Assembly (NCBI GenBank): GCA_029337695.3 | Contig: GCA_029337695.3_4851.1 | Direction: 5' to 3' (one strand) | Length of the DNA stretch: 46,785 nucleotides | From: a phage | In this document: one piece after another, positions 1 through 46,785 of the stretch | How the letters are laid out: each line of letters starts with the position of its first letter | How positions within the stretch are numbered: position 1 is the first letter of the stretch | Notes under the pieces: model-generated | Seen by the model: only the letters and a program-made list of their open reading frames with translations | What the model was told of the DNA's origin: nothing | Databases searched by the model: none | Translations under genes and position numbers: made by a program

Positions 1-7
1 AAAAAAA

Positions 8-400
8 ATGGCAGCACCAACACCTGAAGAATTAGTAAGCCAGATGGCATCCCGTGGAATGACTATCACCACAACGGATGCGTCCGGTATTTTGTGCCTC
101 GTGGCATCAATCAGTGAATGCCTTGAGCTGAACTATCCAAATGATGAATGCCGACAAAATGCGATCATGCTGTGGGCTTCCATCCTGATTAGCGCAAATA
201 CTGCTGGTCGCTACGTTACCAGCCAGAGCGCACCTTCTGGCGCATCACAATCATTCGCGTATGGCAGTAAGCCGTGGGTGGCGCTGTACAATCAGATGAA
301 GCTACTGGATACAGCCGGATGCACTGGCGATTTGGTGGAAGACCCTGACGGAAGCGGTAAACCGTGGTTTGCGGTTGTGCGTGGGAGTAAGTGCAAATGA
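8..400 (+). CDS. putative head-tail connector/adaptor protein
   Basis: 130-aa ORF first in a run of co-oriented small structural genes upstream of the tail module; ATG at 8 follows a poly-A tract. Function is by position only. Confidence 0.4.
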   Translation: MAAPTPEELVSQMASRGMTITTTDASGILCLVASISECLELNYPNDECRQNAIMLWASILISANTAGRYVTSQSAPSGASQSFAYGSKPWVALYNQMKLLDTAGCTGDLVEDPDGSGKPWFAVVRGSKCK

Positions 401-738
401 CTTCGCTGGCTAACTGGAGCTACACGCAACCATGCACCATCTGGCATAAGAGCGGCACTGACAAGTACGGCAAGCCGACTTTTGACGCACCAGTAAGCAT
501 CATGTGCGATTATGGTTTTAATGATGATGTATCGACTGACGCGAAAGGCAATGAGATTGTGCAGAAGAATACTTTCTGGACAGAATACACTGGCGCGAAG
601 GTTGGTGATTACATCATGATTGGCACGGTGACAGAAGTTGACCCGCTGGCGGCTGGTGCAAATCAGATTCTGAATGTGATTAATTATGGCAACACCCTGA
701 ATAGGGCAGAGCCACCAGACTTTGCACTGGTGACATAA
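391..738 (+). CDS. putative head-tail joining/head closure protein
   Basis: 115-aa ORF overlapping the previous stop (coupled), in the position of a lambda W/FII-like gene. Confidence 0.4.
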   Translation: MQMTSLANWSYTQPCTIWHKSGTDKYGKPTFDAPVSIMCDYGFNDDVSTDAKGNEIVQKNTFWTEYTGAKVGDYIMIGTVTEVDPLAAGANQILNVINYGNTLNRAEPPDFALVT

Positions 739-1136
739 TGCCAGCAAAATTAAGAGGTGTCAGGCAGGCCGTAGAGAGAACTTCGCAAATTGTGGATGAA
801 ATAATCGCCACGAAAGCTGTGCGTGCTCTGAAGTCAGCGACATACATCATCCGCACTGAGTCAGCCACGTTGACGCCGATTGATACATCGACGCTGATTA
901 ACAGTCAGTTTGATACTGTGGAAGTTAGCGGAACTCGAATCACTGGCAAGGTTGGCTATTCTGCAAAATATGCGCTGTACGTCCACAATGCCAGCGGTAA
1001 ACTTTCAGGTAAGCCGCGCAGCAATGGTAACGGCACGTATTGGTCGCCGAATGCTGAACCTAGATTCTTAACAAAGGCTGCCGATAAAACTCGCAGCCTC
1101 GTTGATTCAGTGATAAAAAAAGAAATGAATATTTAG
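738..1136 (+). CDS. putative neck/tail component (HK97 gp10-like)
   Basis: 132-aa ORF whose start overlaps the upstream stop; synteny with head-tail joining genes. Confidence 0.4.
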   Translation: MPAKLRGVRQAVERTSQIVDEIIATKAVRALKSATYIIRTESATLTPIDTSTLINSQFDTVEVSGTRITGKVGYSAKYALYVHNASGKLSGKPRSNGNGTYWSPNAEPRFLTKAADKTRSLVDSVIKKEMNI

Positions 1137-1624
1137 CCGTGGTTTGCGAACTCCAAAAACAGTTCATCTACTTTTTTGCAATAGGCTTTATGGGCGGCTT
1201 CTTTGTCTGAAAACCTACCAAGATGATAGCTTTTCCCATGCATCTTTACCGTGGCTCTCCATTTTCCCGTGTACTTGCAAAAATGAACTCCTTTATATCC
1301 AGGCGTGTTTGATTTAGATATCTTTGTGTTCCTTGCGTTCTCGCAGTCACTGGCCTCCCTCAGATTTGAAATTCTATTGTCATCACGAATATTGTTTATG
1401 TGATCAATTTCATGCTCAGGGACATATCCATAATGGATAAACCAAGCCACTCGGTGCGCCCTTAATCTTTTCTTCCCAAGCGTTATGTATCCTGCGTCGT
1501 TGTGATAATTTGCAATATCACCTTTTGATATTTTCCCGCAACTTACAGCCCAGGTGAACAATCCGGTAATATGGTCGTATTTAACTCTTGACGCGATTGC
1601 TATGTAATCCCGCTCTGAAATCAT
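1133..1624 (-). CDS. HNH homing endonuclease with AP2 DNA-binding domain
   Basis: HNH motif HEIDHINNIRDDNRISNL plus C-terminal AP2-like YKGVHFCKYTGKWRATVKMHGKSYHLGRFSDKEAAHKAY; opposite strand to the flanking structural genes. Confidence 0.8.
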   Translation of the reverse strand: MISERDYIAIASRVKYDHITGLFTWAVSCGKISKGDIANYHNDAGYITLGKKRLRAHRVAWFIHYGYVPEHEIDHINNIRDDNRISNLREASDCENARNTKISKSNTPGYKGVHFCKYTGKWRATVKMHGKSYHLGRFSDKEAAHKAYCKKVDELFLEFANHG

Positions 1625-1643
1625 TTACTCACTCCAAAAGGGA

Positions 1644-1698
1644 AACGCCCCTGTCAGGTGGAACATGGTTGCAACAAAACCATACTGACAAGGGCGTT
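1644..1698 (-). other. 14-bp stem / 27-nt loop hairpin in the HNH 5' leader
   Basis: AACGCCCCTGTCAG (1644-1657) pairs with CTGACAAGGGCGTT (1685-1698); perfect with one G-U on the minus-strand transcript, 20 nt upstream of the HNH start. Confidence 0.5.
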
Positions 1699-1753
1699 AA
1701 ATTCATTGTTGCCTGTGTGTCGTTTCGGGTTCCACGCCTACGTGACATAGGTA

Positions 1754-2170
1754 GTGTATGATATGTGCATCGATATTGCAATATTGGGGTTTAATATGAA
1801 CATGCTTGAGCTTGTTGATGCATATCTTCAGGATGCCGGATTGTATGATGGCTGGACTTCACAGTTGCAGTTCTGGAATGACACCGGAGACGGCAATGAG
1901 CAATTTATTGTTCTGCAATCCAATGGTGGCACGCAGGTGATGAATGGCCTCGGCGGTGACTTTTATTTCTCGCTGTATGTTGTCGGCAAACATGGACAGT
2001 ATAACGTGTCGGATGTTGATGCTAAAGCCAATGAGATTATCGAATACATCAAGACGCACCCGATTGATTCATGCGTTAACTACATCCAGTTGCAAGCGCC
2101 ACTCGGTAGACCAATGCTGACGGAAGAGAAAAGACCAGTACATGAGTTGCTTTTGCGGGTTGTGAAATAA
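1754..2170 (+). CDS. putative tail completion/terminator protein
   Basis: 138-aa ORF (alternative starts at about 1795 or 1801) between the neck genes and the major tail protein; followed by a terminator. Confidence 0.4.
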   Translation: MYDMCIDIAILGFNMNMLELVDAYLQDAGLYDGWTSQLQFWNDTGDGNEQFIVLQSNGGTQVMNGLGGDFYFSLYVVGKHGQYNVSDVDAKANEIIEYIKTHPIDSCVNYIQLQAPLGRPMLTEEKRPVHELLLRVVK

Positions 2171-2173
2171 ATA

Positions 2174-2194
2174 AAGCCGCATGAAGCGGCTTTT
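2174..2194. terminator. bidirectional rho-independent terminator
   Basis: AAGCCGC-atgaa-GCGGCTT stem with T-run on the plus strand and T-rich tract on the minus strand; sits between the + tail gene and the 3' end of the minus tRNA. Confidence 0.7.
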
Positions 2195-2198
2195 AATA

Positions 2199-2275
2199 TG
2201 GTGGACACGGAGGGATTTGAACCTTCAATCAGCCGATTATGAGTCGGTTGCTTTAACCAATTAAGCTACGCGTCC
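2199..2275 (-). tRNA. tRNA with CAU anticodon (Met or Ile2), CCA encoded
   Basis: Hand-folded 77 nt: acceptor GGACGCG/CGTGTCC (one G-U), D-stem GCTT/AAGC, anticodon loop CTCATAA, T-loop TTCAAAT, discriminator A, CCA. One mismatch each in the anticodon and T stems. Confidence 0.7.
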
Positions 2276-2382
2276 ATAAGTGCTGGTTTAAGCATTGCCA
2301 GCGTGCTTTCTTAACATCCAGCCCCGTAACCCATACATACCCCTACATATGATTGCGATAATGCTGGATGTTAAGTGTTGTG

Positions 2383-2476
2383 GCGACAGGAATCGAACCT
2401 GCTTCCATCGGTGCGCTGCCGATTACAGTACGCGCGGCGGTCAGCTACATGACTAGTATTTTCACTGTCGCCTATC
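2383..2476 (-). ncRNA. tRNA-like element (GGTTCGATTCC T-arm-like motif), non-canonical
   Basis: Minus strand reads GGCGACA...GCAGGTTCGATTCCTGTCGCCA with complementary ends, but I could not fold a canonical cloverleaf; possibly a degenerate or type II tRNA or a processing structure. Confidence 0.3.
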
Positions 2477-2756
2477 TGCTAGCTCGCCATTGAGCTTCAC
2501 CACAACGGAAAGAGCACTGAAACACACGTCTGTGTCGCCTGCGCAATGGGTTCGAGTTCCACTGATATGCGCCAATGCTCTTACCTGTTGTGTGCCGGTT
2601 ACGCGTCCGGCGTCTCTCGACCGCTAATTATTTTTGACTTCTTCAAATTGAGATTTCATTCATTTTGGTCACCTTCCTTTCAGAAAGTTGAAAACTCACG
2701 CATAAATCAATTCATATCTTAAGTAGACTTTAATCTACACCACAAAAATAGTAACT

Positions 2757-2776
2757 GTCAACACCTGTGATATAAT
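2757..2776 (+). promoter_or_regulatory. putative promoter with extended -10 (TGATATAAT) for the major tail operon
   Basis: TGTCAACACC...TGATATAAT about 40 bp upstream of the 2813 start; the same block recurs at 4150-4175; preceded by the AATCTACACCAC motif at 2732-2743. Confidence 0.5.
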
Positions 2777-2812
2777 CACCACGTTAGCAGCTAACACAAT
2801 TCGGAGATCGAA

Positions 2813-3529
2813 ATGGCTATTTGTGCAAATGATAAAGGCGTTCTGGTTGGTCGAATGACCAGACTGTTCCTTGCTGAAGGGTGCGGTGACGCAGTTCCGG
2901 ATGCAGAAGATTGGAAGTATTTAGGCTCAACCACCAGTAAAGGTGTTGACTACTCGCCACAGACCACTACGTCGGAAGCGGATACCGCTGGCGGTTTTGT
3001 TTCCACTCTCGTTACCAGTTCTGACATGACCATCAGTGCAGAGGTAGAAATCCGCAAGAACGACCCAAGCGATGAGTTTGGCTTCCACCGACTGGTTGAG
3101 ATTTACGCCACTGAACTGAAAGCTCGTCGCCAGCCTTCCTTGTGGGTGCGTCAGGTGACTGGTGCAACTATCGTTACCGCGTACTGCAACATTACCAGCA
3201 TCAGTTACGAAGGTGGCACCAACGACATCGTAACAGGCAGCCTTGAATTCAAGGTTTACGATTCTGACAGTGTCACCGTTGAAAGCCTTGAACCTCTGAA
3301 GTTCACTACAGACTTGCCATCAACTGACACGGCTGGCAGCCCGTTAACCGTTGCTGTTGAGGGTGGCGTCTCTCCTTACACCTACGTGTGGCGCAAAGAT
3401 GGCGTGGTTGTTGGTAGTGAATCTGGCGCAACGCTGACAAGTCCTACTGCTGGTGTATATACCGTTACGGTCACGGATTCGTCCACTGACCCGGAAATTA
3501 TTATCAGCACGGCGTGCACCGTATCCTGA
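2813..3529 (+). CDS. major tail protein with C-terminal Ig-like domain
   Basis: 238-aa ORF upstream of chaperone and tape measure; Thr/Ser/Val-rich C-terminus typical of Ig-like decoration domains; own promoter and terminator. Confidence 0.7.
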   Translation: MAICANDKGVLVGRMTRLFLAEGCGDAVPDAEDWKYLGSTTSKGVDYSPQTTTSEADTAGGFVSTLVTSSDMTISAEVEIRKNDPSDEFGFHRLVEIYATELKARRQPSLWVRQVTGATIVTAYCNITSISYEGGTNDIVTGSLEFKVYDSDSVTVESLEPLKFTTDLPSTDTAGSPLTVAVEGGVSPYTYVWRKDGVVVGSESGATLTSPTAGVYTVTVTDSSTDPEIIISTACTVS

Positions 3530-3535
3530 TAAAGA

Positions 3536-3563
3536 AAAAGCCCCGAAAGGGGCTTTGTTTTAT
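3536..3563. terminator. bidirectional rho-independent terminator
   Basis: AGCCCC-gaaa-GGGGCT hairpin flanked by A-run and T-run, between convergent genes. Confidence 0.75.
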
Positions 3564-3760
3564 TCTTGCGGTGGTTCTGGTGATTTAGCCCAATGGGTGG
3601 CTGGAATTCCGTGACAGCGGTCTAATTCACTAACAAATATCTTGCTGCCAATGTTGTCGACAACTTTACATACCGCAGTTCTAACGGCACCGCGAAATGA
3701 TGTAAGAACCATCTCTCCATCTTCAGGCATCTTCTCACTACACTTAATCCACTGGCTCAT
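3560..3760 (-). CDS. DUF551 domain protein
   Basis: MSQWIKCSEKMPEDGE...ATHWAKSPEPP matches the DUF551 pattern (WI...LPE...THW.PLPEPP). Confidence 0.65.
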   Translation of the reverse strand: MSQWIKCSEKMPEDGEMVLTSFRGAVRTAVCKVVDNIGSKIFVSELDRCHGIPATHWAKSPEPPQE

Positions 3761-3900
3761 ATCACCTTATCCTCATCAAAAATCACACCAATCACACGAA
3801 GCAAGTCTTTCGCCATGCGCTCAGCTTCTTCATATTCATAACCTGCATCGACATACAAGTCAGTGTAGGAAATCAGGTCTGCTTTTGTTTGCTCGTTCAT
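3757..3900 (-). CDS. small hypothetical protein (47 aa)
   Basis: MNEQTKADLISYTDLYVDAGYEYEEAERMAKDLLRVIGVIFDEDKVI; ATGA overlaps with both neighbours indicate translational coupling. Confidence 0.4.
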   Translation of the reverse strand: MNEQTKADLISYTDLYVDAGYEYEEAERMAKDLLRVIGVIFDEDKVI

Positions 3901-4091
3901 TTCTTGTCGCCACTTTTAACCAATGCCCAAACAAGTGCTGCAACCCACCCAATAAAGCTCCATCCGACAAGAATATTCAATACACAGATTGCGGTCGTAT
4001 TTGTGTGCTTTCTTTGCAATGCCACAAATGACGGGAGAAGATAAACAAATACAACCAATCCAGCAAAAAGCAACAAAATAACAACATCCAT
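3897..4091 (-). CDS. superinfection immunity (Imm-like) small membrane protein
   Basis: 64 aa with two hydrophobic segments; LLPSFVALQRKHTNTTAICVLNILVGWSFIGWVAALVWAL resembles the Imm superinfection-immunity family signature. Confidence 0.6.
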   Translation of the reverse strand: MDVVILLLFAGLVVFVYLLPSFVALQRKHTNTTAICVLNILVGWSFIGWVAALVWALVKSGDKK

Positions 4092-4149
4092 AATTCACCT
4101 CAGTCATATCTCGTTTAGATGACTTGAATCTACATCACCACCTCGCAGG

Positions 4150-4175
4150 TGTCAACACCACTGAGATGATATAAT
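4150..4175 (+). promoter_or_regulatory. putative promoter with extended -10 (TGATATAAT)
   Basis: TGTCAACACC...TGATATAAT block identical to 2757-2776, preceded by AATCTACATCACC at 4128-4140. Confidence 0.5.
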
Positions 4176-4195
4176 CAACATCAGTCAAATTCAGG

Positions 4196-4912
4196 ATGCA
4201 AAACATGAGCAATCGCACGCCACTAACAGAAATCGGGGAGATGCGCATCTCACTGGCTGATAAGAGTTTTTTCTTTAAGCCATCATTCCGTGCCATGAAT
4301 GAAATCGGCACACCAAAAGAAATTGTCGAGGTGTACGCCAGACTCAATGGCATTGATTATGTTGCGCCATTGCAGCACGTCGAATACCTGCCATTTGGCG
4401 CGCAGATGCAGGTCATGAAGACCATCAGTAAACCTGTGTATGGTCGCCATGTGCTGAGCGCGGCCTATATTGTCATGCAGTCATGCTGTGAAGATGATAT
4501 TTCTGTGCTGATTGGTGGGTGGAAGCCAACACCGCGCGGCGTGCGATACGTACCGGGCATCATGCCAGTGAGCGACATTATTATTATTGCGCGCAATCTG
4601 ATGCAGCACGGCATCATCGGCAAGTCACCACTCAAAGTGCCTGAGCGCCTGGAAGAGCAAGGCAAGAAAACCACAAACGAGTTTCATGCGTCGCAATACA
4701 TCATCTCAGCACGCACGCATTTCGACATGACGCGAGATGAGGCCGAAAACCTGTCCATGACAGAGTTTCAGATGATGATTAAGAATAAATATCCAGAGCC
4801 GAAAGGGTTAACGAAAGAAGAGCGCGCGGCAGAGTACGATCAGGCTAAAGCAGACCGTGAGCGCATGAAGGCACTGGCTGAACGCAAAGCGAAAAAAGCG
4901 AGGAATACATAA
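4196..4912 (+). CDS. putative tail assembly chaperone
   Basis: 238-aa ORF between major tail protein and tape measure; basic C-terminus; no separate frameshift ORF apparent. Confidence 0.45.
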   Translation: MQNMSNRTPLTEIGEMRISLADKSFFFKPSFRAMNEIGTPKEIVEVYARLNGIDYVAPLQHVEYLPFGAQMQVMKTISKPVYGRHVLSAAYIVMQSCCEDDISVLIGGWKPTPRGVRYVPGIMPVSDIIIIARNLMQHGIIGKSPLKVPERLEEQGKKTTNEFHASQYIISARTHFDMTRDEAENLSMTEFQMMIKNKYPEPKGLTKEERAAEYDQAKADRERMKALAERKAKKARNT

Positions 4913-7289
4913 TGGCTGAAGAAGTCGGCGGAATTGTCTATGAAGTCGGGATGGATGTTAAAGGCCTGAAAGCTGGCGCGACAACAGCCAATAAGACTTT
5001 AGATGACCTTGAATCATCAACCAACAAAACCACAAGCGCCCTTGGCAAGCTGGATAAAAACGCCAGAAATGCTGGCAGCGGAATGAAAAATGCTGGCGGC
5101 GCAGCTTCAGGGCTAAAAACCAGCCTGTCGATGCTGGCTGGCGCAATATCCGTGTCACTGATTATCGAATGGGGAAAGCGATTCCTTGAGGTTGCAGATA
5201 ACATGACGCAGCTTCAGGCAAGGATTGCTCGCCTGTCAACTGACGCAAAAACCGCGAACGAAACATTCAGCTCACTGGCAAATATCGCCTCAACCACTGG
5301 CGCAAGTCTCAGCGACACCACGAAGCTGTGGGAAACATTGACGTCATCACTGAAAGAGGCTGGCGCGACAAATGCGCAGATTCTTAACCTTACAGATACC
5401 CTGCAAAAAATAGGTCGAATTGGCGGGTCATCAACCGAAGAAATGGCGAATGCATTACGTCAGTTCGGTCAGTCAATAGCATCTGGCACAATCCGCGCAG
5501 AAGAGTTCAACTCCATCCTTGAGCAGATGCCTGAACTTGCACGCCAGATAGCCGCTGGGCTTGGCATTTCAATGGGTGAACTTCGGGCCAGAATGCTTGA
5601 CGGAAAATTGACGGCAGAAGATGCACTAAATGCCATTCAGGACAGGACAAGCGTCGTTAATGCTGAGTTCGCAAAGCTACCGCGCTCTATATCTCAGGCG
5701 ACTGGCAGTCTTGAAACATCATTTGCAAAAATGATAGCAAGCATAAACGAAGCAACTGGAGCCAGTTCTACCTTTGTTTCAGTTATTGACTCTATTACCT
5801 CAGCAATCAACAGGCTAACTGGTCAGACCATAGGTGCGGCAGAGGTTATTTCTGATTTGACGTCAACTGCCGAAATGTTCAGTCGCAGAGCGAGAACTTG
5901 GTCATGGGTCGGCATTGACGGATGGGCGGCACAAAATCAGGCAATAGCGGCGGTAGCAAATCAGGCTGCAACTTTGGTATCAGACATGGATGCTGTCACC
6001 AAATCGACAGGGGAGGCAGCAAAGGCGCAAGCGCACTTGACAGTGCCAAAAGCAGCAGAGAAAGAGAAAAAGAAAAAAGCAACAGGCAAAAGCGCCGAAG
6101 AACGACAGGCTGAGTCAGTTGCTGAAAAGCTGGAGAAATTACGCCAGCAAACCATGCTCAATGCCACATCTACCAGCGAACTATCCCGCGAGCAAGCAAT
6201 TCTCAACGCGCAGCAATCGCTTGGCAAAGCTGCCACTCAGGAGCAAATAAAACTTGCTGGCGAGTACGCTGCGAAGATTTGGGACCAGAAGAATGCACTG
6301 AAGGAGCAGGCAGAAGCGGAGAAGGAAAAGCAGCGCATAGAAAAATCATATCAGGGGTTGCGCGCTATTGCGTCACCAACGACTGGCATTGACAGTGAAT
6401 ACCAGCAACGCATGGCTGACCTTGATGCCTACGCCGCAGCATATCCGCAGAAAATTACGGAGATTGAGCAGACTCGCGCAGCAATTGAAGCACAATACCG
6501 CCAGCAGCGAATGGACGCCATGTGGGCTGAGTGGCAGCAACAAAGCCTAGGTGCGCAACTGTTCGGTACCGCTCTTGATTCAGCAATGAGTACGGCATCA
6601 AACAGCATCACCGGATTGCTGACAGGCACAATGAGCGTTCAGGATGCCATGCGCAGTCTCGGCTCTACGGTGCTGAACTCTCTGGTAAACAGTTTCGTCG
6701 AGATGGGCGTGCAGTGGGTAAAATCTGCCGTTATGGGACAGACTGCACAGGTTGCGGCTACGGCAACCACAACGGCTGCGCAAACGGCAGGGCTGGCAAC
6801 AACAACAGCAGCATCGACGGCGGCAGCAGCCACCACCACGGCGGCATGGACTCCAGCGGCAATCGTGGCATCAATCGGTTCATTCGGTGGTGCGGCCGCA
6901 ATTGGTGTAGGCGCTGTTCTCGGGGCGCTGGCAATGGGTGTCGCTGGAAAGCGAAAAAATGGCGGCTCAGTTAGTGCCGGAAGTATGTACGAAGTTGGCG
7001 AGGGAAACGCACCAGAAATATTCCAGGCCAGCACAGGCAGGCAATATATGATACCTGGCAATTCAGGTAAGGTTATCAGCAACAAAGACATTACCGGAAG
7101 TGGCAGTGGCTTGATTATAAATAATAATGTTTATAATAGTTCAAGCGGAGCAACAGCAACTACCAGCGCCAGAGATAATGGTGACGGCAGCGTGACAATT
7201 GAGACGATTGTGAGTGATATTTCGGAAAATGGCCCAATAGGGCAAGCCATTTCAAGAAACTACAATACCAACAGGAGAGCAACCGAATA

Positions 7290-7290
<1 letters not shown>
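4912..7290 (+). CDS. tail tape measure protein
   Basis: 792 aa, long helical/coiled-coil N-terminal region, Ala/Thr-rich low-complexity tract and hydrophobic Gly/Ala-rich segment; canonical position. Confidence 0.85.
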
Positions 7291-11091
<3,801 letters not shown>

Positions 11092-11130
11092 TACAATATA
11101 CATCAAATTCACAAAGGAGCATTCATTATA

Positions 11131-12966
11131 ATGGCTACCATACCAACCAATAAACCAATTCCGTCAGAAGACCCGCGCGACCTGAAATTTAACGCCGGTA
11201 AAATTGACGAAGTTGTCAACTCTGATGCACACTACTACACCGACCGCTTCGGGGTGCGCAGATGGACGATTGCAGGATTTCAGTATACGGCAGAAGAAGC
11301 TATCCGTAATTATGGCTACATCACAATGGACAGTTTTGAAGATGGAGCGACACTGACGCTTCCCAATCAGACACTGCGTTATGAAGCAAATGGAGAATAT
11401 TATCGCTGGGATGGTGTGTTCCCGAAGGTTGTTCCAGCCGATTCCACTCCAGGAACAACTGGAGGAATTGGAAGTGGTGCGTGGGTAAGTGTGGGTGATG
11501 CGGCATTAAGAACACAGCTAAATACATTGGGATTAAATTCCTCTCTCGGCTCGAATGGAAATGCTATCTGGGGAAAGGGAGCGTTCGTTAGTAACAGTTA
11601 TGCAAAAAATAATGCCTTTTTCGGTGTTGATGCTGGTTCCTCAATAACCGGAAGCTCATCTGACGAAGCCATCGGAGCCGAGAATACGGGGTTGGGCCGC
11701 CGCGCTGGCGTTAACCTAACGTCTGGGCAGCGCAATGTACTGGTTGGTCATGAAGCGGGCGCATTGCTAACCACAGGTAGCTATAACGTTTATATTTATG
11801 CGCAAAGCTCTTCTTATGCCAATTATAAGACCGGTAGCTATAACGTAGTAATTGGATATAACGCAGGAAAGCTCCTTACATCTGGCGATCGCAACGTATC
11901 AGTGGGTACGGACGCAGGTTCGGCTACGACGACTGGTCGTGACAACGTCGCCGTAGGGCATGCTGCAATGCAAAACAACTCATCGGGTGGCGGAAATACT
12001 TATCTTGGCGCATTCGCAGGAACTGAAACTGGCTCTGGCGGAAACAACCTTGCGGCAGGTCGATCTGCTTTATTCCGTAATACTGACGGCGCTGGCAACG
12101 TTGCGTTAGGACGAGAGGCTGCATTAGGTGTATCGGGTACAGGTGCCTCTCCAAATAATATTGTTGCCATTGGTTATCAGGCTGGCTGGTCGCAGAACGG
12201 GTTAAATGGTGTTGTATTTTGCGGCATGCAGTCTGGCTATAAAGCAACAGTAATGAACGATACCGTGCTGCTCGGCAGGGCGTCAGGCTTTAATCTTACA
12301 ACTGGCAGTAATAACGTGTTTGTAGGCGCAGCAACGGGCGACAGCGAAACGACAGGCAGTCAGCTTGTTTATCTCGGCCACCAGTCGGGGCGATTCCTTA
12401 TAGACGGAACACCCGCCACGGGGAAATTAAACTGTGTATCCATTGGATATCAATCCCGTGTTGGTGGTAACCATGAAGTACAACTGGGCAACTCATCACA
12501 AACAGTTTACGTATATGGAACCGTACAGACTCGCTCTGATGAGCGAGACAAGGCAGACAAGCGAGAAATTGACGCTAATCTCGCTGTTTCTTTTGTTCGC
12601 GGAATTACGCCATATTTATATAAATGGGATTATCGTGACGATTATATTGAAGAATATGATGTAAAAGTCGGAGACGATGAAAATGGCAATCCTGTTTATG
12701 AAACCAGAGTTCGACATCTCGATAAGGATGGAAGCAAAAAAAGAACGCGTGACCACGCAGGATTCCTGGCTCAGCAGGTAAAAGAATTACTGGACCGACT
12801 TGGAATTGACTGCGGTATATATCAGGACCATTTAGTTAACGATGGTTGTGATGTGAAGACCCTTGCCTATGAGCAGGCGATACCTTTCATCACAAAAGCT
12901 ATGGACGTTGCTTTTTCTCGCCTCGACAACATTGAAGAACGACTTGGGAAACTTGAGAATCAATAA
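11131..12966 (+). CDS. tail fibre with C-terminal S74 intramolecular chaperone (autoproteolytic) domain
   Basis: 611 aa; central Gly/Ala-rich beta-helix-like repeats; C-terminal TRSDERDKADKREID has the Ser...Lys dyad spacing of peptidase S74 chaperone domains. Confidence 0.8.
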   Translation: MATIPTNKPIPSEDPRDLKFNAGKIDEVVNSDAHYYTDRFGVRRWTIAGFQYTAEEAIRNYGYITMDSFEDGATLTLPNQTLRYEANGEYYRWDGVFPKVVPADSTPGTTGGIGSGAWVSVGDAALRTQLNTLGLNSSLGSNGNAIWGKGAFVSNSYAKNNAFFGVDAGSSITGSSSDEAIGAENTGLGRRAGVNLTSGQRNVLVGHEAGALLTTGSYNVYIYAQSSSYANYKTGSYNVVIGYNAGKLLTSGDRNVSVGTDAGSATTTGRDNVAVGHAAMQNNSSGGGNTYLGAFAGTETGSGGNNLAAGRSALFRNTDGAGNVALGREAALGVSGTGASPNNIVAIGYQAGWSQNGLNGVVFCGMQSGYKATVMNDTVLLGRASGFNLTTGSNNVFVGAATGDSETTGSQLVYLGHQSGRFLIDGTPATGKLNCVSIGYQSRVGGNHEVQLGNSSQTVYVYGTVQTRSDERDKADKREIDANLAVSFVRGITPYLYKWDYRDDYIEEYDVKVGDDENGNPVYETRVRHLDKDGSKKRTRDHAGFLAQQVKELLDRLGIDCGIYQDHLVNDGCDVKTLAYEQAIPFITKAMDVAFSRLDNIEERLGKLENQ

Positions 12967-13058
12967 TCATCCTCAGCATCTTTCAACGCTGACCACATAA
13001 CGACAGAAATAAGTGCAATGGCGGCAAGGATGCCGGCTATCAACAGTGCTGTAAACAT
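12960..13058 (-). CDS. small hydrophobic membrane peptide (32 aa), candidate SOS-regulated toxin-like peptide
   Basis: MFTALLIAGILAAIALISVVMWSALKDAEDDY: single TM helix with acidic tail; AGGAGA Shine-Dalgarno 5 nt upstream; convergent with the tail fibre; near-consensus LexA box about 90 bp upstream. Confidence 0.45.
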   Translation of the reverse strand: MFTALLIAGILAAIALISVVMWSALKDAEDDY

Positions 13059-13146
13059 ACGCTCTCCTGATGCTAACCTTATCAATTAAAGGTAGTGCAT
13101 GGATATGACAGTTGCATTGCACCTTGATCTGCATCGCCTTTAAAAC

Positions 13147-13166
13147 TACTGTATATAAAAACAGTA
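13147..13166. promoter_or_regulatory. near-consensus LexA (SOS) box
   Basis: TACTGTATATAAAAACAGTA matches the E. coli LexA consensus TACTGTATATATATACAGTA at 18 of 20 positions with intact CTGT-N8-ACAG. Confidence 0.65.
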
Positions 13167-13228
13167 AAAAGGAGTGCAGATCATGCTATGCTTTGGCGGG
13201 ATAGCTTACTTCTACAGAGGGTATTAAT

Positions 13229-13453
13229 ATGTTACTGACTACAAATGAAAAAGCTTTTCTCAAGATGCTGACTGTTTCCGAAGGAACCAGCACTAGCAAG
13301 TACACCAAAAATAACGGTTACGATGTAATTGTTAATGGCATTGGTGGTGAACCAAAGACCTTTACTGACTACAGCAAGCACCCCAATGTGCTGGTTACTG
13401 TAAACAACAAAGGTCTTAAGTCTACCGCTGCTGGGGCATACCAGATTTTGTAG
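13229..13453 (+). pseudogene. truncated lambda R-like lytic transglycosylase (N-terminal ~70 aa only)
   Basis: KAFLKMLTVSEGT...GYDVIVNG...FTDYSKHP...LKSTAAGAYQIL parallels the lambda R N-terminus block by block and then hits TAG where R continues about 90 more residues. Confidence 0.55.
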
Positions 13454-13461
13454 CCCATGAC

Positions 13462-14049
13462 GTGTATTTAAACGGAAGTTCTGGAAAGGACGTTATTGTG
13501 GAGTCCGTCGCATCGCAATCTGCAACGATAGCTACCACAAACTTATCTCTGAGTGGCAACTTAACAAGAGGGAGGGTATTTAATACGCCGACAGGGAATA
13601 AATTAATGGCTATCACATTTGACTCAGGTAGCCATGATTTTTCTGGTAGCGGCACCGTTAACGGTTCGACTGTATCTGACGGACTTCACGCCGCTACATG
13701 TACCGAATTTTCATTCCCTGGCGCTGGTTTGTTCGAGATGGTAGCTTCAAGAACGACAATAACATCATGGAGATGGTACGTGTGGGGAGTTAACTCACGC
13801 CTACAATCTGGCTCGGCGGACATTAGTATAACGTCAGGTATTACCATGGGTAGTGTTTACACAAAGCCGGGGGAGTGGATTAGCACTTTCGGTGTAGGAA
13901 AGGCATCTGCCACTGGCACTGTAGCGCTATACGTTTCCACAGGAGGAGGTTCGGGAGCTACGGTTAGATTCAGTGACTTTTTCATCGCTGAGTTTACGAC
14001 GCAAGCTCAGGCTTTAGCTTTCGCCAATTCAAGGATGTCGTTATCATAA
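13462..14049 (+). CDS. hypothetical Ser/Gly/Thr-rich protein
   Basis: 195-aa ORF with GTG start and no clear RBS, different frame from the R fragment; could be a domain remnant. Confidence 0.3.
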   Translation: MYLNGSSGKDVIVESVASQSATIATTNLSLSGNLTRGRVFNTPTGNKLMAITFDSGSHDFSGSGTVNGSTVSDGLHAATCTEFSFPGAGLFEMVASRTTITSWRWYVWGVNSRLQSGSADISITSGITMGSVYTKPGEWISTFGVGKASATGTVALYVSTGGGSGATVRFSDFFIAEFTTQAQALAFANSRMSLS

Positions 14050-14080
14050 AAAACAACCCCGCTTCGGCGGGGTTAGTTTC
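14048..14080. terminator. bidirectional rho-independent terminator
   Basis: AACCCCGC-ttcg-GCGGGGTT hairpin flanked by A and T runs between convergent genes. Confidence 0.75.
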
Positions 14081-14084
14081 ATCA

Positions 14085-14594
14085 TCAGAAGGGAATATCG
14101 TCTTCGAAGTCCATCGGCGGCTCATTTACTCCTTGTGTGCTTTGCTGTTTTGGTGGCTGCTGCTGTTGTTGATTTGTTACACATCCGCCTTGAGGTTGTT
14201 GGCCTGATTGCTGGCGTGGTTGTTGCTGACCAGAATCATCACGCTTACCACCAAGCATCTGCATGACTCCGCCCATCTGTGGGATAACAATCTCAGTGGT
14301 ATATCTGTCTACGCCGTTGCTGTCAGTCCACTTACGAGTGCGTAGCTGGCCTTCTATATAAACCTGAGAACCTTTGCGAAGGTATTCTCCTGCAACTTCC
14401 GCAAGTTTCCCGAATATTACCACGCGATGCCATTCAGTCTGTTCTTTCTTTTCTCCTGTTTGCTTGTCTTTCCACTGCTCAGATGTTGCAACAGAAAGGT
14501 TGGCAATTGAAGAGCCTGATGCTGAATATTTAACTTCAGGGTCGTTACCAACTCGACCAAGGATTATGCACTTATTAATACCAATCGAAGACAT
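14085..14594 (-). CDS. ssb: single-stranded DNA-binding protein
   Basis: OB-fold-like N-terminus, Gln/Pro/Gly-rich linker and acidic C-terminal tail ending DDIPF. Confidence 0.85.
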
Positions 14595-15112
14595 TACTTG
14601 AATCTCCCGTTTTTATCTCTTAATCTGCCATTATGATTCTCTGTGGCGTGTAATGATGCGTGCTCTGACTTCGTCATAAGCATTAGGTTACTTGGATGGT
14701 TGTTTGTTTTATCATGGTCTATATGATGAACGCATTCATTGTGAAACAACCTCCTCCCAATAATGCCTTCCATAACTACGACATGCTCTCCTCTTCCTTT
14801 GTTTTCACCCATAGTTATCTCGACATAACCATTCGGTTTTACAGAGCGACCCTTGCCAACTCCTTTCTTTGATTTTGATATATTTTGCTTCCATTCTTCA
14901 GTAAACTTTCGTTTTTTACCCCTAAGTCCTGAACCAAGTCTTCCCTCTGCGGCAGCAATTCTTATTGCATCTCCTCTGCTTCTCAATATTCCGGCTTTCT
15001 TAAATCTAAACCTCAATGTTGACATGGCTATTCCTGTTTCATTGGAGATTTGAGGGATGCTCATGCCAGACAAATACATATCAAACTCATTCATATGCAC
15101 CTCCTTGTGCAA
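14594..15112 (-). CDS. HNH homing endonuclease with N-terminal HTH
   Basis: C-terminal [27 protein letters not shown]; inserted between ssb and erf. Confidence 0.75.
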
Positions 15113-15174
15113 TATAGTAATTTACAACCATTAAGTCAACTTTTAATTACTTTATTTACGCCGCGTGCCATTTA

Positions 15175-15834
15175 TCAAAATCCTTCAATTGGAGTTGGTT
15201 TATGTTCTGGTTTTTCTTCCTGCGGTTCTGGCTGCTGTGGTTGCGGTTTAGCCAGTTTGGCAGGGTTGAATGATTCGCCTGATACCATGAATTTAGCCTT
15301 CATCTCCTGATAAGCGCCAACAATAACGCGAGTTGCTGCATCATCACCACGAAATGCCTTGTATTCTTCGCCATAGATTGAAGCTAATTCTTCCATGCTG
15401 GATGCGTTGCGAATCAATGCAACTGCGTCTTTTGGTGATTTGCGAGCGGCATTACCGTCATCATCAGCCTGAGCAATACCAAACATTGCCGCGATGGAAT
15501 ATCTGCGTGCATACGTCATTGCGGAGCCATACCCCTGCGCATCCTTCTTAGCTACTGGCATTGGCATCACTGATGACATGTACTCGCCAGATTCATGCAT
15601 TATCGTTGTTTCAAGTTTAAGCACATCCATTGAATCACCATCAATGGCATTCTGGATGATTATAAGACCGTTAGCCTCAAGCGCTGGACGTATTGCATCA
15701 AGGAATGACTCAAGGTTTGCGTAATTGCTTTTCAGGTGTGGGTTTTTGGCGTTTTTCTTTGCACCACTACTCATCACCTTGCGAGCCTCAACCAGAGCCT
15801 TAATCAGGTTAGCTTTCTGTTCAGAGAAAATCAT
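15175..15834 (-). CDS. erf: Erf-family single-strand annealing protein
   Basis: 219 aa in a recombination module next to SSB and exonuclease; Pro/Gln-rich C-terminal tail. Confidence 0.6.
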   Translation of the reverse strand: MIFSEQKANLIKALVEARKVMSSGAKKNAKNPHLKSNYANLESFLDAIRPALEANGLIIIQNAIDGDSMDVLKLETTIMHESGEYMSSVMPMPVAKKDAQGYGSAMTYARRYSIAAMFGIAQADDDGNAARKSPKDAVALIRNASSMEELASIYGEEYKAFRGDDAATRVIVGAYQEMKAKFMVSGESFNPAKLAKPQPQQPEPQEEKPEHKPTPIEGF

Positions 15835-15850
15835 TTCATCACCTCACTAA

Positions 15851-16807
15851 TTATAAATTAAACTGTTTCTTGAACCATTCAGGCGTTTCCATTTCGATGA
15901 CAGGATTACCCATTGAATAACCAGGCCATGAATTGGCTTTTTTGCACGCCTTGTAAATTTCCATTGCACCATTCAACTGAATGCGACCGATTCGTAATTG
16001 CTCTTCAGTCAGGCGAATTAACGCAGGAATAAACGGCGCTTTCTTTTCCTGAACTAAAAGGTTTACCGAACGCGGTGCATGACCATATGCCGCAACAAAC
16101 ATGTCGTGCTGCATCGCCATTTTCATAAAGTAGCCAAGTCGCGCAGCATGACGGAAAAACTCATCAGGCTTGGCACTAACTGCTGTTTTGTAGTCTATGA
16201 TGTCACCACCTTTTGTCAGGCAGTCAAAACGAACCTTTGCTTTTTCTCCGTTAAGTTCGCCTAGGATTGATACTTCAGCATAAGCACCGGCAAGAAGACT
16301 GCTGTAATAGCTGTTTGCATGGATTACAGCACGCATTTGCTGAATTGCATCATAATCACCACCTTCAAGCATTTGCTTTCCAGCCGCAGCTTTTTCAGCT
16401 TCTTCGCGGATAACATCGTAAATCTTCACTGGCTCGCCAGTTGCACGAATGATTTTGATCACCTCAGATTTCGACTTCCCTGATAGTCCTTTTATTCCTC
16501 GTTCTTTCGCCCATGAGTTCATATCGGCAGTAGTTACAAGCACCGTTGGTTTCCCATCTTTGTCTTTTGGAAAATCACCTACAACCGGCATTCGTGCATA
16601 TTCCGCTTCGAAACGTTCAGGTTCAAGCAGAGCTGTATGGCTTCCCGTGCCGAAGATAAGAGCTTTTGATTGCTCATCTTCTTCGTCTTTGTAGCGCCAT
16701 GCTGCGGGGCATCTGTCATATATGTTCCACAAACCAGAACCATTAATATGCTCTGTGTCTGCGTGGTATTGCTCATTGGTTAATTCATTATTGAAATAGA
16801 CTTTCAT
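15851..16807 (-). CDS. PD-(D/E)XK family recombination exonuclease
   Basis: Candidate D...(I)DYK nuclease motif (RFDCLTKGGDIIDYKT); adjacent to erf. Start taken at MKVYF with a GAGG RBS. Confidence 0.55.
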   Translation of the reverse strand: MKVYFNNELTNEQYHADTEHINGSGLWNIYDRCPAAWRYKDEEDEQSKALIFGTGSHTALLEPERFEAEYARMPVVGDFPKDKDGKPTVLVTTADMNSWAKERGIKGLSGKSKSEVIKIIRATGEPVKIYDVIREEAEKAAAGKQMLEGGDYDAIQQMRAVIHANSYYSSLLAGAYAEVSILGELNGEKAKVRFDCLTKGGDIIDYKTAVSAKPDEFFRHAARLGYFMKMAMQHDMFVAAYGHAPRSVNLLVQEKKAPFIPALIRLTEEQLRIGRIQLNGAMEIYKACKKANSWPGYSMGNPVIEMETPEWFKKQFNL

Positions 16808-16844
16808 TGTTAACCTCACTCATCATCACGTAAATGAATCTACA

Positions 16845-17270
16845 TCAATCCACATCAAAAGGCAAGCCAAAATAGAAAAGTGTGGCTTTTTTTAGTTCAT
16901 CAAGACCGTAAGCGATGGCGGCATAATGACCAAGTCTGCACATCTCAGTTAACACAGAAGATTGCTCTTTACTTACTCTGCTTTTGCTTTTATCGCGACG
17001 CTTTGACTCAATCATCCCGCAACTGTGATTTACCCCAGGAGTCATTATCACGTTGTCGCCTATTCCAGTCTTAACTCCCATCTTCTGGCGCTTCAGCACA
17101 AACTGCACCATGCTTGATGTTCCAGTTTCGTTTGGTACATGAAACCACAGAACATCAGGAAAGCGGTGTTGCATCCATGTGCCGTAACCAATCTGTTCAG
17201 TCTCCTCTTTCGGACATTCTCCGCGATAACCGCTATCAAATACCCATATACCGCTATCAAGCTGCTTCAC
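16845..17270 (-). CDS. VRR-NUC domain nuclease
   Basis: 141 aa with HVPNETG...KRQKMGVKTGIGDNVIM fitting the VRR-NUC pattern; coupled to the helicase. Confidence 0.55.
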   Translation of the reverse strand: MKQLDSGIWVFDSGYRGECPKEETEQIGYGTWMQHRFPDVLWFHVPNETGTSSMVQFVLKRQKMGVKTGIGDNVIMTPGVNHSCGMIESKRRDKSKSRVSKEQSSVLTEMCRLGHYAAIAYGLDELKKATLFYFGLPFDVD

Positions 17271-19194
17271 TTTGTTCTCCTGTAAAATCTTTTCTGTGGA
17301 TTATGTCTCGACCTTTATCATTGATACGATGCGTGATGCGTTTTGGCGATTTAATCAATCCCGCATACATCATGAATTGCTTGGCGTTCTGGCATTTCAG
17401 AATTTTCCCAGCTATTGATTTATCATCAAGGTGAGGGAAGATGGCCTTTACCTTGAACATGTTTTTCATGTGGGTTGCTCCGCCGTAAGGGTAGAAAACC
17501 TCGTTAGCCCAGCCTTCTTTGCCATCACAACGATTAATCCAGTAGCGATATAAAATTCCCTCTCCGTCCTTCGTCAACTGGACCTTGAAGTCCATAACAT
17601 CAGCCCATTCGTTGTCGGTATACGCACGCTCATTCAGTGCCGCATTCGGGTCGCGCAAAACGTGATCGCAATGTCGGCAATAGCGCGCCGTTGGGTCGTT
17701 TTTAGTACCACATCCATCATCAAAAATGCGGATTCCGTGCTTATCAAAACCGCAACGGATGTAACTGAAAAACTCTTCGCAGCGACCATCTGGAGATAGT
17801 GCATCTTTGCCAATACAGCGTCGCGCATATGGGCTGTTCATTGTTCCGCACTTAGGACACGGAACCTGTTCGCCACTGCGTTTTGAACGTTGCGCTTCAG
17901 CCTCTTCCAGTATTGGGTCTTCATACAGCTGACCAAGCTCAAACATCGTTCCTGAGAAATCCAGAACCAAATGGTCTTCTTTATGATACCCGGCATCAAT
18001 TTGCTCTTTCTTCAGCAAGCGCATTCCGCGACCAAGCAACTGAACAAGAAGAGTGAGTGACATTATTTTTCGCAATATCACGCTTGTATCCCAAAGCGGG
18101 ATGTTGACGCCAGTCGTCAAACAACCAATCTGGAATACATACTTAATCTTGCCAGTGTATGCGTCTTTTAACGCCTTGCGTCTGGCTTTCTGTCCCATAT
18201 CCTCGGTGACGATAGCATAACTTCCTTCGGGTAAATATTTAGCCGCTTCCTGACAGTGTTTTTTGCCAGCGCATGTAATCAATACGCCGTTCCTGTTTTT
18301 AGTCAACTCCATAACCTTGAGCATAATTTTCTGCGTCAGCGTACCTTGCTCAAGGATTTCTTTTTGCATCTGCTTGAGCTGCTCGGCAGTGAAGTCCTGC
18401 GTGCCATCGCTTCCTGACGCTTCAAATGCTGACAGGTCGTAATGCAAATCATCAATATCATGCAGGCCAAAAATCGTAGGCACAAGAAACCCAATATCAA
18501 CAAGATATTTGGTGTCAATGTTTACTATTTCATGCTTCCAGTAAGCACCCTTAATCGAGTCTGTGCCACGAAACGGGCTGCCTGTGTATCCAATAACAAT
18601 GACATCGTGACCGTACTTATCCTTACATCTGCGGTTAAGTTCAGTCATGATGACGCCATATTGCGTTTCAGGACTTTCGCTTACCACGTCCTCCCAGTTC
18701 ATCTGGTGGCATTCGTCAATAAGGATATAGCGAGGGCAAAAATCTGAAAGTGCACCTTTAGAAAGAATATTACCTGAGTCATCCTTCTTATCGAAAAGGC
18801 CATTTATTATTGTTCCCTCAGTGCCAGCAATAAGAGGGTATGCCGTTGACTTTCTGCCAAGAGACGCGCTGAATAGTGAGTTTTTAACACTCAGATTCCA
18901 CAGCTCTTCCGCATCCTGCTCAATAATCTCTCCCTGACGTGCAATAACAAGCCCTTCCCAACCCATATCCTGAAAGCGCCGCGCAATCATGGCAATCATG
19001 ATCGTCTTACCAGCACCTACCGATGCCGTCACAAAACTTGGTTTCGGGTCTCTGCCAAACTTGCGGATAACTTCAGCCGTCTTTTCATAAACCAGCCATT
19101 GATATGGTCGCGGCTCAATTTCCCCTGTATGAACAACCGACCGCAATTTATCTATGTCAAGTTCCGCAATCATTGCGTCTATTTTATGCGTCAT
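17257..19194 (-). CDS. SF2 DEAD/DEAH-box helicase with C-terminal zinc ribbons
   Basis: Walker A VGAGKT, DECH box ILIDECHQM, C-terminal CxxC clusters. Confidence 0.8.
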   Translation of the reverse strand: MTHKIDAMIAELDIDKLRSVVHTGEIEPRPYQWLVYEKTAEVIRKFGRDPKPSFVTASVGAGKTIMIAMIARRFQDMGWEGLVIARQGEIIEQDAEELWNLSVKNSLFSASLGRKSTAYPLIAGTEGTIINGLFDKKDDSGNILSKGALSDFCPRYILIDECHQMNWEDVVSESPETQYGVIMTELNRRCKDKYGHDVIVIGYTGSPFRGTDSIKGAYWKHEIVNIDTKYLVDIGFLVPTIFGLHDIDDLHYDLSAFEASGSDGTQDFTAEQLKQMQKEILEQGTLTQKIMLKVMELTKNRNGVLITCAGKKHCQEAAKYLPEGSYAIVTEDMGQKARRKALKDAYTGKIKYVFQIGCLTTGVNIPLWDTSVILRKIMSLTLLVQLLGRGMRLLKKEQIDAGYHKEDHLVLDFSGTMFELGQLYEDPILEEAEAQRSKRSGEQVPCPKCGTMNSPYARRCIGKDALSPDGRCEEFFSYIRCGFDKHGIRIFDDGCGTKNDPTARYCRHCDHVLRDPNAALNERAYTDNEWADVMDFKVQLTKDGEGILYRYWINRCDGKEGWANEVFYPYGGATHMKNMFKVKAIFPHLDDKSIAGKILKCQNAKQFMMYAGLIKSPKRITHRINDKGRDIIHRKDFTGEQSEAA

Positions 19195-19269
19195 AGCAAC
19201 TAACCTTTGTTGATGTTTCTACGTCAGTTAGCTTATACTCAATCTACACCAACAATCAAGGGCCAATTT

Positions 19270-20223
19270 ATGAGATACGACTGGAAAGACATTGAGCCAA
19301 AAATGCTCGGCAACTGGCAGGCCGCCATCATGTCTATCGTCAATGTGGATAGCAGAGTTTTCAATGGCAAGCACCAGCCGTGCCCGTCATGCTCAGGCAA
19401 AGACAGATATCGCTTTGATGACAACTTCGAAAAAAAAGGCGATGGCGGTGCAATATGCAGTCAGTGCGGTTCCGGTAGCGGTATGAACTGGCTGATGAAA
19501 CTCTCCGGCATGAGCTTTCCTGAAGCACTTGAGGCGCTGGGAGGATTCCTGAACATGCACCCTCGTGAAAAACTTGAGGCAATCAGGAAGGAGATACCGA
19601 AGATAAATTACAACGATGACTTCATCACCGAGCAGGAAGTCGCCGCAATCATGGCTAAAACGACGCGTGTCGCGATGAATGAGTGGACTTTGATAAATGG
19701 TATTGGTTGCGACGTTAATGTCGTCAGAGGGAAATCTGGAGAGCTTATTGCGGTTGAGATGATGCGCGCTGACACAATGAAGCCGTGCAACGTGGCATTC
19801 ATTGGCGTGGATGGTGATGCATTCAGAACATTCTACAAAGCAGGGTACAACAAAGACTCAGCCATCAACGGTAAACTCACTCGCGGCGCGATAAGCACAA
19901 TAGGTGAAGACAACGGAAAGTTCATTTATCTTGTTTCTGATTATGCCGATGCGTGGAAATGCCATTACTTCACTGGCGCTCATGTCTGGTGCTGCTGGTC
20001 GCCGGAAAACATGTGGGAAGTGGTGCGTTCTGTTAGCGATGAGACGAAAGCACGGTTACGCTGCATAGTTAATTATAAATTTGACGAACTTTGCGCCGCA
20101 GAAAATGCAGGACTACCGGTGATGCTGCCTGATGATGCGGACACTATCAGGATGGCGAAGAGAATCAGGAGAAAGATTTATGACGCTGGCGAGTTGATAG
20201 AAAAAATGTCAGTCATCAGATAA
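19270..20223 (+). CDS. DNA primase (zinc-ribbon type)
   Basis: N-terminal CPSCSGKDRYRF...CSQCG zinc-binding motif; divergent from the helicase. Start set at MRYDWKD downstream of the promoter motifs. Confidence 0.6.
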   Translation: MRYDWKDIEPKMLGNWQAAIMSIVNVDSRVFNGKHQPCPSCSGKDRYRFDDNFEKKGDGGAICSQCGSGSGMNWLMKLSGMSFPEALEALGGFLNMHPREKLEAIRKEIPKINYNDDFITEQEVAAIMAKTTRVAMNEWTLINGIGCDVNVVRGKSGELIAVEMMRADTMKPCNVAFIGVDGDAFRTFYKAGYNKDSAINGKLTRGAISTIGEDNGKFIYLVSDYADAWKCHYFTGAHVWCCWSPENMWEVVRSVSDETKARLRCIVNYKFDELCAAENAGLPVMLPDDADTIRMAKRIRRKIYDAGELIEKMSVIR

Positions 20224-20252
20224 AAGAAACCCTCCAATCGGAGGGTTTTGTT
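20224..20252. terminator. bidirectional rho-independent terminator
   Basis: AAACCCTCC-aatc-GGAGGGTTT hairpin with T-run between convergent genes. Confidence 0.75.
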
Positions 20253-20667
20253 ATTCCTTGAACTCTGGCGCTTCAGGCCAGAAGGCTATATTTCGCAGCG
20301 ACTTACCTGTGTGATTGCACCAGTATATTCCTGAGTCATCATACTTGGCAGTAACCTTGACGCGATCAGCATCAATAATAACAACCTCCTGTCCATCTTT
20401 AGGATCGAAAAGACGCGCATCTTTCCAGTTAGCAATCTCATTAAGGGAAAGAAGGACATAACCAGGAAGATAAGCGCCGACATCAGCGATGTGAACTATA
20501 GTTCTCTCTGTTCTCTCTCCTGTGTAGTCTCCATTCCACTCATAAAGAATGATCGCGTCTCCAATCTTAAAGTCACGGTCATTCTTTCTTAGTTCCGCCT
20601 TCTTGTGTCCGGTAACTACAGGCCAGAAGTGTTCAGGTAATATTTTAAGTTCGTGTGTTTTGCTCAT
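20251..20667 (-). CDS. DUF3850 (ASCH/PUA-like) domain protein
   Basis: N-terminus THELKILPEHFWPVVTGHKKAELRKNDRDFKIGD matches the DUF3850 signature; coupled to the upstream 530-aa gene. Confidence 0.6.
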   Translation of the reverse strand: MSKTHELKILPEHFWPVVTGHKKAELRKNDRDFKIGDAIILYEWNGDYTGERTERTIVHIADVGAYLPGYVLLSLNEIANWKDARLFDPKDGQEVVIIDADRVKVTAKYDDSGIYWCNHTGKSLRNIAFWPEAPEFKE

Positions 20668-22259
20668 TACAACCCCCTCATAAATCTCATGCGCTTAACG
20701 GCAGCGGAAAGATAATTTCTAACAGTTGAGTTCATCCGCAGACCATCCCATGAACCATCACTACACATCTTAATTGCTCTTGGATTATCCCTGTCCAGCA
20801 TTAGTGGTGAATGTTTGTTCTCCTCAATAGCAAGGAGAACTTCATAAACAAATTTATCCGGCGTTAATGTGATGTTGTTCGAGTCAGCAGAATTGATTAT
20901 CTTCTCAACTCTGTCACGGCACAGCTTGTTCTTTATAACAGACAAGTAAGGCGTTTTAATGAATGCCTGTGATTCACAAATTCGCTTTATTTTTTCAACA
21001 ATATTCGACCACTCAGTATTCTCAAGCCCATCAAATGCCTGTTCACCCTCAAGGAATCTTTTCAGCCCCGAGAGGTGTTCAAGAACAGTGAGATAACCCC
21101 ACTCGATATGCTCCGTCGTAACTGATGGTGTCATTCCCTGACGACTTGACAGATCGGTATACGCCGCCAGAGTTGCAAGATCGACAATCATTAGACCCAT
21201 GCGAGGGATAACATCACCAACAACACCATCGCAATCACCAAGCTCACTTTCCAGTTTCATGGACAGAGATCTGTGCAGTTTTTTCGCATTATCATCAGCC
21301 CATACAACGTTAGTTTTCGCGGTAAGAACCCTACCTTTCCACTCATTGATTATTTTTCTTGAAAGCGTACCACTCACTTCCACATCCTTCATCGCTGGCA
21401 TTTCCTCACCAGCAAGATGCCCAAGCTGGAACAGTACGCGCCCCATACCGCCATCTTTCTGCCATGAACGCGCAGCATCTATTCCCTGCTCTGGCGTGAC
21501 AGTAATCAGCGGAACAAATTTTGCGTTTTCAATTCCACCGTCTTTTGTTGCAATTTCGTACTCATTCATTGCCGACTTTAGCGCTCTCCCAACGCTGTGG
21601 TCCATCATCGCAAGGCGCTTATAATCTATGACTCCTTTCCCATCATCGCCACCAGTAAGTGGCACTATCCATCCCTCAGCACTTGCTGCAGCCATGATGC
21701 GTTTTGGGTTTTGTTCCCACGTAAGGTTTTCAAGCAACTCCTTGATTATTGGTCTGTTAGGAACCCACACGCCGCCATCAGTTAGGCCTCTATACCACGC
21801 CATAGTACCGCCAAGATATGCATTGCGCGGGTTGTTCCAGTCTTCAAGATGTTGCTTGTCATCGTTAACAACGTAGAGCAAAGACCCGCCTCCAGCAATC
21901 AGGTCCAACTGCATCTGTTTCGTCGAGGTTGATTTGGATGCGCAAACTCTGGACCCTATTCCCAGTGCATTGGCATATGCCCTGACGAAACTCACCGGGG
22001 CGCCCTTACCTGCACCAGAGCGAGCTACCAGAAATATGCCAGTATTGCAGATACTACCTGTTGGACCAATCAAGTATCGTCCAGCCATCGCCTGAGCAAG
22101 ACCCAAAGCGCCAGTTAAACGATATCTTCCCCCGCCCTCACGGCGCTCAAACCCCCTTGCGATCTCATCCATAAACTCACCAAGTGCACCGGGAGCCTCC
22201 CGCTTTATGCCCATAGCCAGAGACTCAAAATCAATTGAACTCATCAATACACCCTCCAT
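20667..22259 (-). CDS. large hypothetical protein with degenerate P-loop-like motif
   Basis: 530 aa; VARSGAGKGAP (Walker A-like but Gly at the S/T position) and LLYVVNDDKQ (Walker B-like); no family recognised. Confidence 0.5.
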   Translation of the reverse strand: MEGVLMSSIDFESLAMGIKREAPGALGEFMDEIARGFERREGGGRYRLTGALGLAQAMAGRYLIGPTGSICNTGIFLVARSGAGKGAPVSFVRAYANALGIGSRVCASKSTSTKQMQLDLIAGGGSLLYVVNDDKQHLEDWNNPRNAYLGGTMAWYRGLTDGGVWVPNRPIIKELLENLTWEQNPKRIMAAASAEGWIVPLTGGDDGKGVIDYKRLAMMDHSVGRALKSAMNEYEIATKDGGIENAKFVPLITVTPEQGIDAARSWQKDGGMGRVLFQLGHLAGEEMPAMKDVEVSGTLSRKIINEWKGRVLTAKTNVVWADDNAKKLHRSLSMKLESELGDCDGVVGDVIPRMGLMIVDLATLAAYTDLSSRQGMTPSVTTEHIEWGYLTVLEHLSGLKRFLEGEQAFDGLENTEWSNIVEKIKRICESQAFIKTPYLSVIKNKLCRDRVEKIINSADSNNITLTPDKFVYEVLLAIEENKHSPLMLDRDNPRAIKMCSDGSWDGLRMNSTVRNYLSAAVKRMRFMRGL

Positions 22260-22573
22260 ACGCGCAAGAATTTACCCTGGATAACACCATGTTTCACCGT
22301 TAACACAGCACCCACCCTGTCAGCCTCAAATTTTAGCGCCTTCTGAAGTGACGTCATTGTCATCTGAAAACCTCGCTCTATATCGTATGCGTAGCACCCA
22401 TCTCTTCCACCAATCAAAATTGAAGTTGAATACCCGTTCTCAAAGTAAAACTGACACCCATCAGGAGCGGTAAGATTATTTATCACGTCGTGAGCAAGCG
22501 ATGTCGTAACAGGGAATATCGGCGCGCAACTCATACTCACCTCACTCAACTCGCTTAATATGCAAAACTTCAT
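22244..22573 (-). CDS. hypothetical protein
   Basis: 109-aa ORF (possibly starting at an internal Met) overlapping its neighbours. Confidence 0.4.
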   Translation of the reverse strand: MKFCILSELSEVSMSCAPIFPVTTSLAHDVINNLTAPDGCQFYFENGYSTSILIGGRDGCYAYDIERGFQMTMTSLQKALKFEADRVGAVLTVKHGVIQGKFLRVWRVY

Positions 22574-22790
22574 CGAAATATGAGCACGTTCTGAATTTCA
22601 TCCCGAAATCCTCACCAACCCTTCCGAGACACGCGCGAAATCTTTCAACAGACAGCCCTTTATCTGCAATATCCTCATAAGAAATCGAATTAACCTGACC
22701 AACATCAATATGTTTTGCAACGCGATACACGAACTCCATCTTTGAACCGTCACGATACATTTTGTTTCTCATAGTAACCTCCATCCGCAT
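22542..22790 (-). CDS. hypothetical protein
   Basis: 82-aa ORF, first gene downstream of the iteron region on the minus strand. Confidence 0.4.
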   Translation of the reverse strand: MRMEVTMRNKMYRDGSKMEFVYRVAKHIDVGQVNSISYEDIADKGLSVERFRACLGRVGEDFGMKFRTCSYFDEVLHIKRVE

Positions 22791-22940
22791 CCTGTTAGCA
22801 ACTATAGATAAAAAATAAAATTAACGCAACACAAAACAGGGCTAACCAGCAACAACAGCTACCACACCTAACAACTGGTCAGACCACCATCTCGTATCTG
22901 ATGTATGTGGATGGTTCCCGTCGTTCAATTTGCACTCGAT

Positions 22941-23299
22941 TTTTACCTAATTTACCGTATATTTATTGGTCAGTTTTTTGCGTAACTAATTGATTTATAT
23001 GGTTTTACCGGTTTTACCGGAGCTCTAAGGAGTATTTTCATCATTGAGAGTAGTAGTATATTAATTGGTCTAATTTTTAAATAACCCTAATAAAATCAAT
23101 ATATTAATATAAGAAAGTAACTTACTTACTTATATAGGATTTACCGGGTAAAACCGGTAACTCCTCCGCAGCCCGCGTCATTACTGGATTGATTTTTACC
23201 ACCTGTAGGTAAATACAGTAGTTTTTAAGTCAGGATTGTTTTTGTAAGATGTTGATTACCGGTACTTTATTTGAAAAACCGGGATTTACCGGGTTTTTG
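22941..23299. repeat. AT-rich iteron array (TTTACCGG-type), candidate origin or regulatory region
   Basis: About 600 bp without ORFs; copies at 22941-22960, tandem GTTTTACCGG x2 at 23001-23020, inverted TTACCGG/CCGGTAA at 23141-23160, palindrome 23195-23215, TTACCGGTA at 23255-23264, ACCGGG repeats at 23275-23299. Confidence 0.6.
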
Positions 23300-23370
23300 T
23301 GGTGTGATTGATAATCGCGCAATTAGTCATGTTTCACCAGAGCTCACTGATGCGACACCTGAAAATCATA

Positions 23371-23400
23371 TTGACGTAGAATCACAACTGATGTAGATTG
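23371..23400 (+). promoter_or_regulatory. putative early promoter with two inverted copies of the AATCTAC motif
   Basis: TTGACGTAGAAT (23371-23382) and TGATGTAGATTG (23389-23400) upstream of the first + early gene. Confidence 0.45.
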
Positions 23401-23429
23401 AACTCATCGAAACAAACGAGGGTGAAGAG

Positions 23430-23615
23430 ATGAAAGAGGAAAGCACGTACGACATCGACCAGATGAAGTTGTTCAGCGATATATGCATGGCATTGTCACA
23501 ACAGGTTCCAAGCCTTCCTGCTGACACGCGTTCAAATGCCATCATTGATGCAGCAAACATGATTTGCGAGGCTTATGCGATGAGTGAAGATGAATACAAG
23601 GCTTTGAAGAAATGA
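23430..23615 (+). CDS. hypothetical early protein
   Basis: 61-aa ORF, first of a coupled series of small ORFs. Confidence 0.4.
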   Translation: MKEESTYDIDQMKLFSDICMALSQQVPSLPADTRSNAIIDAANMICEAYAMSEDEYKALKK

Positions 23616-23707
23616 CAGGCGCAACACTCGAACTTATCGCCAGTCTGGTTATCGTGGCATTCATCATTATCGCAGTGGCAGTTTCCAAGTCGGGGTATAA
23701 GGAGTAA
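23612..23707 (+). CDS. small hydrophobic peptide (31 aa)
   Basis: MTGATLELIASLVIVAFIIIAVAVSKSGYKE; ATGA overlap with the upstream stop. Confidence 0.35.
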   Translation: MTGATLELIASLVIVAFIIIAVAVSKSGYKE

Positions 23708-23795
23708 CAAAATGAGCAACTGGCATAACGAACACATCATGCAGTGGTATCGCCGTCGCATTAAGGCAATCATTAACTCTTATGAGGTTTAACAA

Positions 23796-23978
23796 ATGGC
23801 AAAGACAATCTATCGCCGCGAGAAACTGGAACCAGAACTCGGTCACGTTGGCGCGCAGCACTTTATGAGCAAGCAGGCACGCAATGCAATGGAATCTACC
23901 CGCGTGAATCGCGTTGTGCGCGTGTTTAATGGCGAAGGTAAGCGCAGAGTAATGGATGAGCTGATTATCGTGTTCTGA
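23796..23978 (+). CDS. hypothetical protein
   Basis: 60-aa basic ORF. Confidence 0.4.
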   Translation: MAKTIYRREKLEPELGHVGAQHFMSKQARNAMESTRVNRVVRVFNGEGKRRVMDELIIVF

Positions 23979-24014
23979 CCTCGATTCAGCTACCTTATTT
24001 TTAATGGTGATGAT

Positions 24015-24248
24015 ATGGCAAAAGTAAAAACATACGAGTTCTGGATAGTGCAGAACAAAATGTATGACAGCAAAACAATCAATCGAGCGCGCTGGTGGAA
24101 TAAGTGGTTAATCCTGTACAACTGCATTGTGCTGGCAAAGTGCAAATTCAAAGCGATTGACATCACTGATGAGGATGCACTCACAATCGCAAAGATTGAG
24201 TTTGAAGAAGATGGTCATTACGAAGAAATTATGGGGGTTAGGGTATGA
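24015..24248 (+). CDS. hypothetical protein
   Basis: 77-aa ORF. Confidence 0.4.
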   Translation: MAKVKTYEFWIVQNKMYDSKTINRARWWNKWLILYNCIVLAKCKFKAIDITDEDALTIAKIEFEEDGHYEEIMGVRV

Positions 24249-24580
24249 GTGAAGTTAAGATATACACATTGGTTATGGGCGAAAAAGAGATTCTTAATTT
24301 TAAGCATGGAGAAGAGCTGAGGGTCGGAGAGTTCGTTAAATACAAGGACTATGCAGCGCTCGAAGCTAAATGCGATGAGCTACTTAAAGAAATTAAAAAC
24401 ATGCGGGACCAAGCCCTTGATGATGGATGTCGAATTGCAGAACTTGAAGAGGCGTTGCGAGATAAACAGGCGCTTATTCCTGATGGGCACGACACGACCG
24501 CACAGCAATTCGAAAGTCTAAGCAACCACAAGCATCACTTCATCAATGGCACTTGCGTAGAGTGCCTGAAAAGTGAATAG
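24245..24580 (+). CDS. hypothetical coiled-coil protein with C-terminal Cys/His cluster
   Basis: 111 aa; stop/start overlap with the previous gene; HKHHFINGTCVEC at the C-terminus. Confidence 0.45.
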   Translation: MSEVKIYTLVMGEKEILNFKHGEELRVGEFVKYKDYAALEAKCDELLKEIKNMRDQALDDGCRIAELEEALRDKQALIPDGHDTTAQQFESLSNHKHHFINGTCVECLKSE

Positions 24581-24643
24581 CTACCCGTTCATATTAATTA
24601 TCAGTGCGCTCTATGTGGCGCACGATTTAGTGGAGATATATCA

Positions 24644-24751
24644 ATGAAGAACCACAAAAGACGCCGATACACCACTGGCGCTAAAATATTCCTTGCTGTT
24701 TATCTGATGGCGTTGGTAGCAGCTATCGCAGGAGTTGTGCATTATGTTTAA
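24644..24751 (+). CDS. small membrane peptide (35 aa)
   Basis: MKNHKRRRYTTGAKIFLAVYLMALVAAIAGVVHYV: basic N-terminus plus one TM segment. Confidence 0.3.
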   Translation: MKNHKRRRYTTGAKIFLAVYLMALVAAIAGVVHYV

Positions 24752-24903
24752 CGATATTAGTGATGCAATGCAAAACATGTGGGAACGCTACTGGGACGGT
24801 ATGATGACCTGTCATTACATGATGGTGCAGCTCGGCAATCGCATTGAGGTTGTGCCTGATAATGGCGTGCATGACATTAAGTGCATGTGCTCAACGAGGG
24901 ATT

Positions 24904-25083
24904 ATGCTAATGCAAACCACTAAGCAGAAGGTCTGGCAACTCGCAAAGCAGCACGAATTGGACGACTTCATTGCGAAGGTCGCAAAAACATTCCCCGATG
25001 CGCTTGAAATCGTTCATGTGCAGACTCGCAATGAAAATGCGTGGTGCTATGCTGGCAAGCGCGATAATGATGGTGTACAATAA
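24904..25083 (+). CDS. hypothetical protein
   Basis: 59-aa ORF from internal Met (MLMQTTKQ...), followed by a terminator. Confidence 0.35.
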   Translation: MLMQTTKQKVWQLAKQHELDDFIAKVAKTFPDALEIVHVQTRNENAWCYAGKRDNDGVQ

Positions 25084-25127
25084 GCGCATAACCACCATTG
25101 CTTCACTCATATCATCACCCAACATTT

Positions 25128-25153
25128 AACCCGCCTTGTGCGGGTTCTTTTTT
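25128..25153 (+). terminator. rho-independent terminator
   Basis: AACCCGC-cttgt-GCGGGTT followed by TCTTTTTT. Confidence 0.75.
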
Positions 25154-25200
25154 ATCTGTGTTAAACTAACGATATCGAAATACGAAAAGACGAAAACAGA

Positions 25201-25647
25201 ATGGCTAATCCAAACCCTGTCATGAAATTTTCCTCTGAATACCAGCCTGCTGGCAGAGGATTAAGCTACAGAAACAGGCTTATTGAAGCATTAAAGCGAT
25301 GCGGGCTTGGCGAGGAGGAATTCCTTGATGCATTCATCAGGACGTCAATCAGGATGACGGAGGAAAACCCGACTCAGGGCGTGCAAATGCTGAAGGAAAT
25401 ATTCCTGCGTATCAGCCCGGTACAAAAGAGTATGGCACCTCCGGTTAATTTTAAATACCGCAAAGATGCCACGCCAGTTGAGCAGATAGAGGACGTCATT
25501 CAATCTGTTTCCAGTGGGGAACTCCCAATTGATGTGGCGTCGCAGGTTGTGTCTATGATTAAGGTTGGTCTTGACGTGAAAGAATTAACCGAACTCGCCG
25601 CGCGCCTTGAGCGACTGGAGAAATTGCTGGAGCAGCAGAGTGCGTGA
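25201..25647 (+). CDS. terS: putative terminase small subunit
   Basis: 148-aa ORF directly upstream of the large terminase, with C-terminal coiled-coil; assignment by position. Confidence 0.45.
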   Translation: MANPNPVMKFSSEYQPAGRGLSYRNRLIEALKRCGLGEEEFLDAFIRTSIRMTEENPTQGVQMLKEIFLRISPVQKSMAPPVNFKYRKDATPVEQIEDVIQSVSSGELPIDVASQVVSMIKVGLDVKELTELAARLERLEKLLEQQSA

Positions 25648-25776
25648 TTTCATTTACTTTGTTTGTGGATGTGTATGGATGCCAGTCTATGCAAATGCCG
25701 ATACATTAATTAAACAAGCTGCCTGCTGGCTTGTGGTGTTGATTCTTGCTATTTATTCAGTATTCAGGAGTCGTTA

Positions 25777-27201
25777 ATGGCTCGTAAACGCCTCTCCGCA
25801 CTGGCAATCGAAAAACTGGAAGCGCAGATTGATGACGCGATGACTGATGTTGCAGAGTCCGCCATCTTCGGCATCTGCGACATGCAGAAGAACGTCATTA
25901 AGCGGTTAAGGATGACAGCTACTGGCGTTGATGATGTGACTAATGCAACCACTCATGCCGATCACCTGATTCCCGCAAAACTTGAACGCCTGCTTTATCC
26001 GAAGCGTTTTAAGTTTGTCTACGGTGGTCGCGGGTCAGGGAAAACGAGAACTATTATCACTATCCTTACTGAAAGGGCAAGATTTCGACCTGACCGCTTC
26101 GCCTGCTTTCGTGAGATTCAGCAATCCATTGAGGATTCAAGCTATCAGGAGCTGGTGGATGAGATAGCCCGCAAGGGAGAGTCGGCAGAGTTTCGCGTTG
26201 TCAACAACGAGATAACACACAAGAAGACCAAAGCGAAGTTTCGCTTCAAAGGGCTGTATCGCAATCAGACAACAGTTAAGGGTTTTGCTGGCATTACCGT
26301 CGGTTGGGTAGAGGAAGCAGAGAACGTCAGCCAGACAAGCTGGGATATTCTTGTACCTACCATCCGCGCCGCTAATTCCGAGCTGTGGTGCTCATTCAAC
26401 CCCAACAAGGAAACAGACCCGACATGGAAGAACTGGATTGCTCCATATCACTCACGGATGGTTGATGGCATATTCGAAAATGATGAAATTCTGATTATCG
26501 AATGTAACTATTCCGACAATCCGTGGTTCTGGGATACGCCGCTGCCATCAGCCATGGAGCAAATGAAGCGAACTGATTACGACCGTTATCGCTGGATTTG
26601 GATGGGAGCATTCAACAAGCGCAGCGACGAGCAGGTTTTTGGTGGCAAGTGGCGCATTGATAACTTCGAGGTCAAACCTGAATGGCACGGGCCATACTTC
26701 GGGATGGACTTCGGGTTTTCCACCGATCCTACCGCAATGGTTGAAGTGTACATCGAAGAGTTACCAGGTGGACGGCGTAACATTTATATTAATCGCGAGT
26801 ACGGCAAAGTTGGCCTTGAAATTACCGATACGCCAGCTGCGATGGAGCAATCATTTCCGATGGCTAAGCGCGCACGATGGTATGCCGACTGTGCGCGACC
26901 AGAAACCATCAGCCACATCAAGCGTTCTGGATTCGATATTCACCCGTGCACAAAATGGCCCGGGAGTGTTGATGATGGCGTAACGTGGCTGCGCGGTTGT
27001 GACAGCATCATCATTCACGAGAGATGCAAGGAAATGCAGAATGAGGCGGCGATGTACAGCTATAAGGTTGATAAGCTGACCGGGAATGTACTGACTGATA
27101 TTGTTGATGCATTTAACCACTTCTGGGATGCGGTTCGTTACGCCCTCAATGACCACATCGTTCAGCGCGGAAGCGGAATGCTAATCCGCCGCAGGCGATA
27201 A
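25777..27201 (+). CDS. terL: terminase large subunit
   Basis: Walker A YGGRGSGKTRT, Walker B-like VGWVEEAE, C-terminal nuclease-like region. Confidence 0.85.
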   Translation: MARKRLSALAIEKLEAQIDDAMTDVAESAIFGICDMQKNVIKRLRMTATGVDDVTNATTHADHLIPAKLERLLYPKRFKFVYGGRGSGKTRTIITILTERARFRPDRFACFREIQQSIEDSSYQELVDEIARKGESAEFRVVNNEITHKKTKAKFRFKGLYRNQTTVKGFAGITVGWVEEAENVSQTSWDILVPTIRAANSELWCSFNPNKETDPTWKNWIAPYHSRMVDGIFENDEILIIECNYSDNPWFWDTPLPSAMEQMKRTDYDRYRWIWMGAFNKRSDEQVFGGKWRIDNFEVKPEWHGPYFGMDFGFSTDPTAMVEVYIEELPGGRRNIYINREYGKVGLEITDTPAAMEQSFPMAKRARWYADCARPETISHIKRSGFDIHPCTKWPGSVDDGVTWLRGCDSIIIHERCKEMQNEAAMYSYKVDKLTGNVLTDIVDAFNHFWDAVRYALNDHIVQRGSGMLIRRRR

Positions 27202-27217
27202 ATCTTCATCACCACAC

Positions 27218-27257
27218 TTGACCAATCTACACCGAGCGCATAGTATAATCTACATCA
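27218..27257 (+). promoter_or_regulatory. putative promoter (TTGACC ... TATAAT) with two direct AATCTACA motif copies
   Basis: TTGACC 27218-27223, AATCTACACC 27224-27233, TATAAT 27244-27249, AATCTACATCA 27247-27257. Confidence 0.5.
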
Positions 27258-27278
27258 GGCTTACCGGAGATATCACTA

Positions 27279-27485
27279 TGCGCAGCTATGCAGGATTCAC
27301 ACAGGAGGAAAAAGAACAGGTTTATTCACTGGCGCGGGCTGGCGTGCCTGACGAGGTGATTTGCCGTCGGTATGACATCGACGAGGATTTTCTGCTGCGC
27401 GTTCTGGATGATGTTTTCGTCAACCTGCAAGAAAAGCGAGGGTATAAGGGTATCTGCTGCAAGAATGATTTTTTGAGAGGGTGAT
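27279..27485 (+). CDS. hypothetical protein
   Basis: 68-aa ORF (MRSYAGFTQEEKEQ...) downstream of the promoter. Confidence 0.4.
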
Positions 27486-27676
27486 TATGAGAGGGTTTGC
27501 AAGTGATTTTCTGTTTATTGGTATTAAGTACACCATTGCACTGGCGATTGCTTTCCCACTTATCTGGTTGATTAGATGGTAGGCACCAAGTATTGGTGAC
27601 ATTCTAAACTGGCAGGTTTTCAGGCTTTTTATCGGATTGTTGGTTATTTCAGCCATTGCCGCTTGGTGGATTAATC

Positions 27677-28084
27677 ATGTTCAGAAATAAATTAAAGAAA
27701 ATAATCCGCGACGCTGCGGATAAGAAATACACCAAAAAGATTGATATATCATTCATTGATGGTGCTGGCCTGTACAACCATGCCTGTCATCTGAACGCAG
27801 TGAACAAGTCTCGCGATGGTAGCTCGTGCGCAGTGGTTGAGGTTGTGGTGATTGATGATAAGTCAGTGACTGCACATTACATCAATATGCAGTCAGATGG
27901 TGCTTATGTTGACTACACACTCGGCTGGCACTGGTCTGGTGCTGATTACCGGTTTGTGCGATTTGTTCCGTTTACCGAGTGGCCTGATATCACAGGCTCG
28001 TTAAGCAGACTGAAGGCCGAACTGTGCAGGCCGGTGGCTAAATGGCAGAAGTTGTTGATGATAACTGATGGTGAACTTTGTTGA
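27677..28084 (+). CDS. hypothetical protein
   Basis: 135-aa ORF from in-frame ATG at 27677. Confidence 0.45.
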   Translation: MFRNKLKKIIRDAADKKYTKKIDISFIDGAGLYNHACHLNAVNKSRDGSSCAVVEVVVIDDKSVTAHYINMQSDGAYVDYTLGWHWSGADYRFVRFVPFTEWPDITGSLSRLKAELCRPVAKWQKLLMITDGELC

Positions 28085-28091
28085 GGTGGGT

Positions 28092-28287
28092 AATGATTAT
28101 TGAAGAAACAGAAAACGCATATGACATGCACGTAACTGAGCAAGAGCTTGAGGATGGAACTCTTGTTGTGGAGTTGTATCAAGAGAATGGCTCAGGCATT
28201 GAGCAATTTATTGGTATTGACAAGCAACAGGCTGCGCAGCTAATAGAAGTCCTGCAACGCTGGGTTAACGGTGAGGAGATTGAGTGA
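28092..28287 (+). CDS. hypothetical acidic protein
   Basis: 65 aa, highly acidic. Confidence 0.4.
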
Positions 28288-28517
28288 TGATGAATACCAA
28301 GCAAAGATACAGGATGGGGTATCTCGGCTGGCTGAAAGAGACTGTTGGTGATTTTCTTGATAAGAAGATGCTGGCAGACATGGTTTATGGCTTATTGTGC
28401 CTACTGCTGCTCATCTCTTTTCCTGTTTCAATGCCGATGATTGCTGCAATAAGAATGGTAGTAACCAAGCGAAATATGAGAAAACAGTATGGTCGCGATG
28501 AACTGATGGGAGATTGA
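28284..28517 (+). CDS. hypothetical membrane protein
   Basis: 77 aa with a central hydrophobic segment; ATGA-type overlap with the upstream gene. Confidence 0.4.
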   Translation: MMMNTKQRYRMGYLGWLKETVGDFLDKKMLADMVYGLLCLLLLISFPVSMPMIAAIRMVVTKRNMRKQYGRDELMGD

Positions 28518-28706
28518 GTGATGAGCGTTTATTTCATTCATGCTGAGGTGCTTGGTGGTGGTGAAGTTGCCGCAAAAATGTCTATGGTGATAGCTGCGTC
28601 AAACTCAGTTCATGCTTTCGAAGTGTTTATGGCGGACGAGAATGCCGCCAGATTCCAATCCCAAGGGTTCGATGTTGTTATTGATAAACTGGAAAAGGTG
28701 GAGTGA
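28518..28706 (+). CDS. hypothetical protein
   Basis: 62-aa ORF in a coupled series. Confidence 0.35.
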   Translation: MMSVYFIHAEVLGGGEVAAKMSMVIAASNSVHAFEVFMADENAARFQSQGFDVVIDKLEKVE

Positions 28707-28936
28707 TGGATAACTGCGAAACGCCGATTCAATACCTTGAAGAATTGTCTCTTTGCGATACTATGGCAAGGAAAATAATAACCTTGTTTAAGCAAGGAAT
28801 TGTCACTGAACAGGAAGCCATCTTGATTTACATGAAAGGGCAAAATGAAATTACAGAACATTACAAGGGTGAGCTATTATCTATCATGCAAAGACAAACG
28901 CAACCGATGATTGCAATGCCATCACGGAGAGAATAA
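28703..28936 (+). CDS. hypothetical protein
   Basis: 77-aa ORF, last of the series, followed by a terminator. Confidence 0.4.
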   Translation: MMDNCETPIQYLEELSLCDTMARKIITLFKQGIVTEQEAILIYMKGQNEITEHYKGELLSIMQRQTQPMIAMPSRRE

Positions 28937-28970
28937 GCCATCAACCATAGCCACTGCAAGCTCGTGTTAT

Positions 28971-29000
28971 AATCCCATCCAACGTGATGGGATTTTTTAT
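28971..29000 (+). terminator. rho-independent terminator
   Basis: AATCCCATC-caacgt-GATGGGATT followed by TTTTTAT. Confidence 0.75.
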
Positions 29001-29006
29001 TGGTGA

Positions 29007-30431
<1,425 letters not shown>

Positions 30432-30525
30432 TATAATAACAAATGCAGCTAGTCCGGCCAGATGAAAAGGTGAACGTAGACACCCTGCTGCATCCTCAAT
30501 CTACGAACCTACTACGGGGTTACTC

Positions 30526-31425
30526 ATGGCAAAAAGACTCACCACGGAAGAATTCATTTCTCGCGCCAGACAAAAACATGGCGACAAGTACATTTATCAT
30601 AAATGTGAATACGTCAACGCAAAAACAAAAATCGTCATAACATGCAAAGAGCATGGCGACTTCACGCAATCACCAAGCGACCACCTGCAAGGAAAGGGAT
30701 GTAAGAGGTGTGCAGATATCTCAGGGTGGGATAAGAGAAAGATAACAACCTCCGAATTTGTCTTGAAGGCAAACGCGATACACTCCAACAAGTACACATA
30801 TGAAAAGGCCAAGTATAAGCAAGGTCATTTAAAGGTGTGCATAACATGCAGAAGGCATGGTGATTTTTATCAATCACCAAGTAGTCATTTAAGGGGCTTT
30901 GGTTGTCCATCGTGCAAGTTTGAATTAAATGCAGAAAGATGCAGAATGACAAAATCAGAGTTCATATCAAGGTCAAAGGAACTGCACGGTGACTCATATG
31001 ACTACTCAATGGTGGAGTATAAAAACAATAACACCAAAGTTGCTATATTGTGCAAGGAGCACGGATTGTTCATGATGTCACCTGGCAATCATCTTGCTGG
31101 CAAGGGATGCAGTGGGTGTGCAAAGTACGGATTTGATTATAAAAGGGAGGGGTTTGTATATTTCCTTATGGGCGATGGTGTAATAAAAGTTGGCATAACA
31201 AATGACATAAGACAAAGAATTGCAAGATTATCAAGGAGGACACCTTTTGAATTTTCCTTGATTGCAAAAATAAAAACAACCGGGGAAGAAGCTGCGGCGA
31301 TTGAAAAGTATTATCATAACAAATATGAATCAGCCGGTCTTTATGGTTTTGATGGTGCAACAGAGTGGTTGAAATATTCGACAGAACTTATGAATGAGAT
31401 CATGAATGAAAATACTCCGGTTTAA
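30526..31425 (+). CDS. T5orf172 (GIY-YIG-like) domain endonuclease with three N-terminal zinc-ribbon repeats
   Basis: Three roughly 45-aa repeats of ...HG(D)...Y...C..HG.F.QSP..HL.G.GC..C, then a C-terminal GFVYFLMGDGVIKVGITNDIRQRIARL...GATEWLK T5orf172-type domain. Confidence 0.65.
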   Translation: MAKRLTTEEFISRARQKHGDKYIYHKCEYVNAKTKIVITCKEHGDFTQSPSDHLQGKGCKRCADISGWDKRKITTSEFVLKANAIHSNKYTYEKAKYKQGHLKVCITCRRHGDFYQSPSSHLRGFGCPSCKFELNAERCRMTKSEFISRSKELHGDSYDYSMVEYKNNNTKVAILCKEHGLFMMSPGNHLAGKGCSGCAKYGFDYKREGFVYFLMGDGVIKVGITNDIRQRIARLSRRTPFEFSLIAKIKTTGEEAAAIEKYYHNKYESAGLYGFDGATEWLKYSTELMNEIMNENTPV

Positions 31426-32356
31426 CGCAAGGCTACCCCAACCGCGCATATCGCAGAGCCTGACCGACCCGTTAGGTGCTGCGGCTCGCCTGTCGAAGAT
31501 GGATAAGGTGATAACGCACAAATATAAGCAACTCAGGACTAGTGCTCTTGAGTTGTTTCGCACCATTCCTGGTAGTCAGACCAATGCAGAATCAAGCGGC
31601 CTGTATTTCTACGATTTCAGTAGTGCACGAGCTGCTACTTTCATGGATGAGTTGCAGGAGCTGATTGACGAGATTCTGCTTGAAGGCGACGATTTCGGTC
31701 ACAGCAGGATGTGGGCTAACGTGTTCATCGGTGATGCGTATCAGGCCGGAACGCAGAAGGCAAATTCAGAGCTATCAAGTCTGTCTCCGGTTTATTCTGA
31801 GCAGAGGTCAATTGCCGCAATACTCTACAGTGAGCCTTACCTGAATCGGCTGCAACTTGCTTATACACAAGGCTATTCAGACTGGCGCGGACTGAGTGAT
31901 TACTCCCGGCAGCAACTGACGTCTGTCATTATGGAAGGTATTGCTCGTGGCGATAATCCTCGCAATGTTGAAGCTGATATCGTTAAGCGCGTTGATGTGT
32001 CTCACAGTTACGCGAAACAGATAGCGCAGACTGAAATCACCGGGACGCTGCGACAGGCAAACAGGCGGGAAGTCATTGAGGCGCGCGAAGAATTGGGCGT
32101 TGAGACGGTGATGCTGTGGCAATCGGCACTGATGAAATCAACGAGGGCTTGGCATGCGTCACGGCATGGCAAGTTCTATACGCCGGAAGAGATTGACACG
32201 TTCTATAGCGAAGTAGCGAACCGCAGGAATTGCCACTGCGCACAAACCCCGGCATTACTAATGGATGGCAAGCCAGTCATTCTTGAATCGTCGCAGGAGA
32301 GACTAGATAAGCAGCGAGAGTCATGGCAATCAGCCAACAAAAAGCCCTCTAAGTGA
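31406..32356 (+). CDS. head morphogenesis protein (Mu F / SPP1 gp7-like)
   Basis: 316-aa ORF after the portal; C-terminal ...WHASRHGKFYTP...NCHC motif typical of this family. True start may be an internal Met. Confidence 0.55.
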   Translation: MKILRFNARLPQPRISQSLTDPLGAAARLSKMDKVITHKYKQLRTSALELFRTIPGSQTNAESSGLYFYDFSSARAATFMDELQELIDEILLEGDDFGHSRMWANVFIGDAYQAGTQKANSELSSLSPVYSEQRSIAAILYSEPYLNRLQLAYTQGYSDWRGLSDYSRQQLTSVIMEGIARGDNPRNVEADIVKRVDVSHSYAKQIAQTEITGTLRQANRREVIEAREELGVETVMLWQSALMKSTRAWHASRHGKFYTPEEIDTFYSEVANRRNCHCAQTPALLMDGKPVILESSQERLDKQRESWQSANKKPSK

Positions 32357-32370
32357 GGGCTTTGATTTAT
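32341..32370. terminator. bidirectional rho-independent terminator
   Basis: AGCCCTC-taagt-GAGGGCT hairpin with T-rich tail between convergent genes. Confidence 0.7.
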
Positions 32371-32439
32371 CTCATCAGCATGCACAGAACAAATATTATT
32401 ATCGCATAGCACAATATCTCTACGACGCTGAATATTGTT

Positions 32440-33048
32440 TTAATCATCAAGTTTCACGCCGGGAATCTTGCCTGCCGCAATGGCTTCATAAATTAGCTTA
32501 GCCTCATCCTCGCGCTTGTAATCTTGCGCTACCATTTCTAATACCGCGCAGATAGATTCAAGTACAGCCTCATGCTTCCTTTCTGCTTCTGTGCGAAATG
32601 GGATGAAAACATCCTTATTGGATGGGGTTATTGCGTAGTAAATTTCACCAGATGGTCTGATAACTATTTTTTCGCCATCAAGACCAATAACCTTGACTTT
32701 TCCCCATGACGTTCCGTTGCTGATATACTCACATTCACACCCAACTGGCGGGACTCCTTCGCCGTTCCATGCTGGCTTTTGCGATGCTGCGAGCGATGCT
32801 TTGTATTGCCAATAGGTTACTATCGACTCCTTGTGGTCGGAAGATAATGGCGTAGCCCATTTTTCTCCATACCAGAAATGCATAAGGCTATTTCCTGTGT
32901 GATGTTCCCATGAGAACCCCTCATAGTGTGGGTCATTTGTGTCCCATGCGCACAGCGAACCGTCATTATCTTGGGTGATTGATAGTGCACCCTCAGGCCA
33001 CCCACCACGCTTAGGCAATTCTTGAACTAACAGGTCGATAAGTTTCAT
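32440..33048 (-). CDS. hypothetical protein
   Basis: 202-aa ORF, Trp-rich N-terminal half. Confidence 0.45.
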   Translation of the reverse strand: MKLIDLLVQELPKRGGWPEGALSITQDNDGSLCAWDTNDPHYEGFSWEHHTGNSLMHFWYGEKWATPLSSDHKESIVTYWQYKASLAASQKPAWNGEGVPPVGCECEYISNGTSWGKVKVIGLDGEKIVIRPSGEIYYAITPSNKDVFIPFRTEAERKHEAVLESICAVLEMVAQDYKREDEAKLIYEAIAAGKIPGVKLDD

Positions 33049-33060
33049 TTTGTTTCTCCA

Positions 33061-33276
33061 TTAATAATTTGGCTTTACGTCCTTCATTGTTAGTGGCTTC
33101 CACCCACTTGCGATTGCAATATCAATACAATCCTCAAGCGTTTTAGCTTTTATTGGCTCACCAACTTCACTATCATCAAACATTCTCTGTATTTGATAGC
33201 CATCAACGACATAAAGGATTTCCACGGAGCCATGTAGCGTGTGCATAGACTCAAGCCATTGCAGGTGGTAGCTCAT
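33061..33276 (-). CDS. hypothetical protein
   Basis: 71-aa ORF coupled to the downstream gene. Confidence 0.4.
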   Translation of the reverse strand: MSYHLQWLESMHTLHGSVEILYVVDGYQIQRMFDDSEVGEPIKAKTLEDCIDIAIASGWKPLTMKDVKPNY

Positions 33277-33587
33277 TTTGCTTCTCCCAATGCCTTATTA
33301 ACCGCCGCACGCGCATTATCAAGAGCGCGACGCTTGCTTGATGTTGTCCAGACTTTTCCTGAGTGGTCGTCGTGGATTTCCAGTAGTTGCTGGAGTGCTG
33401 AGAGCAGTTCCGGTGATGCCGCGATTAATTTGGCGTTATGCCATTGCTCTGTTTTGTCGCCGTTATATGTTGGAGTGAACGCAATCTCAACTCCAGTATC
33501 CGAGATAACATCCGGGGCATTATCATCACCAATAACAACCTCCCATTTTCCTTGCGTGCCTTTGAACTCTTTCATCACCAGCCTCAC
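33273..33587 (-). CDS. conserved phage protein, paralog of 45453-45815
   Basis: Shares MKEFKGT.G.W ... AA(S/A)PELL.ALQ ... KALG blocks with the 120-aa protein at 45453-45815. Confidence 0.5.
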   Translation of the reverse strand: MRLVMKEFKGTQGKWEVVIGDDNAPDVISDTGVEIAFTPTYNGDKTEQWHNAKLIAASPELLSALQQLLEIHDDHSGKVWTTSSKRRALDNARAAVNKALGEAK

Positions 33588-33726
33588 TTAATATATTCAA
33601 CAATCTCAACTTCACGCATCTGCACCAGGCCAAATGGTGCAACCACTTTACCGCACGGACGGATTTTGATTTGCTCAAGTCCGAACACCCCGCAGCGTCC
33701 GTTTTCTTTGAATTTGACCATTACCA

Positions 33727-33927
33727 TCATGACCACACCCCAACAATAACGAAGAACAGCACCACAATCATGCTCACAGCACAGAATGGACCGTAAATTA
33801 TGGCGAAGTAGTTTTTTCTTTGTCGCACCCATGGCGTATAGGGAGCGCACAACATAAAAGCAAAAGAAAGAACCCACAGTGTAATTATCGAGCGAGCAAC
33901 AAATTCAAGCGTACTCATGTTTACCAC
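33727..33927 (-). CDS. small membrane protein
   Basis: 66 aa with two hydrophobic segments. Confidence 0.4.
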   Translation of the reverse strand: MVNMSTLEFVARSIITLWVLSFAFMLCAPYTPWVRQRKNYFAIIYGPFCAVSMIVVLFFVIVGVWS

Positions 33928-33936
33928 CTCTCTATT

Positions 33937-33991
33937 TGATGTAGATACTATGCACCACCACTCAATCTACGTCAATACCTGTTGTGATAGA
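33937..33991 (+). promoter_or_regulatory. divergent promoter region with inverted AATCTAC motifs and extended -10 (TGTGATAGAAT)
   Basis: TGATGTAGATA (33937-33947) and AATCTACGTCAA (33963-33974), then TGTTGTGATAGAAT upstream of the endolysin. Confidence 0.5.
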
Positions 33992-34019
33992 ATTAATCAT
34001 TATTTGAACAGGAGGCAGA

Positions 34020-34460
34020 ATGAAACTATCGCAACGCGGCAAAGAGCTAATCAAGTCGTTTGAAGGGCTGGAGCTACGCGCTTATCCTGACCCCGCTACA
34101 GGTGGCGCTCCGTGGACAGCTGGATATGGTCACACTGGTGCAGACGTGAAGCCCGGAATGACGGTAACACAGGAAATGGCTAACGCATGGCTGGATAGTG
34201 ACGTGAAGAAGTTTGAGGATGGCGTATCGGCGCTGTTAACCGCGCCAACCACTCAGTCGCAATTCGATGCAATGGTGTCACTGGCATACAATATTGGTCT
34301 TGGCAATTTCCGCAAATCAACCCTGCTACGTAAGCATAACGAGAAATGCTACACCTGTGCCGCCAGCCAGTTCCTCGCATGGAATCGCGCTGCTGGTAAA
34401 GTTATGAATGGCCTGACACGGAGGCGTAACGCAGAGCGCGCTATGTATATGGGGCAATGA
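34020..34460 (+). CDS. endolysin (lysozyme-like, GH24-type)
   Basis: 146 aa; N-terminal LSQRGKELIKSFEGLELRAYPDPATGG...TAGYGHTG pattern of phage lysozymes. Confidence 0.75.
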   Translation: MKLSQRGKELIKSFEGLELRAYPDPATGGAPWTAGYGHTGADVKPGMTVTQEMANAWLDSDVKKFEDGVSALLTAPTTQSQFDAMVSLAYNIGLGNFRKSTLLRKHNEKCYTCAASQFLAWNRAAGKVMNGLTRRRNAERAMYMGQ

Positions 34461-34687
34461 AAAAGCTAAGCAACTGGCTGCTCGGCGCGTGGATTTCGTT
34501 TTGTTCTCTGCTGCAGCTATGGCCTGATGCAATGATGCATGTATGGGTAATGATGCCGGACGACCTGAAAGCGGCACTACCGCCAATCGTGGTTAAAGGG
34601 GTGAGTTATTCAATCATGCTGGTTGGTATCCTCGGCAAAATGCACGGCATGAGGAAGGAAAACCGGAGGCTGCGCAATGGTGAGTAA
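34457..34687 (+). CDS. putative holin (two TM segments, charged C-terminus)
   Basis: 76 aa, coupled to the endolysin stop; C-terminal KMHGMRKENRRLRNGE. Confidence 0.45.
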   Translation: MKKLSNWLLGAWISFCSLLQLWPDAMMHVWVMMPDDLKAALPPIVVKGVSYSIMLVGILGKMHGMRKENRRLRNGE

Positions 34688-34827
34688 GCAAAGAGATGTA
34701 TTGGTGCTGGAATGGATGCACATAACCAGCAAGGAAGACAATATTGAGTCGGCGTGGCGCGCACTTAAAAAGCGCTCACAATTGGTGCAGTTTGCAACTC
34801 ACCGGTGTTTTATATGGAGGCTGCGCA

Positions 34828-35316
34828 ATGATGACGATTCTCGCTAAATACTGGAGGCCACTGGCAATTATTATAATTGTTGCTGCTGGCGCGTTGTGGG
34901 TGCGTAGTGAAGTCATCAACTACGGCGACCAGCGATACGCAGAAGGCAAAGCTCAGGCAATCGCAGAACAGAAGGCCGCAGACGAACAAGAGGAGCAAAG
35001 ACGCAATGCAGAACTGCAAAAGATTCAGGCCGACGCGCAGCAAAGGATTGATGCTGCGCGTAATGATGCTGTTAATGCTGCCGCTAAGTCTGGCAGGTTG
35101 CAGCAACAACTCGCAAACATCCGCAAGCAGCTTGTCGGATATTCCACCGCTGAGTCCATTGGCAACCCAGCCGCAGAAACCGGAGTTTTGCTTTCCCAGC
35201 TGCTCTCAGAATCTGTCGAAAGAAATCGACAACTGGCAGATTACGCTGACAGGGCAAGAGAGGCAGGACTAGCGTGCCAGAAGCAATACGAATCACTGAC
35301 AAGGAGACAGAAATAA
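34828..35316 (+). CDS. i-spanin (Rz-like)
   Basis: N-terminal TM (LAIIIIVAAGALWV) then coiled-coil periplasmic domain; GGAGG RBS before the ATG at 34828. Confidence 0.7.
   Translation: MMTILAKYWRPLAIIIIVAAGALWVRSEVINYGDQRYAEGKAQAIAEQKAADEQEEQRRNAELQKIQADAQQRIDAARNDAVNAAAKSGRLQQQLANIRKQLVGYSTAESIGNPAAETGVLLSQLLSESVERNRQLADYADRAREAGLACQKQYESLTRRQK
35051..35272 (+). CDS. o-spanin (Rz1-like lipoprotein) embedded in the +1 frame of Rz
   Basis: MLRVMMLLMLPLSLAGC lipobox followed by a Pro/Ser-rich short mature domain, entirely inside the Rz gene. Confidence 0.65.
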   Translation: MLRVMMLLMLPLSLAGCSNNSQTSASSLSDIPPLSPLATQPQKPEFCFPSCSQNLSKEIDNWQITLTGQERQD

Positions 35317-35658
35317 ATGTTCAAATCCGACCTTATCGTCAAGCTGAACAAAAAATCAACGTGGACGCTAATGGAGCCATTAATCTATGAGTTCAGGCAT
35401 CAGGAAATAAAAGTTCCAGCAGGATTTCGCACTGATTTTGCCAGTGTCCCGAGGCTTCCTTACCTGTTCGCTTTCATTGGTGATGTGGGTCAGAAAGCAG
35501 CAGCCGTTCATGATTATCTGTACGCCACCCATTCGGACAGGAATTTCGCTGATGATTGCTTCAGGCAGGCGCTGAAGGATAGCGGAGTGTCATCGCTGAG
35601 GGCTGGCGTTATGTGGCTTGGTGTCAGGATGTTCGGCTGGATAAAGTTTAAGGGATGA
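35317..35658 (+). CDS. DUF1353 domain protein
   Basis: 113 aa with FRTDFASVP resembling the DUF1353 F.TDGAS.P signature; coupled to the Rz stop. Confidence 0.45.
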   Translation: MFKSDLIVKLNKKSTWTLMEPLIYEFRHQEIKVPAGFRTDFASVPRLPYLFAFIGDVGQKAAAVHDYLYATHSDRNFADDCFRQALKDSGVSSLRAGVMWLGVRMFGWIKFKG

Positions 35659-35660
35659 AG

Positions 35661-35688
35661 AAAGCCCCCGTAATGGGGCTTGTGTTTA
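35661..35688. terminator. bidirectional rho-independent terminator
   Basis: AGCCCC-cgtaat-GGGGCT hairpin followed by TGTGTTT. Confidence 0.65.
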
Positions 35689-35812
35689 ATTGGTTTGTTC
35701 AGATTCTTCCCGCTGCTTCCACATCTGCTTCAGCTGAAAATAAGCATACGCCTCATCACCATCTTTCGCATTGCGCTCCATTTGTTCACACCATGCAGAT
35801 GGTTTTGGTGGC

Positions 35813-36121
35813 TCACTCTGCTGGCAATGTTGCTGGCTCATCAACAGATTCCTCAGTCGCAGTTTCAACGATGCGCACCAACGAACACTCAAGGTTCGGC
35901 GCATTGTAATTGCCAGCCAGAAACAGCACGCTACCAGTGCTAATCAGCACCTGCTTTGCGTTCGATTGCGACAGATTCTGCACGATGAATTGCGCTGTTT
36001 CCGTGCCGATTTTCAGCACTGCGCTGCCGTCGCTATTCAGTGATACCAGCTGCGCGGAAGTGTCAGTAATGTTGGTGAAGTTCGCGTTTCGCTGCGCGAT
36101 TGTGATGTCGCAAAAAGACAT
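35813..36121 (-). CDS. hypothetical protein
   Basis: 102-aa ORF coupled to the upstream gene. Confidence 0.4.
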   Translation of the reverse strand: MSFCDITIAQRNANFTNITDTSAQLVSLNSDGSAVLKIGTETAQFIVQNLSQSNAKQVLISTGSVLFLAGNYNAPNLECSLVRIVETATEESVDEPATLPAE

Positions 36122-36759
36122 TATTTAATCTCCAGTTCTTTTGCGCGAATTGCGCTGTCAATGATGTCCTGTAAATCTTGTTCGCGTGATTTGTGTCCGC
36201 GCTCGCCAGCTTGCAACGCCTTCTTGATCAAATGCTGCAATGCTGGGTTGGTGACATTCCACGCCATGAGCACGTCATACACGTCAACAAAAATACCAGG
36301 CCTAATTTCGTGCAGGTATTTGTTTCCAAGTTGCGCCTCATGCCATTTCCCGTCGATGTGGGCCTCGCCAACTTTAACTGGCTTGCATCGGCAATTGGTG
36401 TGACCAAAGGTTGGATATCCTTCAGGCAAGAAATCACCAACAAATGATTTGGTGCTTGCAATGAACCCGCCTCGCTTCACATCCGCTTCCGGTGCGCCAA
36501 TGCATTCATTGAGATCTTGTTCGTCGTCTGCTACTGGCTCACGAATGCCAACTAAAAACCAATTCTCATTATTGCCTATGAAATATGTGTTCTTTTTGTT
36601 TGGCTCCCACATGGTTGCATGAGTTTCCAGTTTTTCGCACCACGCTAAGCGACCATCCATTTTGTGTCGTATTGCTAAGCGCACATTTGCTGGCGCTCCA
36701 ACAAAATCGCAGGCGCTACCTTTAAGCAATCTGTATCTTGTTGTCATTTCTCTCTCCAC
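36121..36759 (-). CDS. hypothetical protein with DUF3310-like C-terminal region
   Basis: 212 aa; C-terminal FVDVYDVLMAWNVTNPALQHLIKKALQAGERGHKSREQDLQDIIDSAIR resembles DUF3310; N-terminal half unassigned. Confidence 0.4.
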   Translation of the reverse strand: MEREMTTRYRLLKGSACDFVGAPANVRLAIRHKMDGRLAWCEKLETHATMWEPNKKNTYFIGNNENWFLVGIREPVADDEQDLNECIGAPEADVKRGGFIASTKSFVGDFLPEGYPTFGHTNCRCKPVKVGEAHIDGKWHEAQLGNKYLHEIRPGIFVDVYDVLMAWNVTNPALQHLIKKALQAGERGHKSREQDLQDIIDSAIRAKELEIK

Positions 36760-37004
36760 TTAATCATCTCGTGTCGCGGCATTGTGACGCGGTTGTATTC
36801 ATCAACATTAAAATTCGCCCGAATCAAATCATACATATCATCTTTAGGCATATCAGCCAGCGCCACATAGCAACGGGCAAAGTAGCGAACATCACGGAGT
36901 GTCAGCGGCTGCCGCTTCTCCACAATGCTGGTGATAATGTCCATCGGCTCTCGTCGTGGTCTTGGCATATTTACTACTCCTTTTCGAAAATTATTGTTGA
37001 CCAA
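36744..37004 (-). CDS. hypothetical protein
   Basis: 86-aa ORF, first gene of the minus operon next to the divergent promoter. Confidence 0.4.
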   Translation of the reverse strand: MVNNNFRKGVVNMPRPRREPMDIITSIVEKRQPLTLRDVRYFARCYVALADMPKDDMYDLIRANFNVDEYNRVTMPRHEMIKWREK

Positions 37005-37041
37005 TCTACATCATTTAGTCAATACTTATTGACGTAGATTG
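36998..37041 (+). promoter_or_regulatory. promoter (TTGACC-17 bp-AATACT) with motif in the spacer and an inverted copy downstream
   Basis: TTGACCAATCTACATCA (36998-37014), -10 AATACT (37021-37026), inverted TTGACGTAGATTG (37029-37041). Confidence 0.55.
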
Positions 37042-37067
37042 TACCACAACGGAAAAGGTGATGTGGA

Positions 37068-37271
37068 ATGAGTGCAGAAAAAGTAATAACAGAAAGATGT
37101 GAGTATTTACGCTCCATGCTTGAAGCTCGCGGAGTTAGCGCTGAAGACATTGACCTATGTCTTACGCACCTCACAAACGCGGTCCTTGAGGGATATCATC
37201 AGGGGCAGGTAGATTACTCGACTGGGGTGCTTCCTGAACTACTGAGAATGGCAACGGTTGGTAAATTTTGA
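37068..37271 (+). CDS. hypothetical protein
   Basis: 67-aa ORF, first of a series of small early-type genes. Confidence 0.4.
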   Translation: MSAEKVITERCEYLRSMLEARGVSAEDIDLCLTHLTNAVLEGYHQGQVDYSTGVLPELLRMATVGKF

Positions 37272-37476
37272 GGAATACACAATGACAACTGACGAATTGT
37301 ACGAAAAATCATTAATTCAGCGACTGAATGAAGTCGAGCGTACTCGCGAATGGCTGGAATGCGAGCTGCGTGAGGTGCGTAACCGTCTGCAACGCAAACG
37401 CAGTCAGCAGAAAGATGTTATCGACTGGTCAGGTGATACGCCGAAATTTAATAATCTTGGGGAGTGGATAAAATGA
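37258..37476 (+). CDS. hypothetical coiled-coil protein
   Basis: 72-aa ORF. Confidence 0.4.
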   Translation: MVNFEEYTMTTDELYEKSLIQRLNEVERTREWLECELREVRNRLQRKRSQQKDVIDWSGDTPKFNNLGEWIK

Positions 37477-37724
37477 CAACGCCACATATGCCGATGATGA
37501 ATGAACATGGATTCTTGAGCTGCCCATTCTGTGGTTGTGATGATGTTGGTATTGCCATAGATGAGGATGGGTGGGAATACATAGAATGCGGGGATTGTTA
37601 TTGCCGTACAGACGCATTCCGTAACAGAGAACTAATGACTAAGTCATGGAATACTCGCAACGGACACCTATACACCACAGAAGACTTCAATCAGGCAGCA
37701 GAGGAACGCGATCATGGACTATAA
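37464..37724 (+). CDS. Lar-family restriction alleviation protein (zinc-ribbon)
   Basis: LSCPFCGCDDVGIAIDEDGWEYIECGDCYC...WNTRNG fits the Lar pattern (CPFCG...C..C...WN.R). Confidence 0.55.
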   Translation: MDKMTTPHMPMMNEHGFLSCPFCGCDDVGIAIDEDGWEYIECGDCYCRTDAFRNRELMTKSWNTRNGHLYTTEDFNQAAEERDHGL

Positions 37725-38202
37725 ATCACAAATTATGCGCGTGATTATGATGCATCCCGGCGCAACGCGTGCATATATTGAAAAGCATTGCGGAGGAAAG
37801 CATTCAAGCACCACGACGCATCGTTTGCATGAGATGCTTGCGCTTGGCTTTATTCGTCGCGAGAAGTCAGTGATTCGTGGCGGTAAGTGGCAGTATAAAT
37901 ATTTCATCTCTGAGGACGCGGCAGGTATTGATGATGCGATTAAGTGTCATTTGCTTGGTAACGCTGGCGCAGAGGTGAAAGAAATCATCGCGGCCACTGG
38001 CATTGACTACAGAATCGCGAAAAGCCGCATTCGCATTATGTTTCATAACGGCGATGTGACGCGAAGCTATGACCACCACAAGAAATTGTGGCGTTACTCA
38101 TGGCATGAAAAGGAAATTAACGTCAGCAACCTGTTCAATTCACTTCTTCGCAACGCAAGAGGTCGTCATGGGAAAAGCGAAACGCAAGAAGAAAGAGTAT
38201 GA
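37714..38202 (+). CDS. putative winged-helix DNA-binding protein
   Basis: 162 aa with two helix-turn-helix-like segments and a basic C-terminus. Confidence 0.4.
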   Translation: MDYKSQIMRVIMMHPGATRAYIEKHCGGKHSSTTTHRLHEMLALGFIRREKSVIRGGKWQYKYFISEDAAGIDDAIKCHLLGNAGAEVKEIIAATGIDYRIAKSRIRIMFHNGDVTRSYDHHKKLWRYSWHEKEINVSNLFNSLLRNARGRHGKSETQEERV

Positions 38203-38327
38203 GCCATTGCCACCATGCGAAATGTCAGGAATGCCGCAGCAGGAGGATGTGATTCTCACCGAAGCTGAGTGGCGAAAGGTGGCAAGAGTGCAAATCATGT
38301 TCCGCAAACTTGCTTAGGATGTACTAA

Positions 38328-38750
38328 ATGAGATGGGCTATTAAGCATAAATCCGGCAGAACTCTGTTTATAACATCAGATGAGTTTATTGCCAATAACC
38401 GTAGAAAGATGGGCTGGATAGTGGAGGGAGTGAAAATGACGAGTAGAGAGCAGTTTGAGGTAAGCTGGTTGCGACGAGGAGGTGAGGAATCAGACCTTGT
38501 TCGTCACGCTGAAAATCACCACGAGGCTGGTAGTGGTAATGTTGGTGGTCAGTACGTAATTGATGATGTCCAAGGGCACTGGCAAACGTGGCAGGCATCA
38601 CGCGAAGCAATTGAGATTGAATTGCTACCAACAACAGAGGTTCACCCATTCGGCCCGAGCGCAGCAAAAATGTTTTGTGAGCTGCATAAAAACACCGTCG
38701 CAGAATGCGCAAAGTCCATCCTCGCCGCAGGTCTGAAAGTTAAAAGTTAA
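38328..38750 (+). CDS. hypothetical protein
   Basis: 140-aa ORF. Confidence 0.4.
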   Translation: MRWAIKHKSGRTLFITSDEFIANNRRKMGWIVEGVKMTSREQFEVSWLRRGGEESDLVRHAENHHEAGSGNVGGQYVIDDVQGHWQTWQASREAIEIELLPTTEVHPFGPSAAKMFCELHKNTVAECAKSILAAGLKVKS

Positions 38751-39083
38751 AGGTGAAAAAATGATTATCCAACTAAACGACATTATGAAAGCAGATATTA
38801 TTCAGCTTGAAGATTATGACATGCAACTGGCGTTTGAAATCGAAACTGTTGAACGCCAACTGCAATATGCGGATAAGAAGAATGACCGCGTCTGACATGA
38901 GAAAGCGCTTAAGGCACGCGACCACATGAAGCGCACACGAGCACTAATCAAAACTAGATTGGATAAGCTGTATTTTGGCGAGGAAAGGATGATTCACGGA
39001 GCTATTCTGGCGCAAATCCGTAAGGAAATGCCTATTGGCAAGTTCATGTCTTACGTTCACCGCGCAAAACAGGAGGCTGGGTT

Positions 39084-39272
39084 ATGAGCGAACCAAAATT
39101 TCCAGAATTGCCAGTGGAGGTTCAGGTTGCATTGATTAATGCAGCAAGTGCAATGGCGACAAAGAAGATTGAGGCAATAGGCAGTGATTACAACAGGAAC
39201 ATAGACTGGTTTCAGAGGGAGTATCAAAAAATCTGCGACGCACTCTACAAAGAAAACAGGGGTAGACCATGA
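39084..39272 (+). CDS. hypothetical protein
   Basis: 62-aa ORF with a GGAGG RBS. Confidence 0.4.
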   Translation: MSEPKFPELPVEVQVALINAASAMATKKIEAIGSDYNRNIDWFQREYQKICDALYKENRGRP

Positions 39273-39609
39273 TTCCATTGCTTTGGATATTATCAGCCTA
39301 CGCATTCGCGCGGGTATTTGAGGCTGATACTCTGTACCAGATGATTTGCTATGGCGCTCTGTTCTGCCTGTCAGGTGCTGCGCTTGCATTTATGGATGAT
39401 GTGATTTCAGACTAACTCCGTATATCTTTTGTTCATCATGGGCTGCTATCATTTAATCAGGAGGTAGCCCATGAATATAATCCCTATCACTTACTTTCTC
39501 ACGCTATACGCACTCACCAATTCGCCATTGTTTGCACTGGCTACCGCCTCATGGTGCTATATCTCCCTGTGTTATAATTCGACCACAAACTAACCGTGGA
39601 GAGTTAACC

Positions 39610-41489
<1,880 letters not shown>

Positions 41490-41491
41490 TA

Positions 41492-42562
41492 ATGGAAAAG
41501 ATTATTTTTACCAAAGATTTGGTAGCCAACTCCGCAGTAGTGGCTGACCAGTGGAAACATCTGACCATCGACCGCAAGGTATTCTGCAATGCAGAAGCTG
41601 AACTGGCGAAAACATACGGCGTTAACGCCACCGCACTGGTAACGAAAGATTACTGGCGCGACGTGGACAACGTCACCACCCGCGTTTTCCGCAACGAGGC
41701 TGGTCAGGACATGATGGCTGACCTGATGGGTATCGCGGCAAACATCAATATCGGTAAGACTGTGGCAATCAGCCGCATTGCTTCCGATGCTGGTAAGGTT
41801 GTTCGCACCCTGTCTGGTCAGGAACCGGAAGATTTGGATAAAACTCGCTACGATTACACTGGCGATGTGATCCCAATCTTCAAGACTGGCTACAGCCGCG
41901 AATGGCGTGAACTGCTGGGCATGCAGTCTGAAGGTTTCGACCCGCTGCTGGACGATCAGGCTAACGTCACCTTCAATCTGCGTTCCGATATGGCGCAGTA
42001 CCTGCTGACTGGCGACCAGACTCTGAACGTGAATGGCGTTTACACTGGTTACGGTATCACCAACCACCCGAACACCATTCAGGTTAACCTGAATGCTTCC
42101 GGCGGTCTGAATATCGACCTGCAAACCGCAACACCAGACGAAATCGTGACCTTCTTCAATCAGGATTTCCAGGCTATTCTGGATGCGCAGAACGTATTTG
42201 AGCAGGTGACTCTGTGGGTTTCCCCGGCAGTGCGTCGCAGCTTCATGCGTCCGTATTCTAATGCAGCCGGCTTCAAAGGCGGCACTGTTGAGCAGTACAT
42301 CACGCAGTTCGGCAATGGTCGCATCGGTAAGATTGGCACCAACTTCCTGCTGACTGGTAACCATTTCGTTGGCTACGTTCGCAACGACATGTACATCCGT
42401 CCGCGTGTTGCTCAGCCAGTTTCCACCTACGCGGCAGCTCGTGCCAACCCGCACGATAACTTTAACTTCCTCGTGTGGTCTGCTTTTGGTTTGCAGATTC
42501 GCAAGGACGCCACTGGCAAGTCCAGAGTGTTCAACGGCTACGGTACGCAAACTCCGGTGTAA
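41492..42562 (+). CDS. major capsid protein
   Basis: 356 aa, coupled to upstream head genes and followed by a strong terminator; codon usage typical of a highly expressed structural gene. Confidence 0.75.
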   Translation: MEKIIFTKDLVANSAVVADQWKHLTIDRKVFCNAEAELAKTYGVNATALVTKDYWRDVDNVTTRVFRNEAGQDMMADLMGIAANINIGKTVAISRIASDAGKVVRTLSGQEPEDLDKTRYDYTGDVIPIFKTGYSREWRELLGMQSEGFDPLLDDQANVTFNLRSDMAQYLLTGDQTLNVNGVYTGYGITNHPNTIQVNLNASGGLNIDLQTATPDEIVTFFNQDFQAILDAQNVFEQVTLWVSPAVRRSFMRPYSNAAGFKGGTVEQYITQFGNGRIGKIGTNFLLTGNHFVGYVRNDMYIRPRVAQPVSTYAAARANPHDNFNFLVWSAFGLQIRKDATGKSRVFNGYGTQTPV

Positions 42563-42563
42563 T

Positions 42564-42590
42564 AAAAAAAGGGGCGAAAGCCCCTTTATG
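42564..42590 (+). terminator. rho-independent terminator
   Basis: AAAGGGGC-gaaa-GCCCCTTT flanked by A-run and T-rich tail. Confidence 0.8.
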
Positions 42591-42605
42591 AATTTGAGGT
42601 GAATA

Positions 42606-42803
42606 ATGGCTAAATACGAAGTGATCGCTCGCGGAATCTTTGTTAAAGAGAAGGGAAAGATTCGTGAATTGCAGCTTGGCGAGGTGATTACCGAGCCAGA
42701 CGAGCATCTGCTACCAAAACTGCGCGTTATGCCAGAACTGGAAAAGACTTTCGAAGTCGCAACCCCGCAACAAAAGACGACAAAGAAAAAGAAAGCAGAG
42801 TAA
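42606..42803 (+). CDS. hypothetical small protein
   Basis: 65-aa ORF with lysine-rich C-terminus, bracketed by two terminators. Confidence 0.4.
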   Translation: MAKYEVIARGIFVKEKGKIRELQLGEVITEPDEHLLPKLRVMPELEKTFEVATPQQKTTKKKKAE

Positions 42804-42804
42804 A

Positions 42805-42832
42805 CAAAACCCGCATCATGCGGGTTTTTTAT
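42805..42832 (+). terminator. rho-independent terminator
   Basis: AACCCGCAT-c-ATGCGGGTT followed by TTTTTAT. Confidence 0.8.
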
Positions 42833-42843
42833 TGGGGGTTTCT

Positions 42844-43692
42844 ATGGCTGTAAGATACGACATATTCACCACGCGGGATGACGGCGAGGTGACGCTTGAC
42901 GAGCTGATGTCCGCTGACTGGACTGCGCTACAGGTTAACGTGATGCCACTTGATTCATCTGGTGCATACACGCCACTGGTTAGCGGAACCGTGTCCGTGA
43001 AGGTGTCGCCATTTGAATATGGCAACTACTGGATTGACGTCAACAATAATAATTATTACGGCGTGGCATTGCGCCTGAAGATAATCAAAACTGAATTGCC
43101 AGCAGCAGTAAGCTCGCTGCGCGTTTCGGTCTGGCGAGCTGGTGTGTCTCCGCAATCGGTAGTAAACCTTCAGCCTGATGTGGCACTAAGCGACATCACC
43201 ACGCAATCATATATTGAGCGCGCTAACAAGCAAGGCAAGCTGTTCACTGCGTCGCGCAGAGTAACTGATGTCGCTGGCAGCTCAAGCCTTGACAGTATCT
43301 TTATCACCGGAACAAAGCAGGTGATATTCAATCAGCGCATTATTGGTTACACAGGGAAAGGTGTTGTTGCATCAATCTATCGCGGCGCAGTTGCCACTGG
43401 CGGCACTGCTGCGGAGATTAATAATCCCAACGACATAACGCCACAAGCAGCTACGGCGCAGTTAATCACTGGCGCTACCGTGACAAACGTCGGGCAGCTG
43501 ACGGTAGCAGCGACATATAGTGAGGGTAACGCATCGAATCAGGGACAGGGTAACTCTCAGGCTCGATTGGGTGAGCAAATTATCATGGCACCAAACACAA
43601 CGTATCTGCTCCGCATAACATCACTGGATACTGCGGTGCAGAATATCAATGCTTACGTTTCATGGTTTGAGGATGATACTTATCTGGCGTGA
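42844..43692 (+). CDS. putative virion structural protein
   Basis: About 283 aa from MAVRYD..., Ser/Thr/Gly/Val-rich beta-type composition, near the capsid genes. Confidence 0.4.
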   Translation: MAVRYDIFTTRDDGEVTLDELMSADWTALQVNVMPLDSSGAYTPLVSGTVSVKVSPFEYGNYWIDVNNNNYYGVALRLKIIKTELPAAVSSLRVSVWRAGVSPQSVVNLQPDVALSDITTQSYIERANKQGKLFTASRRVTDVAGSSSLDSIFITGTKQVIFNQRIIGYTGKGVVASIYRGAVATGGTAAEINNPNDITPQAATAQLITGATVTNVGQLTVAATYSEGNASNQGQGNSQARLGEQIIMAPNTTYLLRITSLDTAVQNINAYVSWFEDDTYLA

Positions 43693-43695
43693 TAA

Positions 43696-43722
43696 AATAA
43701 AAGCCCCTTCCGGGGCTTTTGA
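43696..43722. terminator. bidirectional rho-independent terminator
   Basis: AAGCCCC-ttcc-GGGGCTT flanked by A-run and T-run between convergent genes. Confidence 0.8.
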
Positions 43723-43725
43723 TTG

Positions 43726-44262
43726 CTACAGACGCATAGGCATAACAACAATCTTCGCAGTCTCGCCAGTTGGCGCACTAAGACAGCAAACTGCGGCATT
43801 TGTGTTTCCATTCAATTCAAACTTAACGACACAGAATTTAGGGTTAAACAGCTTGGCCACTTTCTCAACATCAACAAGATAGCCAGCATTGAAGCCGATT
43901 TCCTCTGTTGGCGAGGTCTGCTTCGGAATGATGCGGTCAATATCCGGGAATCGTCCGTCAATCTCTTCGCAGATACCAGTGCCAACCATCACGCCAGCTT
44001 CATCATGATACGTTGCAATTTTCGACTTTGTATCAATAATGGCGTAGTCATAGCGTTTTGTCGGAGACTTGCCAATCTTGATAATCACATTTTCTGTCAG
44101 CTTATTGTCATGACTGCCACCAATGAATGCGCGACGACCGTCAGTTGATGCAATACGACCATCAGGCATAAAGCAGATGCCGTTCAGGTAGTAACGCACA
44201 TCATTGCGCGCCTGAAATATTAATGCTGACTCAAGTAATAATTTGCTGATTTTTAGTTTCAT
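43726..44262 (-). CDS. truncated beta sliding clamp (DnaN) homolog: domain II plus C-terminal part of domain III
   Basis: 178 aa from the ATG. ARNDVRYYLNGICFM, ASTDGRRAF, IDGRFPDIDRIIPKQ, EIGFNAGYLVDV and C-terminal KIVVMPMRL parallel E. coli DnaN blocks QDVRYYLNGMLFE, ATDGHRLA, DGRFPDYRRVLPKN, EIGFNVSYVLDV and YVVMPMRL (from memory); no domain I. Confidence 0.7.
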   Translation of the reverse strand: MKLKISKLLLESALIFQARNDVRYYLNGICFMPDGRIASTDGRRAFIGGSHDNKLTENVIIKIGKSPTKRYDYAIIDTKSKIATYHDEAGVMVGTGICEEIDGRFPDIDRIIPKQTSPTEEIGFNAGYLVDVEKVAKLFNPKFCVVKFELNGNTNAAVCCLSAPTGETAKIVVMPMRL

Positions 44263-44434
44263 CACTTCACCTTAATCATGTGTTGTTTTGCAACCTTCAG
44301 GCATTCCTCAAAAATGCCTCCCTTCTTTGCGCTCTGATTGCGCTTGTAATACTGAATTGCCGCATCAATTGCCATCTGGTCGATATCTGGTAGCTTAGCG
44401 CGCAGTTGTTTTTCGATGAATTGTTCTGGTGTCA
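44262..44434 (-). CDS. small hypothetical protein (57 aa)
   Basis: MTPEQFIEKQLRAKLPDIDQ...; ATGA overlap with the clamp-like gene. Confidence 0.35.
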
Positions 44435-44650
44435 TTGAGTTATCCTTGTGTCTAATTGAGATTTGTAAAACAAATCAATACTTCCAAATGCTTTGTATTC
44501 AAATTTACCATTTTCGCGGCAAACCCGCTTTTCAAACCCATAATTGTCATTATTTGCCGTCCATGTTGTCACAGATAAGAAACCACTAGCCTGGACTATT
44601 GCGCCATTACCATCCCTGTCGCCGAACTTTATAATTTTGTAACGCATCAC
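44432..44650 (-). CDS. hypothetical protein
   Basis: 72-aa ORF coupled between the ParB-like and downstream genes. Confidence 0.4.
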   Translation of the reverse strand: MMRYKIIKFGDRDGNGAIVQASGFLSVTTWTANNDNYGFEKRVCRENGKFEYKAFGSIDLFYKSQLDTRITQ

Positions 44651-45456
44651 ATCTTCTCCAGAATTGCCATAACCTCGTGAATGTCAGCAACAGGAATCTG
44701 GATAAACTCCTCATCCTCAGCCACCACATGACCAGCAGGAAGAATCACGTGATCTGCTTGCTTCAACAGCTCAATCAGGCGGTCTACTGGCTTAATCTTT
44801 TTGGACTTCAGCACTTTGGCTGTGACCTTATCCTTGCCTTGCGCCTTCGCTTCCTCGACTGCCTCGTCGATAACTTTAACCGCATCATCGCCATGTTCGC
44901 GCGTTACCGCTACGGCGTTTGCATAGCTGATTTGCCCTGCACTGATTCGTGCCTTCACTTCCGCTGGCAAATCACCCAATGACAGGTGCATTTGCACGTC
45001 AGATACTGAGCGACCTACCTTCTTAGCGATTTCCTCATTAGTCCAGCCAAAGCCTTTCAGTCGCGTGTAAGCCTTTGCACGTTCAAACGGGTCGAGCTGC
45101 TTGCCCTGGCTGGATGACACCATGAAGGCAATTTTATCCGCCTCATCGCCAGTGAAATCTTTGCACTCAATGCGAACGATTGGTGCGCCACGCTCAATGG
45201 CACGCAATGCGCCGAGATAGCGGTGCTGACCATCAAGAATGCGAATTCCCTTCTCGTCTGGAATAACTGTTAATGCTGGTAGTGGCTGGCCTGATTCCCA
45301 GCACTGCGCAAAATATTCAACGTGTTGCTCATCTGCTTCACGGATGTTGTATCCCGGCTCCAGATAAATTTGCTCCACTGGTACGAGATAGGTTTTGTTT
45401 ACCGCAATGCCGTTGCGCGTCTCTTTGTCTGAATAGATTTTGCTGAGTGTTTTCAT
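44647..45456 (-). CDS. ParB-like N-terminal domain protein with HTH
   Basis: ParB-box-like IRILDGQHRY and HTH segment WTNEEIAKKVGRSVSDVQMHLSL. Confidence 0.7.
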   Translation of the reverse strand: MKTLSKIYSDKETRNGIAVNKTYLVPVEQIYLEPGYNIREADEQHVEYFAQCWESGQPLPALTVIPDEKGIRILDGQHRYLGALRAIERGAPIVRIECKDFTGDEADKIAFMVSSSQGKQLDPFERAKAYTRLKGFGWTNEEIAKKVGRSVSDVQMHLSLGDLPAEVKARISAGQISYANAVAVTREHGDDAVKVIDEAVEEAKAQGKDKVTAKVLKSKKIKPVDRLIELLKQADHVILPAGHVVAEDEEFIQIPVADIHEVMAILEKM

Positions 45457-45815
45457 TGTTTCTTTCCTAATGCTTTATTGATAGATTCTTCAGCTAACAG
45501 CAATTCTTCTGGGTATTGTTCATTCCAGTTTTGTTTGTATGCTTTGTTAAGCATTTTTTGCAGAGCTTCAAGCAACTCAGGTGCCGCCGCCATTAAATTA
45601 AAATCATGCTCAACACTGCCATCAATCTCCCAATGCATCCCGTTGTATTTGGCACCCTTACTAGAGAAGGCGATGTTTCTGTCATCGTCATAGTGACAAC
45701 CAGGCGTGTCATCAGCTCTACAAGACGGGTAAACCGCTGCGCAACCACCGCGAATATCTGCAACCCACGGACCGGGCGTGCCTTTAAATTCTTTCATCTC
45801 CATCACCTCTAACAT
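45453..45815 (-). CDS. conserved phage protein, paralog of 33273-33587
   Basis: Shares MKEFKGTPGPW ... AAAPELLEALQ ... KALG blocks with the 104-aa protein at 33273-33587. Confidence 0.5.
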   Translation of the reverse strand: MLEVMEMKEFKGTPGPWVADIRGGCAAVYPSCRADDTPGCHYDDDRNIAFSSKGAKYNGMHWEIDGSVEHDFNLMAAAPELLEALQKMLNKAYKQNWNEQYPEELLLAEESINKALGKKQ

Positions 45816-45821
45816 TTATTG

Positions 45822-45867
45822 TTGCTTCTACGTCACTAACTATAAACGCCACATCAATCTACGTCAA
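45822..45867 (+). promoter_or_regulatory. divergent promoter region with two AATCTACGTCA motif copies
   Basis: TTCTACGTCAC (45822-45836) and CAATCTACGTCAA (45855-45867) between divergent operons. Confidence 0.45.
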
Positions 45868-45915
45868 CAGGAATATGCTAAAATCATGCTAATCAAACAA
45901 CAGGAGATTTAAGCA

Positions 45916-46056
45916 TGGTTAAGTGCATCAAGAAAAATGGGTCGACGAATGGCCCTTCTCGTTCTCGCGCTACTGGCAATACCAAAACTGGCGGCAAAAC
46001 TGGCGCAGTGAAGCCAAACGGCTCCACCCGCTCACCATCGCGCGGTAAGAAATAAT
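45916..46056 (+). CDS. small basic low-complexity protein (46 aa)
   Basis: MVKCIKKNGSTNGPSRSRATGNTKTGGKTGAVKPNGSTRSPSRGKK, with a GGAG RBS. Confidence 0.35.
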
Positions 46057-46495
46057 GTTCGGCGCAGACGTTGCCATCATGATCATGTATGCGCTTGGTT
46101 TTGCCTGCACGGGCATGGTCGCGTTTCTGGTGTTCATTCCGGCAATGGTGATGTCTGTGTATCTTGGATGGGTGCTTGTTGATTCATTTCCCGCCGAATA
46201 TCTGTATTACCTTGCGCAGTCTATGGTCTGGTTGTTCCCGGCTATCGCACTGCGCAAAAGTACAAAGATGGCGCTCTGCGCGCTGACGATGAGCCTTTAC
46301 GAATGGCTGGTAGCGATAGAGTCATTCGTATGGGAATTTATCACGCCTGTAGAAACGCCGCTTCATGCGCAGTACGCATTTATTATTATCGGCATCCATC
46401 TGTTCATCCTTTCCATCACTTTTAAATGGGGCGGCGAAATTGGACATTATTCTTGGCGTGGTCGCCATTGTTTTTTCGCTGATTCAAATCTATAA
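46055..46495 (+). CDS. polytopic membrane protein
   Basis: 146 aa with about four hydrophobic helices; ATGA overlap with the previous ORF. Confidence 0.45.
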   Translation: MFGADVAIMIMYALGFACTGMVAFLVFIPAMVMSVYLGWVLVDSFPAEYLYYLAQSMVWLFPAIALRKSTKMALCALTMSLYEWLVAIESFVWEFITPVETPLHAQYAFIIIGIHLFILSITFKWGGEIGHYSWRGRHCFFADSNL

Positions 46496-46527
46496 GTGCT
46501 GGAAACATATCATCAGCGAGACACGCA

Positions 46528-46785
46528 ATGAACGGGACACTAAGGCAAGTCGCAGAGCAGATTATAAGCGGAACGACAGGACAGGTGATTGATAAAGCTG
46601 GGTATGCTTCTATTGGAACCGGCATCGGCATGAAAGTTGCAGAGCAAACACCTGTCACGCAATCTTATTTTGAGACTATGATTCCACACTCATTAACAGA
46701 GTGGGCGGCGGTTGCATCAATACTTGGTGCGCTATCTCTGGTAATAAAAAACCTCTTTGAAATGTGGTGGAAGGTACGGGAGTCG
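46528..46785 (+). CDS. holin-like small membrane protein, 3'-partial at window edge
   Basis: ATG at 46528; Gly-rich segment GYASIGTGIG then TM-like EWAAVASILGALSLVI and basic WWKVRES; the second segment loosely resembles S21-type pinholins. Runs off the window. Confidence 0.3.
   Translation, partial: MNGTLRQVAEQIISGTTGQVIDKAGYASIGTGIGMKVAEQTPVTQSYFETMIPHSLTEWAAVASILGALSLVIKNLFEMWWKVRES

Follow-up and report, generated by a model that had tools for sequence, protein, structure and literature searches.

A putatively insulated island of small genes between the terminase and portal genes of a Skatevirus-like phage

The window, i.e., the whole stretch of 46,785 nucleotides of phage DNA analyzed here, carries between terL and the portal gene a region that, judging from its sequence, is a separately transcribed unit in a Skatevirus-like phage. 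We consider it probable that this unit is insulated and composed of a core module linked to the portal and a dispensable array of cargo genes. The core module, part of the portal/head operon, would include a sigma-70 promoter, the gene o1 and an extended -10 promoter (lacking a -35 box) just before the portal gene, while the cargo array o2–o7 would sit between o1 and the portal promoter and be translated as a coupled chain. Related phages would swap, gain and lose cassettes by recombination at the gene junctions and at near-identical anchors formed by o1 and the portal leader; the same anchors would also allow terL and portal alleles to reassort.

Gene Content of the Island

Seven consecutive plus-strand ORFs were confirmed between terL and the portal gene, as claimed by an earlier sequence-only reading, and the identity of both flanking genes was verified by Pfam (Table 1). 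The left edge of the island had been placed at 27279; o1 is indeed an ORF, but it starts at 27278, so that the edge was one base off. Coding of o1, o3 and o4 is backed by an excess of synonymous and third-position differences from relatives. The coding signal from codon differences is weaker for o5 and o7, and SD sequences together with stop/start coupling further support the coding of the island ORFs. The G+C content of the island (0.42–0.48 vs. about 0.45–0.49 nearby) is not distinct.

Table 1. Features of the island and its flanks in the window.
Feature	Position	Strand	Description
terL	25777–27201	+	Left conserved flank; Pfam Terminase_3 (1.6e-37), Terminase_3C (3.6e-10)
Island promoter (predicted)	27218–27246	+	TTGACC-17-TAGTAT; consensus scan, 9/12
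Inverted repeat	27236–27283	+	GCGCATAGT...ACTATGCGC; repeat search; covers the -10 box and o1 SD/ATG
TCTACATCA motif	27249–27257	+	At about the predicted transcription start; 1 of 12 genome copies
o1	27278–27484	+	68 aa; core three-helix protein, predicted sigma-region-4-like fold
o2	27487–27690	+	67-aa two-TM gene cut short by an amber codon (TAG, 27580–27582); remaining ORF 27487–27582, 31 aa
o3	27677–28084	+	135 aa; predicted minimal papain/transglutaminase-like Cys-His protein
o4	28093–28287	+	64 aa, acidic; N-half variable, C-terminal helix conserved; phrog_13627
16-nt junction repeat, left copy	28275–28290	+	GGAGATTGAGTGATGA; repeat search
o5	28287–28517	+	76 aa, basic membrane protein; rare cassette
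16-nt junction repeat, right copy	28509–28524	+	Repeat search
o6	28521–28706	+	61 aa, acidic; termini conserved, middle variable; phrog_26739
o7	28706–28936	+	76 aa; rare cassette gene, last one ahead of portal
Portal promoter (predicted)	28965–28973	+	Extended -10, TGTTATAAT, without -35; overlaps the 5' arm of the terminator
Intrinsic terminator (predicted)	28971–29000	+	Hairpin 28971–28994 followed by a T-run; scan
Portal gene	29010–30431	+	Right conserved flank; Pfam Phage_portal_3 (2e-21), phrog_146

The statement that none of the seven ORFs is recognisable holds: Pfam, NCBIfam and PADLOC gave no matches (for the PADLOC models, at E <= 1), and the four out of seven ORFs assigned to PHROGs all belong to groups of 'unknown function'. 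A BFVD fold search retrieved uncharacterised phage proteins only. No Rfam family was found in the island, and a non-coding RNA was rejected as its explanation; the sole RNA gene of the window is a tRNA-Met at 2199–2275. A prophage or chromosomal origin was rejected as well, since none of 5,426 complete E. coli genomes gave a megablast match to the island.

Distribution of the Island in Related Phages

terL and the portal gene had been supposed to be adjacent as a norm. This is not so in this lineage, as the island was revealed in all 14 Skatevirus-type relatives examined, with the same flanks (terL or o1 on the left, portal on the right). Comparison of the terL–portal junction, which the sequence-only reading had proposed as a check, disclosed a variable hotspot of small genes with a conserved promoter and terminator. 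The islands of the 15 genomes contain from one to seven plus-strand genes; no fewer than 14 families are shared, and singletons occur in addition (families were counted with a chained ORF caller, and o3 with tblastn because the chained caller misses o3 where o2 overlaps it). Among these relatives, terL shows 79–98% amino acid identity to that of the window in a close group and about 60% in a distant one, and portal identity varies from 68% to 98%. Their island genes are annotated in GenBank as 'hypothetical protein' or by evident mis-transfers. The locus is an ordinary kind of phage hotspot.

In two relatives, LPSTLL and Segz_1, o1 is the sole plus-strand gene of the island. Since these phages lack o2–o7, and two phages carry a disrupted o2 (see below), the cargo appears to be dispensable, and o1 does not.

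The Core Gene o1

o1 is present in 15 out of 15 genomes (the window and 14 relatives) and is 97–100% identical among relatives, even in those whose terL identity drops to 60%. Its codon differences comprise 11–15 synonymous vs. 1–2 nonsynonymous ones in comparisons where terL and portal are 60% and 68% identical, respectively; purifying selection on o1 is strong. Homologues with 35–41% identity are located directly upstream of portal-MuF in distant phages; in one of these loci (L016) nin genes lie upstream of o1, and no terL match was detected within the retrieved stretch upstream of it. From its near-invariance and its position upstream of portal in distant phages, o1 counts as core and as linked to the portal module, and not as accessory.

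The predicted fold of o1 consists of three helices, resembles sigma-factor region 4 and has the tri-helical arrangement of HTH folds. No HTH family of Pfam was detected in the 16 members of the o1 family, where only noise was seen at E <= 10, and NCBIfam gave no match for o1; these 16 representatives were found among 1.84 billion proteins. DNA binding is doubtful: with a pI of 5.0 the protein is acidic, and basic or polar residues of the kind typically seen in a recognition helix are lacking from its third helix, EDFLLRVLDDVFV. Most likely, o1 would have a transcription-related role in regulating the late (portal) operon, acting via DNA or RNA polymerase; its context comprises the palindromes at its own promoter and the -35-less promoter downstream.

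Alternatively, the island or at least o1 might serve packaging or head assembly, for instance by binding portal or terminase, or by assisting DNA recognition in the manner of the N-terminal HTH of small terminases. The placement of the island between terL and portal and the strict adjacency of o1 and portal even in distant phages are in line with such a role, and the near-invariance of o1 suggests a conserved partner. Nevertheless, we consider it unlikely. A separate gene occupies the terS position (25201–25647), its counterpart in Sa179lw being annotated as terminase small subunit; o1 has a predicted early-type promoter of its own, and a predicted terminator lies between it and portal. Co-evolution with portal would hardly leave o1 at 97–100% identity and portal at 68–98%. 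Finally, none of the island orthologues is annotated or characterised as a structural or packaging protein (PHROGs, 'unknown function'; GenBank annotations), and it is such orthologues that would have spoken against the sequence-only reading.

Regulatory Signals at the Island Boundaries

The promoter ascribed to the island is a weak consensus match, and matches of this grade (9/12) are not more numerous than expected by chance; however, it is unchanged in 12 out of 13 relatives, whatever sequence stands upstream. The same layout, TTGACG-17-TAGAAT-CTACATCA, was found at a distant locus (L015) whose o1 is only 41% identical. The TCTACATCA motif has 12 copies in the genome vs. 0.58 expected (0 out of 100 shuffles), located in gaps between larger ORFs or just 5' of them.

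The inverted repeat at the start of o1 folds at -16.9 kcal/mol, and an equally stable structure was obtained in 2 out of 300 shuffles. Equivalent hairpins of different sequence are present in five out of six other o1 lineages (z from -2.7 to -5.4); the repeat is missing from KP591P1. We infer that this hairpin provides 5' insulation: by pairing the -10 region with the SD/ATG of o1, it would hide the o1 start on read-through RNA from terL and leave it accessible on promoter-initiated RNA. The repeat could instead be a DNA/protein operator.

At the other end, TGnTATAAT is conserved before portal in 13 out of 13 relatives aligned, and the distant loci L016, L017 and L019 also carry TGnTATAAT or TGGTATACT; the window contains five TGNTATAAT sites vs. 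1.8 expected. The terminator proposed for the island was corroborated by a stable hairpin (-16 kcal/mol, z -2.4) with a T-run, kept in all 13 relatives aligned, while RNA beginning at 28981 is unstructured (z +1.0). Island transcripts would thus end at the hairpin, and portal transcripts, beginning inside it, would escape termination. Both promoters, the terminator and this logic of insulation are deduced from sequence and conservation. An N-type antiterminator was sought in the window among three minus-strand ORFs downstream of MuF, and none of them qualified, so antitermination at the island terminator is unsupported; one N-type antiterminator was called in the relative L014.

The Cargo Genes

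The 31-aa hydrophobic peptide of the sequence-only reading proved to be something else. Alignment with o2 of Bas77, C1, IME207 and BS5 revealed that a GAG/GAA codon has been replaced by TAG in the window, with the rest of the frame intact, so that the peptide is a remnant of a pseudogene. The o2 copy of Sa179lw has a 1-nt deletion, and o2 has been inactivated independently in these two phages.

In o3, Cys37, His67 and E55 are invariant and position 79 is D or E in homologues down to 29% identity; homologues with these invariant residues occur in unrelated phage families. C37 is predicted to stand at the start of a helix (37–46) and H67 within a strand (64–71). According to these predictions, the residues of o3 follow the pattern of papain/transglutaminase-like enzymes: the Cys opens a helix, the His stands in a later beta-strand and the third residue is acidic. 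We regard o3 as a candidate Cys-His enzyme, be it a protease, an amidase or a transferase. No known family was matched by any member of the o3 family, and PDB sequence searches with the o3 profile and with o4 gave nothing meaningful.

The acidic small protein o4 (pI 4.05, 16 acidic vs. 2 basic residues) belongs to a family present in 10 out of 15 genomes. The membrane protein o5 is basic (pI 9.7), with one strong hydrophobic segment (hydropathy 2.35 at residues 37–55), found among the 14 relatives in Sa179lw only (86% identity). The o6 family is present in 12 out of 15 genomes, and family alignments of both o4 and o6 show hypervariable segments beside conserved ones. For o7, tblastn against 50,697 phage records gave no match, and six near-identical clusters were found in a set of 5.8 billion proteins, the best three being on contigs of about 46–47 kb; in L014 this gene again occupies the last position, with different neighbours. 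We suggest that the cargo provides accessory functions aimed at the host or at competitors, o2 (inactivated in the window) and o5 being small membrane proteins, and o4 and o6 acidic binders with hypervariable segments.

The cargo might also consist of selfish or decaying passengers of no benefit to the phage, with the island merely tolerating insertions. The nonsense and frameshift alleles of o2, the 13-aa remnant of o3 retained in BS5, the viability of isolates without plus-strand cargo (LPSTLL, Segz_1) and the weak purifying selection on o5 and o7 (10 synonymous vs. 11 nonsynonymous and 7 vs. 5 codon differences, respectively) would suit passengers. This seems quite improbable to us, given that o3, o4 and o6 occur widely and evolve under purifying selection (in o3, 37 synonymous vs. 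11 nonsynonymous differences), that o3 homologues are kept in unrelated phage families with their residues invariant, and that the island contains no endonuclease or transposase to drive selfish spread.

Junctions Between the Cargo Genes

Each gene of the o2–o7 array terminates at an SD-stop-ATG junction (GAGGTGAGTGATG or GGTGGAGTGATG), and across 12 genomes the junction consensus marks nearly all internal starts. The sequence GAGTGATG has three copies in 46.8 kb, every one at an island junction. Judging from these conserved junctions, o2–o7 are translationally coupled. Two copies of a 16-nt junction repeat surround o5; they are 100% identical and are spaced by 234 nt, which corresponds to the o5 cassette. 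In ECO111 we found a chimeric ORF that retains just the first codons of o3. The junction repeats and chimeric ORFs would represent a direct record of cassette swapping, although the conserved junctions may serve translational coupling only, and not recombination.

Several other sources of mobility were considered and rejected. An integron-type array would require an integrase or recombinase, none of which was found in or beside the island, and the junctions are 12–16-nt SD-stop-start sequences, not attC-like imperfect palindromes. Mobility driven by a homing endonuclease was dismissed in view of the lack of a nuclease inside the island. A 12-nt repeat, TATTGGTGACAT (27591 and 28998), lacks conservation among relatives and was put down to chance.

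Possible Anti-Defence Functions

According to the sequence-only reading, the island is a hotspot of anti-defence or host-takeover factors. The part of this claim that concerns a variable small-gene hotspot with a promoter and a terminator stood, whereas o1, a core gene, and o2, a pseudogene remnant, do not fit it. If this held for the whole island, the small proteins encoded there, acidic or membrane-bound, would block host immunity (RM, CRISPR, CBASS, TA/Abi) or exclude other phages. The rapid turnover of small genes typical of a hotspot agrees with this, and hypervariable segments beside conserved ones in o4 and o6 are expected of arms-race binders. Similarly, a HigA/XRE-type HTH gene (HTH_3, 8e-8) occupies the island slot in Sa179lw and BS5, and a Vut_1/YhhQ-like transporter gene is located in the neighbouring minus-strand slot of ECO111. 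Furthermore, an algorithm published independently classed the locus as an accessory region: a 200-gene accessory-gene library includes two island genes of Escherichia phage C1, AYR02300.1, a full-length o2 orthologue, and AYR02303.1, a member of the o6 family (UDP0173) (Silas et al., 2023; bioRxiv 10.1101/2023.04.06.535777).

On the other hand, o1 is core and portal-linked, o2 is a pseudogene in the window, and no island ORF matched known anti-defence, defence or structural families in Pfam, NCBIfam, PHROGs and PADLOC. BASEL phages Bas77–81, members of the same cluster, show marked sensitivity to RM and Old, and the islands examined in Bas77 and Bas81 carry similar cargo (o1, o3, o4-like and o6-like genes). 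In the accessible part of the text and supplements of the published screen, orf15 and orf173 are not named among the hits, and the screened island homologues are not described as having a counter-defence or cell-death phenotype (Silas et al., 2023; 10.1101/2023.04.06.535777). An anti-defence role of the cargo is possible; for the island as a whole we hold this explanation only tentatively and prefer the insulated core-and-cargo unit.

Discussion

Variable hotspots of small genes have been the source of many phage counter-defence and host-takeover genes, which makes the island, with its clear boundaries, a practical candidate source of them. Current concepts are left unchanged by our results, and their value is that of a specific, testable lead. 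Engineering may be tolerated at the cargo slot; o1 may be a late regulator in Skatevirus-type phages, which now serve as BASEL models; and o3 represents a candidate enzyme family across unrelated phage families. A more far-reaching hypothesis combines these points, and we regard it as unlikely to hold in its entirety: o1 would be an unrecognised, near-invariant, free-standing sigma-region-4-like factor that activates -35-less extended -10 late promoters (portal, tail) across an enterobacterial siphovirus group, via DNA binding or appropriation of sigma/beta-flap, its operon would be a landing pad for cassettes via SD-stop-start junctions, and o3 would found a new minimal Cys-His effector enzyme family common to N4-like and YuA-like phages.

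Morons of lambdoid and other tailed phages, in the concept of Hendrix and Juhala, are extra units with their own promoter and terminator between genes of the late operon. The island resembles them in its predicted promoter and terminator and in its position between two late-operon genes. Unlike a moron, it is a multi-gene array, not a single gene, it contains a core gene, and its G+C content (0.42–0.44) is only slightly below that of the surroundings (about 0.46); as the phage is virulent, lysogenic expression, too, is lacking.

Hyperplastic regions of T4-type phages reportedly contain PeSL 'mobile regulatory cassettes', short repeated regulatory sequences at gene boundaries associated by Arbiol et al. 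in 2010 with shuffling of small ORFs. In the island, too, modular shuffling of small ORFs goes along with repeats at the gene boundaries. However, PeSL is a promoter plus stem-loop, whereas the island repeat is a coupling junction (SD-stop-start) of about 12–16 nt whose role in recombination is putative.

The start of the T4 lysozyme gene e is said, after McPheeters et al. in 1986, to be hidden in a hairpin on long transcripts, with a promoter inside the hairpin. The island shares this device at two places, as predicted from its sequence: a promoter lies within a hairpin arm that is absent from promoter-initiated RNA, at the o1 start (27236–27283) and at the site of termination (28965–28994). 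Unlike in gene e, the 5' palindrome of the island could equally be a protein operator.

At the protein level, o1 may be compared with the tri-helical HTH of sigma-70 region 4 and of LuxR-type proteins. It has no sequence-family match to them and differs in being free-standing and acidic, with an acidic/hydrophobic third helix. The predicted o3 protein is likened to papain-like/transglutaminase-like Cys-His-Asp enzymes such as PeiW, staphopain, arylamine N-acetyltransferase, C39, SseI and NlpC/P60.

A further parallel is provided by the accessory regions of enterobacteriophages, which, like the island, harbour variable small genes of unknown function between core genes (Silas et al., 2023). The island differs from them in that its first gene, o1, is core, and its putative insulated promoter/terminator layout and junction repeats lie outside the accessory-region concept.

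Gene content of the terL-portal interval

The window is an essentially complete genome of a small siphovirus, 46.8 kb in length. In DNA sequence it is closest to Escherichia phages ECO111 5-P, Sa179lw, C1 and swi2, Shigella phage DS8, Salmonella phages LPSTLL, Segz_1 and BS5, and Bas77-81; this cluster comprises Skatevirus and relatives as grouped in the second BASEL paper. A megablast search of 5,426 complete E. coli genomes with the terL-portal island gave no match, so at this level of similarity the island is not prophage-derived.

Seven consecutive small ORFs lie between terL and the portal gene, as the sequence-only reading had reported, with o1 beginning one base before the start proposed there (27279). 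They were also said to be unrecognisable, and indeed none matched Pfam, NCBIfam or PADLOC; PHROGs of unknown function take in o1, o3, o4 and o6. No Rfam family or tRNA was found inside the island. Differences from the relatives are chiefly synonymous or at third positions in o1, o3 and o4, and this signal is less clear in o5 and o7.

Features of the window and occurrence of the island gene families
Feature	Coordinates	Strand	Genomes (of 15)	Basis or remarks
tRNA-Met (CAT)	2199-2275	-		sole tRNA of the window; upstream of the major tail protein gene
terL	25777-27201	+		Pfam and PHROGs
Island promoter	27218-27246	+		TTGACC-17-TAGTAT, then TCTACATCA
o1	27278-27484	+	15	ORF
o2	27487-27582	+	about 7	ORF
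o3	27677-28084	+	9	ORF; family counted by tblastn
o4	28093-28287	+	10	ORF; pI 4.05, 16 D+E vs 2 K+R, strongly acidic
o5	28287-28517	+	2	ORF; single strong hydrophobic segment
o6	28521-28706	+	12	ORF
o7	28706-28936	+	2	ORF
Portal promoter	28965-28973	+		extended -10 TGnTATAAT; overlaps 5' arm of terminator hairpin
Terminator	28971-28994	+		hairpin and T-run; -16 kcal/mol, z -2.4
portal	29010-30431	+		Pfam and PHROGs
Endonuclease gene	30526-31425			299 aa, T5orf172/MUG113
TCTACRTCA copies	4129, 16839, 19218, 23372(-), 23389(-), 27249, 33937(-), 33966, 37005, 37030(-), 45827, 45858

The 31-aa hydrophobic peptide described for o2 turned out to be part of an interrupted gene. In Bas77, C1, IME207 and BS5 o2 encodes 67 aa with two hydrophobic segments, and codon 32, GAG or GAA in these phages, is TAG in the window. 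Since the other 35 codons remain intact and in frame down to a stop overlapping the o3 start, and Sa179lw has a 1-nt deletion in o2, this is not a micro-peptide gene; it is either an accessory gene inactivated not long ago or an amber allele.

Some genes of the island carry public annotations that are evident mis-transfers (in BS5 and Sa179lw). The 64-aa o4 orthologue of Sa179lw (locus L001, 4387-4581) is labelled 'replicase polyprotein 1ab', and a minus-strand ORF after terL 'head protein'.

A variable island with a constant first gene

Comparison of the terL-portal junction in relatives, proposed as a check in the sequence-only reading, was run on 13 GenBank phages and one metagenomic contig. 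Although that reading took terL and portal to be normally adjacent, the island was present in all 14. It is a feature of the lineage and no anomaly, a variable hotspot with a core gene, o1. In LPSTLL and Segz_1 o1 is the sole plus-strand island gene, with a 50-aa minus-strand ORF directly after terL; the other relatives carry up to seven plus-strand genes, some with one or two minus-strand genes directly after terL. Chained ORF calling and all-against-all BLASTP over the 15 genomes resolved no fewer than 14 shared families, with some singletons besides, arranged colinearly. The o7 gene had no tblastn match in 50,697 phage records; it was found in a 47-kb metagenomic contig, again last before portal and with different neighbours.

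Several neighbouring genes differ between relatives. In the slot filled by o5/o6 in the window, Sa179lw (L001, 4815-5126) and BS5 (L011, 4705-5022) have a lone XRE/HigA-type HTH 'antitoxin' gene (HTH_3, 8e-8), possibly a decoy against toxin-antitoxin defence. ECO111 5-P (L008, 2926-4337, minus strand) has a 1.4-kb insertion directly after terL, in which a gene resembling Vut_1/YhhQ-family transporters (Pfam 6e-9) is accompanied by a 270-aa ORF matching no family; a 7-deazaguanine DNA-modification module is a speculative thought. In the window the inserted GIY-YIG-like endonuclease gene, whose product has treble-clef zinc fingers, separates portal from the MuF-like head gene, two genes that directly overlap in most relatives; related genes occur nearby only in BS5 (41%) and STGO-35-1 (36%). 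Directly downstream of MuF the metagenomic contig, a close relative, encodes a Phage_N_antitermin protein (PF26859; L014, 5794-6093, minus strand); tests of three minus-strand ORFs at the matching position of the window revealed no counterpart.

o1 belongs to the portal module

Twelve of the 13 GenBank relatives have an o1 protein of 97-100% identity, although among them terL falls to 60% and portal to 68%; in Klebsiella phage KP591P1 it is 55% identical. Codon differences comprise 11-15 synonymous against 1-2 nonsynonymous changes. The family is very small: 1.84 billion proteins yielded 16 representatives. Three distant lineages (portal 40-45%, o1 35-41% identical) have portal-MuF directly downstream of the o1 homologue, one contig (L019) stopping within portal. 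Thus o1 is core and part of the portal module. One distant locus, a 24-kb metagenomic contig (L016; 1606-2524, 4988-7554), combines this module with MT-A70 methylase fragments and with lambdoid nin genes (NinX, NinD, NinH), nin genes being among those upstream of o1; the 5 kb fetched on that side gave no terL match.

The o1 homologues of the three distant lineages have a TTGACA-type promoter upstream and a TGATATAAT or TGGTATACT element downstream. Six of the seven o1 lineages have a hairpin or palindrome, differing in sequence (z -2.7 to -5.4), that spans the promoter -10 or spacer and ends at or directly before the o1 start codon. It could be an RNA device hiding the o1 start on read-through transcripts, or else an autoregulatory operator. 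The start of T4 gene e is reportedly hidden in a hairpin on read-through transcripts, and the o1 hairpin would resemble it if the RNA-device reading holds. The acidity of o1, and a third helix that is both acidic and hydrophobic, speak against simple DNA binding. We infer for o1 a transcription-related role in regulating the late operon, a testable lead.

Promoters and terminator

The promoter and terminator attributed to the island were both recovered as conserved predicted elements. In 12 of 13 relatives the promoter and its TCTACATCA do not vary, irrespective of whether they are preceded by terL or by a divergent gene, and the layout recurs in a contig with an o1 of only 41% identity. The terminator lies within the 45 nt upstream of the portal ATG, which are conserved in all relatives, the Klebsiella phage included. 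Upstream of the portal extended -10 the sequence lacks conservation, as expected for a -35-independent promoter. Initiation some 7 nt past the -10 would give an RNA that begins in the hairpin loop and is predicted to be unstructured (z +1.0). Island transcripts would therefore end at the hairpin and portal transcripts, starting within it, would escape termination.

The window has five copies of the extended -10 TGNTATAAT (2768, 4167, 28965, 30429, 39570; 1.8 expected), a number reached in 2 of 100 shuffles. Besides the portal copy they include one before the major tail protein gene and one before the 4196 gene. These two share GTCAACACC-N2-TGATATAAT, with AATCTACA about 36 nt upstream, and possibly represent a late-promoter class. 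The motif TCTACRTCA (core of AATCTACRTCA) has 12 copies (0.58 expected), in gaps between larger ORFs or directly upstream of them (tail, helicase/primase, endolysin, MarR-like regulator, lipoprotein), often paired, direct or inverted, 20-30 nt apart. One copy lies at about +1 of the island promoter. The motif is probably either a promoter-proximal element or the operator at which a phage regulator acts.

Exchange of cargo genes

Across 12 genomes GAGGTG(A/G)GTG-ATG or GGTGGAGTG-ATG, a Shine-Dalgarno sequence with a TGA overlapping or abutting the ATG, marks nearly all internal starts. The three GAGTGATG copies of the window all lie at consecutive island junctions, and o5 is a cassette between copies of a perfect 16-nt direct repeat, GGAGATTGAGTGATGA, spaced by exactly one cassette; o4 and o5 read the two copies in different frames. 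A chimeric ORF in ECO111 5-P keeps only the first few o3 codons, and in BS5 o3 is reduced to a 13-aa remnant. Among the GenBank relatives terL forms a close (79-98%) and a distant (about 60% aa identity to the window) group and portal groups of 97-98% and 63-70%. All four pairings occur on either side of the island, which is thus a recombination joint between packaging and head modules. Junction repeats, chimeric and remnant o3 and terL/portal reassortment fit a model in which cargo would be swapped by recombination at the junctions and at two near-identical anchors, o1 and the portal leader. The junctions may, however, be conserved only for translational coupling.

Cargo functions and relation to known loci

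Homologues of o3 lie among small genes in the N4-like podoviruses Erwinia phage S6 (gp040) and Escherichia phage Pollock (gp35) and in the Mesyanzhinovviridae siphovirus Bordetella phage CN2 (gp49), and the family crosses between phage families that are not related. Down to 29-34% identity these homologues keep Cys37, which begins a helix, and His67, which lies in a strand, together with Asn34, Asn40, Glu55 and, at 79, an acidic residue. Matches in BFVD were all uncharacterised. A small Cys-His enzyme is suggested, a second testable lead. In o4 the N-terminal half is hypervariable and the C-terminal helix IDKxQAAQLIEVLQRWVNGEEIE conserved; o6 has conserved termini and a variable middle.

The proposed anti-defence or host-takeover hotspot was partly supported. 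The observation itself is confirmed and the hotspot stands, but o1 is core, the 31-aa 'gene' is a pseudogene, and an anti-defence role of the cargo is no more than a candidate. Bas77-81 are markedly sensitive to restriction-modification, which argues against a strong anti-restriction role for the shared island genes. Silas et al. (10.1101/2023.04.06.535777) set out a definition of accessory regions and put 200 accessory genes through a screen. Among the genes listed are AYR02300.1, a full-length o2 orthologue, and AYR02303.1, of the o6 family, both from the phage C1 version of the island. Besides that list, the text and supplements covered here do not mention orf15 or orf173 of the screen, though a weak phenotype is possible. 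The island is a well-delimited example of an already known type of phage locus.

Follow-up and report, generated by a model that had tools for sequence, protein, structure and literature searches.

An open reading frame of 299 codons that separates the portal gene from the head morphogenesis gene in a Salmonella-type phage is best explained as a T5orf172-type homing endonuclease gene (HEG), free-standing and carried within a cassette of about 1.02 kb; we put the probability of this reading at about 0.75. The window, as used here, is the whole stretch of 46,785 nucleotides that was analysed. Three tandem treble-clef zinc fingers would read an extended DNA site and a C-terminal domain of the GIY-YIG type would cut close to the site bound by the fingers. 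The cassette breaks into the portal gene at its 3' end, at the point where relatives that have no endonuclease show an overlap of the portal stop and the head morphogenesis start. It supplies a replacement portal tail with a stop codon, a predicted extended -10 promoter overlapping this stop, a leader of the int-alpA type, for whose P3 loop there are two alternative pairing partners, a decoy site and a site directly next to the Shine-Dalgarno sequence, and finally the open reading frame, which runs into the retained 20-nt overlap. Since the open reading frame reads into this overlap, the endonuclease takes the former place of the portal gene upstream of the head morphogenesis start. How could such a cassette spread? 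When the phage shares a host cell with a relative that lacks the gene, cleavage by the enzyme would be expected in the uninterrupted portal/head morphogenesis junction of the relative or close to it, and repair by recombination would bring a copy of the cassette into the cut relative. The leader may in addition exert translational control. The coordinates are collected in Table 1.

Table 1. Features of the cassette and its surroundings (positions in the window)
Feature	Position	Strand	Remarks
Portal gene	29010..30431	+	Phage_portal_3 2e-21; phrog_146 2e-94
Promoter-like site ATGATA-17-TATAAT with TG extension (predicted extended -10)	30409..30437	+	sigma-70-like match
Structured 57-nt three-stem 5' leader, int-alpA (RF02996) architecture	30440..30496	+	
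Leader stem P1	30443-30449/30487-30493		followed by junction UA
Leader stem P2	30452-30454/30461-30463		followed by junction GAAAA
Leader stem P3	30469-30472/30481-30484		loop AACGUAGA (30473-30480)
Direct repeats complementary to the P3 loop	within 30500..30519	+	R1 UCUACG 30500-30505; R2 CUACG 30512-30516
Shine-Dalgarno-like run GGGG	30516-30519		R2 abutting; AUG at 30526
Free-standing homing-endonuclease-like gene	30526..31425	+	299 aa, ATG start
Three 68-aa zinc-finger repeats (aa 1-68, 69-136, 137-204)	30526..31137	+	C-x2-H-x15-C-x2-C, DUF4379/DUF723/CapR type
T5orf172/MUG113 nuclease domain (aa 205-299)	31138..31422	+	invariant Y212, K221, G223, R231, E260, H264, E280
Overlap of endonuclease 3' end and head morphogenesis start, 20 nt	31406..31425	+	ATGAA(A/G)ATACTCCGGTTTAA
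Head morphogenesis (Mu F-like) gene	31406..32356	+	Phage_Mu_F 3.8e-11; phrog_758 1.3e-116
Endonuclease-free junction in SB28, LPSTLL and Bas81			...GGTTACATGGAAGACACACCACAGGAAGATGAAAATGAAGATACTCCGGTTTAACGC...

Zinc fingers and nuclease domain

The first-pass annotation had described three tandem repeats of about 45 residues, each with a C-x2-H-G...G-C-x2-C motif, as zinc ribbons fused to a C-terminal T5orf172 domain. The motif is present in each of three tandem repeats, which in pairwise global alignments share 25-34 identities over 68 residues, 14-18 standard deviations above shuffled sequences (z 14-18). The period of the repeats is 68 residues, and the shorter figure is the length of the conserved core, which starts with H-G-D-x-Y and ends with C-x2-C. 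The zinc ligands (C40/H43/C59/C62, C108/H111/C127/C130 and C176/H179/C195/C198) are invariant in 26 homologues. The window protein itself scores just below the cut-offs of all three Pfam finger profiles (DUF4379 24.1 against 24.5, CapR 18 against 24.2, DUF723 13.8 against 20.9), and at E≤1e-3 DUF4379 is matched by 26 of the 26 homologues, DUF723 by 16 and CapR by 4. An AF2 model with a pLDDT of about 90 inside the repeats places the first ligand pair of all three repeats in a beta-hairpin knuckle and the second pair of repeats 1 and 2 where a helix begins; no helix follows C195/C198 in repeat 3. This placement of the ligands is that of a treble clef, suggesting that the repeats probably have a treble-clef fold of the DUF4379/DUF723/CapR type and that the zinc ribbon was probably a wrong assignment; the wording of Pfam for DUF4379 ('probable treble clef') agrees with the modelled arrangement. 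The repeats presumably constitute the DNA-recognition array, and their number varies, with three in the window protein and four in most of the aligned homologues. As the orthologue of phage Skate has lost a zinc ligand of the first finger (C62R), some copies may be decaying.

The assignment of the C-terminal, GIY-YIG-like domain was confirmed by Pfam scores above the curated cut-offs (MUG113 2.8e-9, 37.9 bits, cut-off 22.3; T5orf172 6e-7, 30.3 bits, cut-off 20), and the T5orf172 profile is matched by 26/26 homologues. The Tyr, the Lys-x-Gly, the Arg and the Glu of the domain do not vary in alignments of 26 and of 15 sequences. A PDB profile search with the C-terminal domain only aligned Y212, K-x-G and R231 with GIY, YIG and Arg of the UPF0213 structures 1ywl and 1zg2, in weak matches that taken alone are not significant (E 0.11 and 0.63) and that do not include E280; the domain has the alpha/beta fold of GIY-YIG nucleases. 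When the whole protein alignment served as the profile, the PDB yielded nothing at E≤1, and NCBIfam has no model for the 299-residue protein. From the order of the motifs, E280 would be the counterpart of E75 in I-TevI and of E180 in Odn. The T5orf172 domain of Odn (gp88), a protein of phage ICP1, cleaves DNA in vitro in a Mg-dependent manner, and this activity is abolished by the E180A exchange (PMC8263062).

Alleles of the portal/head morphogenesis junction

The endonuclease gene was proposed to be inserted at a site where the portal and head morphogenesis genes usually abut and to overlap the downstream gene with its stop, and both proposals hold, the overlap amounting to 20 nt. In the empty allele of phage SB28 the portal gene overlaps the head morphogenesis gene by the identical 20 nt with stop codon and frame unchanged. 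By this alignment the overlap goes back to the target site, being the preserved 3' terminus of the ancestral portal gene, and was not made by the endonuclease; only the last codons of the endonuclease (TPV and the stop) derive from the target. That its C-terminus NENTPV as a whole is a remnant of the portal was considered and dropped, as the ...ELMNEIMNE helix is intrinsic to the T5orf172 subfamily at other loci.

The empty junction, that is the 20-nt portal/head morphogenesis overlap with nothing between the genes, is found in SB28, LPSTLL, Segz_1, KFS-SE2, Sf11, Bas81, Vi II-E1 and others, altogether in at least 25 natural phages with distinct names. The junction is occupied in Skate, LPST49, BS5, Seszw_1, NX263, PHA46_2 and VLCpiS13c, and the allele of the window itself (≥90% protein identity) is present in only 5 of the 166 phage records that match both portal and head morphogenesis. 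The gene is not uniform among relatives, and comparison with the empty alleles maps the cassette, which is absent from many Skatevirus-like relatives, to about 30384-31405, with sharp borders at 30383/30384 and at the ATG of head morphogenesis. Homology of the SB28 portal to the window portal ends after ...YMED (30383), and the last 16 portal codons (30384-30431, stop included) are specific to the endonuclease-bearing allele, encoding a tail of 15 residues different from TPQEDENEDTPV, with which the SB28 protein ends. Both flanking genes are kept, the portal frame remaining open with its substitute tail and the head morphogenesis gene retaining its start and the overlap. The substitute tail might have arisen from the tail of the empty allele by a duplication of the target followed by divergence; in a comparison with shuffled sequences, alignment of the two tails gave p ~0.02 (global) and ~0.07 (local).

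Moreover, the site has been host to more than one nuclease. In BS5, Seszw_1 and NX263 it is occupied by a paralogue with 42% amino acid identity; in BS5 and Seszw_1 the portal tail, the leader and the first ~75 nt of the open reading frame are ~94% identical to the window, whereas the body of the open reading frame shares only ~50% of its nucleotides and 42% of its residues. Compared with Skate in averaged 100-nt bins, similarity is higher in the cassette (~95%) than in the flanking portal (~91%) and head morphogenesis (~88%) genes, which may be taken as a sign of recent spread. Klebsiella phages with DNA only 78% identical have the same site occupied, which would also fit long vertical residence instead of active homing. 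No clear tract of co-conversion can be recognised, since the identity of the portal to HEG-bearing and HEG-free relatives is alike (90-93%). The endonuclease family is multi-copy in many phages, with 937 records, 1741 places and up to 8 places listed per genome, and its members also reside at unrelated loci such as after the head morphogenesis gene, near DNA polymerase or near nrd genes. In the window two further genes of HEG type, both with HNH_3 domains, lie at 1133-1624 (minus strand, HNH_3 with AP2) and 14594-15112 (minus strand), so that the count of three HEG-like genes in this phage proved accurate.

Could the nuclease have been recruited for another task? It is unlikely that a co-opted T5orf172 nuclease serves in conflict here, cutting a competing phage, satellite or plasmid or excluding the markers of co-infecting relatives. 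Such recruitment has precedents, since Odn combines the same nuclease domain with a borrowed DNA-binding domain into an anti-satellite immunity protein that cuts the PLE origin (PMC8263062) and HEG domains have been co-opted repeatedly in phage-satellite conflicts (Barth et al., PMC10448857), and the catalytic positions of the window protein are intact. However, its DNA-binding part is a standard HEG finger array with no borrowed replication-initiator domain, there is no known satellite or target for these phages, and presence, absence and replacement of alleles at a conserved junction of essential genes is the pattern of a selfish insert. We consider it about equally improbable that the gene is a dead or decaying relic, kept for the ribosome-binding context and start overlap of head morphogenesis, or a DNA-binding regulator like CapR, a protein derived from such fingers that represses without a nuclease. 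The C62R change in Skate and the way in which the endonuclease gene runs over the start of head morphogenesis would fit this idea, as would the retention of T4 HEGs via embedded signals for downstream genes (PMC2988022). Against it, the window copy is full length with all twelve zinc ligands and all invariant T5orf172 residues in place, and mutants of the phage seszw demonstrate, for the paralogue, that expression of head morphogenesis does not require the body of the endonuclease. In these engineered mutants the paralogue was deleted from the interior of the leader to the head morphogenesis ATG, and they were isolated as phage clones and sequenced (PMC9825161).

A role as accessory nuclease in packaging or in the assembly of the head, comparable to that of terminase-assisting HNH proteins and with its position being functional, would suit a gene inside the terminase-portal-head module. 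This is very improbable, as most close relatives have no gene at the site, the paralogue can be deleted and family members occupy many unrelated loci. Viability without an endonuclease at the site is seen in the natural HEG-free relatives and, among deletion mutants, in those of the 42%-identical paralogue only.

Promoter and RNA leader

The cassette seems to bring its own expression signals. The promoter-like site, within which the portal stop TGA forms part of TGATATAAT (30429-30437), is the best sigma-70-like match in 28900-32600 (10/12 plus TG), and the start of transcription is predicted at about 30441-30445. At other loci a TANNNT hexamer precedes the RNA element by 6-9 nt in 67 of 68 distinct upstream sequences. 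Our own covariance model of the element (model R1) finds a single copy in the window, on the plus strand only (66.5 bits, E 2e-19), and none 5' of the two HNH genes. The stems covary, with 90.6% (38 distinct sequences) and 95.7% (61) paired and scores of 0.489 and 0.559, as compared with 0.12-0.135 for shuffles, of which 0/500 reach the observed value, and at most 0.12 for slid partners. The motifs GCAGCTAG, GAAAAG and CTGCTGC were imposed by the search pattern and are excluded as evidence for the leader; a copy that lies outside the pattern (L010 5318-5375) carries compensatory changes in P1. Furthermore, the P3 loop covaries with its complementary sites: among 30 distinct loops, two sites of at least 4 nt are present in 90% of cognate and 22% of non-cognate pairs (permutation 0/2000). 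The minimum free energy of the single leader sequence is no better than that of shuffles (z +0.97). Several gene calls that extend such open reading frames 5' through the leader are probably wrong.

In its order of elements, P1 - UA - P2 - GAAAA - P3 - C(U) - P1' and then a tail complementary to the P3 loop, the leader has the architecture of the int-alpA RNA, RF02996. Searched against Rfam, the window leader gave no match at E≤1 (1.3 kb) or E≤10 (161 nt), and it fails the RF02996 gathering score of 35.8 bits. Related copies, retrieved with the motif of the window itself, match RF02996 at 26.6-49.7 bits, with Skatevirus-type leaders (L070, L088, L066) at 26.6-30.9 bits, below the gathering score, L055 at 28.2 and distant copies at 44.3-49.7. 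The notion of a new motif was dropped, since diverse copies match RF02996 in Rfam. Neither the HK022 put antiterminator RNA, a V-shaped pair of long stem-loops of ~70 nt without a closing helix, nor the hammerhead, pistol, twister-sister and hatchet ribozymes, the junction sequences of which do not fit and which gave no Rfam matches, explains the leader.

The int-alpA RNA is said to be a candidate structured RNA from the 2017 work of Weinberg and colleagues; it is absent from the main text of that paper, and a literature search found no reported function for it. Rfam files RF02996 as 'Gene; sRNA', whereas the position of the leader and its complementarity to the Shine-Dalgarno region point to a cis-acting 5' UTR. 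The genes that follow differ as well: RF02996 int-alpA is associated with integrase or alpA, the leaders of the window and its relatives with homing endonuclease genes, which in related phages belong to unrelated families (T5orf172, several HNH kinds). What could such a leader do? Tentatively, and at slightly less than even odds, RF02996 can be seen as a portable, promoter-proximal translational riboregulator, the shared expression front end of mobile HEG cassettes. The riboregulator would begin at the transcription start site, its P3 loop would alternate between the decoy and the site adjacent to the Shine-Dalgarno sequence, and the leader would travel among cassettes of unrelated nucleases (T5orf172, several HNH types) and other mobile-element genes. 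If so, a potentially toxic nuclease would be kept under tight control and nuclease bodies could be swapped behind a constant leader.

Relation to known systems

T5orf172 HEGs with repeated CapR/DUF723/DUF4379 fingers beside essential structural genes were described by Barth, Dunham and Seed (2023; PMC10448857). The window gene has in common with those of ICP1 and other phages the C-terminal T5orf172 domain, the N-terminal finger array and the free-standing position beside essential structural genes, and with the HEGs of that study also the variation in repeat number and the turnover of alleles at one locus. The ICP1 genes themselves are not close to the window protein (~25% identity over part), and the portal/head morphogenesis overlap as insertion point is absent from the main text of the study. 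The same gene at the same site with the same 20-nt overlap is present in Salmonella phage Skate as gp09 'endonuclease' (YP_010053292; 91.5% DNA identity over the region) and in LPST49 (96.3% protein identity), the names there being automatic or given by similarity only. As compared with I-TevI and the seg endonucleases of T4, the domain order is reversed, the nuclease of the window protein being C-terminal; a Lys (K-V-G) takes the place of the second Tyr of GIY-YIG; DNA is contacted presumably by zinc-finger repeats instead of NUMOD/HTH modules; and the RNA element is a conserved three-stem motif instead of a simple hairpin over the ribosome-binding site.

With the architecture already described (Barth et al., 2023) and the Skate orthologue already annotated, the endonuclease as such adds little. 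Since sequenced phages offer the same junction in three states, empty, occupied and with the paralogue in place, the cassette is a clean natural example, and these alleles could be used for tests of cleavage and homing. Its less expected part is the combination of a predicted promoter of its own with a conserved folded RNA leader. The leader is also the more useful lead, as it ties an orphan Rfam motif to a testable role, promoter-proximal control of the translation of selfish nuclease genes, with a single leader common to cassettes that carry unrelated nucleases.

Insertion into an overlapping gene pair

The window phage is Skatevirus-like (9NA-related), and Skate is 91.5% identical to it across portal through head morphogenesis and carries an orthologue of the endonuclease gene annotated as 'endonuclease'. 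As described in the first-pass annotation, the ORF is flanked by the portal and head-morphogenesis genes and overlaps the latter with its stop; the overlap measures 20 nt. That these two genes usually abut is also borne out, as they overlap by 20 nt with nothing in between in SB28, which carries the empty allele, and the same uninterrupted junction is present in LPSTLL, Segz_1, KFS-SE2, Sf11, Bas81, Vi II-E1 and many more natural phages. The window ceases to match the empty allele past the portal codon ...YMED (30383) and matches it again from the head-morphogenesis ATG (31406). The segment enclosed by these borders comprises another 15-codon portal tail with its stop, a 94-nt spacer and the endonuclease ORF. 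Comparison of the substitute tail with the original one as a possible diverged duplicate gave p about 0.02-0.07. The 3' end of the endonuclease gene runs into the retained ATGAA(A/G)ATACTCCGGTTTAA and uses as stop codon that of the portal gene in the empty allele; the 20-nt overlap thus stems from the target, with the endonuclease gene now in the portal's position ahead of the head-morphogenesis gene. Conservation at other loci shows that the ...SxELMNEIMNE helix is the endonuclease's own, and only TPV* derives from the target. This exact anatomy of an insertion into an overlapping gene pair is one of two sources of modest extra interest.

Several comparisons bear on mobility at this site. Identity to Skate, averaged over 100-nt bins, is about 95% in the cassette, about 91% in the portal gene and about 88% in the head-morphogenesis gene. 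BS5, Seszw_1 and NX263 carry at the identical site another endonuclease of like architecture with 42% amino acid identity; here the portal tail, the spacer and the first ~75 nt of the ORF are ~94% identical to the window, identity falls to ~50% in the ORF body and is back at the head-morphogenesis ATG, a pattern of allele turnover in which the front end stays constant. In Klebsiella phages (DNA 78% identical) this site is taken by an endonuclease of 51% identity. In genome-reduced seszw phage mutants made by CRISPR (PMC9825161) the paralogue is deleted from within the spacer up to the ATG of the head-morphogenesis gene, and since these mutants were recovered as phage clones, the paralogue at this site is dispensable in the laboratory.

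Identity to relatives drops sharply beyond 29000-32500, so that portal, endonuclease and head-morphogenesis genes together make up a conserved block flanked by variable regions. Terminator-like hairpins are found at 28971-28994, just 5' of the portal gene, and at 32341-32363, just 3' of the head-morphogenesis gene. The two further HNH enzymes of the earlier description were recovered as HNH_3 genes, neither with an int-alpA-type leader. The product of the one that also has an AP2 domain is ~40% identical to Skate HNH proteins at other positions, hence HNH content and positions vary among close relatives. The stretches holding the ERF-family recombinase and DUF3850/ASCH genes gave no megablast match to Skate.

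Features of the window, putative zinc ligands of the endonuclease and leader copies in the phage Seszw_1 (locus L010)
Feature	Position	Strand	Remarks
HNH_3 + AP2 gene	1133-1624	-	domain match
HNH_3 gene	14594-15112	-	domain match
ERF-family recombinase	15175-15834	-	seen in screen for HNH genes
DUF3850/ASCH protein	20251-20667	-	seen in screen for HNH genes
Portal gene	29010-30431		upstream of endonuclease ORF; Phage_portal_3, phrog_146
Extended -10 promoter and three-stem RNA element of int-alpA (RF02996) type (predicted)	30429-30525	+	
R1	30500-30505	+	complementary to P3 loop
R2	30512-30516	+	complementary to P3 loop
Endonuclease AUG	30526	+	
Endonuclease ORF	30526-31425	+	ATG start, 299 aa; ORF listing and raw sequence
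Mu-F-like head-morphogenesis gene	31406-32356		downstream of endonuclease ORF; phrog_758
Repeat 1, putative Zn ligands	C40/H43/C59/C62		
Repeat 2, putative Zn ligands	C108/H111/C127/C130		
Repeat 3, putative Zn ligands	C176/H179/C195/C198		
Seszw_1 leader copy 1	L010 5318-5375		~30 nt upstream of HNH gene preceding portal (third HEG), by position
Seszw_1 leader copy 2	L010 7353-7409		before T5orf172 endonuclease at portal/head-morphogenesis site, by position
Seszw_1 leader copy 3	L010 12630-12685		before HNH gene following Rz spanin, by position

Finger repeats and nuclease domain

The protein contains three tandem repeats, as first described, with a period of 68 rather than ~45 residues (TTEEF at 6, TTSEF at 74, TKSEF at 142), the 45 residues corresponding to the conserved core. 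In pairwise global alignments the repeats share 25-34 identities in 68 residues, 14-18 standard deviations over shuffled controls. The C-x2-H-G...G-C-x2-C motif is present in every repeat, and none of the twelve cysteine and histidine residues varies among 26 aligned homologues (39-89% identity). In the Skate orthologue (locus L001 2027-2926) the fourth ligand of repeat 1 is replaced (C62R, CKRR), whereas the window copy is intact (CKRC); the replacement may be a sign of decay of that copy.

The earlier assignment of the repeats to the zinc ribbons was not upheld. The AlphaFold2 model made from these 26 aligned sequences (mean pLDDT 87) is confident inside domains and leaves their placement relative to one another undefined (pTM 0.40). 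Each modelled repeat consists of a helix followed by a beta-hairpin whose knuckle holds C-x2-H; C-x2-C lies at a helix N-terminus in repeats 1 and 2, and no helix follows C195/C198 in repeat 3. The predicted finger fold is a treble clef, in agreement with the Pfam description of DUF4379. Alone, the window protein stays narrowly below the Pfam cut-offs for DUF4379 (24.1 versus 24.5), CapR and DUF723; among the homologues, matches at E<=1e-3 were obtained to DUF4379 for 26/26, to DUF723 for 16/26 and to CapR for 4/26.

The last 95 residues of the protein hit the Pfam profiles MUG113 (2.8e-9) and T5orf172 (6e-7) with scores exceeding the curated cut-offs, confirming the proposed C-terminal domain. 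Invariant in this domain are Y212, K221, G223, R231, E260, H264 and E280. When a profile of the domain is compared with UPF0213 structures, Y212, K-x-G and R231 fall on the GIY, YIG and Arg positions, albeit with non-significant E-values, and motif order points to E280 as the equivalent of the catalytic Glu. ICP1 Odn demonstrates that a T5orf172 domain can be a genuine nuclease: it cleaves DNA in vitro, and E180A abolishes its activity (PMC8263062).

The leader of the endonuclease gene

The 94-nt spacer in front of the endonuclease gene holds a structured leader of three stems. The portal stop lies within TGATATAAT, the best promoter-like site of the region (predicted; 10/12 match plus TG extension), and 67 of the 68 distinct sequences upstream of the RNA element have a TANNNT hexamer at a distance of 6-9 nt. 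The ~130 nt after this site recur elsewhere at 84-94% identity: STGO-35-1 and 64795_sal3 have them 3' of the head-morphogenesis gene, and LPSTLL, SB28 and Seszw_1 have them 3' of the Rz spanin; at every locus examined an endonuclease (T5orf172 or HNH) comes next. A pattern scan of IMG/VR yielded 98 stretches with 55 distinct cores, in which GCAGCTAG, GAAAAG and CTGCTGC were set by the search pattern and are uninformative on conservation. The cores fold as P1 - UA - P2 - GAAAA - P3 - C - P1'. Among 38 distinct sequences aligned with MAFFT, 90.6% of cells are paired; shuffles give 70.7% and slid partners no more than 55%. The covariation score of 0.489 (versus 0.120) was reached by 0/500 shuffles, and the pairs of P2 and P3 are each represented by four to six kinds of standard pair. 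Aligning 61 distinct leaders by model gave 95.7% pairing and a score of 0.559, and our covariance model finds the window leader at 30440-30496 as a single copy on the + strand (66.5 bits, E 2e-19). Downstream, two short direct repeats are complementary to the P3 loop, one ~10 nt past P1' and the other abutting the Shine-Dalgarno sequence. For 30 distinct loops, two sites of at least 4 nt were found in 90% of cognate but 22% of non-cognate loop/site pairs (permutation 0/2000).

A search of Rfam with the window copy gave no match. Skatevirus-type copies tested score 26.6-30.9 bits against RF02996 (int-alpA RNA; gathering score 35.8), and diverse copies reach 44-50 bits. The RF02996 consensus shares these three stems and their junctions and also has a tail complementary to the P3 loop. 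By these matches the leader is of an already known motif type, not a new one. In the literature searched, int-alpA RNA is named in a single paper, a genome screen that gives no functional data.

From 87 leader copies 69 clusterable downstream ORFs were collected. The largest cluster, 21/69, comprises T5orf172 endonucleases, a class backed by profile matches to close relatives. Read by eye, about 29 fall into clusters of HNH endonucleases of several kinds, 16 (L024, L074 and 14 similar loci) are ~947-aa primase-helicase-like proteins and two (L087, L094) are lambda-type metallophosphatase-like. Seszw_1 has three copies in one phage, the first being more divergent, found solely by covariance model, with a differing P1 that shows compensatory changes. 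This leader, common to endonuclease cassettes, is the other source of modest extra interest.

Relation to described homing endonucleases

The first-pass description and interpretation were essentially right: by sequence, the protein is a further member of an already described class, with predicted nuclease activity and an annotated orthologue. Its 1711 relatives in the protein database are arrays of three to about seven such fingers that have either T5orf172/MUG113 or a Vsr/DUF559-type domain as fusion partner; phrog_559 ('HNH endonuclease') has the finger array in common with it. A tblastn search of sequenced phages gave 937 records and 1741 places at many different loci, with up to 8 per genome among the matches listed. 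Gene calls of such endonucleases, for example the homologous proteins P0001 (347 aa) and P0002 (338 aa) and Seszw_1 gp61 (L004 1750-2799), often place the start within the portal gene and extend across the RNA leader; the protein sequence of these N-terminal extensions is not conserved, and they are probably gene-caller artefacts. Exactly this architecture, T5orf172 homing endonuclease genes (HEGs) with repeated CapR/DUF723/DUF4379 fingers, was described by Barth, Dunham and Seed (2023), together with changes in repeat number, domain shuffling and a preference for sites beside essential structural or replication genes (PMC10448857). The association of the int-alpA motif with homing-endonuclease cassettes may be new, as may the evidence, drawn from sequence comparison, that it acts in cis as a 5' UTR close to the promoter, its loop interacting with the Shine-Dalgarno sequence. 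In T4, RNA structure is already established as a means of controlling HEG translation (PMC2988022), exerted there by simple hairpins, unlike the three-stem leader in the window.

Follow-up and report, generated by a model that had tools for sequence, protein, structure and literature searches.

The region at positions 34020-35681 of the stretch of phage DNA analysed here (46785 nucleotides; the window) is, as read from its sequence, a canonical three-step lysis operon of an ordinary, published type, and a distal pair of genes for small membrane proteins (146 and 94 aa) would contribute an accessory membrane function linked to lysis. The probability of this reading as a whole is put at roughly 0.7. 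Since the 94-aa gene wraps the window junction (46528-46785 and 1-27), the window is read as a circularly permuted genome, that of a Skate-like siphophage (Salmonella/E. coli tailed-phage type). A cassette of the same kind has been described for Salmonella phage Skate (PMC6606912), and more than 160 relatives have a matching cassette in their annotation. All features given below are on the plus strand.

The lysis operon

The gene order at 34020-35316 is GH24 endolysin, a 76-aa protein with two transmembrane domains (TMDs), and a DUF2514 i-spanin within which the o-spanin is embedded. The preliminary description had proposed this arrangement, with the endolysin (34020-34460) upstream of the putative holin (34457-34687), and all of its elements are present as judged by Pfam and PHROG matches, hydropathy and translation. 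While its reading of the cassette stands, its gene models were changed at the i-spanin, for which a TTG start at 34744 had been chosen, and by the addition of a 56-aa ORF (34677-34847) that had been overlooked.

The endolysin (146 aa) is predicted to be a soluble GH24 muramidase of the T4-lysozyme type. It matches Pfam PF00959 (Phage_lysozyme) over residues 12-139 (E 3.9e-46; 156.9 bits against a cut-off of 22.3) and phrog_7 endolysin (2.4e-56), and its ATG is preceded by GGAGG 6 nt upstream. No SAR or signal segment was found in it: the N-terminus (MKLSQRGKELIKSFEG) is charged and hydropathy shows no hydrophobic window in the whole protein. It is established in lysis biology that a soluble endolysin without such a segment needs a large-hole holin, and a holin of that kind would therefore be required here. 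No second intact endolysin was found within the window. Skate, Bas80 and most relatives carry a lambda-R-type transglycosylase together with a 92-aa GH24 remnant, whereas the GH24 muramidase of the window is intact. The transglycosylase that replaces GH24 in the relatives also has no hydrophobic N-terminal stretch when inspected by eye. Such endolysin swaps among relatives are the usual mosaicism.

The start of the next gene overlaps the endolysin stop codon as ATGA. Its 76-aa product, a putative class II holin, scores 39.4 bits against PF25612 (DUF7940; cut-off 27) and matches the PHROG holin families phrog_13249 (1.2e-50) and phrog_1356 (4.3e-7); a precomputed PF25612 domain is present in all 54 of its 54 homologues. 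The two membrane segments ascribed to this ORF from the start are borne out by hydropathy, which predicts TMD1 at about residues 7-22 and TMD2 at about residues 41-60. The predicted topology is N-in/C-in, with an N-terminal MKK, an acidic loop and a basic tail (KMHGMRKENRRLRNGE). A dual-start motif, typical of class II holins and not obligatory, is absent from the protein, which has one N-terminal Met and the next Met at residue 26.

The 76-aa gene is under strong purifying selection (pN/pS 0.00-0.14). Its distant DUF7940-like homologues adjoin endolysins in Burkholderia, Stenotrophomonas and Xanthomonas phages, even with other gene orders; in BcepNazgul and Stenotrophomonas phage QH3, for example, they lie beside an endolysin and Rz/Rz1 in an order that differs from that of the window. 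Literature searches with DUF7940 and with peptide strings of the 76- and 94-aa proteins returned nothing on either family, and 'holin' is an annotation for the 76-aa protein. The identity of the true holin had been called unclear; given the DUF7940 match above cut-off, the PHROG holin matches, the low pN/pS and the adjacency to endolysins in distant phages, that view was overstated. The converse arrangement, in which the distal 146- and 94-aa proteins would be the true holin/antiholin and the 76-aa protein an accessory (an antiholin or membrane anchor), is considered unlikely. DUF7940 is formally a DUF family, which would leave room for it, but the tie between DUF7940-like genes and endolysins holds across phages of Enterobacteria, Burkholderia, Stenotrophomonas and Xanthomonas, and the 76-aa gene is both translationally coupled to the endolysin gene and strongly constrained.

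The i-spanin (Rz-like, 162 aa; 34828-35316) matches PF10721 (DUF2514; 1.5e-30) and phrog_312 Rz-like spanin (1.5e-48). A single N-terminal TMD at about residues 9-25, by hydropathy, is followed by a periplasmic domain predicted to be helical. Its start is placed at ATG 34828 (or 34831), behind a GGAGG ribosome-binding site and fixed by alignment to relatives, in place of TTG 34744. The o-spanin (Rz1-like, 73 aa; 35051-35272) matches phrog_11621 Rz-like spanin (1.2e-33). Its ATG at 35051 has AAGGA upstream, its signal peptide is MLRVMMLLMLPLSLAGC, the lipobox is LAGC with Cys17, and the mature part is Pro-rich with two additional Cys. It lies wholly within the i-spanin gene in the +1 frame (offset 1), so that the lipoprotein gene reported earlier as entirely embedded is confirmed, with its ATG now placed. 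The equivalent protein of IME207 is annotated as an outer-membrane spanin. The pair is of the two-component embedded Rz/Rz1 type, and its predicted role is disruption of the outer membrane as the final step of lysis.

By analogy with the lambda paradigm, the 76-aa protein would accumulate in the inner membrane and form large holes at a set time; these would let out the soluble GH24 muramidase, which would degrade the cell wall, and the embedded spanin pair would then disrupt the outer membrane. The lambda S-R-Rz/Rz1 cassette likewise has a holin, a soluble endolysin and an i-spanin gene in whose +1 frame the o-spanin is embedded. In contrast to lambda, the endolysin of the window comes before the holin and is a GH24 muramidase where lambda has a transglycosylase; the holin, of class II, has two TMDs instead of three and is without a dual-start antiholin. 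There is no sequence relationship between lambda S and the window holin.

Directly after the i-spanin stop codon begins a DUF1353 gene (113 aa; 35317-35658; PF07087, 8.6e-25), the last of the rightward lysis unit. It also matches phrog_1158, whose label 'tail assembly chaperone' is unverified; Skate is without this gene. The transcription unit probably extends past the spanins and through the DUF1353 gene to a terminator-like hairpin (AAGCCCC...GGGGCTT with a T-rich tail; 35662-35681), which probably ends it. The hairpin was found by a consensus scan, in which terminator matches were not enriched over shuffled sequence. Promoter scans gave no convincing rightward sigma-70 promoter for either the lysis unit or the distal unit. 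A shared ATCTACGTCAA motif is the reverse complement of leftward promoters of the TTGACG type.

An insertion between the holin and spanin genes

Skate and its relatives (Skatevirus, Cedarrivervirus Sf11, Shuimuvirus IME207) share with the window the 76-79-aa class II holin family, the DUF2514 i-spanin, the embedded o-spanin and the gene order, as well as a 146-aa and 94-aa gene pair upstream of the head-completion genes. The cassette is another instance of the published Skate-type arrangement and in itself teaches nothing new. It differs in a 151-bp insertion with flanking repeats (34665-34830) between holin and i-spanin, which together with its 56-aa ORF occurs in only nine records.

The insertion was seen by DNA alignment of the window with gmqsjt-1, Bas80 and IME207. 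It is bounded by exact 15-bp direct repeats (GGAGGCTGCGCAATG) at 34665-34679 and 34816-34830 (two copies against 0.01 expected in a repeat search), and the repeat is a duplication of the i-spanin ribosome-binding site and start codon. As a consequence of the insertion the C-terminus of the holin changes from ...RRLRNDVNSR (79 aa) to ...RRLRNGE (76 aa). An RNA element was considered and rejected, as Rfam gave no relevant match and the folding z-score was 0.24.

The insertion carries a candidate ORF of 56 aa (34677-34847), of uncertain coding status, whose product would be soluble and basic. It has no match in PHROG, Pfam or NCBIfam. In the nine records it occupies the same slot, is weakly constrained (pN/pS about 0.3-0.8) and is truncated in phage C1; in IME207 the slot holds an unrelated ORF of 68 aa. 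The insertion is read as having landed between holin and spanin by duplicating the translation-initiation sequence of the spanin, and the small ORF on it is of doubtful function.

The distal 94-aa gene

The preliminary description had also noted a separate Gly-rich, holin-like ORF from 46528 onward and had taken it to be incomplete at 46785. The ORF proved to be a conserved gene, found in 205 phage records, and it is complete: 86 codons (46528-46785; phrog_13738 'membrane protein', 6.5e-55) are followed past the circular junction by the last eight codons and the stop (1-27). Translation across the junction gives a protein of 94 aa that ends in ...KVRESKKNGSTNT*, identical to the end of Bas81_0054. 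The gene overlaps the next one (8-400, phrog_786) by 20 nt, and this layout is the same in Bas81, Sf11 and Skate. Some 12 kb separate it from the lysis genes. A literature search on Bas80/Bas81 found no relevant paper, and the Skate record, which comes from the group behind the published Skate lysis cassette, gives it only the label 'membrane protein'.

The 94-aa protein has a conserved Gly-rich segment at about residues 24-38, one strong TMD at about 57-77 (TMD2) and a basic tail. The Gly-rich segment falls below the hydropathy threshold, as does TMD1 of S21. The AF2 model is of low confidence except for the TMD2 helix, and the Gly-rich segment is modelled, at low confidence, as coil. For the counterpart in Klebsiella phage vB_Kpn_ZCKp20p (ORF54), two TMDs are reported from DeepTMHMM (PMC9901506).

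Among the secondary matches of the 94-aa protein and its family members, those with a functional label are only to holin families (PF04971, PF16080, PF10746 and phrog_20, 4237, 1350 and 920), the best match to phrog_20 reaching 1.4e-6; one other cross-match is to the unannotated phrog_12246. All holin-family matches of the distal gene are below the curated cut-off. The 94-aa protein itself has PF04971 as its best Pfam match, at E 0.069 and 13.6 bits against a cut-off of 26, and the best family member scores 18.2 bits. The family HMM was also scored against S21, T7 gp17.5 and lambda S with 500 shuffles of each: S21 (6.5 bits) and T7 gp17.5 (12.4 bits) were above their own shuffles and inside the overall shuffle range. 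In hhalign the family aligned to S21 with only 34% probability (pairwise E 4e-4), over TMD2 and the tail, and a profile search against PDB sequences gave no match.

The resemblance to S21 (PF04971, holin superfamily II) raises the possibility of a pinholin, as had been suggested for the distal gene. Pinholins depolarise the membrane and so activate a SAR endolysin. The 94-aa protein shares with S21 a weakly hydrophobic first segment rich in Gly, Ala, Ser and Thr, a strong second TMD starting W-A-A, and a basic tail, and the family match, best in Pfam though sub-threshold, is joined by the hhalign alignment of TMD2 and tail. It differs from S21 in its longer N-terminus and loop, in having neither a dual start nor a SAR endolysin partner, and in its distance from the lysis genes. 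A role as a strict pinholin is unlikely, since the only intact endolysin of the window is without a SAR domain; the relatives' transglycosylase, again by eye, offers no such partner either. The PF04971 score is about half the cut-off, AF2 places no helix at the Gly-rich segment, and the charged N-terminal extension of 23 residues and the Lys in the Gly-rich segment would be expected to oppose a SAR-like exit of TMD1. A genuine S21-type pinholin is therefore very improbable, and the earlier suggestion does not hold in its strict sense.

Partner gene, genomic contexts and role of the distal pair

Directly upstream of the 94-aa gene lies a gene for a polytopic membrane protein of 146 aa with four to five predicted helices by hydropathy (46055-46495; phrog_14688, 4.8e-95). 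Its AF2 model (pLDDT 74.7) is a helical bundle, for which Foldseek against BFVD and PDB found no annotated match, and the label 'lipoprotein' given to it in relatives is probably wrong. The pair is kept in Skate, Yersinia phage P400 and metagenome contig L011; the P400 paper has nothing on either gene. In Klebsiella relatives the 146-aa partner is missing altogether. ZCKp20p is such a case: like the window it has two holin candidates, one in the cassette (ORF27) and one distal (ORF54), both holin-like and class II by DeepTMHMM (PMC9901506), a classification that is a topology prediction only, but it has no gene for the 146-aa partner.

Word-indexed searches with the 94-, 76- and 146-aa proteins gave only close relatives (at least 55% identity apart from fragments) with almost no names, and distant 94-aa homologues were reached only by a full HMM scan. 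In most genomes the 94-aa gene is in the structural module and not beside lysis genes. Its distant homologues occur in two settings, the same head-to-tail slot and the neighbourhood of endolysins. Among about eleven independent distant contexts there are four that place the homologue no more than three genes from an endolysin, against about 9% expected, a comparison that is a rough estimate and not a statistic. These four are L014 (Peptidase_M15_4, with GTA_holin_3TM), L017/18 (Amidase_2), L019 (Phage_lysozyme) and Paraglaciecola virus JLT2 (DUF5675), and in each a polytopic membrane protein of 149-165 aa precedes the 94-aa homologue. The partners in L014 and JLT2 have no significant similarity to the 146-aa protein of the window, and those in L017 and L019 were compared by eye only. 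As homology of the partner was found only in Skate-like phages, P400 and L011, the pair is elsewhere defined by position and architecture only.

The endolysin-adjoining proteins of 152-163 aa in L017, L019 and JLT2 were considered, on inspection by eye, as further GTA_holin_3TM members; Pfam, which matches this family only in the L014 protein, did not confirm this, and their only matches were to the unannotated phrog_9646 and phrog_1544.

These contexts also bear on whether the distal pair could be the true holin/antiholin. In distant phages the pair is found within lysis cassettes, the 94-aa family cross-matches characterised holins (S21, HP1, T7 and phrog_20) and some annotators have named the 94-aa protein 'holin'. 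However, the distant cassettes always carry another membrane protein adjoining the endolysin, one of them GTA_holin_3TM, and the pair is never the sole candidate. The 94-aa protein is probably neither the primary holin nor a true pinholin. Because it resembles holins in architecture and in its weak family matches, and some of its distant homologues sit in lysis cassettes, a regulatory or accessory role in lysis is possible. Most likely it would act as an accessory, whether antiholin, second holin or timing factor, loosely comparable to LysA of P2.

Phage P2 offers a positional and architectural analogue of the distal pair. Its lysis genes (Y-K-lysA-lysB-lysC) lie within a late operon between head-completion and tail genes and include, in LysA (141 aa), an additional polytopic membrane protein whose annotation gives an effect on the timing of lysis. 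The likeness of LysA to the 146-aa protein is one of size and polytopic architecture only: BLASTP of the 146-aa protein against LysA gave no alignment with E ≤ 100, and hhalign of the 94-aa family against the P2 holin Y gave 1% probability. The two systems differ in that the endolysin and spanins of the window are located elsewhere and not with the distal pair. The pair heads the head-completion/tail operon, outside the lysis operon, and is therefore probably expressed late.

A role unrelated to lysis (superinfection exclusion, envelope protection or an assembly-related factor), in which the holin-like appearance would be that of any small bitopic membrane protein, has a considerable though well under even chance of being correct. 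PHROG places the 94-aa protein in the category 'moron/host takeover', and in Skate it is labelled 'membrane protein'. In all close relatives, as well as in the distant contigs L010 and L012, the gene heads the structural operon by a divergent promoter region, the sub-threshold holin matches mainly cover the TMD and basic tail, and the 146-aa partner is dispensable in Klebsiella relatives. Set against this, the gene stays in a syntenic position even between widely diverged phages, an unusual behaviour for a moron, endolysins adjoin the homologue in four independent distant cases, and every functionally labelled cross-match is to a holin family.

For the preferred reading, in which the distal pair is an accessory to the lysis operon, a more far-reaching form can be suggested, tentatively and with more doubt than confidence. 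The 146- and 94-aa proteins may form an unrecognised, widespread two-gene module for lysis control, acting as antiholin, second holin or trans-acting timer for holins without a dual start. Distant phages would have kept it in their lysis cassettes, and in Skate-like and Rouf-like siphophages it would have been relocated to the start of the head-completion/tail operon, where its expression would be uncoupled from that of the lysis operon.

There is no Pfam model for the distal 94-aa family. It is conserved in phages that range from enterobacterial to marine ones, and it alternates between the lysis cassette and the head-to-tail junction. If the distal pair regulates lysis timing, the control of class II holins that have no dual-start antiholin would be explained, and the lysis paradigm would gain a new accessory component. 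Skate-like phages, including BASEL phages Bas77-81 on E. coli K-12, are genetically tractable, so that the role of the distal pair is directly testable.

The genome and its lysis cassette

Both the lysis region and 21.8 kb of the window matched approximately 170 to 220 phage records by megablast. The best matches are Escherichia, Salmonella and Shigella siphophages of 45 to 48 kb (EcoIv28_Lewi, ECO111 5-P, swi2, IME207, Sf11 and the BASEL phages Bas80 and Bas81), which share ~90 to 94% identity over ~70 to 90% of the query. The matched relatives are members of the Skatevirus-like cluster (Cedarrivervirus, Shuimuvirus, Skatevirus and others). The ORF leaving the window at its end resumes in frame at position 1 and ends ...KVRESKKNGSTNT*, as does Bas81_0054; its 20-nt overlap with the gene after it is likewise found in Bas81, Sf11 and Skate. 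It follows that the window is an entire genome in circularly permuted form, opened within a gene encoding a 94-aa protein.

The preliminary description recognized a lysis cassette of endolysin, putative holin with two transmembrane segments (TMDs), i-spanin and embedded o-spanin, and family matches, hydropathy and reading frame confirm that all are present, on the plus strand. The endolysin (34020-34460) is a GH24 lysozyme (PF00959, 3.9e-46; phrog_7, 2.4e-56). Since hydropathy revealed no hydrophobic stretch, it is predicted to be soluble and holin-dependent. Its position ahead of the holin is the norm in this phage group. The majority of relatives carry a lambda-R-type transglycosylase and a 92-aa GH24 remnant, whereas the window and gmqsjt-1 keep an intact GH24 enzyme, as probably does Lewi (unannotated; 90% coverage in megablast). 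In most relatives the remnant, in frame with its catalytic core deleted, lies directly 5' of the transglycosylase (2586-2864 in Bas80 contig L002; 1772-2050 in Skate contig L009), and both are annotated 'endolysin'. It is a fossil of endolysin replacement, the window representing the unreplaced state.

A truncated 74-aa ORF (13229-13453, plus strand), distant from the cassette, corresponds to the N-terminal half of a lambda-R-type lytic transglycosylase (52% identity over 75 aa to Bas80_0017, tblastn E 1.6e-18); it retains the SEGT catalytic-Glu region and has no Pfam match. It sits just 3' of the resident tailspike gene (11131-12966; Tail_spike_N and Peptidase_S74). The T7-like podophage LM33_P1 (Kayfunavirus) and relatives have a tail-fibre gene whose 3' end is 95.7% identical in nucleotide sequence to the adjoining stretch at ~13448-14058 (195-aa ORF, 13462-14049, plus strand), for which there was no match in Skate-like phages. 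A receptor-binding domain was apparently transferred not long ago between a podovirus and this siphovirus; it lies downstream of the resident tailspike, and the transglycosylase piece is probably a remnant moved along with this module.

The 76-aa putative class II holin (34457-34687) begins with an ATG overlapping the endolysin stop codon as ATGA. According to hydropathy it has hydrophobic segments at residues 7-22 and 41-60; its N-terminus is MKK, its loop acidic and its tail strongly basic, the predicted layout being that of a class II holin. It scores above the Pfam cut-off for DUF7940, matches two PHROG holin families and is tightly constrained (pN/pS 0.00-0.14). Homologues were found by tblastn in 245 phage records, including Burkholderia phage BcepNazgul and phages of Stenotrophomonas, Xanthomonas and Pseudomonas. 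Those distant homologues that were inspected directly adjoin endolysin and Rz/Rz1, with the holin gene preceding that of the endolysin; synteny that outlasts a change in gene order argues well for a role in lysis. In the paper announcing the Skate genome (PMC6606912), this same gene is presented as a class II holin whose cassette also contains an i-/o-spanin pair of the embedded kind. No experimental report on the family was found in the literature. Families, constraint, synteny and the Skate paper converge on the 76-aa protein as the probable holin. In BcepNazgul (L028, 1223-1663, 146 aa) and Stenotrophomonas phage QH3 (L029, 1106-1420, 104 aa) a small hypothetical gene lies 5' of the DUF7940-like holin and could encode a second holin or antiholin.

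Directly adjoining the cassette and divergent from it is a 66-aa ORF (33727-33927, minus strand) with two strong TMDs, 77 to 98% identical in 13 relatives, including Skate gp14, and without a family match. The motif ATCTACGTCAA occurs seven times against 0.67 expected (33965-33975, 45857-45867 and 37029-37039, plus four with one mismatch), with copies in the divergent intergenic regions 5' of the lysis cassette and of the distal membrane-gene unit. Its reverse complement, TTGACGTAGAT, provides the -35 hexamer of TTGACG-N17-(C/T)ATAGT promoter-like sites facing leftward (inferred early) genes, and by eye an extended -10-like TGnTAnAAT follows those copies on the plus strand.

Spanins and the holin/i-spanin junction

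The i-spanin (DUF2514, 1.5e-30; phrog_312, 1.5e-48) has one N-terminal TMD by hydropathy. Its start, first placed at TTG 34744 from an ORF finder, is ATG 34828, behind GGAGG and in agreement with alignment to relatives. The o-spanin (35051-35272; phrog_11621, 1.2e-33; signal peptide MLRVMMLLMLPLSLAGC) lies wholly within it in the +1 frame. Directly after the i-spanin stop codon begins a 113-aa DUF1353 gene (35317-35658, plus strand), which gmqsjt-1, Bas80 and IME207 have and Skate lacks. Its PHROG label, 'tail assembly chaperone', looks doubtful because the gene sits in the lysis unit. A terminator-like hairpin (35662-35681) lies 3' of it, and the lysis operon is probably 34020-35681.

Alignment to gmqsjt-1, Bas80 and IME207 revealed a 151-bp insertion in the window between holin and i-spanin, with an exact 15-bp direct repeat, GGAGGCTGCGCAATG, on either side (34665-34679 and 34816-34830; found twice, 0.01 expected). 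The repeat comprises the i-spanin ribosome-binding site and start codon, and its first copy now initiates a 56-aa ORF (34677-34847, plus strand). Through the insertion the holin now ends ...RRLRNGE (76 aa) instead of ...RRLRNDVNSR (79 aa). The 56-aa ORF, found in nine records and truncated in phage C1, has no match in PHROG, Pfam or NCBIfam and is weakly constrained (pN/pS mostly 0.3-0.8 versus 0.00-0.14 in the adjoining holin); the insertion gave no RNA-family or folding signal. The 56-aa ORF is treated here as a small insert of doubtful function. As IME207 has a different 68-aa ORF at the same point, the junction is an insertion hot spot.

The distal membrane-protein pair

The holin-like ORF noticed at the window end is a real gene, present in 205 phage records, which continues across the junction to position 27 (46528-46785 and 1-27, plus strand; 94 aa; phrog_13738, 'membrane protein'). 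Features of the protein are a Gly-rich segment (IDKAGYASIGTGxGxK), which is highly conserved, a single strong TMD (WAAVASILGALSLVIKNLF) and a tail rich in basic residues. A few annotators label it 'holin', whereas the Skate record goes no further than 'membrane protein'. A word-based search found close relatives only; scanning all 1.8 billion representatives with an HMM gave 28 proteins of the family, down to ~20 to 30% identity.

The window protein matched PF04971 (phage 21 holin S) with E 0.069 and 13.6 bits, under the cut-off of 26. Family members reached 0.0025 with PF04971, 0.0057 with PF16080 (HP1 holin) and 0.24 with PF10746 (T7 holin), and matched phrog_20 (holin; four members, best 1.4e-6) and phrogs 4237, 1350 and 920, all 'holin'. 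None matched a family with another annotated function, the sole other cross-match (phrog_12246) being unannotated. The family HMM scored 6.5 bits with S21 and 12.4 bits with T7 gp17.5, the best shuffles reaching 10.8 bits. Of the queries in this comparison (S21, T7 gp17.5 and lambda S), the S21 sequence was confirmed as a real phage holin by a 100% tblastn match. An hhalign comparison with S21 gave 34% probability, over TMD2 and tail only, and confidence in the AF2 model is confined to the TMD2 helix. The holin signal of the family is weak; the protein is holin-like, membership of holin superfamily II being not established.

In the window a 46-aa ORF (45915-46055, plus strand) precedes a 146-aa polytopic membrane protein (46055-46495; phrog_14688; AF2 helical bundle, pLDDT 74.7) and the 94-aa gene, which overlaps the first head-completion-type gene. 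The same trio occurs in Skate (gp45-47), Bas81 and Sf11. Yersinia phage P400 (46% identity across the part that aligns) and metagenome contig L011 (32%) also carry a pair of 146-aa and 90-aa proteins; Klebsiella relatives lack the 146-aa partner. The 46-aa ORF is very basic and Gly/Ser/Asn/Pro-rich, with a repeated NGST(N)xPSR motif to which the 94-aa C-terminus (KKNGSTNT) is related. Its end coincides with the 146-aa gene's start codon, and similar small ORFs precede the pair in P400 (gp49), Skate (gp45) and L011.

Distant 94-aa homologues occur in two kinds of context. Some are in the slot known from the window, between major capsid and connector genes (contigs L010 and L012/13). Others border a lysis cassette, in L014 (Peptidase_M15_4 and GTA_holin_3TM), L017/18 (Amidase_2), L019 (Phage_lysozyme) and Paraglaciecola virus JLT2 (DUF5675 enzyme), always with a 149- to 165-aa polytopic membrane protein directly upstream. 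The L014 and JLT2 partners have no significant BLASTP similarity to the 146-aa protein, and those of L017 and L019 were compared with it by eye; the pairing in these four is positional and architectural, homology being not proven. Four of ~11 independent contexts are within three genes of an endolysin, well above a rough chance expectation of ~9% (an estimate, not a test).

Role of the distal pair

The cassette accounts fully for the three-step lysis pathway, and lysis can be explained without the distal gene. The doubt raised earlier about the identity of the holin was overstated. The question of a second holin-like ORF has already been noted in the literature: a pair of class II holin-like ORFs, called by DeepTMHMM only, is published for Klebsiella phage ZCKp20p (PMC9901506). 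For the distal gene a strict pinholin role is very unlikely because the sole intact endolysin found in the window is soluble and the PF04971 threshold was missed.

An accessory membrane function tied to lysis, as antiholin, second holin or timer, is the most likely reading of the pair (probability about 0.45). This reading gains some rationale from the cassette holin, which lacks a dual start. Phage P2 provides a positional precedent, as its lysis genes, including the extra polytopic membrane protein LysA, which affects timing, lie between head-completion and tail genes; no sequence similarity was found between P2 proteins and the pair (146-aa protein versus LysA, 94-aa family versus holin Y). 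The main rival, with a real chance of being right, is that the pair is unrelated to lysis and serves superinfection exclusion or another envelope role. A more novel reading, a new, relocated lysis-control module, is less likely than not.

The cassette is real, was read correctly in outline and is ordinary, another member of a published type. This analysis adds that the distal gene crosses the junction and encodes 94 aa in full, that it has a conserved polytopic partner, that its homologues in distant phages alternate between structural and lysis settings, and that the site between holin and spanin is an insertion hot spot.

Follow-up and report, generated by a model that had tools for sequence, protein, structure and literature searches.

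Several known systems control promoters through short DNA elements read by a dedicated protein. In mycobacteriophage L5 and cluster A phages, gp71, probably a monomeric helix-turn-helix (HTH) protein, reportedly recognizes asymmetric operators or ‘stoperators’ of 11–13 bp that are present in some 20–30 copies. Nearly all of the L5 sites are said to lie in short intergenic regions, with some of them over promoters. The KorB/KorA regulon of IncP-1 plasmids reuses one short operator at 12 promoters of a small replicon and at several distances from the core promoter elements, and its operators are palindromic and bound by dimers. The MotA box of phage T4, a feature of middle promoters with a good −10 and part of sigma appropriation together with AsiA, is asymmetric, 9–11 bp long, and read by a monomer near −30, where it replaces the −35 hexamer in a fixed position and orientation. 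The sites of phi29 p4 and lambda CI are dyad-symmetric and local.

The element considered here, AATCTACRYCA (the box), recurs in a 46,785-nucleotide stretch of phage DNA that is called the window throughout (contig GCA_029337695.3_4851.1 of NCBI GenBank assembly GCA_029337695.3). The sequence pattern tips slightly toward a dispersed operator for a phage-encoded regulator, which would probably bind as a monomer and either occlude or toggle overlapping promoters.

The Phage and Its Relatives

The window is about 90% identical to siphophages of Escherichia, Salmonella, and Klebsiella with genomes of 45–48 kb, namely Bas77–81, Skate, IME207, ZCEC08, and C1. Skate belongs to the genus Skatevirus in the NCBI taxonomy, and the window is a Skatevirus-like virulent siphophage and not a member of the Guernseyvirinae. 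A Guernseyvirinae/Kagunavirus identity was rejected because Jersey, K1G, and Golestan differ in gene order and have their own DNA polymerase, and because phages of the Golestan and fBC-Eco01 type carry another repeated motif, TAATAGnnTACTATTCA, without a strong copy of the box. Jersey and Golestan have no site of at least 13 bits, and K1G has three weaker ones, none of them at 16 bits. The TAATAGnnTACTATTCA motif, an intergenic repeat of Kagunavirus that is unrelated to the box, was reported by PHIRE as a ‘phage promoter’ (PMC7203180, PMC9825357). The Kagunavirus phages that carry it encode no RNA polymerase; by analogy, the repeat may constitute a comparable operator network.

The Skate-like group is described in the literature as lytic small siphoviruses. 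They have been widely isolated as biocontrol agents against Salmonella, E. coli, and Klebsiella, and the BASEL collection now includes them. The annotations of the relatives Bas80, Skate, and K1M list neither an RNA polymerase nor a full sigma factor or an integrase, and no immunity repressor is annotated in any relative. Because no RNA polymerase or full sigma factor is annotated, transcription of the whole phage must fall to the host polymerase. A literature search that included the motif strings returned no account of the box or of transcription control in Skate-like phages, the sole motif-string match being a chance match to a primer. A regulatory circuit based on the box would be new for these phages.

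Distribution and Consensus of the Box

An earlier note on this DNA had described the box as a conserved element at promoter regions genome-wide, and a motif search with background control confirms the description. With at most one mismatch, AATCTACRYCA matches the window 18 times against 2.95 expected (standard deviation 1.7; maximum 9 among 100 dinucleotide shuffles), and, with a weight matrix derived from 17 sites, 24 matches reach ≥11 bits compared with 5.4 in Markov simulations. As had also been claimed, almost all copies are intergenic, and coding DNA is not equally rich in them. On a curated gene map, 19 of the 21 sites of ≥12 bits fall in the non-coding DNA that makes up 9.4% of the window (binomial P = 5 × 10−18), and a box is present in seven of the eight divergent intergenic regions. 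The coordinates first assigned to the copies are correct within 1–2 bases, except that one of the eleven loci listed is not real: the pair at 30474–30484 and 30497–30509 scores ≤3.9 bits and is a partial chance match. Four weaker copies were absent from that list, at 4173 (AATCAACATCA), 11095 (AATATACATCA), 27201 (AATCTTCATCA), and, on the minus strand, 37059 (ATTCCACATCA).

The box is asymmetric, non-palindromic, and 11–12 bp long, with the extended consensus T-S-AATCTAC-R-Y-CA-a. Positions T3, C7, and C10 never vary, and C4, A6, and A11 hardly do. Single copies and direct repeats both occur. Pairs are direct or inverted, as had been noted, with both inverted arrangements represented, and the range of distances is wider than the 18–25 bp first given, with neighboring copies 10, 17, 23, 23, 25, 27, 27, 29, 31, and 46 bases apart from start to start. 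A strict orientation rule, tried both ways, holds in neither: between co-directional genes, copies point with transcription at 27201–27257 and 11095 and against it at 16837–16857. A role at the RNA level was likewise rejected, as Rfam finds a tRNA only and a flipped copy in K1M argues against a hairpin formed from inverted pairs.

Promoters Around the Boxes

Promoters were called by an independent sigma-70 consensus scan and by direct reading of the sequence. At 2732–2742 (+), the box AATCTACACCA, located by motif and matrix searches and by sequence reading, supplies through its reverse complement the −10 TAGATT of a leftward promoter. The −35 of this promoter, TTGACA at 2761–2756, is separated by an 18-nt spacer, and the spacing is conserved in VLCpiS13d and K1M. 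A rightward extended −10 without a −35, TGaTATAAT at 2768–2776 (+), lies upstream of the major tail gene at 2813 and is conserved in the alignment. The box AATCTACATCA at 4127–4137 (+), from the motif and matrix searches, supplies TAGATT in the same way to a leftward promoter (−35 TTGACA at 4155–4150, 17-nt spacer) that drives genes 4091–3560. Upstream of the tail gene at 4205, the rightward extended −10 TGaTATAAT at 4167–4175 (+) is overlapped by the weak box AATCAACATCA at 4173–4183. An extended block, TGTCAACACC...TGATATAAT, that two sites had been said to share is real at 2756–2776 and 4150–4175; it is the reverse complement of the leftward −35 (TTGACA) together with the rightward extended −10 (TGaTATAAT).

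The leftward promoter TTGACA-N18-TAGATT (2761–2732) points at a tRNA-Met gene, 2199–2275 (−), that lies about 450 bp downstream of it. Small plus-strand ORFs annotated by relatives within 2276–2812 may be leader or regulatory DNA and not genes, and the small plus-strand ORFs annotated over some box regions are probably regulatory DNA as well.

Between the tail protein and tailspike genes is a weaker box, AATATACATCA at 11095–11105 (+; 14.3 bits), which is conserved in Bas80 and Skate. The matrix search finds two overlapping boxes, AATCTACATCA and AATCCACATCA, at 16837–16857 (+). Read in reverse complement, the first gives the leftward promoter of the exonuclease VIII/ERF/SSB operon its −10 TAGATT, with −35 TTGCCT at 16865–16860, and the VLCpiS13d counterpart has TTGATG at an equal 17-nt spacing. 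The primase promoter, 19210–19251 (+), runs from a −35 TTGATG (19210–19215) through the box TTTCTACGTCA (19216–19226) and a −10 TATACT (19234–19239) to the box AATCTACACCA (19241–19251). Upstream of the gene at 23430, the rightward promoter TTGACG-N17-TAGATT at 23371–23399 (+) is made wholly of two minus-strand boxes, 23372–23382 and 23389–23399; the independent scan calls it, and its design is repeated in Bas80, Skate, and K1M.

Beside the primase and helicase genes, a 645-bp non-coding stretch (22785–23429) holds at least eight iteron-like units, (G/A)TTTACCGG, in both orientations (22941, 22950, 23001–23022, 23137, 23147–23160, 23191, 23256, and 23275–23298) and an AT-rich core at 23056–23135. 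By these features, it looks like a replication origin.

Three direct boxes, 23 bases apart from start to start, begin at 27201 (AATCTTCATCA), 27224, and 27247 and together span 27201–27257 (+). Amid them, the scan calls the plus-strand promoter TTGACC (27218)-N17-TAGTAT (27241–27246), just upstream of the gene at 27278. In the lysis divergent region, 33937–33993, the box at 33937–33947 (−) follows the leftward −10 CATAGT. The box at 33964–33974 (+) supplies the leftward −35 TTGACG (33975–33970), giving the minus-strand scan promoter TTGACG-17-CATAGT at 33975–33947, and lies 13 nt upstream of the hexamer of a rightward TGaTAGAAT (33985–33993). The equivalent of window 33937–33975 in the genome-reduced mutant seszw_260S, at 35790–35835, reads ttgacgtataGTATCTACATCA; about 18 bp of the window sequence are missing there, including most of one box copy.

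Overlapping divergent promoters, conserved in the alignment, occupy 36993–37069. The scan calls the rightward TTGACC (36997)-N18-AATACT (37021–37026) and the leftward TTGACT (37022)-N18-AACAAT (36998–36993), and the box at 37003–37013 (+) lies within the spacers of both. The box at 37030–37040 (−) comes immediately after the rightward −10 and shares bases with a second leftward −10, TGgTACAAT at 37046–37038, which belongs to a scan promoter at 37067–37038. The same region contains the weak box ATTCCACATCA at 37059–37069 (−). Within the divergent region at 45825–45884, the box at 45856–45866 (+) supplies the leftward −35 TTGACG (45867–45862) that is paired with a −10 TATAGT (45844–45839). Another box, 45825–45835 (+), is just downstream of this −10, and the hexamer of a rightward extended −10, TGcTAAAAT (45876–45884), is 12 nt past the box at 45856–45866.

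Conservation Among Related Phages

The box is found at syntenic intergenic positions, with an identical consensus, in four relatives: Bas80, Skate, Klebsiella phage VLCpiS13d, and Citrobacter phage K1M. Sites of ≥13 bits number 20 in Bas80 and 18 in Skate, and VLCpiS13d has kept at least 16 boxes. Capsid identity to the window is 79% for VLCpiS13d and 26% for K1M. In the intergenic alignments, the box and the promoter hexamers stand out from flanks that have diverged, and R and Y take the combinations AT, GT, AC, and GC without restriction. One copy in the early divergent region of K1M is inverted relative to the window with its position retained, and such a flip would also fit an operator. 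At the tail promoters of VLCpiS13d and K1M, the spacing from the box to TGTCAA stays at 17–18 nt, and the rightward TATAAT goes from 28–32 to 22–23 nt away from the box. A paired-box scan of IMG/VR returned 70 stretches, mostly on contigs of 45–50 kb that are apparently Skate-like, plus chance matches. The scan did not extend the family, and the partial phage 438212 is organized differently.

Promoter Registers

Relative to the sigma-70 hexamers, the position of the box had been considered variable. Several positions and both orientations are indeed used, but they fall into four stereotyped registers and do not vary freely. In register (a), a forward box sits in the spacer abutting the −35, and the −10 follows after 5–8 nt, as at 19216, 27224, and 37003; a second copy often comes directly after the −10 (19241, 27247, and 37030). 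In register (b), a forward box ends 12–13 nt before the hexamer of an extended −10 that has no −35 (33964, TGaTAGAAT; 45856, TGcTAAAAT). The reversed box forms the −10 TAGATT in register (e), with a −35 16–18 nt upstream (2732 and 4127, both with a perfect TTGACA, 16837, and 23389). In register (f), the reversed box and the next base form the −35 TTGAYG, with the −10 16–18 nt on (23372, 33964, and 45856). Across 94 site instances in five genomes, which are not independent because the genomes are related, registers a, b, e, and f have counts of 9, 10, 21, and 18, compared with 0.1, 0.6, 2.3, and 1.4 for boxes in random genomic context.

The boxes of register (b) are centered near −30 (10 instances against 0.6), and their promoters precede lysis and head-tail genes in the window, Bas80, Skate, VLCpiS13d, and K1M. 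A positive promoter element would have this appearance: a phage factor, for example the product of the gene at 27278 (gp27278), would read the box and recruit or re-target the host RNA polymerase, resembling the T4 MotA box or the Mu Mor/C activators, which serve promoters with a good −10 and no −35. Most copies, however, are placed elsewhere: in a spacer next to a good −35, past the −10, or in reverse orientation. At the tail promoters, the spacing between the box and the rightward −10 also ranges from 22 to 32 nt among genomes, whereas the opposite-strand −35 lies at a constant distance. MotA and AsiA homologs do not appear in the annotations of Bas80, Skate, and K1M or among the best 25 of the 51 Pfam families of the window. 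A positive element is on balance an unlikely account of the box.

The reverse complement of the box holds a −35-like and a −10-like hexamer, and in 39 of the 94 site instances (about 40%) a hexamer of the box is used by an opposite-strand promoter. This would suit a box with no dedicated binder, in which the repeats amount to no more than duplicated promoter modules and recurring sigma-70 hexamers (TTGAYG and TAGATT). If sigma-70 hexamers were all that mattered, conservation should be restricted to the hexamer in use, but all 11 positions are kept whichever hexamer is used, or none, and also between co-directional genes. The full 11 bp, including C7, C10, and A11, persist where one or no hexamer is used (27224, 37003, 19216, and the co-directional intergenic copies), and the flanks outside the box diverge freely between genomes, which makes an element without a binder quite improbable. 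Inside the 17–18 bp spacers at 27224, 37003, and 19216, sigma-70 has no sequence requirement; the complete conservation of the box there therefore calls for a dedicated reader beyond hexamer contacts. The earlier note had taken the box for an operator and not a polymerase recognition element. The call for a reader agrees with the first half of that claim, but a box that supplies a hexamer in about 40% of sites is both a putative operator and a polymerase recognition element, and the either/or contrast was too sharp.

Candidate Binders

The most likely reader of the box, named here tentatively, is gp27278, a 68-aa protein (27278–27484, +) of three helices with a predicted sigma-region-4/LuxR-type HTH fold. 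Its gene is directly behind the densest box cluster, with three to four boxes adjoining. The gene occurs throughout the family and was retained in the genome-reduced mutants; it appears non-removable, as would be expected of an essential activator acting on a positive element. Also in line with a positive element, the modelled fold of gp27278 is similar to sigma region 4 and to the Mu late activator C; its fold matches include KorA, and the model is not MotA-like. Foldseek, Pfam, NCBIfam, and PDB sequence searches all gave no significant match. The protein is acidic (11 K+R, 13 D+E), and its predicted third helix, EDFLLRVLDDV, has one basic residue, unusually few for a recognition helix. Its VLCpiS13d ortholog shares 54% identity, with the box unchanged.

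A second candidate is a winged-helix protein of 162 aa (wHTH; 37714–38202, +) assigned to phrog_1687, ‘MarR family’. Its model has an N-terminal winged helix (pLDDT ~75) with generic MarR-like matches, and its family is tiny, with 9 matches among 1.84 billion representatives. A genome-reduction study (PMC9825161) produced the viable 37.6-kb mutant seszw_260S, from which the gene is deleted. The VLCpiS13d ortholog has 35% identity to the protein and 3 of 16 recognition-helix residues in common with it, while the box is identical. The protein is disfavored as the binder because it is dispensable in seszw_260S and its recognition helix has diverged. A MarR-type operator predicts dyad symmetry and a conserved recognition helix, and neither is found. 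The protein seems to consist of two tandem winged-helix modules, residues 1–65 and 72–130, and a distant 812-aa homolog matches the second module in eight separate stretches.

A ParB/KorB-like HTH protein of 268 aa (44647–45456, −; Pfam HTH_ParB 5e-12, KorB 3.5e-6) was rejected as the binder because it is missing from VLCpiS13d, which retains the box. Another product of the ParB-like operon, of 177 aa (43726–44262, −), weakly matches the beta-clamp C-terminal domain of DNA polymerase III (E 0.005). Its ortholog is annotated as a beta subunit in K1M and as RusA-like in Skate, and its gene is deleted in the minimal mutant. Other small core proteins are encoded at 36744–36968, 37282–37476, and 38926–39087, and a sequence search of the first, gp36744, against solved structures was empty.

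The candidate phage binders have diverged to 35–66% identity among relatives. That the box is nonetheless identical in phages of Escherichia, Salmonella, Klebsiella, and Citrobacter would be explained if the reader were a conserved protein of the Enterobacteriaceae that the phage makes use of or has to avoid. Speaking against a host regulon with paired sites, a search for paired boxes in about 100,000 species genomes gave 85 scattered matches and none in Enterobacteriaceae. To our knowledge, the box matches no E. coli regulator site; those of IHF, FNR, NarL, MetJ, RstA, and EvgA and the sigma-E and sigma-S elements do not fit. The consensus of the DnaA box is TTATNCACA, with C at position 6, which is critical, and A at position 9. 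An identity with the DnaA box was rejected, as the aligned sites have T at position 6 in 81 of 94 cases and A or G at position 9. A host factor is thus an unlikely binder.

Proposed Mechanism

The preferred reading is the dispersed operator. A sequence-specific DNA-binding protein encoded by the phage, probably acting as a monomer, would read each box as one asymmetric unit, and some 20 copies overlap core elements of practically every sigma-70-type promoter in the phage. Bound within the polymerase footprint, at the spacer, −35, −10, or start-site region, the protein would occlude the polymerase and shut the promoters. Occlusion is the simplest action because every strong copy falls within the polymerase-covered region of some promoter; protein binding and the sign of regulation are both inferred. 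Recognition of the whole asymmetric box with a steric action fits the sequence evidence, and contacts with hexamers only, hairpin formation, or an activator site at a strict position do not.

In four divergent regions (2732, 4127, 33964, and 45856), a canonical leftward promoter that takes its −35 or −10 from the box overlaps a rightward extended −10 promoter without a −35, and the rightward promoters precede genes of the tail, lysis, and head-tail groups. With the box occupied, the leftward unit would be silenced and the rightward one freed, or possibly stimulated, giving a temporal switch between early and late classes that are assigned from gene function alone.

A more specific version, which we consider doubtful, makes gp27278 a free-standing mimic of sigma region 4 that reads the box as a fused −35/−10 look-alike (T-TGAYG-TAGATT) and, through some 20 boxes, toggles a dozen overlapping sigma-70 promoters. 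If true, a single-domain sigma-4 mimic would be the master temporal switch of a virulent phage without its own polymerase or sigma factor. Binding by gp27278 would represent a new way for phages to control the host polymerase and provide a compact, portable operator/regulator pair for engineering. The box provides a map of about a dozen promoters and a testable circuit with three named candidates, two of them weakened by comparative and published deletion data.

Comparison with Known Systems

The copies at 33964 and 45856, and the corresponding ones in relatives, resemble the T4 MotA box in being asymmetric and near −30, in the place of a −35. The position and orientation that are fixed in T4 are not fixed here, however, as only 10 of the 94 instances have MotA geometry. 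The IncP-1 regulon shares the reuse of one short operator at several distances from core elements in a small replicon, and the window has a KorB/ParB-like gene as well as KorA among the fold matches of gp27278. In contrast to the palindromic KorB/KorA operators, the box is asymmetric, and the co-occurrence of gene and operator fails in VLCpiS13d, which has at least 16 boxes and no ParB-domain gene.

At the divergent regions, as with phi29 p4 and lambda CI, one bound protein could silence one of two overlapping promoters and thereby favor the other; the boxes differ in being spread genome-wide, and the switch is one that we infer. With the L5 stoperators, the box shares its asymmetry, its multiple copies (21, of which 19 are non-coding), and its intergenic location. 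The L5 sites have one orientation relative to transcription, whereas both are used here and one copy is flipped in K1M. L5 is also temperate with gp71 as its immunity repressor, unlike the phage of the window, which is virulent and has no integrase, and no sequence relation is seen between the gp71 system and the box system. Each of the closest systems shares some features with the box, and in every one a defining feature fails.

Follow-up and report, generated by a model that had tools for sequence, protein, structure and literature searches.

Phage lambda codes for Ral, a small protein by which type IA restriction is alleviated and modification enhanced; to our knowledge it is not a zinc ribbon. 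It may be regarded, by analogy only, as a functional counterpart of the activity proposed below for a zinc-ribbon protein of a different family. The founding member of that family is Lar/RalR from the Escherichia coli K-12 Rac prophage (b1348; PF14354, TIGR03655), a protein of 64 aa that is coded in a phage accessory region. The name of the family goes back to a phenotype observed genetically for Rac Lar (King and Murray 1995, as cited in PMC4041452), and RalR was later reported to be a DNase, acting as a non-specific endonuclease toxin (PMC4041452); the type member is described, then, in two ways, as an alleviator of restriction and as a DNase toxin. The protein described here shares with RalR the small four-cysteine zinc ribbon, CPFCGC...CxxC...WN(K/T)R, and the location in a phage accessory region. 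Unlike RalR, it has 83 aa, with a conserved N-terminal leader of 11–16 residues and a C-terminal tail of 20 residues that are not present in RalR, and it is coded by a virulent siphophage instead of a cryptic prophage.

The window, i.e., the whole stretch of DNA analysed (46,785 nucleotides), is the complete genome of a Skatevirus/Shuimuvirus-like phage. Over 100 public phage records already show this cluster annotated, with the labels "Lar-like" and "MarR". Genes annotated as "Lar-like restriction alleviation protein" in Skatevirus, Shuimuvirus and Roufvirus (IME207 gp32, Skate gp29, Seszw_1 gp06, Bas77_0030, Bas81 and BS5) are found, as in the window, after a coiled-coil gene and with an 11-nt overlap with a winged-helix gene, in the same operon and with the same conserved termini. 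In contrast to the window, IME207, Seszw and Skate have an extra gene of 72 aa before the Lar-like gene, and IME207 has a second Lar-like gene (gp88), which is absent from the whole window. Some curators call the Lar-like orthologue "zinc-binding domain of primase-helicase", which indicates that zinc-ribbon matches can be unspecific. The region as a whole is best explained as an accessory operon that is conserved and non-essential in Skatevirus/Shuimuvirus-like siphophages (probability about 0.7), an ordinary block of small non-essential genes carried by Skatevirus-like Salmonella and E. coli phages just upstream of the head genes. Its features are collected in Table 1.

Table 1. Genes and sequence elements of the accessory cluster and its control region, with their positions in the window and the orthologous genes of phage seszw.
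Feature	Position	Strand	Family match or basis	seszw gene
Divergent gene, 74 aa; first of leftward small-gene unit	36744..36968	-	phrog_14963; control region common with the cluster	
Divergent control region (63-bp)	36993..37067	.	Promoter scan, consensus matches only; motif statistics	
Cluster gene 1, 67 aa	37068..37271	+	phrog_27614	3
Cluster gene 2, 64 aa, coiled-coil-like	37282..37476	+	phrog_15697	4
Lar/RalR-family zinc-ribbon protein, 83 aa	37473..37724	+	Pfam PF14354	6
162-aa protein, predicted N-terminal winged helix (residues 1-66), weaker second HTH-like half	37714..38202	+	phrog_1687	7
Cluster gene 5, 49 aa	38168..38317	+	phrog_17117	8
Cluster gene 6, 140 aa	38328..38750	+	phrog_343; precomputed PF26207 domain	9
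Cluster gene 7, 108 codons	38761..39087	+	phrog_14549	10
Cluster gene 8, 62 aa	39084..39272	+	phrog_16865; ATGA overlaps on both sides	
Cluster gene 9, 48-aa hydrophobic peptide	39269..39415	+	phrog_18423	11
Predicted RNA hairpin	39436..39474	+	Pairs 3' end of Shine-Dalgarno and AUG of cluster gene 10	
Cluster gene 10, 40-aa hydrophobic peptide	39471..39593	+	Annotated in Skate, Bas77, Bas80	
Putative extended -10 promoter element TGTTATAAT	39570..39578	+	Inside cluster gene 10; consensus match	

The plus strand from 37068 to 39593 contains 11 small ORFs, which correspond to 10 genes. About ten ORFs had been proposed in an earlier note on this DNA, with a cluster span of 37068–39500; all the listed ORFs were found and the start held, but the cluster runs to 39593. 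When compared with 3–11 relatives, every ORF showed an excess of substitutions at the third codon position, as in real coding sequence. The genes are tightly packed, several overlapping their neighbours by 4–35 nt, and no terminator-like site was found on the plus strand in 38034–40500, that is, none before the head operon. The gene content of the cluster differs among relatives. The ORFs 38761–38895 and 38926–39087 matched positions 1–44 and 56–108, respectively, of the same phrog_14549 profile, and codon 45, where an in-frame TGA (38893–38895) interrupts cluster gene 7, was TGG in 15 of 15 related loci; the two halves were therefore taken as one gene, giving ten genes and not 11. This TGG-to-TGA nonsense mutation, in a gene with 55/18/248 substitutions at codon positions 1/2/3, is a small new point.

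The description of the region as accessory was borne out by the deposited genomes of genome-reduced mutants of phage seszw, four of which were fetched. Five orthologous genes (seszw 3, 6, 7, 9 and 10) are missing from these viable deletion mutants: one lacks gene 7, seszw_240L genes 3 and 7, seszw_280L genes 7 and 9, and seszw_160L genes 6, 7 and 10. The winged-helix gene is deleted in all four, and loss of the Lar-like orthologue is tolerated on the laboratory Salmonella host. Loss of the whole "genes 3-10" fragment was also reported in seszw (PMC9825161). Dispensability was shown in this case in a relative with 90% identity.

The Lar-like ORF had been given as 37464–37724. The ORF is real, but its start was placed too far upstream, since 37464 is a GTG and in the homologues the first codon corresponds to the ATG at 37473, which overlaps the stop of cluster gene 2 (ATGA). 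The predicted zinc-ribbon pattern (CPFCG...CxxC...WNTR) is present, and in the profile search the protein passed Pfam PF14354 with 37.9 bits (gathering 28.6, E 2.1e-9), residues 15–63 aligning to profile positions 4–58 of 58. The precomputed PF14354 domain was found in all 40 full-length homologues. Further matches were obtained with phrog_599 (E 1.5e-13) and with K-12 Lar/RalR, both by BLASTP (33% identity over 46 aa, E 3e-7) and by hhalign (probability 97.7%). Among 18 aligned homologues C17, C20 and C39 are at least 90% conserved, and C42 and W59-N60-T61-R62 are invariant; these residues align to C9, C12, C29, C32 and W50-N-K-R53 of RalR. The protein falls under two narrower NCBIfam cutoffs, marginally (by about 2 bits) in the case of TIGR03655 (anti_R_Lar; 37.4 bits versus 39.6) and by far in the case of the RalR equivalog NF007260 (19.2 versus 113 bits), and a sequence search of solved structures returned nothing significant (best E 0.077). 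By its Pfam score and its alignment with RalR, the gene product is a genuine member of the zinc-ribbon family of E. coli Lar/RalR.

The termini of the Lar-like protein are conserved and its core (residues 22–58) is hypervariable, the alignment entropy being 0.56 bits at the N-terminus, 2.26 in the core and 0.45 at the C-terminus. Amino acid identity to the closest genomes is 52–58% for the Lar-like protein versus 81–100% for the neighbour genes, and the core has 50–56% nucleotide identity to these genomes versus 71% to Aeromonas phage pIS4-A. The best matches of the allele were 92% (a metagenomic cluster), 84% (Bas81) and 83% (BS5). The C-terminal tail, NGHLYTxxDFNQAAEERDxGL, is invariant in the homologues of the phage group. 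Conserved termini around a core exchanged between phages suggest a swappable specificity region. This arrangement, as read from the alignments, is a small new point and may offer a handle on what sets specificity in the Lar family.

The 162-aa product of the following gene matched phrog_1687, labelled "MarR family", over its full length. MarR membership was not upheld, as MarR_2 gave 18.3 bits versus a threshold of 27; all other Pfam and NCBIfam winged-helix matches were also below threshold, as were those of a 38%-identical homologue to the MarR profiles (19.1 and 17.5 bits). The AlphaFold2 (AF2) model showed the order a1-a2-a3-b-b in residues 1–66 at pLDDT 64–83, with pLDDT below 50 beyond residue 66 and a mean of 49 for the whole model. 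In a Foldseek search of the PDB the top 50 hits were all winged-helix proteins (probability about 1.0, best E 3.9e-3); the top matches were winged-helix regulators with E 4e-3 to 4e-2, none reaching 1e-3, and the nearest solved folds were HosA, MexR, a ROK repressor and TFE (rmsd 1.5–2.5 Å over 65–69 columns). An N-terminal winged helix is plausible from this model, with the predicted a1-a2-a3-wing topology of MarR-type and other winged-helix regulators; unlike in MarR-type regulators, no dimerisation helices are evident. A sequence search of solved structures with this protein gave no match at all. Residues 62–135 partially matched phrog_142 (lambda Ren-like, E 8.3e-6), and a Ren-like exclusion function of the second half was discarded on a direct BLASTP comparison with lambda Ren (E 5.8). 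A KH-domain match (P0181) in the representative search was judged spurious, a helix-turn-helix/GxxG look-alike. The family comprised only nine representative clusters among 1.84 billion proteins, all from the same phage group. The protein, lineage-restricted and dispensable, would be of DNA-binding type, but it is not an essential regulator of the repeated motif found upstream of the cluster.

That the cluster is preceded by a motif-bearing promoter region agreed with the motif statistics. In the whole window AATCTAC occurs 14 times versus 4.07 expected, and its extended form TCTACRYCA 14 times versus 1.03 ± 1.09. An inverted TCTACRYCA pair is placed between the divergent genes, at 37005–37013 (+) and 37030–37038 (-), and both copies are kept in the control region of 10 of 10 related loci, including Roufvirus with its diverged flanks. 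The divergent 74-aa gene, with a Shine-Dalgarno AAGGAG ahead of its ATG at 36968, is 52–97% identical in every relative, Roufvirus included (substitutions 15/12/75). A rightward sigma-70-like promoter was predicted at TTGACC (36997–37002) and AATACT (37021–37026), and an overlapping leftward one at TTGACT (37022–37017) and AACAAT (36998–36993), each with an 18-nt spacer; promoter consensus matches occur at about chance density (12 versus 7.8 expected). Rightward transcription of the cluster would start at the sigma-70-type promoter of this region; the use of the promoter we infer from its sequence, and the "early" timing of the cluster solely from the promoter architecture. At the other end, the extended -10 element TGTTATAAT is invariant in 11 of 11 aligned loci, a distant Klebsiella phage included, amid third codon positions that vary. 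From this conservation it probably drives the head operon, which starts at 39610, and a putative head-operon promoter inside the last cluster ORF is another small new point.

As for function, the Lar-like protein would most likely serve, judging from its family, to weaken type I (family IA) restriction when the unmodified genome enters the cell. Its target might be the restriction-modification complex, as has been reported in the case of Rac Lar, or it might, because RalR is a DNase, nick DNA and so trigger host restriction alleviation. The BASEL phages Bas77-80 weaken this reading: with Lar-like alleles present, they plated at 0.02–0.2 on EcoKI, for which each has one site, and at 1e-4 to 1e-3 on EcoCFT_I, another type I system (2–3 sites), i.e., they were restricted 5- to 50-fold and about 1000-fold or more, respectively, and relatives with Lar-like genes were described as "markedly sensitive to RM systems". 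Since these phages are restricted despite their alleles, any protection would be partial or specific to other systems. This sensitivity also favours the alternative that the protein is unrelated to restriction, either a RalR-like small DNase or toxin or a generic zinc-ribbon binder of DNA or protein in host takeover or regulation, "restriction alleviation" then being a label carried over from one 1995 phenotype. The endonuclease toxin activity of the type member RalR (PMC4041452), a match that spans only the zinc ribbon of about 48 residues, and the invariant 20-residue tail of the phage group, which RalR does not have, point the same way. We nevertheless hold this alternative to be doubtful, since the name of the family is grounded in the genetic phenotype of Rac Lar and a hypervariable core in near-identical phages fits a partner-specific arms race better than a non-specific nuclease. 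Against a RalR-like toxin, and as a further difference from the Rac system, no RalA-type antitoxin RNA was detected by an Rfam scan of the whole window (Rfam may not include RalA), which at gathering score returned one tRNA as the sole family and none in the cluster. Type IA sites are not avoided in the genome (EcoKI 5 versus about 5.6 expected, EcoBI 22 versus 10.5), an observation that is not decisive for or against anti-restriction.

The earlier note had also suggested a regulator recognising AATCTAC among the neighbours. The winged-helix protein could be thought to recognise AATCTAC/TCTACRYCA and control phage promoters, as it is the only cluster protein with a predicted DNA-binding-type fold and its gene adjoins the control region with two motif copies. 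Its gene, however, is gone from every seszw mutant fetched, already by transfer 20, with growth of the phage maintained; it is split in two in IME207; and Akira and 64795_sal3, which do not have it, keep 16 and 12 copies of TCTACRYCA versus about 1.4 expected, roughly ten times the chance level. The motif also lies at promoters of essential tail, replication and lysis genes (major tail 2734, tape-measure unit 4129, primase 19218/19243, lysis 33966). Because the gene can be deleted and the motif persists without it, the idea was rejected as very improbable in general and largely refuted in its essential-activator form. It is unlikely, too, that the cluster consists of late accessory genes co-transcribed with the head genes, and not of early or anti-defence genes, its membrane peptides and small proteins serving morphogenesis or lysis timing. 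The cluster does abut the head operon on the same strand with no terminator between them, and AATCTAC also precedes the late tail and lysis units, but the head operon has retained an invariant extended -10 promoter of its own. Moreover, the cluster promoter has a paired, core-overlapping motif, as at the primase promoter, and does not follow the tail-promoter plan (one site at about -50 together with an extended -10); five of the genes are dispensable for viability, and the variable gene content argues in the same direction. A more elaborate reading, which at present seems improbable to us, would make the 37-residue Lar-like core a cassette that neutralises different host targets per allele (e.g., different type I families or another defence) and is exchanged between Salmonella/E. 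coli and Aeromonas/Klebsiella phages, and the operon an island of early anti-defence genes that a phage regulator silences at the paired TCTACRYCA. Such a regulator would cover the core promoter at this locus and, from single sites near -50, activate the promoters of the tail genes.

As the non-essential accessory operon favoured here, the cluster matters little as it stands, its labels being already in GenBank for more than 100 phages and its genes known to be removable. Its practical value is modest, that of ten dispensable genes forming a compact block with clear limits. The deletion-mutant library of seszw, together with the standardised defence phenotyping of Bas77-81 in BASEL, makes roles in anti-restriction or in other host interactions quickly testable. 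Proximity to the Lar-like gene had made its neighbours candidates for anti-defence genes; none of them matched a defence or anti-defence profile, and none of the ten cluster proteins gave a PADLOC-DB defence family at E ≤ 0.01. The remaining cluster genes may be small host-interaction genes, two membrane peptides included; like all biochemical activities considered for the cluster, this we infer.

Cluster gene 2 (substitutions 57/4/173) shares 89–95% identity with its counterparts in close relatives and 52% with that of Roufvirus, and cluster gene 5 (13/1/45) has a 35-nt overlap with the gene before it. Cluster gene 6 is a mosaic in which the conserved blocks SREQFE, WQxWQASR and AGLKVK are found between hypervariable inserts, and it has 623 homologues, including some on E. 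coli, Salmonella and Cronobacter chromosomes. Its AF2 model (mean pLDDT 65.8) is confident only in a 36-residue N-terminal beta-beta-alpha-beta module, and a fold search of BFVD with the model returned uncharacterised orthologues only. Among the fetched loci, cluster gene 8 was found in IME207, Bas77 and Bas80 only.

The two short hydrophobic peptides that had been pointed out at the end of the cluster proved to be conserved coding genes by their codon-position substitutions. Cluster gene 9 (GRAVY 1.11; substitutions 15/7/67) is 92–100% identical in Skatevirus-like relatives. Cluster gene 10 (GRAVY 0.74; substitutions 5/0/30, with 28 synonymous versus 5 non-synonymous codon changes) had no PHROG match; it has a strong Shine-Dalgarno sequence, AGGAGG, and 56% identity in Roufvirus. 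That it might be a spurious ORF over a promoter was ruled out by this clearly coding pattern. The spacer ahead of cluster gene 10, with the predicted hairpin (dG -20.4 kcal/mol, z -3.4), is nearly invariant among close relatives, and in Klebsiella phage VLCpiS13b an equivalent hairpin of different sequence was predicted (z -4.2).

The window is the complete, circularly permuted genome (46,785 bp) of a Skatevirus/Shuimuvirus-like siphophage, and the Salmonella phages IME207 and Seszw_1 align over almost all of it with about 85-94% nucleotide identity. The cluster of small plus-strand genes is flanked by the lysis cassette and a leftward small-gene block on one side and by the head genes on the other, the first of which encodes a DUF2213/phrog_760 protein labeled "coat protein" in relatives. 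Reading this region as an accessory cluster that includes a Lar-family gene is right, yet it is already public annotation in more than 100 related genomes; mild novelty is limited to the exchanged core of the Lar-like gene, the gene broken by a nonsense codon, and the arrangement of promoter and hairpin at the last peptide gene. Searches of the cluster for defence-related, solved-structure and RNA-family matches added no function.

The Lar-family zinc-ribbon assignment of the earlier note was upheld by profile search, in which the 83-aa product scored 37.9 bits against Pfam PF14354 (gathering score 28.6) and matched phrog_599 ("Lar-like restriction alleviation protein") with E 1.5e-13. The NCBIfam TIGR03655 cutoff was missed by 2 bits (37.4 vs 39.6), and the RalR equivalog cutoff was far off (19.2 vs 113). 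RalR/Lar (b1348) of the K-12 Rac prophage was used as the type protein: BLASTP aligned 46 residues at 33% identity (E 3e-7), the WNxR motif and the two CxxC knuckles among them, and a profile of 18 homologues matched RalR with a probability of 97.7%. Judged from these sequence comparisons, the protein is a true member of the zinc-ribbon family and not a RalR orthologue. The ORF had been placed at 37464-37724 and exists, with a corrected start, since 37464 is an upstream GTG and all homologues begin at the ATG at 37473. No second Lar-like gene was found in the window, whereas IME207 carries one (gp88, 45911-46099); also absent from the window is IME207 gp31 (11956-12177; seszw gene 5, about 72 aa), which lies between the coiled-coil and Lar-like genes (junction 37476/37473 in the window).

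The window protein was aligned with up to 40 homologues, each from a contig of this phage group. Its N-terminal 21 and C-terminal 25 residues were near-invariant, and the part between and around the knuckles (residues 22-58) was hypervariable, with mean column entropies of 0.56 (N-terminal), 2.26 (core) and 0.45 (C-terminal) bits. The ends of the gene were 74-91% identical at the nucleotide level to the alleles of IME207, Seszw_1, Skate, Bas77, Bas80, LPSTLL and Akira, and the central 111 nt (codons 22-58) only 50-56% identical to the same alleles. In a comparison with the distant Aeromonas phage pIS4-A, the core was 71% identical and the N-terminal part only 46%, and the proteins of adjoining genes were 81-100% identical where the Lar-like protein was 52-58%. 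These comparisons indicate an apparent internal cassette exchange across phage genera, and the exchanged core would fit a partner-specific function. This variable-core layout is absent from existing annotations.

The restriction-alleviation phenotype of Lar/RalR reportedly goes back to King and Murray in 1995. The same protein was later found to be a non-specific DNase and a type I toxin (PMC4041452), and the activity of the family is less clear than its name implies. The BASEL authors described small siphoviruses, including the Skatevirus isolates Bas77-81, as "markedly sensitive to RM systems". Of Bas77-80, two were checked, Bas77 and Bas80, and at the orthologous place each has a gene annotated as Lar-like. 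The efficiency of plating of Bas77-80 was 0.02-0.2 with EcoKI (1 recognition site per genome), 1e-4 to 1e-3 with EcoCFT_I (2-3 sites per genome) and 1e-5 to 1e-7 with type II and III enzymes; these indirect data from close relatives show no strong protection. A linear genome with a single site is a poor target for type I enzymes, and for this reason the figures are compatible with a Lar effect and equally with none. Type IA sites were not avoided in the window (EcoKI 5 vs about 5.6 expected), and EcoBI-type sites (TGA N8 TGCT) were over-represented (22 vs 10.5 +/- 3.6 in dinucleotide-preserving shuffles, of which 0/100 reached 22).

Every plus-strand ORF named in the earlier note was present, and all but the last matched PHROG families over essentially their full length. 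Comparison with 3-11 non-identical relatives revealed in each ORF the third-codon-position substitution excess of translated sequence, a uniform pattern, although the counts, drawn from related sequences, are not independent events. At codon positions 1/2/3 there were 57/4/173 substitutions in the coiled-coil gene, 15/7/67 in the 48-aa peptide and 5/0/30 in the 40-aa peptide, and both short peptides were hydrophobic as described (GRAVY 1.11 and 0.74, respectively). The proposed cluster start at 37068 was retained, and the end was moved from 39500 to 39593. The 140-aa protein (phrog_343; precomputed PF26207), for which structure prediction was poor, is a mosaic of conserved blocks (SREQFE, WQxWQASR and AGLKVK) with hypervariable inserts between them; its family comprises 623 homologues, some of them on E. 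coli, Salmonella and Cronobacter chromosomes.

Two of the ORFs match positions 1-44 and 56-108 of phrog_14549, its N- and C-terminal halves, and share a frame, interrupted by a TGA that is TGG in 15/15 related loci. Since the halves form one gene, the cluster has ten genes, one with a nonsense mutation. A TGA is leaky before C and can then be decoded as tryptophan, and because C follows this TGA some full-length protein may arise by read-through; the TGA could also be a sequencing error.

No terminator-like site was found separating the cluster from the head genes. The 3' half of gene 10, the last ORF of the cluster, contains an invariant TGTTATAAT, a perfect extended -10 kept even in a Klebsiella phage whose gene 10 peptide is only 56% identical, which makes it probable that the head operon is served by a promoter of its own inside this gene. 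In a predicted hairpin (dG -20.4 kcal/mol, z -3.4), the 3' end of the gene 10 Shine-Dalgarno sequence and the start AUG are base-paired, and as the Klebsiella phage has a hairpin of different sequence at the same position (z -4.2), translational control of the peptide is suggested.

Positions in the window of the genes, predicted signals and TCTACRYCA copies (seszw gene numbers in the last column)
Feature	Position	Description	seszw
tRNA-Met (CAT)	2199-2275 (-)	sole tRNA; annotated in phage Akira too	
67-aa gene			3
Coiled-coil gene			4
Lar-like gene	37473-37724 (+)	83 aa	6
Lar-like core	37536-37646	codons 22-58	
Winged-helix gene	37714-38202 (+)	162 aa	7
49/58-aa gene			8
140-aa gene	38328-38750 (+)	phrog_343	9
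phrog_14549 gene	38761-38895, 38926-39087 (+)	TGA at 38893-38895	10
48-aa peptide	39269-39415 (+)		11
Hairpin	39436-39474	start of gene 10	
Gene 10	39471-39593 (+)	40 aa	
Extended -10	39570-39578	TGTTATAAT	
First head gene	from 39610	phrog_760	
Control region	36968-37068	TCTACRYCA at 37005-37013 (+) and 37030-37038 (-), inverted	
Rightward promoter	control region	sigma-70-like, TTGACC-18-AATACT, consensus match	
Leftward promoter	control region	sigma-70-like, TTGACT-18-AACAAT, consensus match	
Single copies	2734, 4129	about 50 bp 5' of extended -10 promoters, major-tail and tape-measure units	
Copy	16839		
Pair	19218/19243	overlaps core-promoter region 5' of primase gene	
Direct pair	23372/23389	ORF-poor stretch, about 0.6 kb from nearest leftward ORF	
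Pair	27226 (variant)/27249	core-promoter region 5' of small genes downstream of terminase gene	
Pair	33937/33966	core-promoter region of lysis and leftward units	
Pair	45827/45858	core-promoter region at another divergent junction	

CRISPR-based genome reduction has been carried out on Salmonella phage seszw, a relative with about 90% identity to the window, and the authors describe one large fragment, "genes 3-10", as lost (PMC9825161). Four deposited mutants were examined, using the gene numbers of their locus tags: among the cluster genes, seszw_20S lacks 7, seszw_240L lacks 3 and 7, seszw_280L lacks 7 and 9, and seszw_160L lacks 6, 7 and 10. Therefore five or more of the ten orthologues, both family-assigned ones among them, can be dispensed with on a laboratory Salmonella host. 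Gene content in nature varies as well, in agreement with the accessory nature proposed for the cluster: the winged-helix gene is in two pieces in IME207 and missing from Akira, a different gene replaces the Lar-like and winged-helix pair in 64795_sal3, and an HNH endonuclease is inserted within the cluster of Skate.

The 162-aa product matched phrog_1687 ("MarR family") over its full length; all curated winged-helix profiles remained under threshold (MarR_2 18.3 vs 27), and the MarR identity was dropped. An exhaustive search of 1.84 billion representatives returned only nine related clusters, which restricts the family to this group of phages. The AlphaFold model, built on a shallow alignment, was poor overall (mean pLDDT 49), with a helix-helix-helix-hairpin topology in residues 1-66 (pLDDT 64-83), and the closest solved folds were uniformly winged-helix regulators (best E 3.9e-3, none <= 1e-3). 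From this predicted topology and these folds, "winged-helix-like", applied earlier to the whole protein, appears reasonable for the N-terminal domain only. A Ren-like second half was also rejected, the PHROG match being weak and direct comparison with lambda Ren giving E 5.8.

The AATCTAC element occurs 14 times in the window vs 4.07 +/- 2.18 expected and is better described as TCTACRYCA (14 copies vs 1.03 +/- 1.09 expected; 0/100 shuffles reached 14). The motif-bearing promoter region noticed 5' of the cluster was confirmed, with two inverted copies surrounding overlapping, oppositely directed promoters, which are given as predicted because such consensus matches occur at near-chance density. 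Two copies were present in 7/10 related control regions checked, and the three Roufvirus-type loci among the ten had one exact copy and a GTAGATT half-site despite diverged flanks. Paired copies are direct or inverted and 17-33 bp apart, and TCTACRYCA is a genome-wide regulatory element. The cluster promoter belongs with the primase promoter to the paired class, which is the sole, circumstantial basis here for "early" expression.

One regulator could repress the paired-class promoters and activate the single-copy class. The winged-helix protein had been put forward for this element; since TCTACRYCA serves essential genes, winged-helix deletion mutants grow, and 12-16 copies persist in Akira and 64795_sal3, both without the gene, it is ruled out as the dedicated essential regulator. 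A candidate regulator is the 74-aa protein of the divergent gene (phrog_14963), which is universally conserved. A stretch of about 1 kb at 22800-23800, between the leftward helicase/primase operon and a rightward small-gene cluster, has no convincing leftward-strand ORF of >=55 aa; a similar gap exists in relatives, and the stretch may serve as an origin or in regulation.

Follow-up and report, generated by a model that had tools for sequence, protein, structure and literature searches.

The Locus and Its Transcription Unit

The window, i.e., the whole stretch of DNA that was analyzed (46,785 nucleotides), is a complete siphovirus genome of ~46.8 kb. It shares ~91% DNA identity with Salmonella/Klebsiella phage IME207 (Shuimuvirus), Shigella phage Sf11, and Escherichia phages swi2, C1, and Bas77-80. 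The BASEL paper places this set in Skatevirus and relatives (PMC11990801). Gene content includes a SNF2-type helicase and a second P-loop protein, a DnaG-type primase, and SSB; Erf, an exonuclease VIII homolog, and HNH nucleases are encoded as well. Inspection of the phage's genes turned up no DNA polymerase, and none is annotated across the whole IME207 genome. The phage presumably uses Pol III of its host for replication.

The subject of this report is a gene on the minus strand at positions 43726–44262, referred to here as the mini β-clamp or mini-clamp. Its ORF encodes 178 aa from an ATG at 44262 to a TAG stop codon at 43726–43728, and an alternative GTG start lies one codon upstream at 44265, which would give a protein of 179 aa. 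The ATG shares bases with the TGA of an upstream 57-aa ORF (44262–44435, minus strand; …AAG TGA TG AAA…) that was assigned to phrog_4439, a family of unknown function, by a family match. This overlap indicates that translation of the mini-clamp is coupled to that of the 57-aa ORF.

Three additional minus-strand ORFs lie further upstream. A 72-aa ORF with no family match (44432–44650) overlaps the adjacent ORFs at both its start and its stop. It is preceded by the gene for a 269-aa ParB-like protein (44647–45456), recognized by its HTH_ParB domain and DGQHR motif; in relatives, a DNA methyltransferase often intervenes between the ParB-like gene and the mini-clamp. The first gene of the leftward unit is a 120-aa ORF (45453–45815) that matches phrog_1273. 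In all, the unit spans ~2.1 kb and consists of five ORFs with overlapping stops and starts, of which the mini-clamp is the last, and it runs antisense to the flanking head and tail genes.

Upstream of the five ORFs stands a candidate σ70-like promoter on the minus strand, TTGACG-17-TATAGT, at 45867–45839, called from its consensus match (10 of 12 positions). At the other end, a G+C-rich hairpin directly 3′ of the mini-clamp stop codon (43699–43720, minus strand), AAAAGCCCC-GGAA-GGGGCTTTT followed by a T-rich tail, is a putative intrinsic terminator of the leftward unit. As it is located between convergent genes, the hairpin may also serve the plus-strand gene that ends at 43692. An earlier interpretation of this DNA, made by a model from the letters and their ORFs (the sequence-only reading), had credited the gene with clean boundaries, translational coupling, and an operon of its own. 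The boundaries and the coupling hold up, but the gene does not stand alone, as it is the last member of a five-ORF operon.

Homology to the β Clamp

Searches of all PDB chains with phmmer returned enterobacterial β clamps at E values of 1.4e-11 to 5e-10. Query residues 8–154 aligned with β 136–288, and a second stretch, 119–179, aligned with β 312–366. Among curated models, PF02768 (DNA_pol3_beta_3) was matched at an E value of 0.005 (17 bits versus a cut-off of 27) and TIGR00663 at 2e-7 (30.1 bits versus a cut-off of 137.65), while the Pfam N-terminal and central DNA_pol3_beta domain models gave no match to the mini-clamp. With scores that fall far under the cut-offs, the protein is not DnaN by the curators' criteria.

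Global and profile-guided alignments agree on a collinear map. Residues 1–114 of the mini-clamp (43921–44262, minus strand) correspond to domain II of DnaN (β ~128–250), and residues 115–178 (43729–43920, minus strand) correspond to the second half of domain III (β ~309–366). There is no counterpart of β 1–127, which is domain I, nor of the ~58 residues from β 251 to 308. The second helix of domain II (β ~197–209) is also gone in the structural model of the mini-clamp. Identity to E. coli β is 37% over 159 aligned positions and includes two identical blocks, DVRYYLNG (β 150–157) and VVMPMRL (β 360–366).

An AlphaFold run of the monomer with a 136-sequence alignment gave a model with a pLDDT of 97.1 and a pTM of 0.91. 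When this model was used as a Foldseek query, the best 50 PDB matches were all β clamps, and the topmost were all E. coli β. The confident model and its clamp matches indicate that the retained pieces hold their native relative positions.

The mini-clamp is a genuine truncated DnaN homolog, as the sequence-only reading had proposed, with a phmmer E value of 1.4e-11 and PDB matches that consist exclusively of clamps. The profile search and DnaN alignment suggested along with that proposal found significant similarity to domains II and III. The same reading was correct in stating that domain I is missing, given that β 1–127 is unaligned, and in denying the protein the role of a normal three-domain ring subunit, since 178 aa remain and domain I and half of domain III are gone. 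Its estimate of about 45 missing residues in domain III was too low; the alignment gives ~58 (β 251–308), plus one helix of domain II.

What was lost is informative with respect to ring closure. In the β dimer, the interface is formed by Ile78, Phe106, and Arg103 of the second half of domain I, which face Ile272, Leu273, Glu298, and Glu304 of the first half of domain III (PMC11139829). Both sides of this interface map to segments that are deleted in the mini-clamp, which should leave it unable to join or form a normal ring. Since the interface residues sit in the first half of domain III, it is the second half of this domain that abuts domain II. Judging from the published clamp structure and the alignment, the mini-clamp would correspond to a contiguous arc of ~90 degrees, comprising both halves of domain II and the adjoining half of domain III. 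As aligned, this arc would exactly match the region that builds the client pocket, with both ring-closing edges gone.

Family Extent and Selection

The mini-clamp is 90–94% identical to genes in IME207, PJN025, and Bas78-79, and it belongs to a much larger family. When 1.84 billion cluster representatives (50% identity) were scanned exhaustively with HMMER, 1385 proteins matched at E ≤ 1e-3, and 132 of the 150 best-scoring representatives among these are 165–225 aa long. A family alignment was made from 136 of the best-scoring representatives, with its columns mapped to E. coli β. Homologs occur in 262 phage-collection records, with hosts that include Salmonella, Escherichia, Klebsiella, Vibrio, Burkholderia, Proteus, and Pantoea. 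Fifteen weak matches were found on plasmids, and those inspected were either prophage early regions or full-length dnaN genes. With respect to existing families, the protein is a full-length member of PHROG 3007 (E 6.5e-63; residues 2–179 on profile positions 1–186 of 190), and no family among the PADLOC defense and anti-defense models matched it at E ≤ 0.01.

The gene is under purifying selection, with a median dN/dS of 0.10 versus 40 relatives, and no frameshifts were seen among the relatives examined. The view that it is not a random remnant is thereby borne out: in addition to a dN/dS of ~0.10, the same length recurs in >130 diverged clusters, and a candidate promoter, a putative terminator, and coupled starts accompany the gene.

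The Client-Peptide Pocket

The peptide-binding pocket of β consists of two subsites. According to a 2024 review (PMC11139829), subsite I is formed by R152, L155, T172, G174, H175, R176, L177, P242, R246, V247, V360, and M362, and subsite II by H175, N320, Y323, V344, M362, P363, M364, and R365. All 18 of these residues have aligned counterparts in the mini-clamp. The domain II portion supplies R23, L26, T40, G42, R43, R44, A45, P106, R110, and I111, and the domain III portion supplies N125, Y128, A156, V172, M174, P175, M176, and R177. Identity to β within the pocket is 14/18 in this protein and 16/18 in the family consensus.

Conservation across the family is concentrated at the same positions. 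In the 136-sequence alignment, pocket columns have a mean entropy of 1.23 bits versus 2.74 bits elsewhere (Mann-Whitney p = 1e-7), and half of the 20 most conserved family columns are pocket residues (hypergeometric p = 7.6e-7). Such pocket-focused conservation at an overall identity of 37% indicates that the docking site has been specifically preserved by selection. The claim that the clamp-binding-motif pocket is retained is therefore upheld, with 14 of 18 residues identical and the pocket positions among the family's most conserved columns.

This copy departs from β at two of the pocket positions of subsite I, where the equivalents of His175 and Leu177 are Arg43 and Ala45, respectively. Arg at the His175 equivalent is the rarer state, present in 11 of the 120 closest clusters, with His in most relatives. 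In β, His175 bridges both pocket subsites (PMC11139829). Since the bridging residue is Arg in this copy, its specificity may differ. A tethered-peptide AlphaFold run gave a pLDDT of 39 for QLDLF and 27 for the scrambled control, and both peptides were disordered.

Predicted Self-Association

A lone half-domain should expose its core, and for this reason self-association of the mini-clamp was modeled. The tandem AlphaFold construct consisted of one copy, a linker with a scrambled peptide, a second copy, and a linker with QLDLF, and was run once, in this tethered form, with a 25-row paired alignment. Its pTM was 0.73, although 83 of the 440 residues are disordered linker; had the two copies not been placed relative to one another, the value could hardly have been greater than ~0.45. 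Strands 121–125 and 145–149, at the edge of the truncated domain, become regular β strands in both copies of the tandem model, and were not assigned as strands in the monomer model. The tandem model also aligns 205 residues, i.e., more than one copy, to Thermotoga maritima β (1vpk_A) at 3.4 Å.

The model suggests that two half-domains pair across a dyad, and that in so doing they rebuild one complete clamp-like domain. The predicted self-association surface is composed of strands 121–125 and 145–149. The resulting dimer, as modeled, suggests a symmetric open arc of three domain equivalents with two pockets, rather than a ring.

Genomic Context across Phages

The position of the mini-clamp gene varies considerably among phages. 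In Dhillonvirus (EP23 and WF5505), it lies antisense within the head module and adjoins Nmad5, for which Iyer et al. (2013) is said to be the source. A point mutation in Nmad5 allows Dhillonvirus to escape from Tmn defense (PMC11846954). In Kagunavirus and Gorganvirus, the mini-clamp is a lone antisense gene among structural genes. Elsewhere, its neighbors are replication genes. For example, Vibrio phage PVP-XSN carries it directly upstream of a Dam methylase and SSB, and in Pantoea phage LIET2 a helicase and a VRR-NUC nuclease are followed by the mini-clamp.

A lambdoid arrangement is found at ~29 IMG/VR loci, in the order S24 repressor (divergent), cro-like, cII-like, mini-clamp, Phage_rep_O initiator, and DnaB or a DnaC-like loader. 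The mini-clamps of these loci are 46–58% identical, and there the gene is the first of the replication module. In two enterobacterial prophages, the mini-clamp is instead located in the early-left operon beside Rha/ORF6N genes and, in one of the two, near xis/int. Overall, the mini-clamp is strongly associated with replication modules in other phages. Neither this association nor the predicted dimer had been foreseen in the sequence-only reading.

A survey of neighbors, for which a 14-sequence alignment served as query, covered 88 loci that represent only 11 sequence groups. No universal neighbor was found across the 88 loci, and the best neighbor cluster spans 4 of the 11 groups. Neighbors tend to be lineage-specific, and include ParB plus a methyltransferase, Nmad5, O/DnaB, and an SNF2-type helicase. 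The idea that only phages without a polymerase carry a mini-clamp was ruled out, as Kagunavirus fFiEco03 has a family-A polymerase.

Clamp-binding motifs were also sought in potential phage partners. Across all ORFs of the window, their counts were at chance level, and where the 530-aa P-loop protein and ParB matched, the motif falls within folded parts of the protein. No conserved terminal motif was present in any neighbor cluster of the 88 loci, and the polymerase, helicase, and primase of one Kagunavirus were devoid of the motif. In view of this lack of a conserved motif in neighboring and replication proteins, the ligands of the mini-clamp are more likely to be host proteins.

Proposed Role and Alternatives

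The β pocket receives the QL[S/D]LF-type motif of polymerases, the clamp loader δ subunit, Hda, MutS/MutL, and other partners. The reading that we favor, with a probability of roughly one half, is that the mini-clamp serves phage DNA replication as an accessory protein, a non-ring, pocket-bearing copy of this docking site that sequesters or redirects clients of the host clamp. Made from a host-type promoter, the 1.5-domain β derivative would likely be dimeric, with the exposed half-domains of two copies pairing into an open arc that bears two pockets. Away from the ring, its pockets would engage host proteins by their QL[S/D]LF-type motifs and, in this way, compete with the host clamp for clients, which would be sequestered or redirected while the phage replicates. 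That the protein binds peptides and dimerizes, which clients it takes, and how the phage profits are all steps that we infer. Two considerations count against parts of this scheme. As a decoy, a mini-clamp that indiscriminately sequestered α or δ would harm a phage that needs the host's Pol III. In addition, a single role for the whole family is not obvious, as mini-clamps are also present in phages with a family-A polymerase of their own (Kagunavirus).

More tentatively, the mini-clamp may represent a new clamp-derivative architecture, namely a 1.5-domain subunit that completes itself by pairing, possibly up to a D2 tetramer of 12 half-units. Such a subunit would provide a loader-independent platform with β-type pockets. 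With it, phages as unlike one another as lambdoids and Skatevirus-like or Dhillonvirus siphoviruses would take over the host's network of clamp clients (Pol III, δ, Hda, MutL, and Pol I/ligase) at their own forks.

A possible, if doubtful, alternative is that the mini-clamp recruits rather than inhibits. As a positive adaptor, it would capture host Pol III (through the α/ε motif), δ, or Pol I/ligase in its pocket, and hand the captured protein to the phage's helicase-primase/origin complex. Several observations are in keeping with this. Both the phage described here and IME207 have helicases, a primase, and SSB, with no polymerase found; the lambdoid mini-clamp directly precedes the O-type initiator and DnaB/DnaC-like genes in the early-right operon; and the predicted two-pocket dimer could bridge two partners. 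However, among the 11 sequence groups sampled no partner gene is conserved (best neighbor cluster, 4/11), nor is there a conserved terminal clamp-binding motif in the neighbors or in the helicase, polymerase, and primase of Kagunavirus. The family also occurs in phages that encode their own polymerase, and a mini-clamp bound to the α-subunit motif would be in competition with the real clamp, which the polymerase requires.

It is unlikely that the mini-clamp acts as a polymerase processivity factor in its own right, whether as a loader-independent open clamp, i.e., a dimer with its concave basic face on DNA in the manner of UL44/UL42, or as a D2 tetramer ring of 12 half-domain units. The mini-clamp family is mildly basic, with a median pI of 8.3 versus 5.25 for β, and conserved Lys/Arg residues at positions 19, 134, 137, and 142 lie on or adjoining the two helices that line the channel of β; these features would also fit a DNA-bound role. 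The tandem model (pTM 0.73) resembles the arc of a β monomer, with 205 residues aligned on 1vpk_A, and by geometry four copies of 1.5 domains each would amount to 12 half-units, as in the β dimer. Against these points, one of the three half-units lacks its channel-lining helix, a dimer related by a dyad would point its two pockets to opposite sides, and the phage polymerase examined has no clamp-binding motif.

The sequence-only reading also raised the prospect of a poison subunit that pairs with the host clamp. In this scenario, the mini-clamp would put host DnaN out of action by forming a heterodimer with it at the normal ring interface. Homology to DnaN speaks for such pairing, but Ile78, Phe106, and Arg103 on one side of the interface and Ile272, Leu273, Glu298, and Glu304 on the other all lie in deleted segments, and self-pairing is predicted to satisfy the half-domain that is left exposed, which makes this explanation highly improbable. 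Last, it is next to impossible that the protein is a Holliday-junction resolvase of the RusA type, the name that it bears in the PHROG 3007 description and in RefSeq product names, or what is left of an acquired dnaN in decay. Against these readings, no RusA family is matched in Pfam at E ≤ 10 (DNA_pol3_beta_3 being the sole match), the PDB matches by sequence and by fold consist of sliding clamps throughout, the dN/dS is 0.10, the length is conserved over >130 diverged clusters, and the model has a pLDDT of 97. The "RusA-like resolvase" label of RefSeq and PHROG appears to be wrong.

Comparison with Known Systems

The closest reference is E. coli DnaN itself (P0A988; PDB 1MMI and 2POL), with which the mini-clamp shares the DVRYYLNG and VVMPMRL blocks and the client-pocket residues. 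DnaN is a 366-aa, three-domain protein with a dimer interface, whereas the mini-clamp has 178 aa and lacks domain I, the first half of domain III, and one channel helix. DnaN is acidic (pI 5.25) and the mini-clamp family mildly basic (median pI 8.3). Unlike DnaN, the mini-clamp is phage-encoded; its gene sits either in replication modules or, antisense or as a cassette, among genes for heads and tails.

A natural truncation of β is also known from E. coli. In 1996, Skaliter, Paz-Elizur and Livneh (J Biol Chem) reportedly described β*, a UV-inducible short form of ~26 kDa that arises from an internal dnaN start and is said to be a clamp, probably a trimer. Like the mini-clamp, this N-terminal truncation lacks domain I and keeps the pocket. 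It differs in having a complete domain III with intact ring-forming edges, where the mini-clamp is without half of that domain. The mini-clamp, moreover, forms a gene family in its own right on which selection acts separately, and its broken domain is the predicted site of self-pairing.

Clamp folds without a closed ring are exemplified by the herpesvirus processivity factors UL44, UL42, BMRF1, and PF-8. These have two full PCNA-like domains per subunit and bind their own viral polymerase and DNA directly, and they have neither sequence kinship with DnaN nor a QLxLF pocket.

Finally, phage proteins aimed at the clamp/client network, as the mini-clamp would be, include Gp168 of Twort (PDB 7EVP) and MuC of Mu (PMC12867686), both of which make use of the host clamp's pocket. 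Gp168 and MuC are ligands of the host clamp, and the mini-clamp would be the reverse, a copy of the receptor site. Over-expression of MuC disturbs the host's control of initiation (PMC12867686).

Novelty and Significance

The homology as such is known, since many GenBank records already read "DNA polymerase III beta subunit" or "sliding clamp". Genes so named in Skatevirus/Shuimuvirus, Dhillonvirus, Kagunavirus, Gorganvirus, and others are structurally no different from the mini-clamp. No functional study of the mini-clamp family, or of a receptor-mimic of this kind, was found in full-text PMC papers and bioRxiv preprints, a body of literature with incomplete coverage. Four observations appear to be new. 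These are the pattern of excision, in which both ring edges are lost and an arc with the complete pocket remains; a conservation that centers on the pocket throughout the family; a dimer predicted to complement itself; and the position of the gene between cII and O in lambdoid phages.

The β pocket is a hub that coordinates polymerases, the clamp loader, Hda, mismatch repair, and ligase, and it is a target for antibiotics. The existence of a widespread phage family in which this pocket alone is kept, under strong selection, implies that phages use the receptor side to manipulate the hub. At the level of annotation, the results correct the "RusA-like resolvase" label of RefSeq and PHROG, which has spread over hundreds of phage genomes. 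If the mini-clamp does represent a new clamp-derivative architecture, it would be the receptor-mimic counterpart to the known phage clamp ligands. If binding of client peptides holds true, the mini-clamp would offer a compact, non-ring, and probably soluble pocket module for biochemistry and inhibitor screening, as well as a way to learn how Pol III is captured by phages that lack a polymerase. It would also illustrate how a clamp domain can be split and then rebuilt through dimerization.

Genes and Signals Adjoining the Mini-Clamp

The mini-clamp gene ends at 43726, converging on a plus-strand gene that ends at 43692, and a single hairpin occupies the space between them (43695–43725). Since A-runs and T-runs flank this hairpin on both sides, the sequence suggests that it probably serves as a bidirectional terminator. 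The mini-clamp region is adjoined by a gene for a ParB-like protein (44647–45456, minus strand; HTH_ParB and KorB), and in close relatives a DNA methyltransferase gene is inserted between this gene and the mini-clamp. The ParB-like protein also possesses a DGQHR motif (ILDGQHRYLGALRA), a feature typical of DndB-like proteins associated with DNA modification, and its match to TIGR03187 is weak.

In Dhillonvirus, the neighbor of the mini-clamp is an Nmad5-domain protein, represented in Shigella phage EP23 by EP23p07 (5601–6365 of the EP23 record, plus strand; PF18757, E = 2e-58). A point mutation in Nmad5 allows Dhillonvirus to escape the Tmn defense system, and the gene proved toxic when cloned (PMC11846954).

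A Candidate Clamp Ligand and Replication-Type Genes

A 61-aa accessory ORF (23430–23615, plus strand), which starts MKEESTYDIDQMKLF, carries close to its N-terminus the peptide QMKLF, resembling the clamp-binding motif. In the phage sortregn homolog the peptide is retained as QMALF; N15 gp42 has QIALV. The product of the ORF might bind the host clamp or the mini-clamp as a ligand, or QMKLF might simply mark where a helix starts.

The 530-aa protein encoded at 20667–22259 (minus strand) contains sequences resembling the Walker A and Walker B motifs (GAGKG … LLYVVNDD) and is a putative replication ATPase. Neither Pfam nor NCBIfam yields a match to it, PHROG yields only a weak one to “DNA primase”, and in the relative IME207 it is annotated as “DNA helicase”. 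An HNH homing-endonuclease gene (14594–15112, minus strand) is flanked by the SSB and Erf genes; HNH genes vary in number and position among relatives.

Variant Forms of the Mini-Clamp

Three distant family members (P0227, P0249, and P0252) bear an acidic tail of 20–30 aa beyond the C-terminal MPMR. These tails share a conserved P-(E/G)-W-(Y/F)-T-G-P motif, and may provide such mini-clamps with an additional interaction peptide. Another family protein, P0260 (318 aa), is an intermediate form in which domain III is complete and the N-terminal domain is short. Its existence suggests that the mini-clamp arose from a full-length phage DnaN by stepwise reduction.
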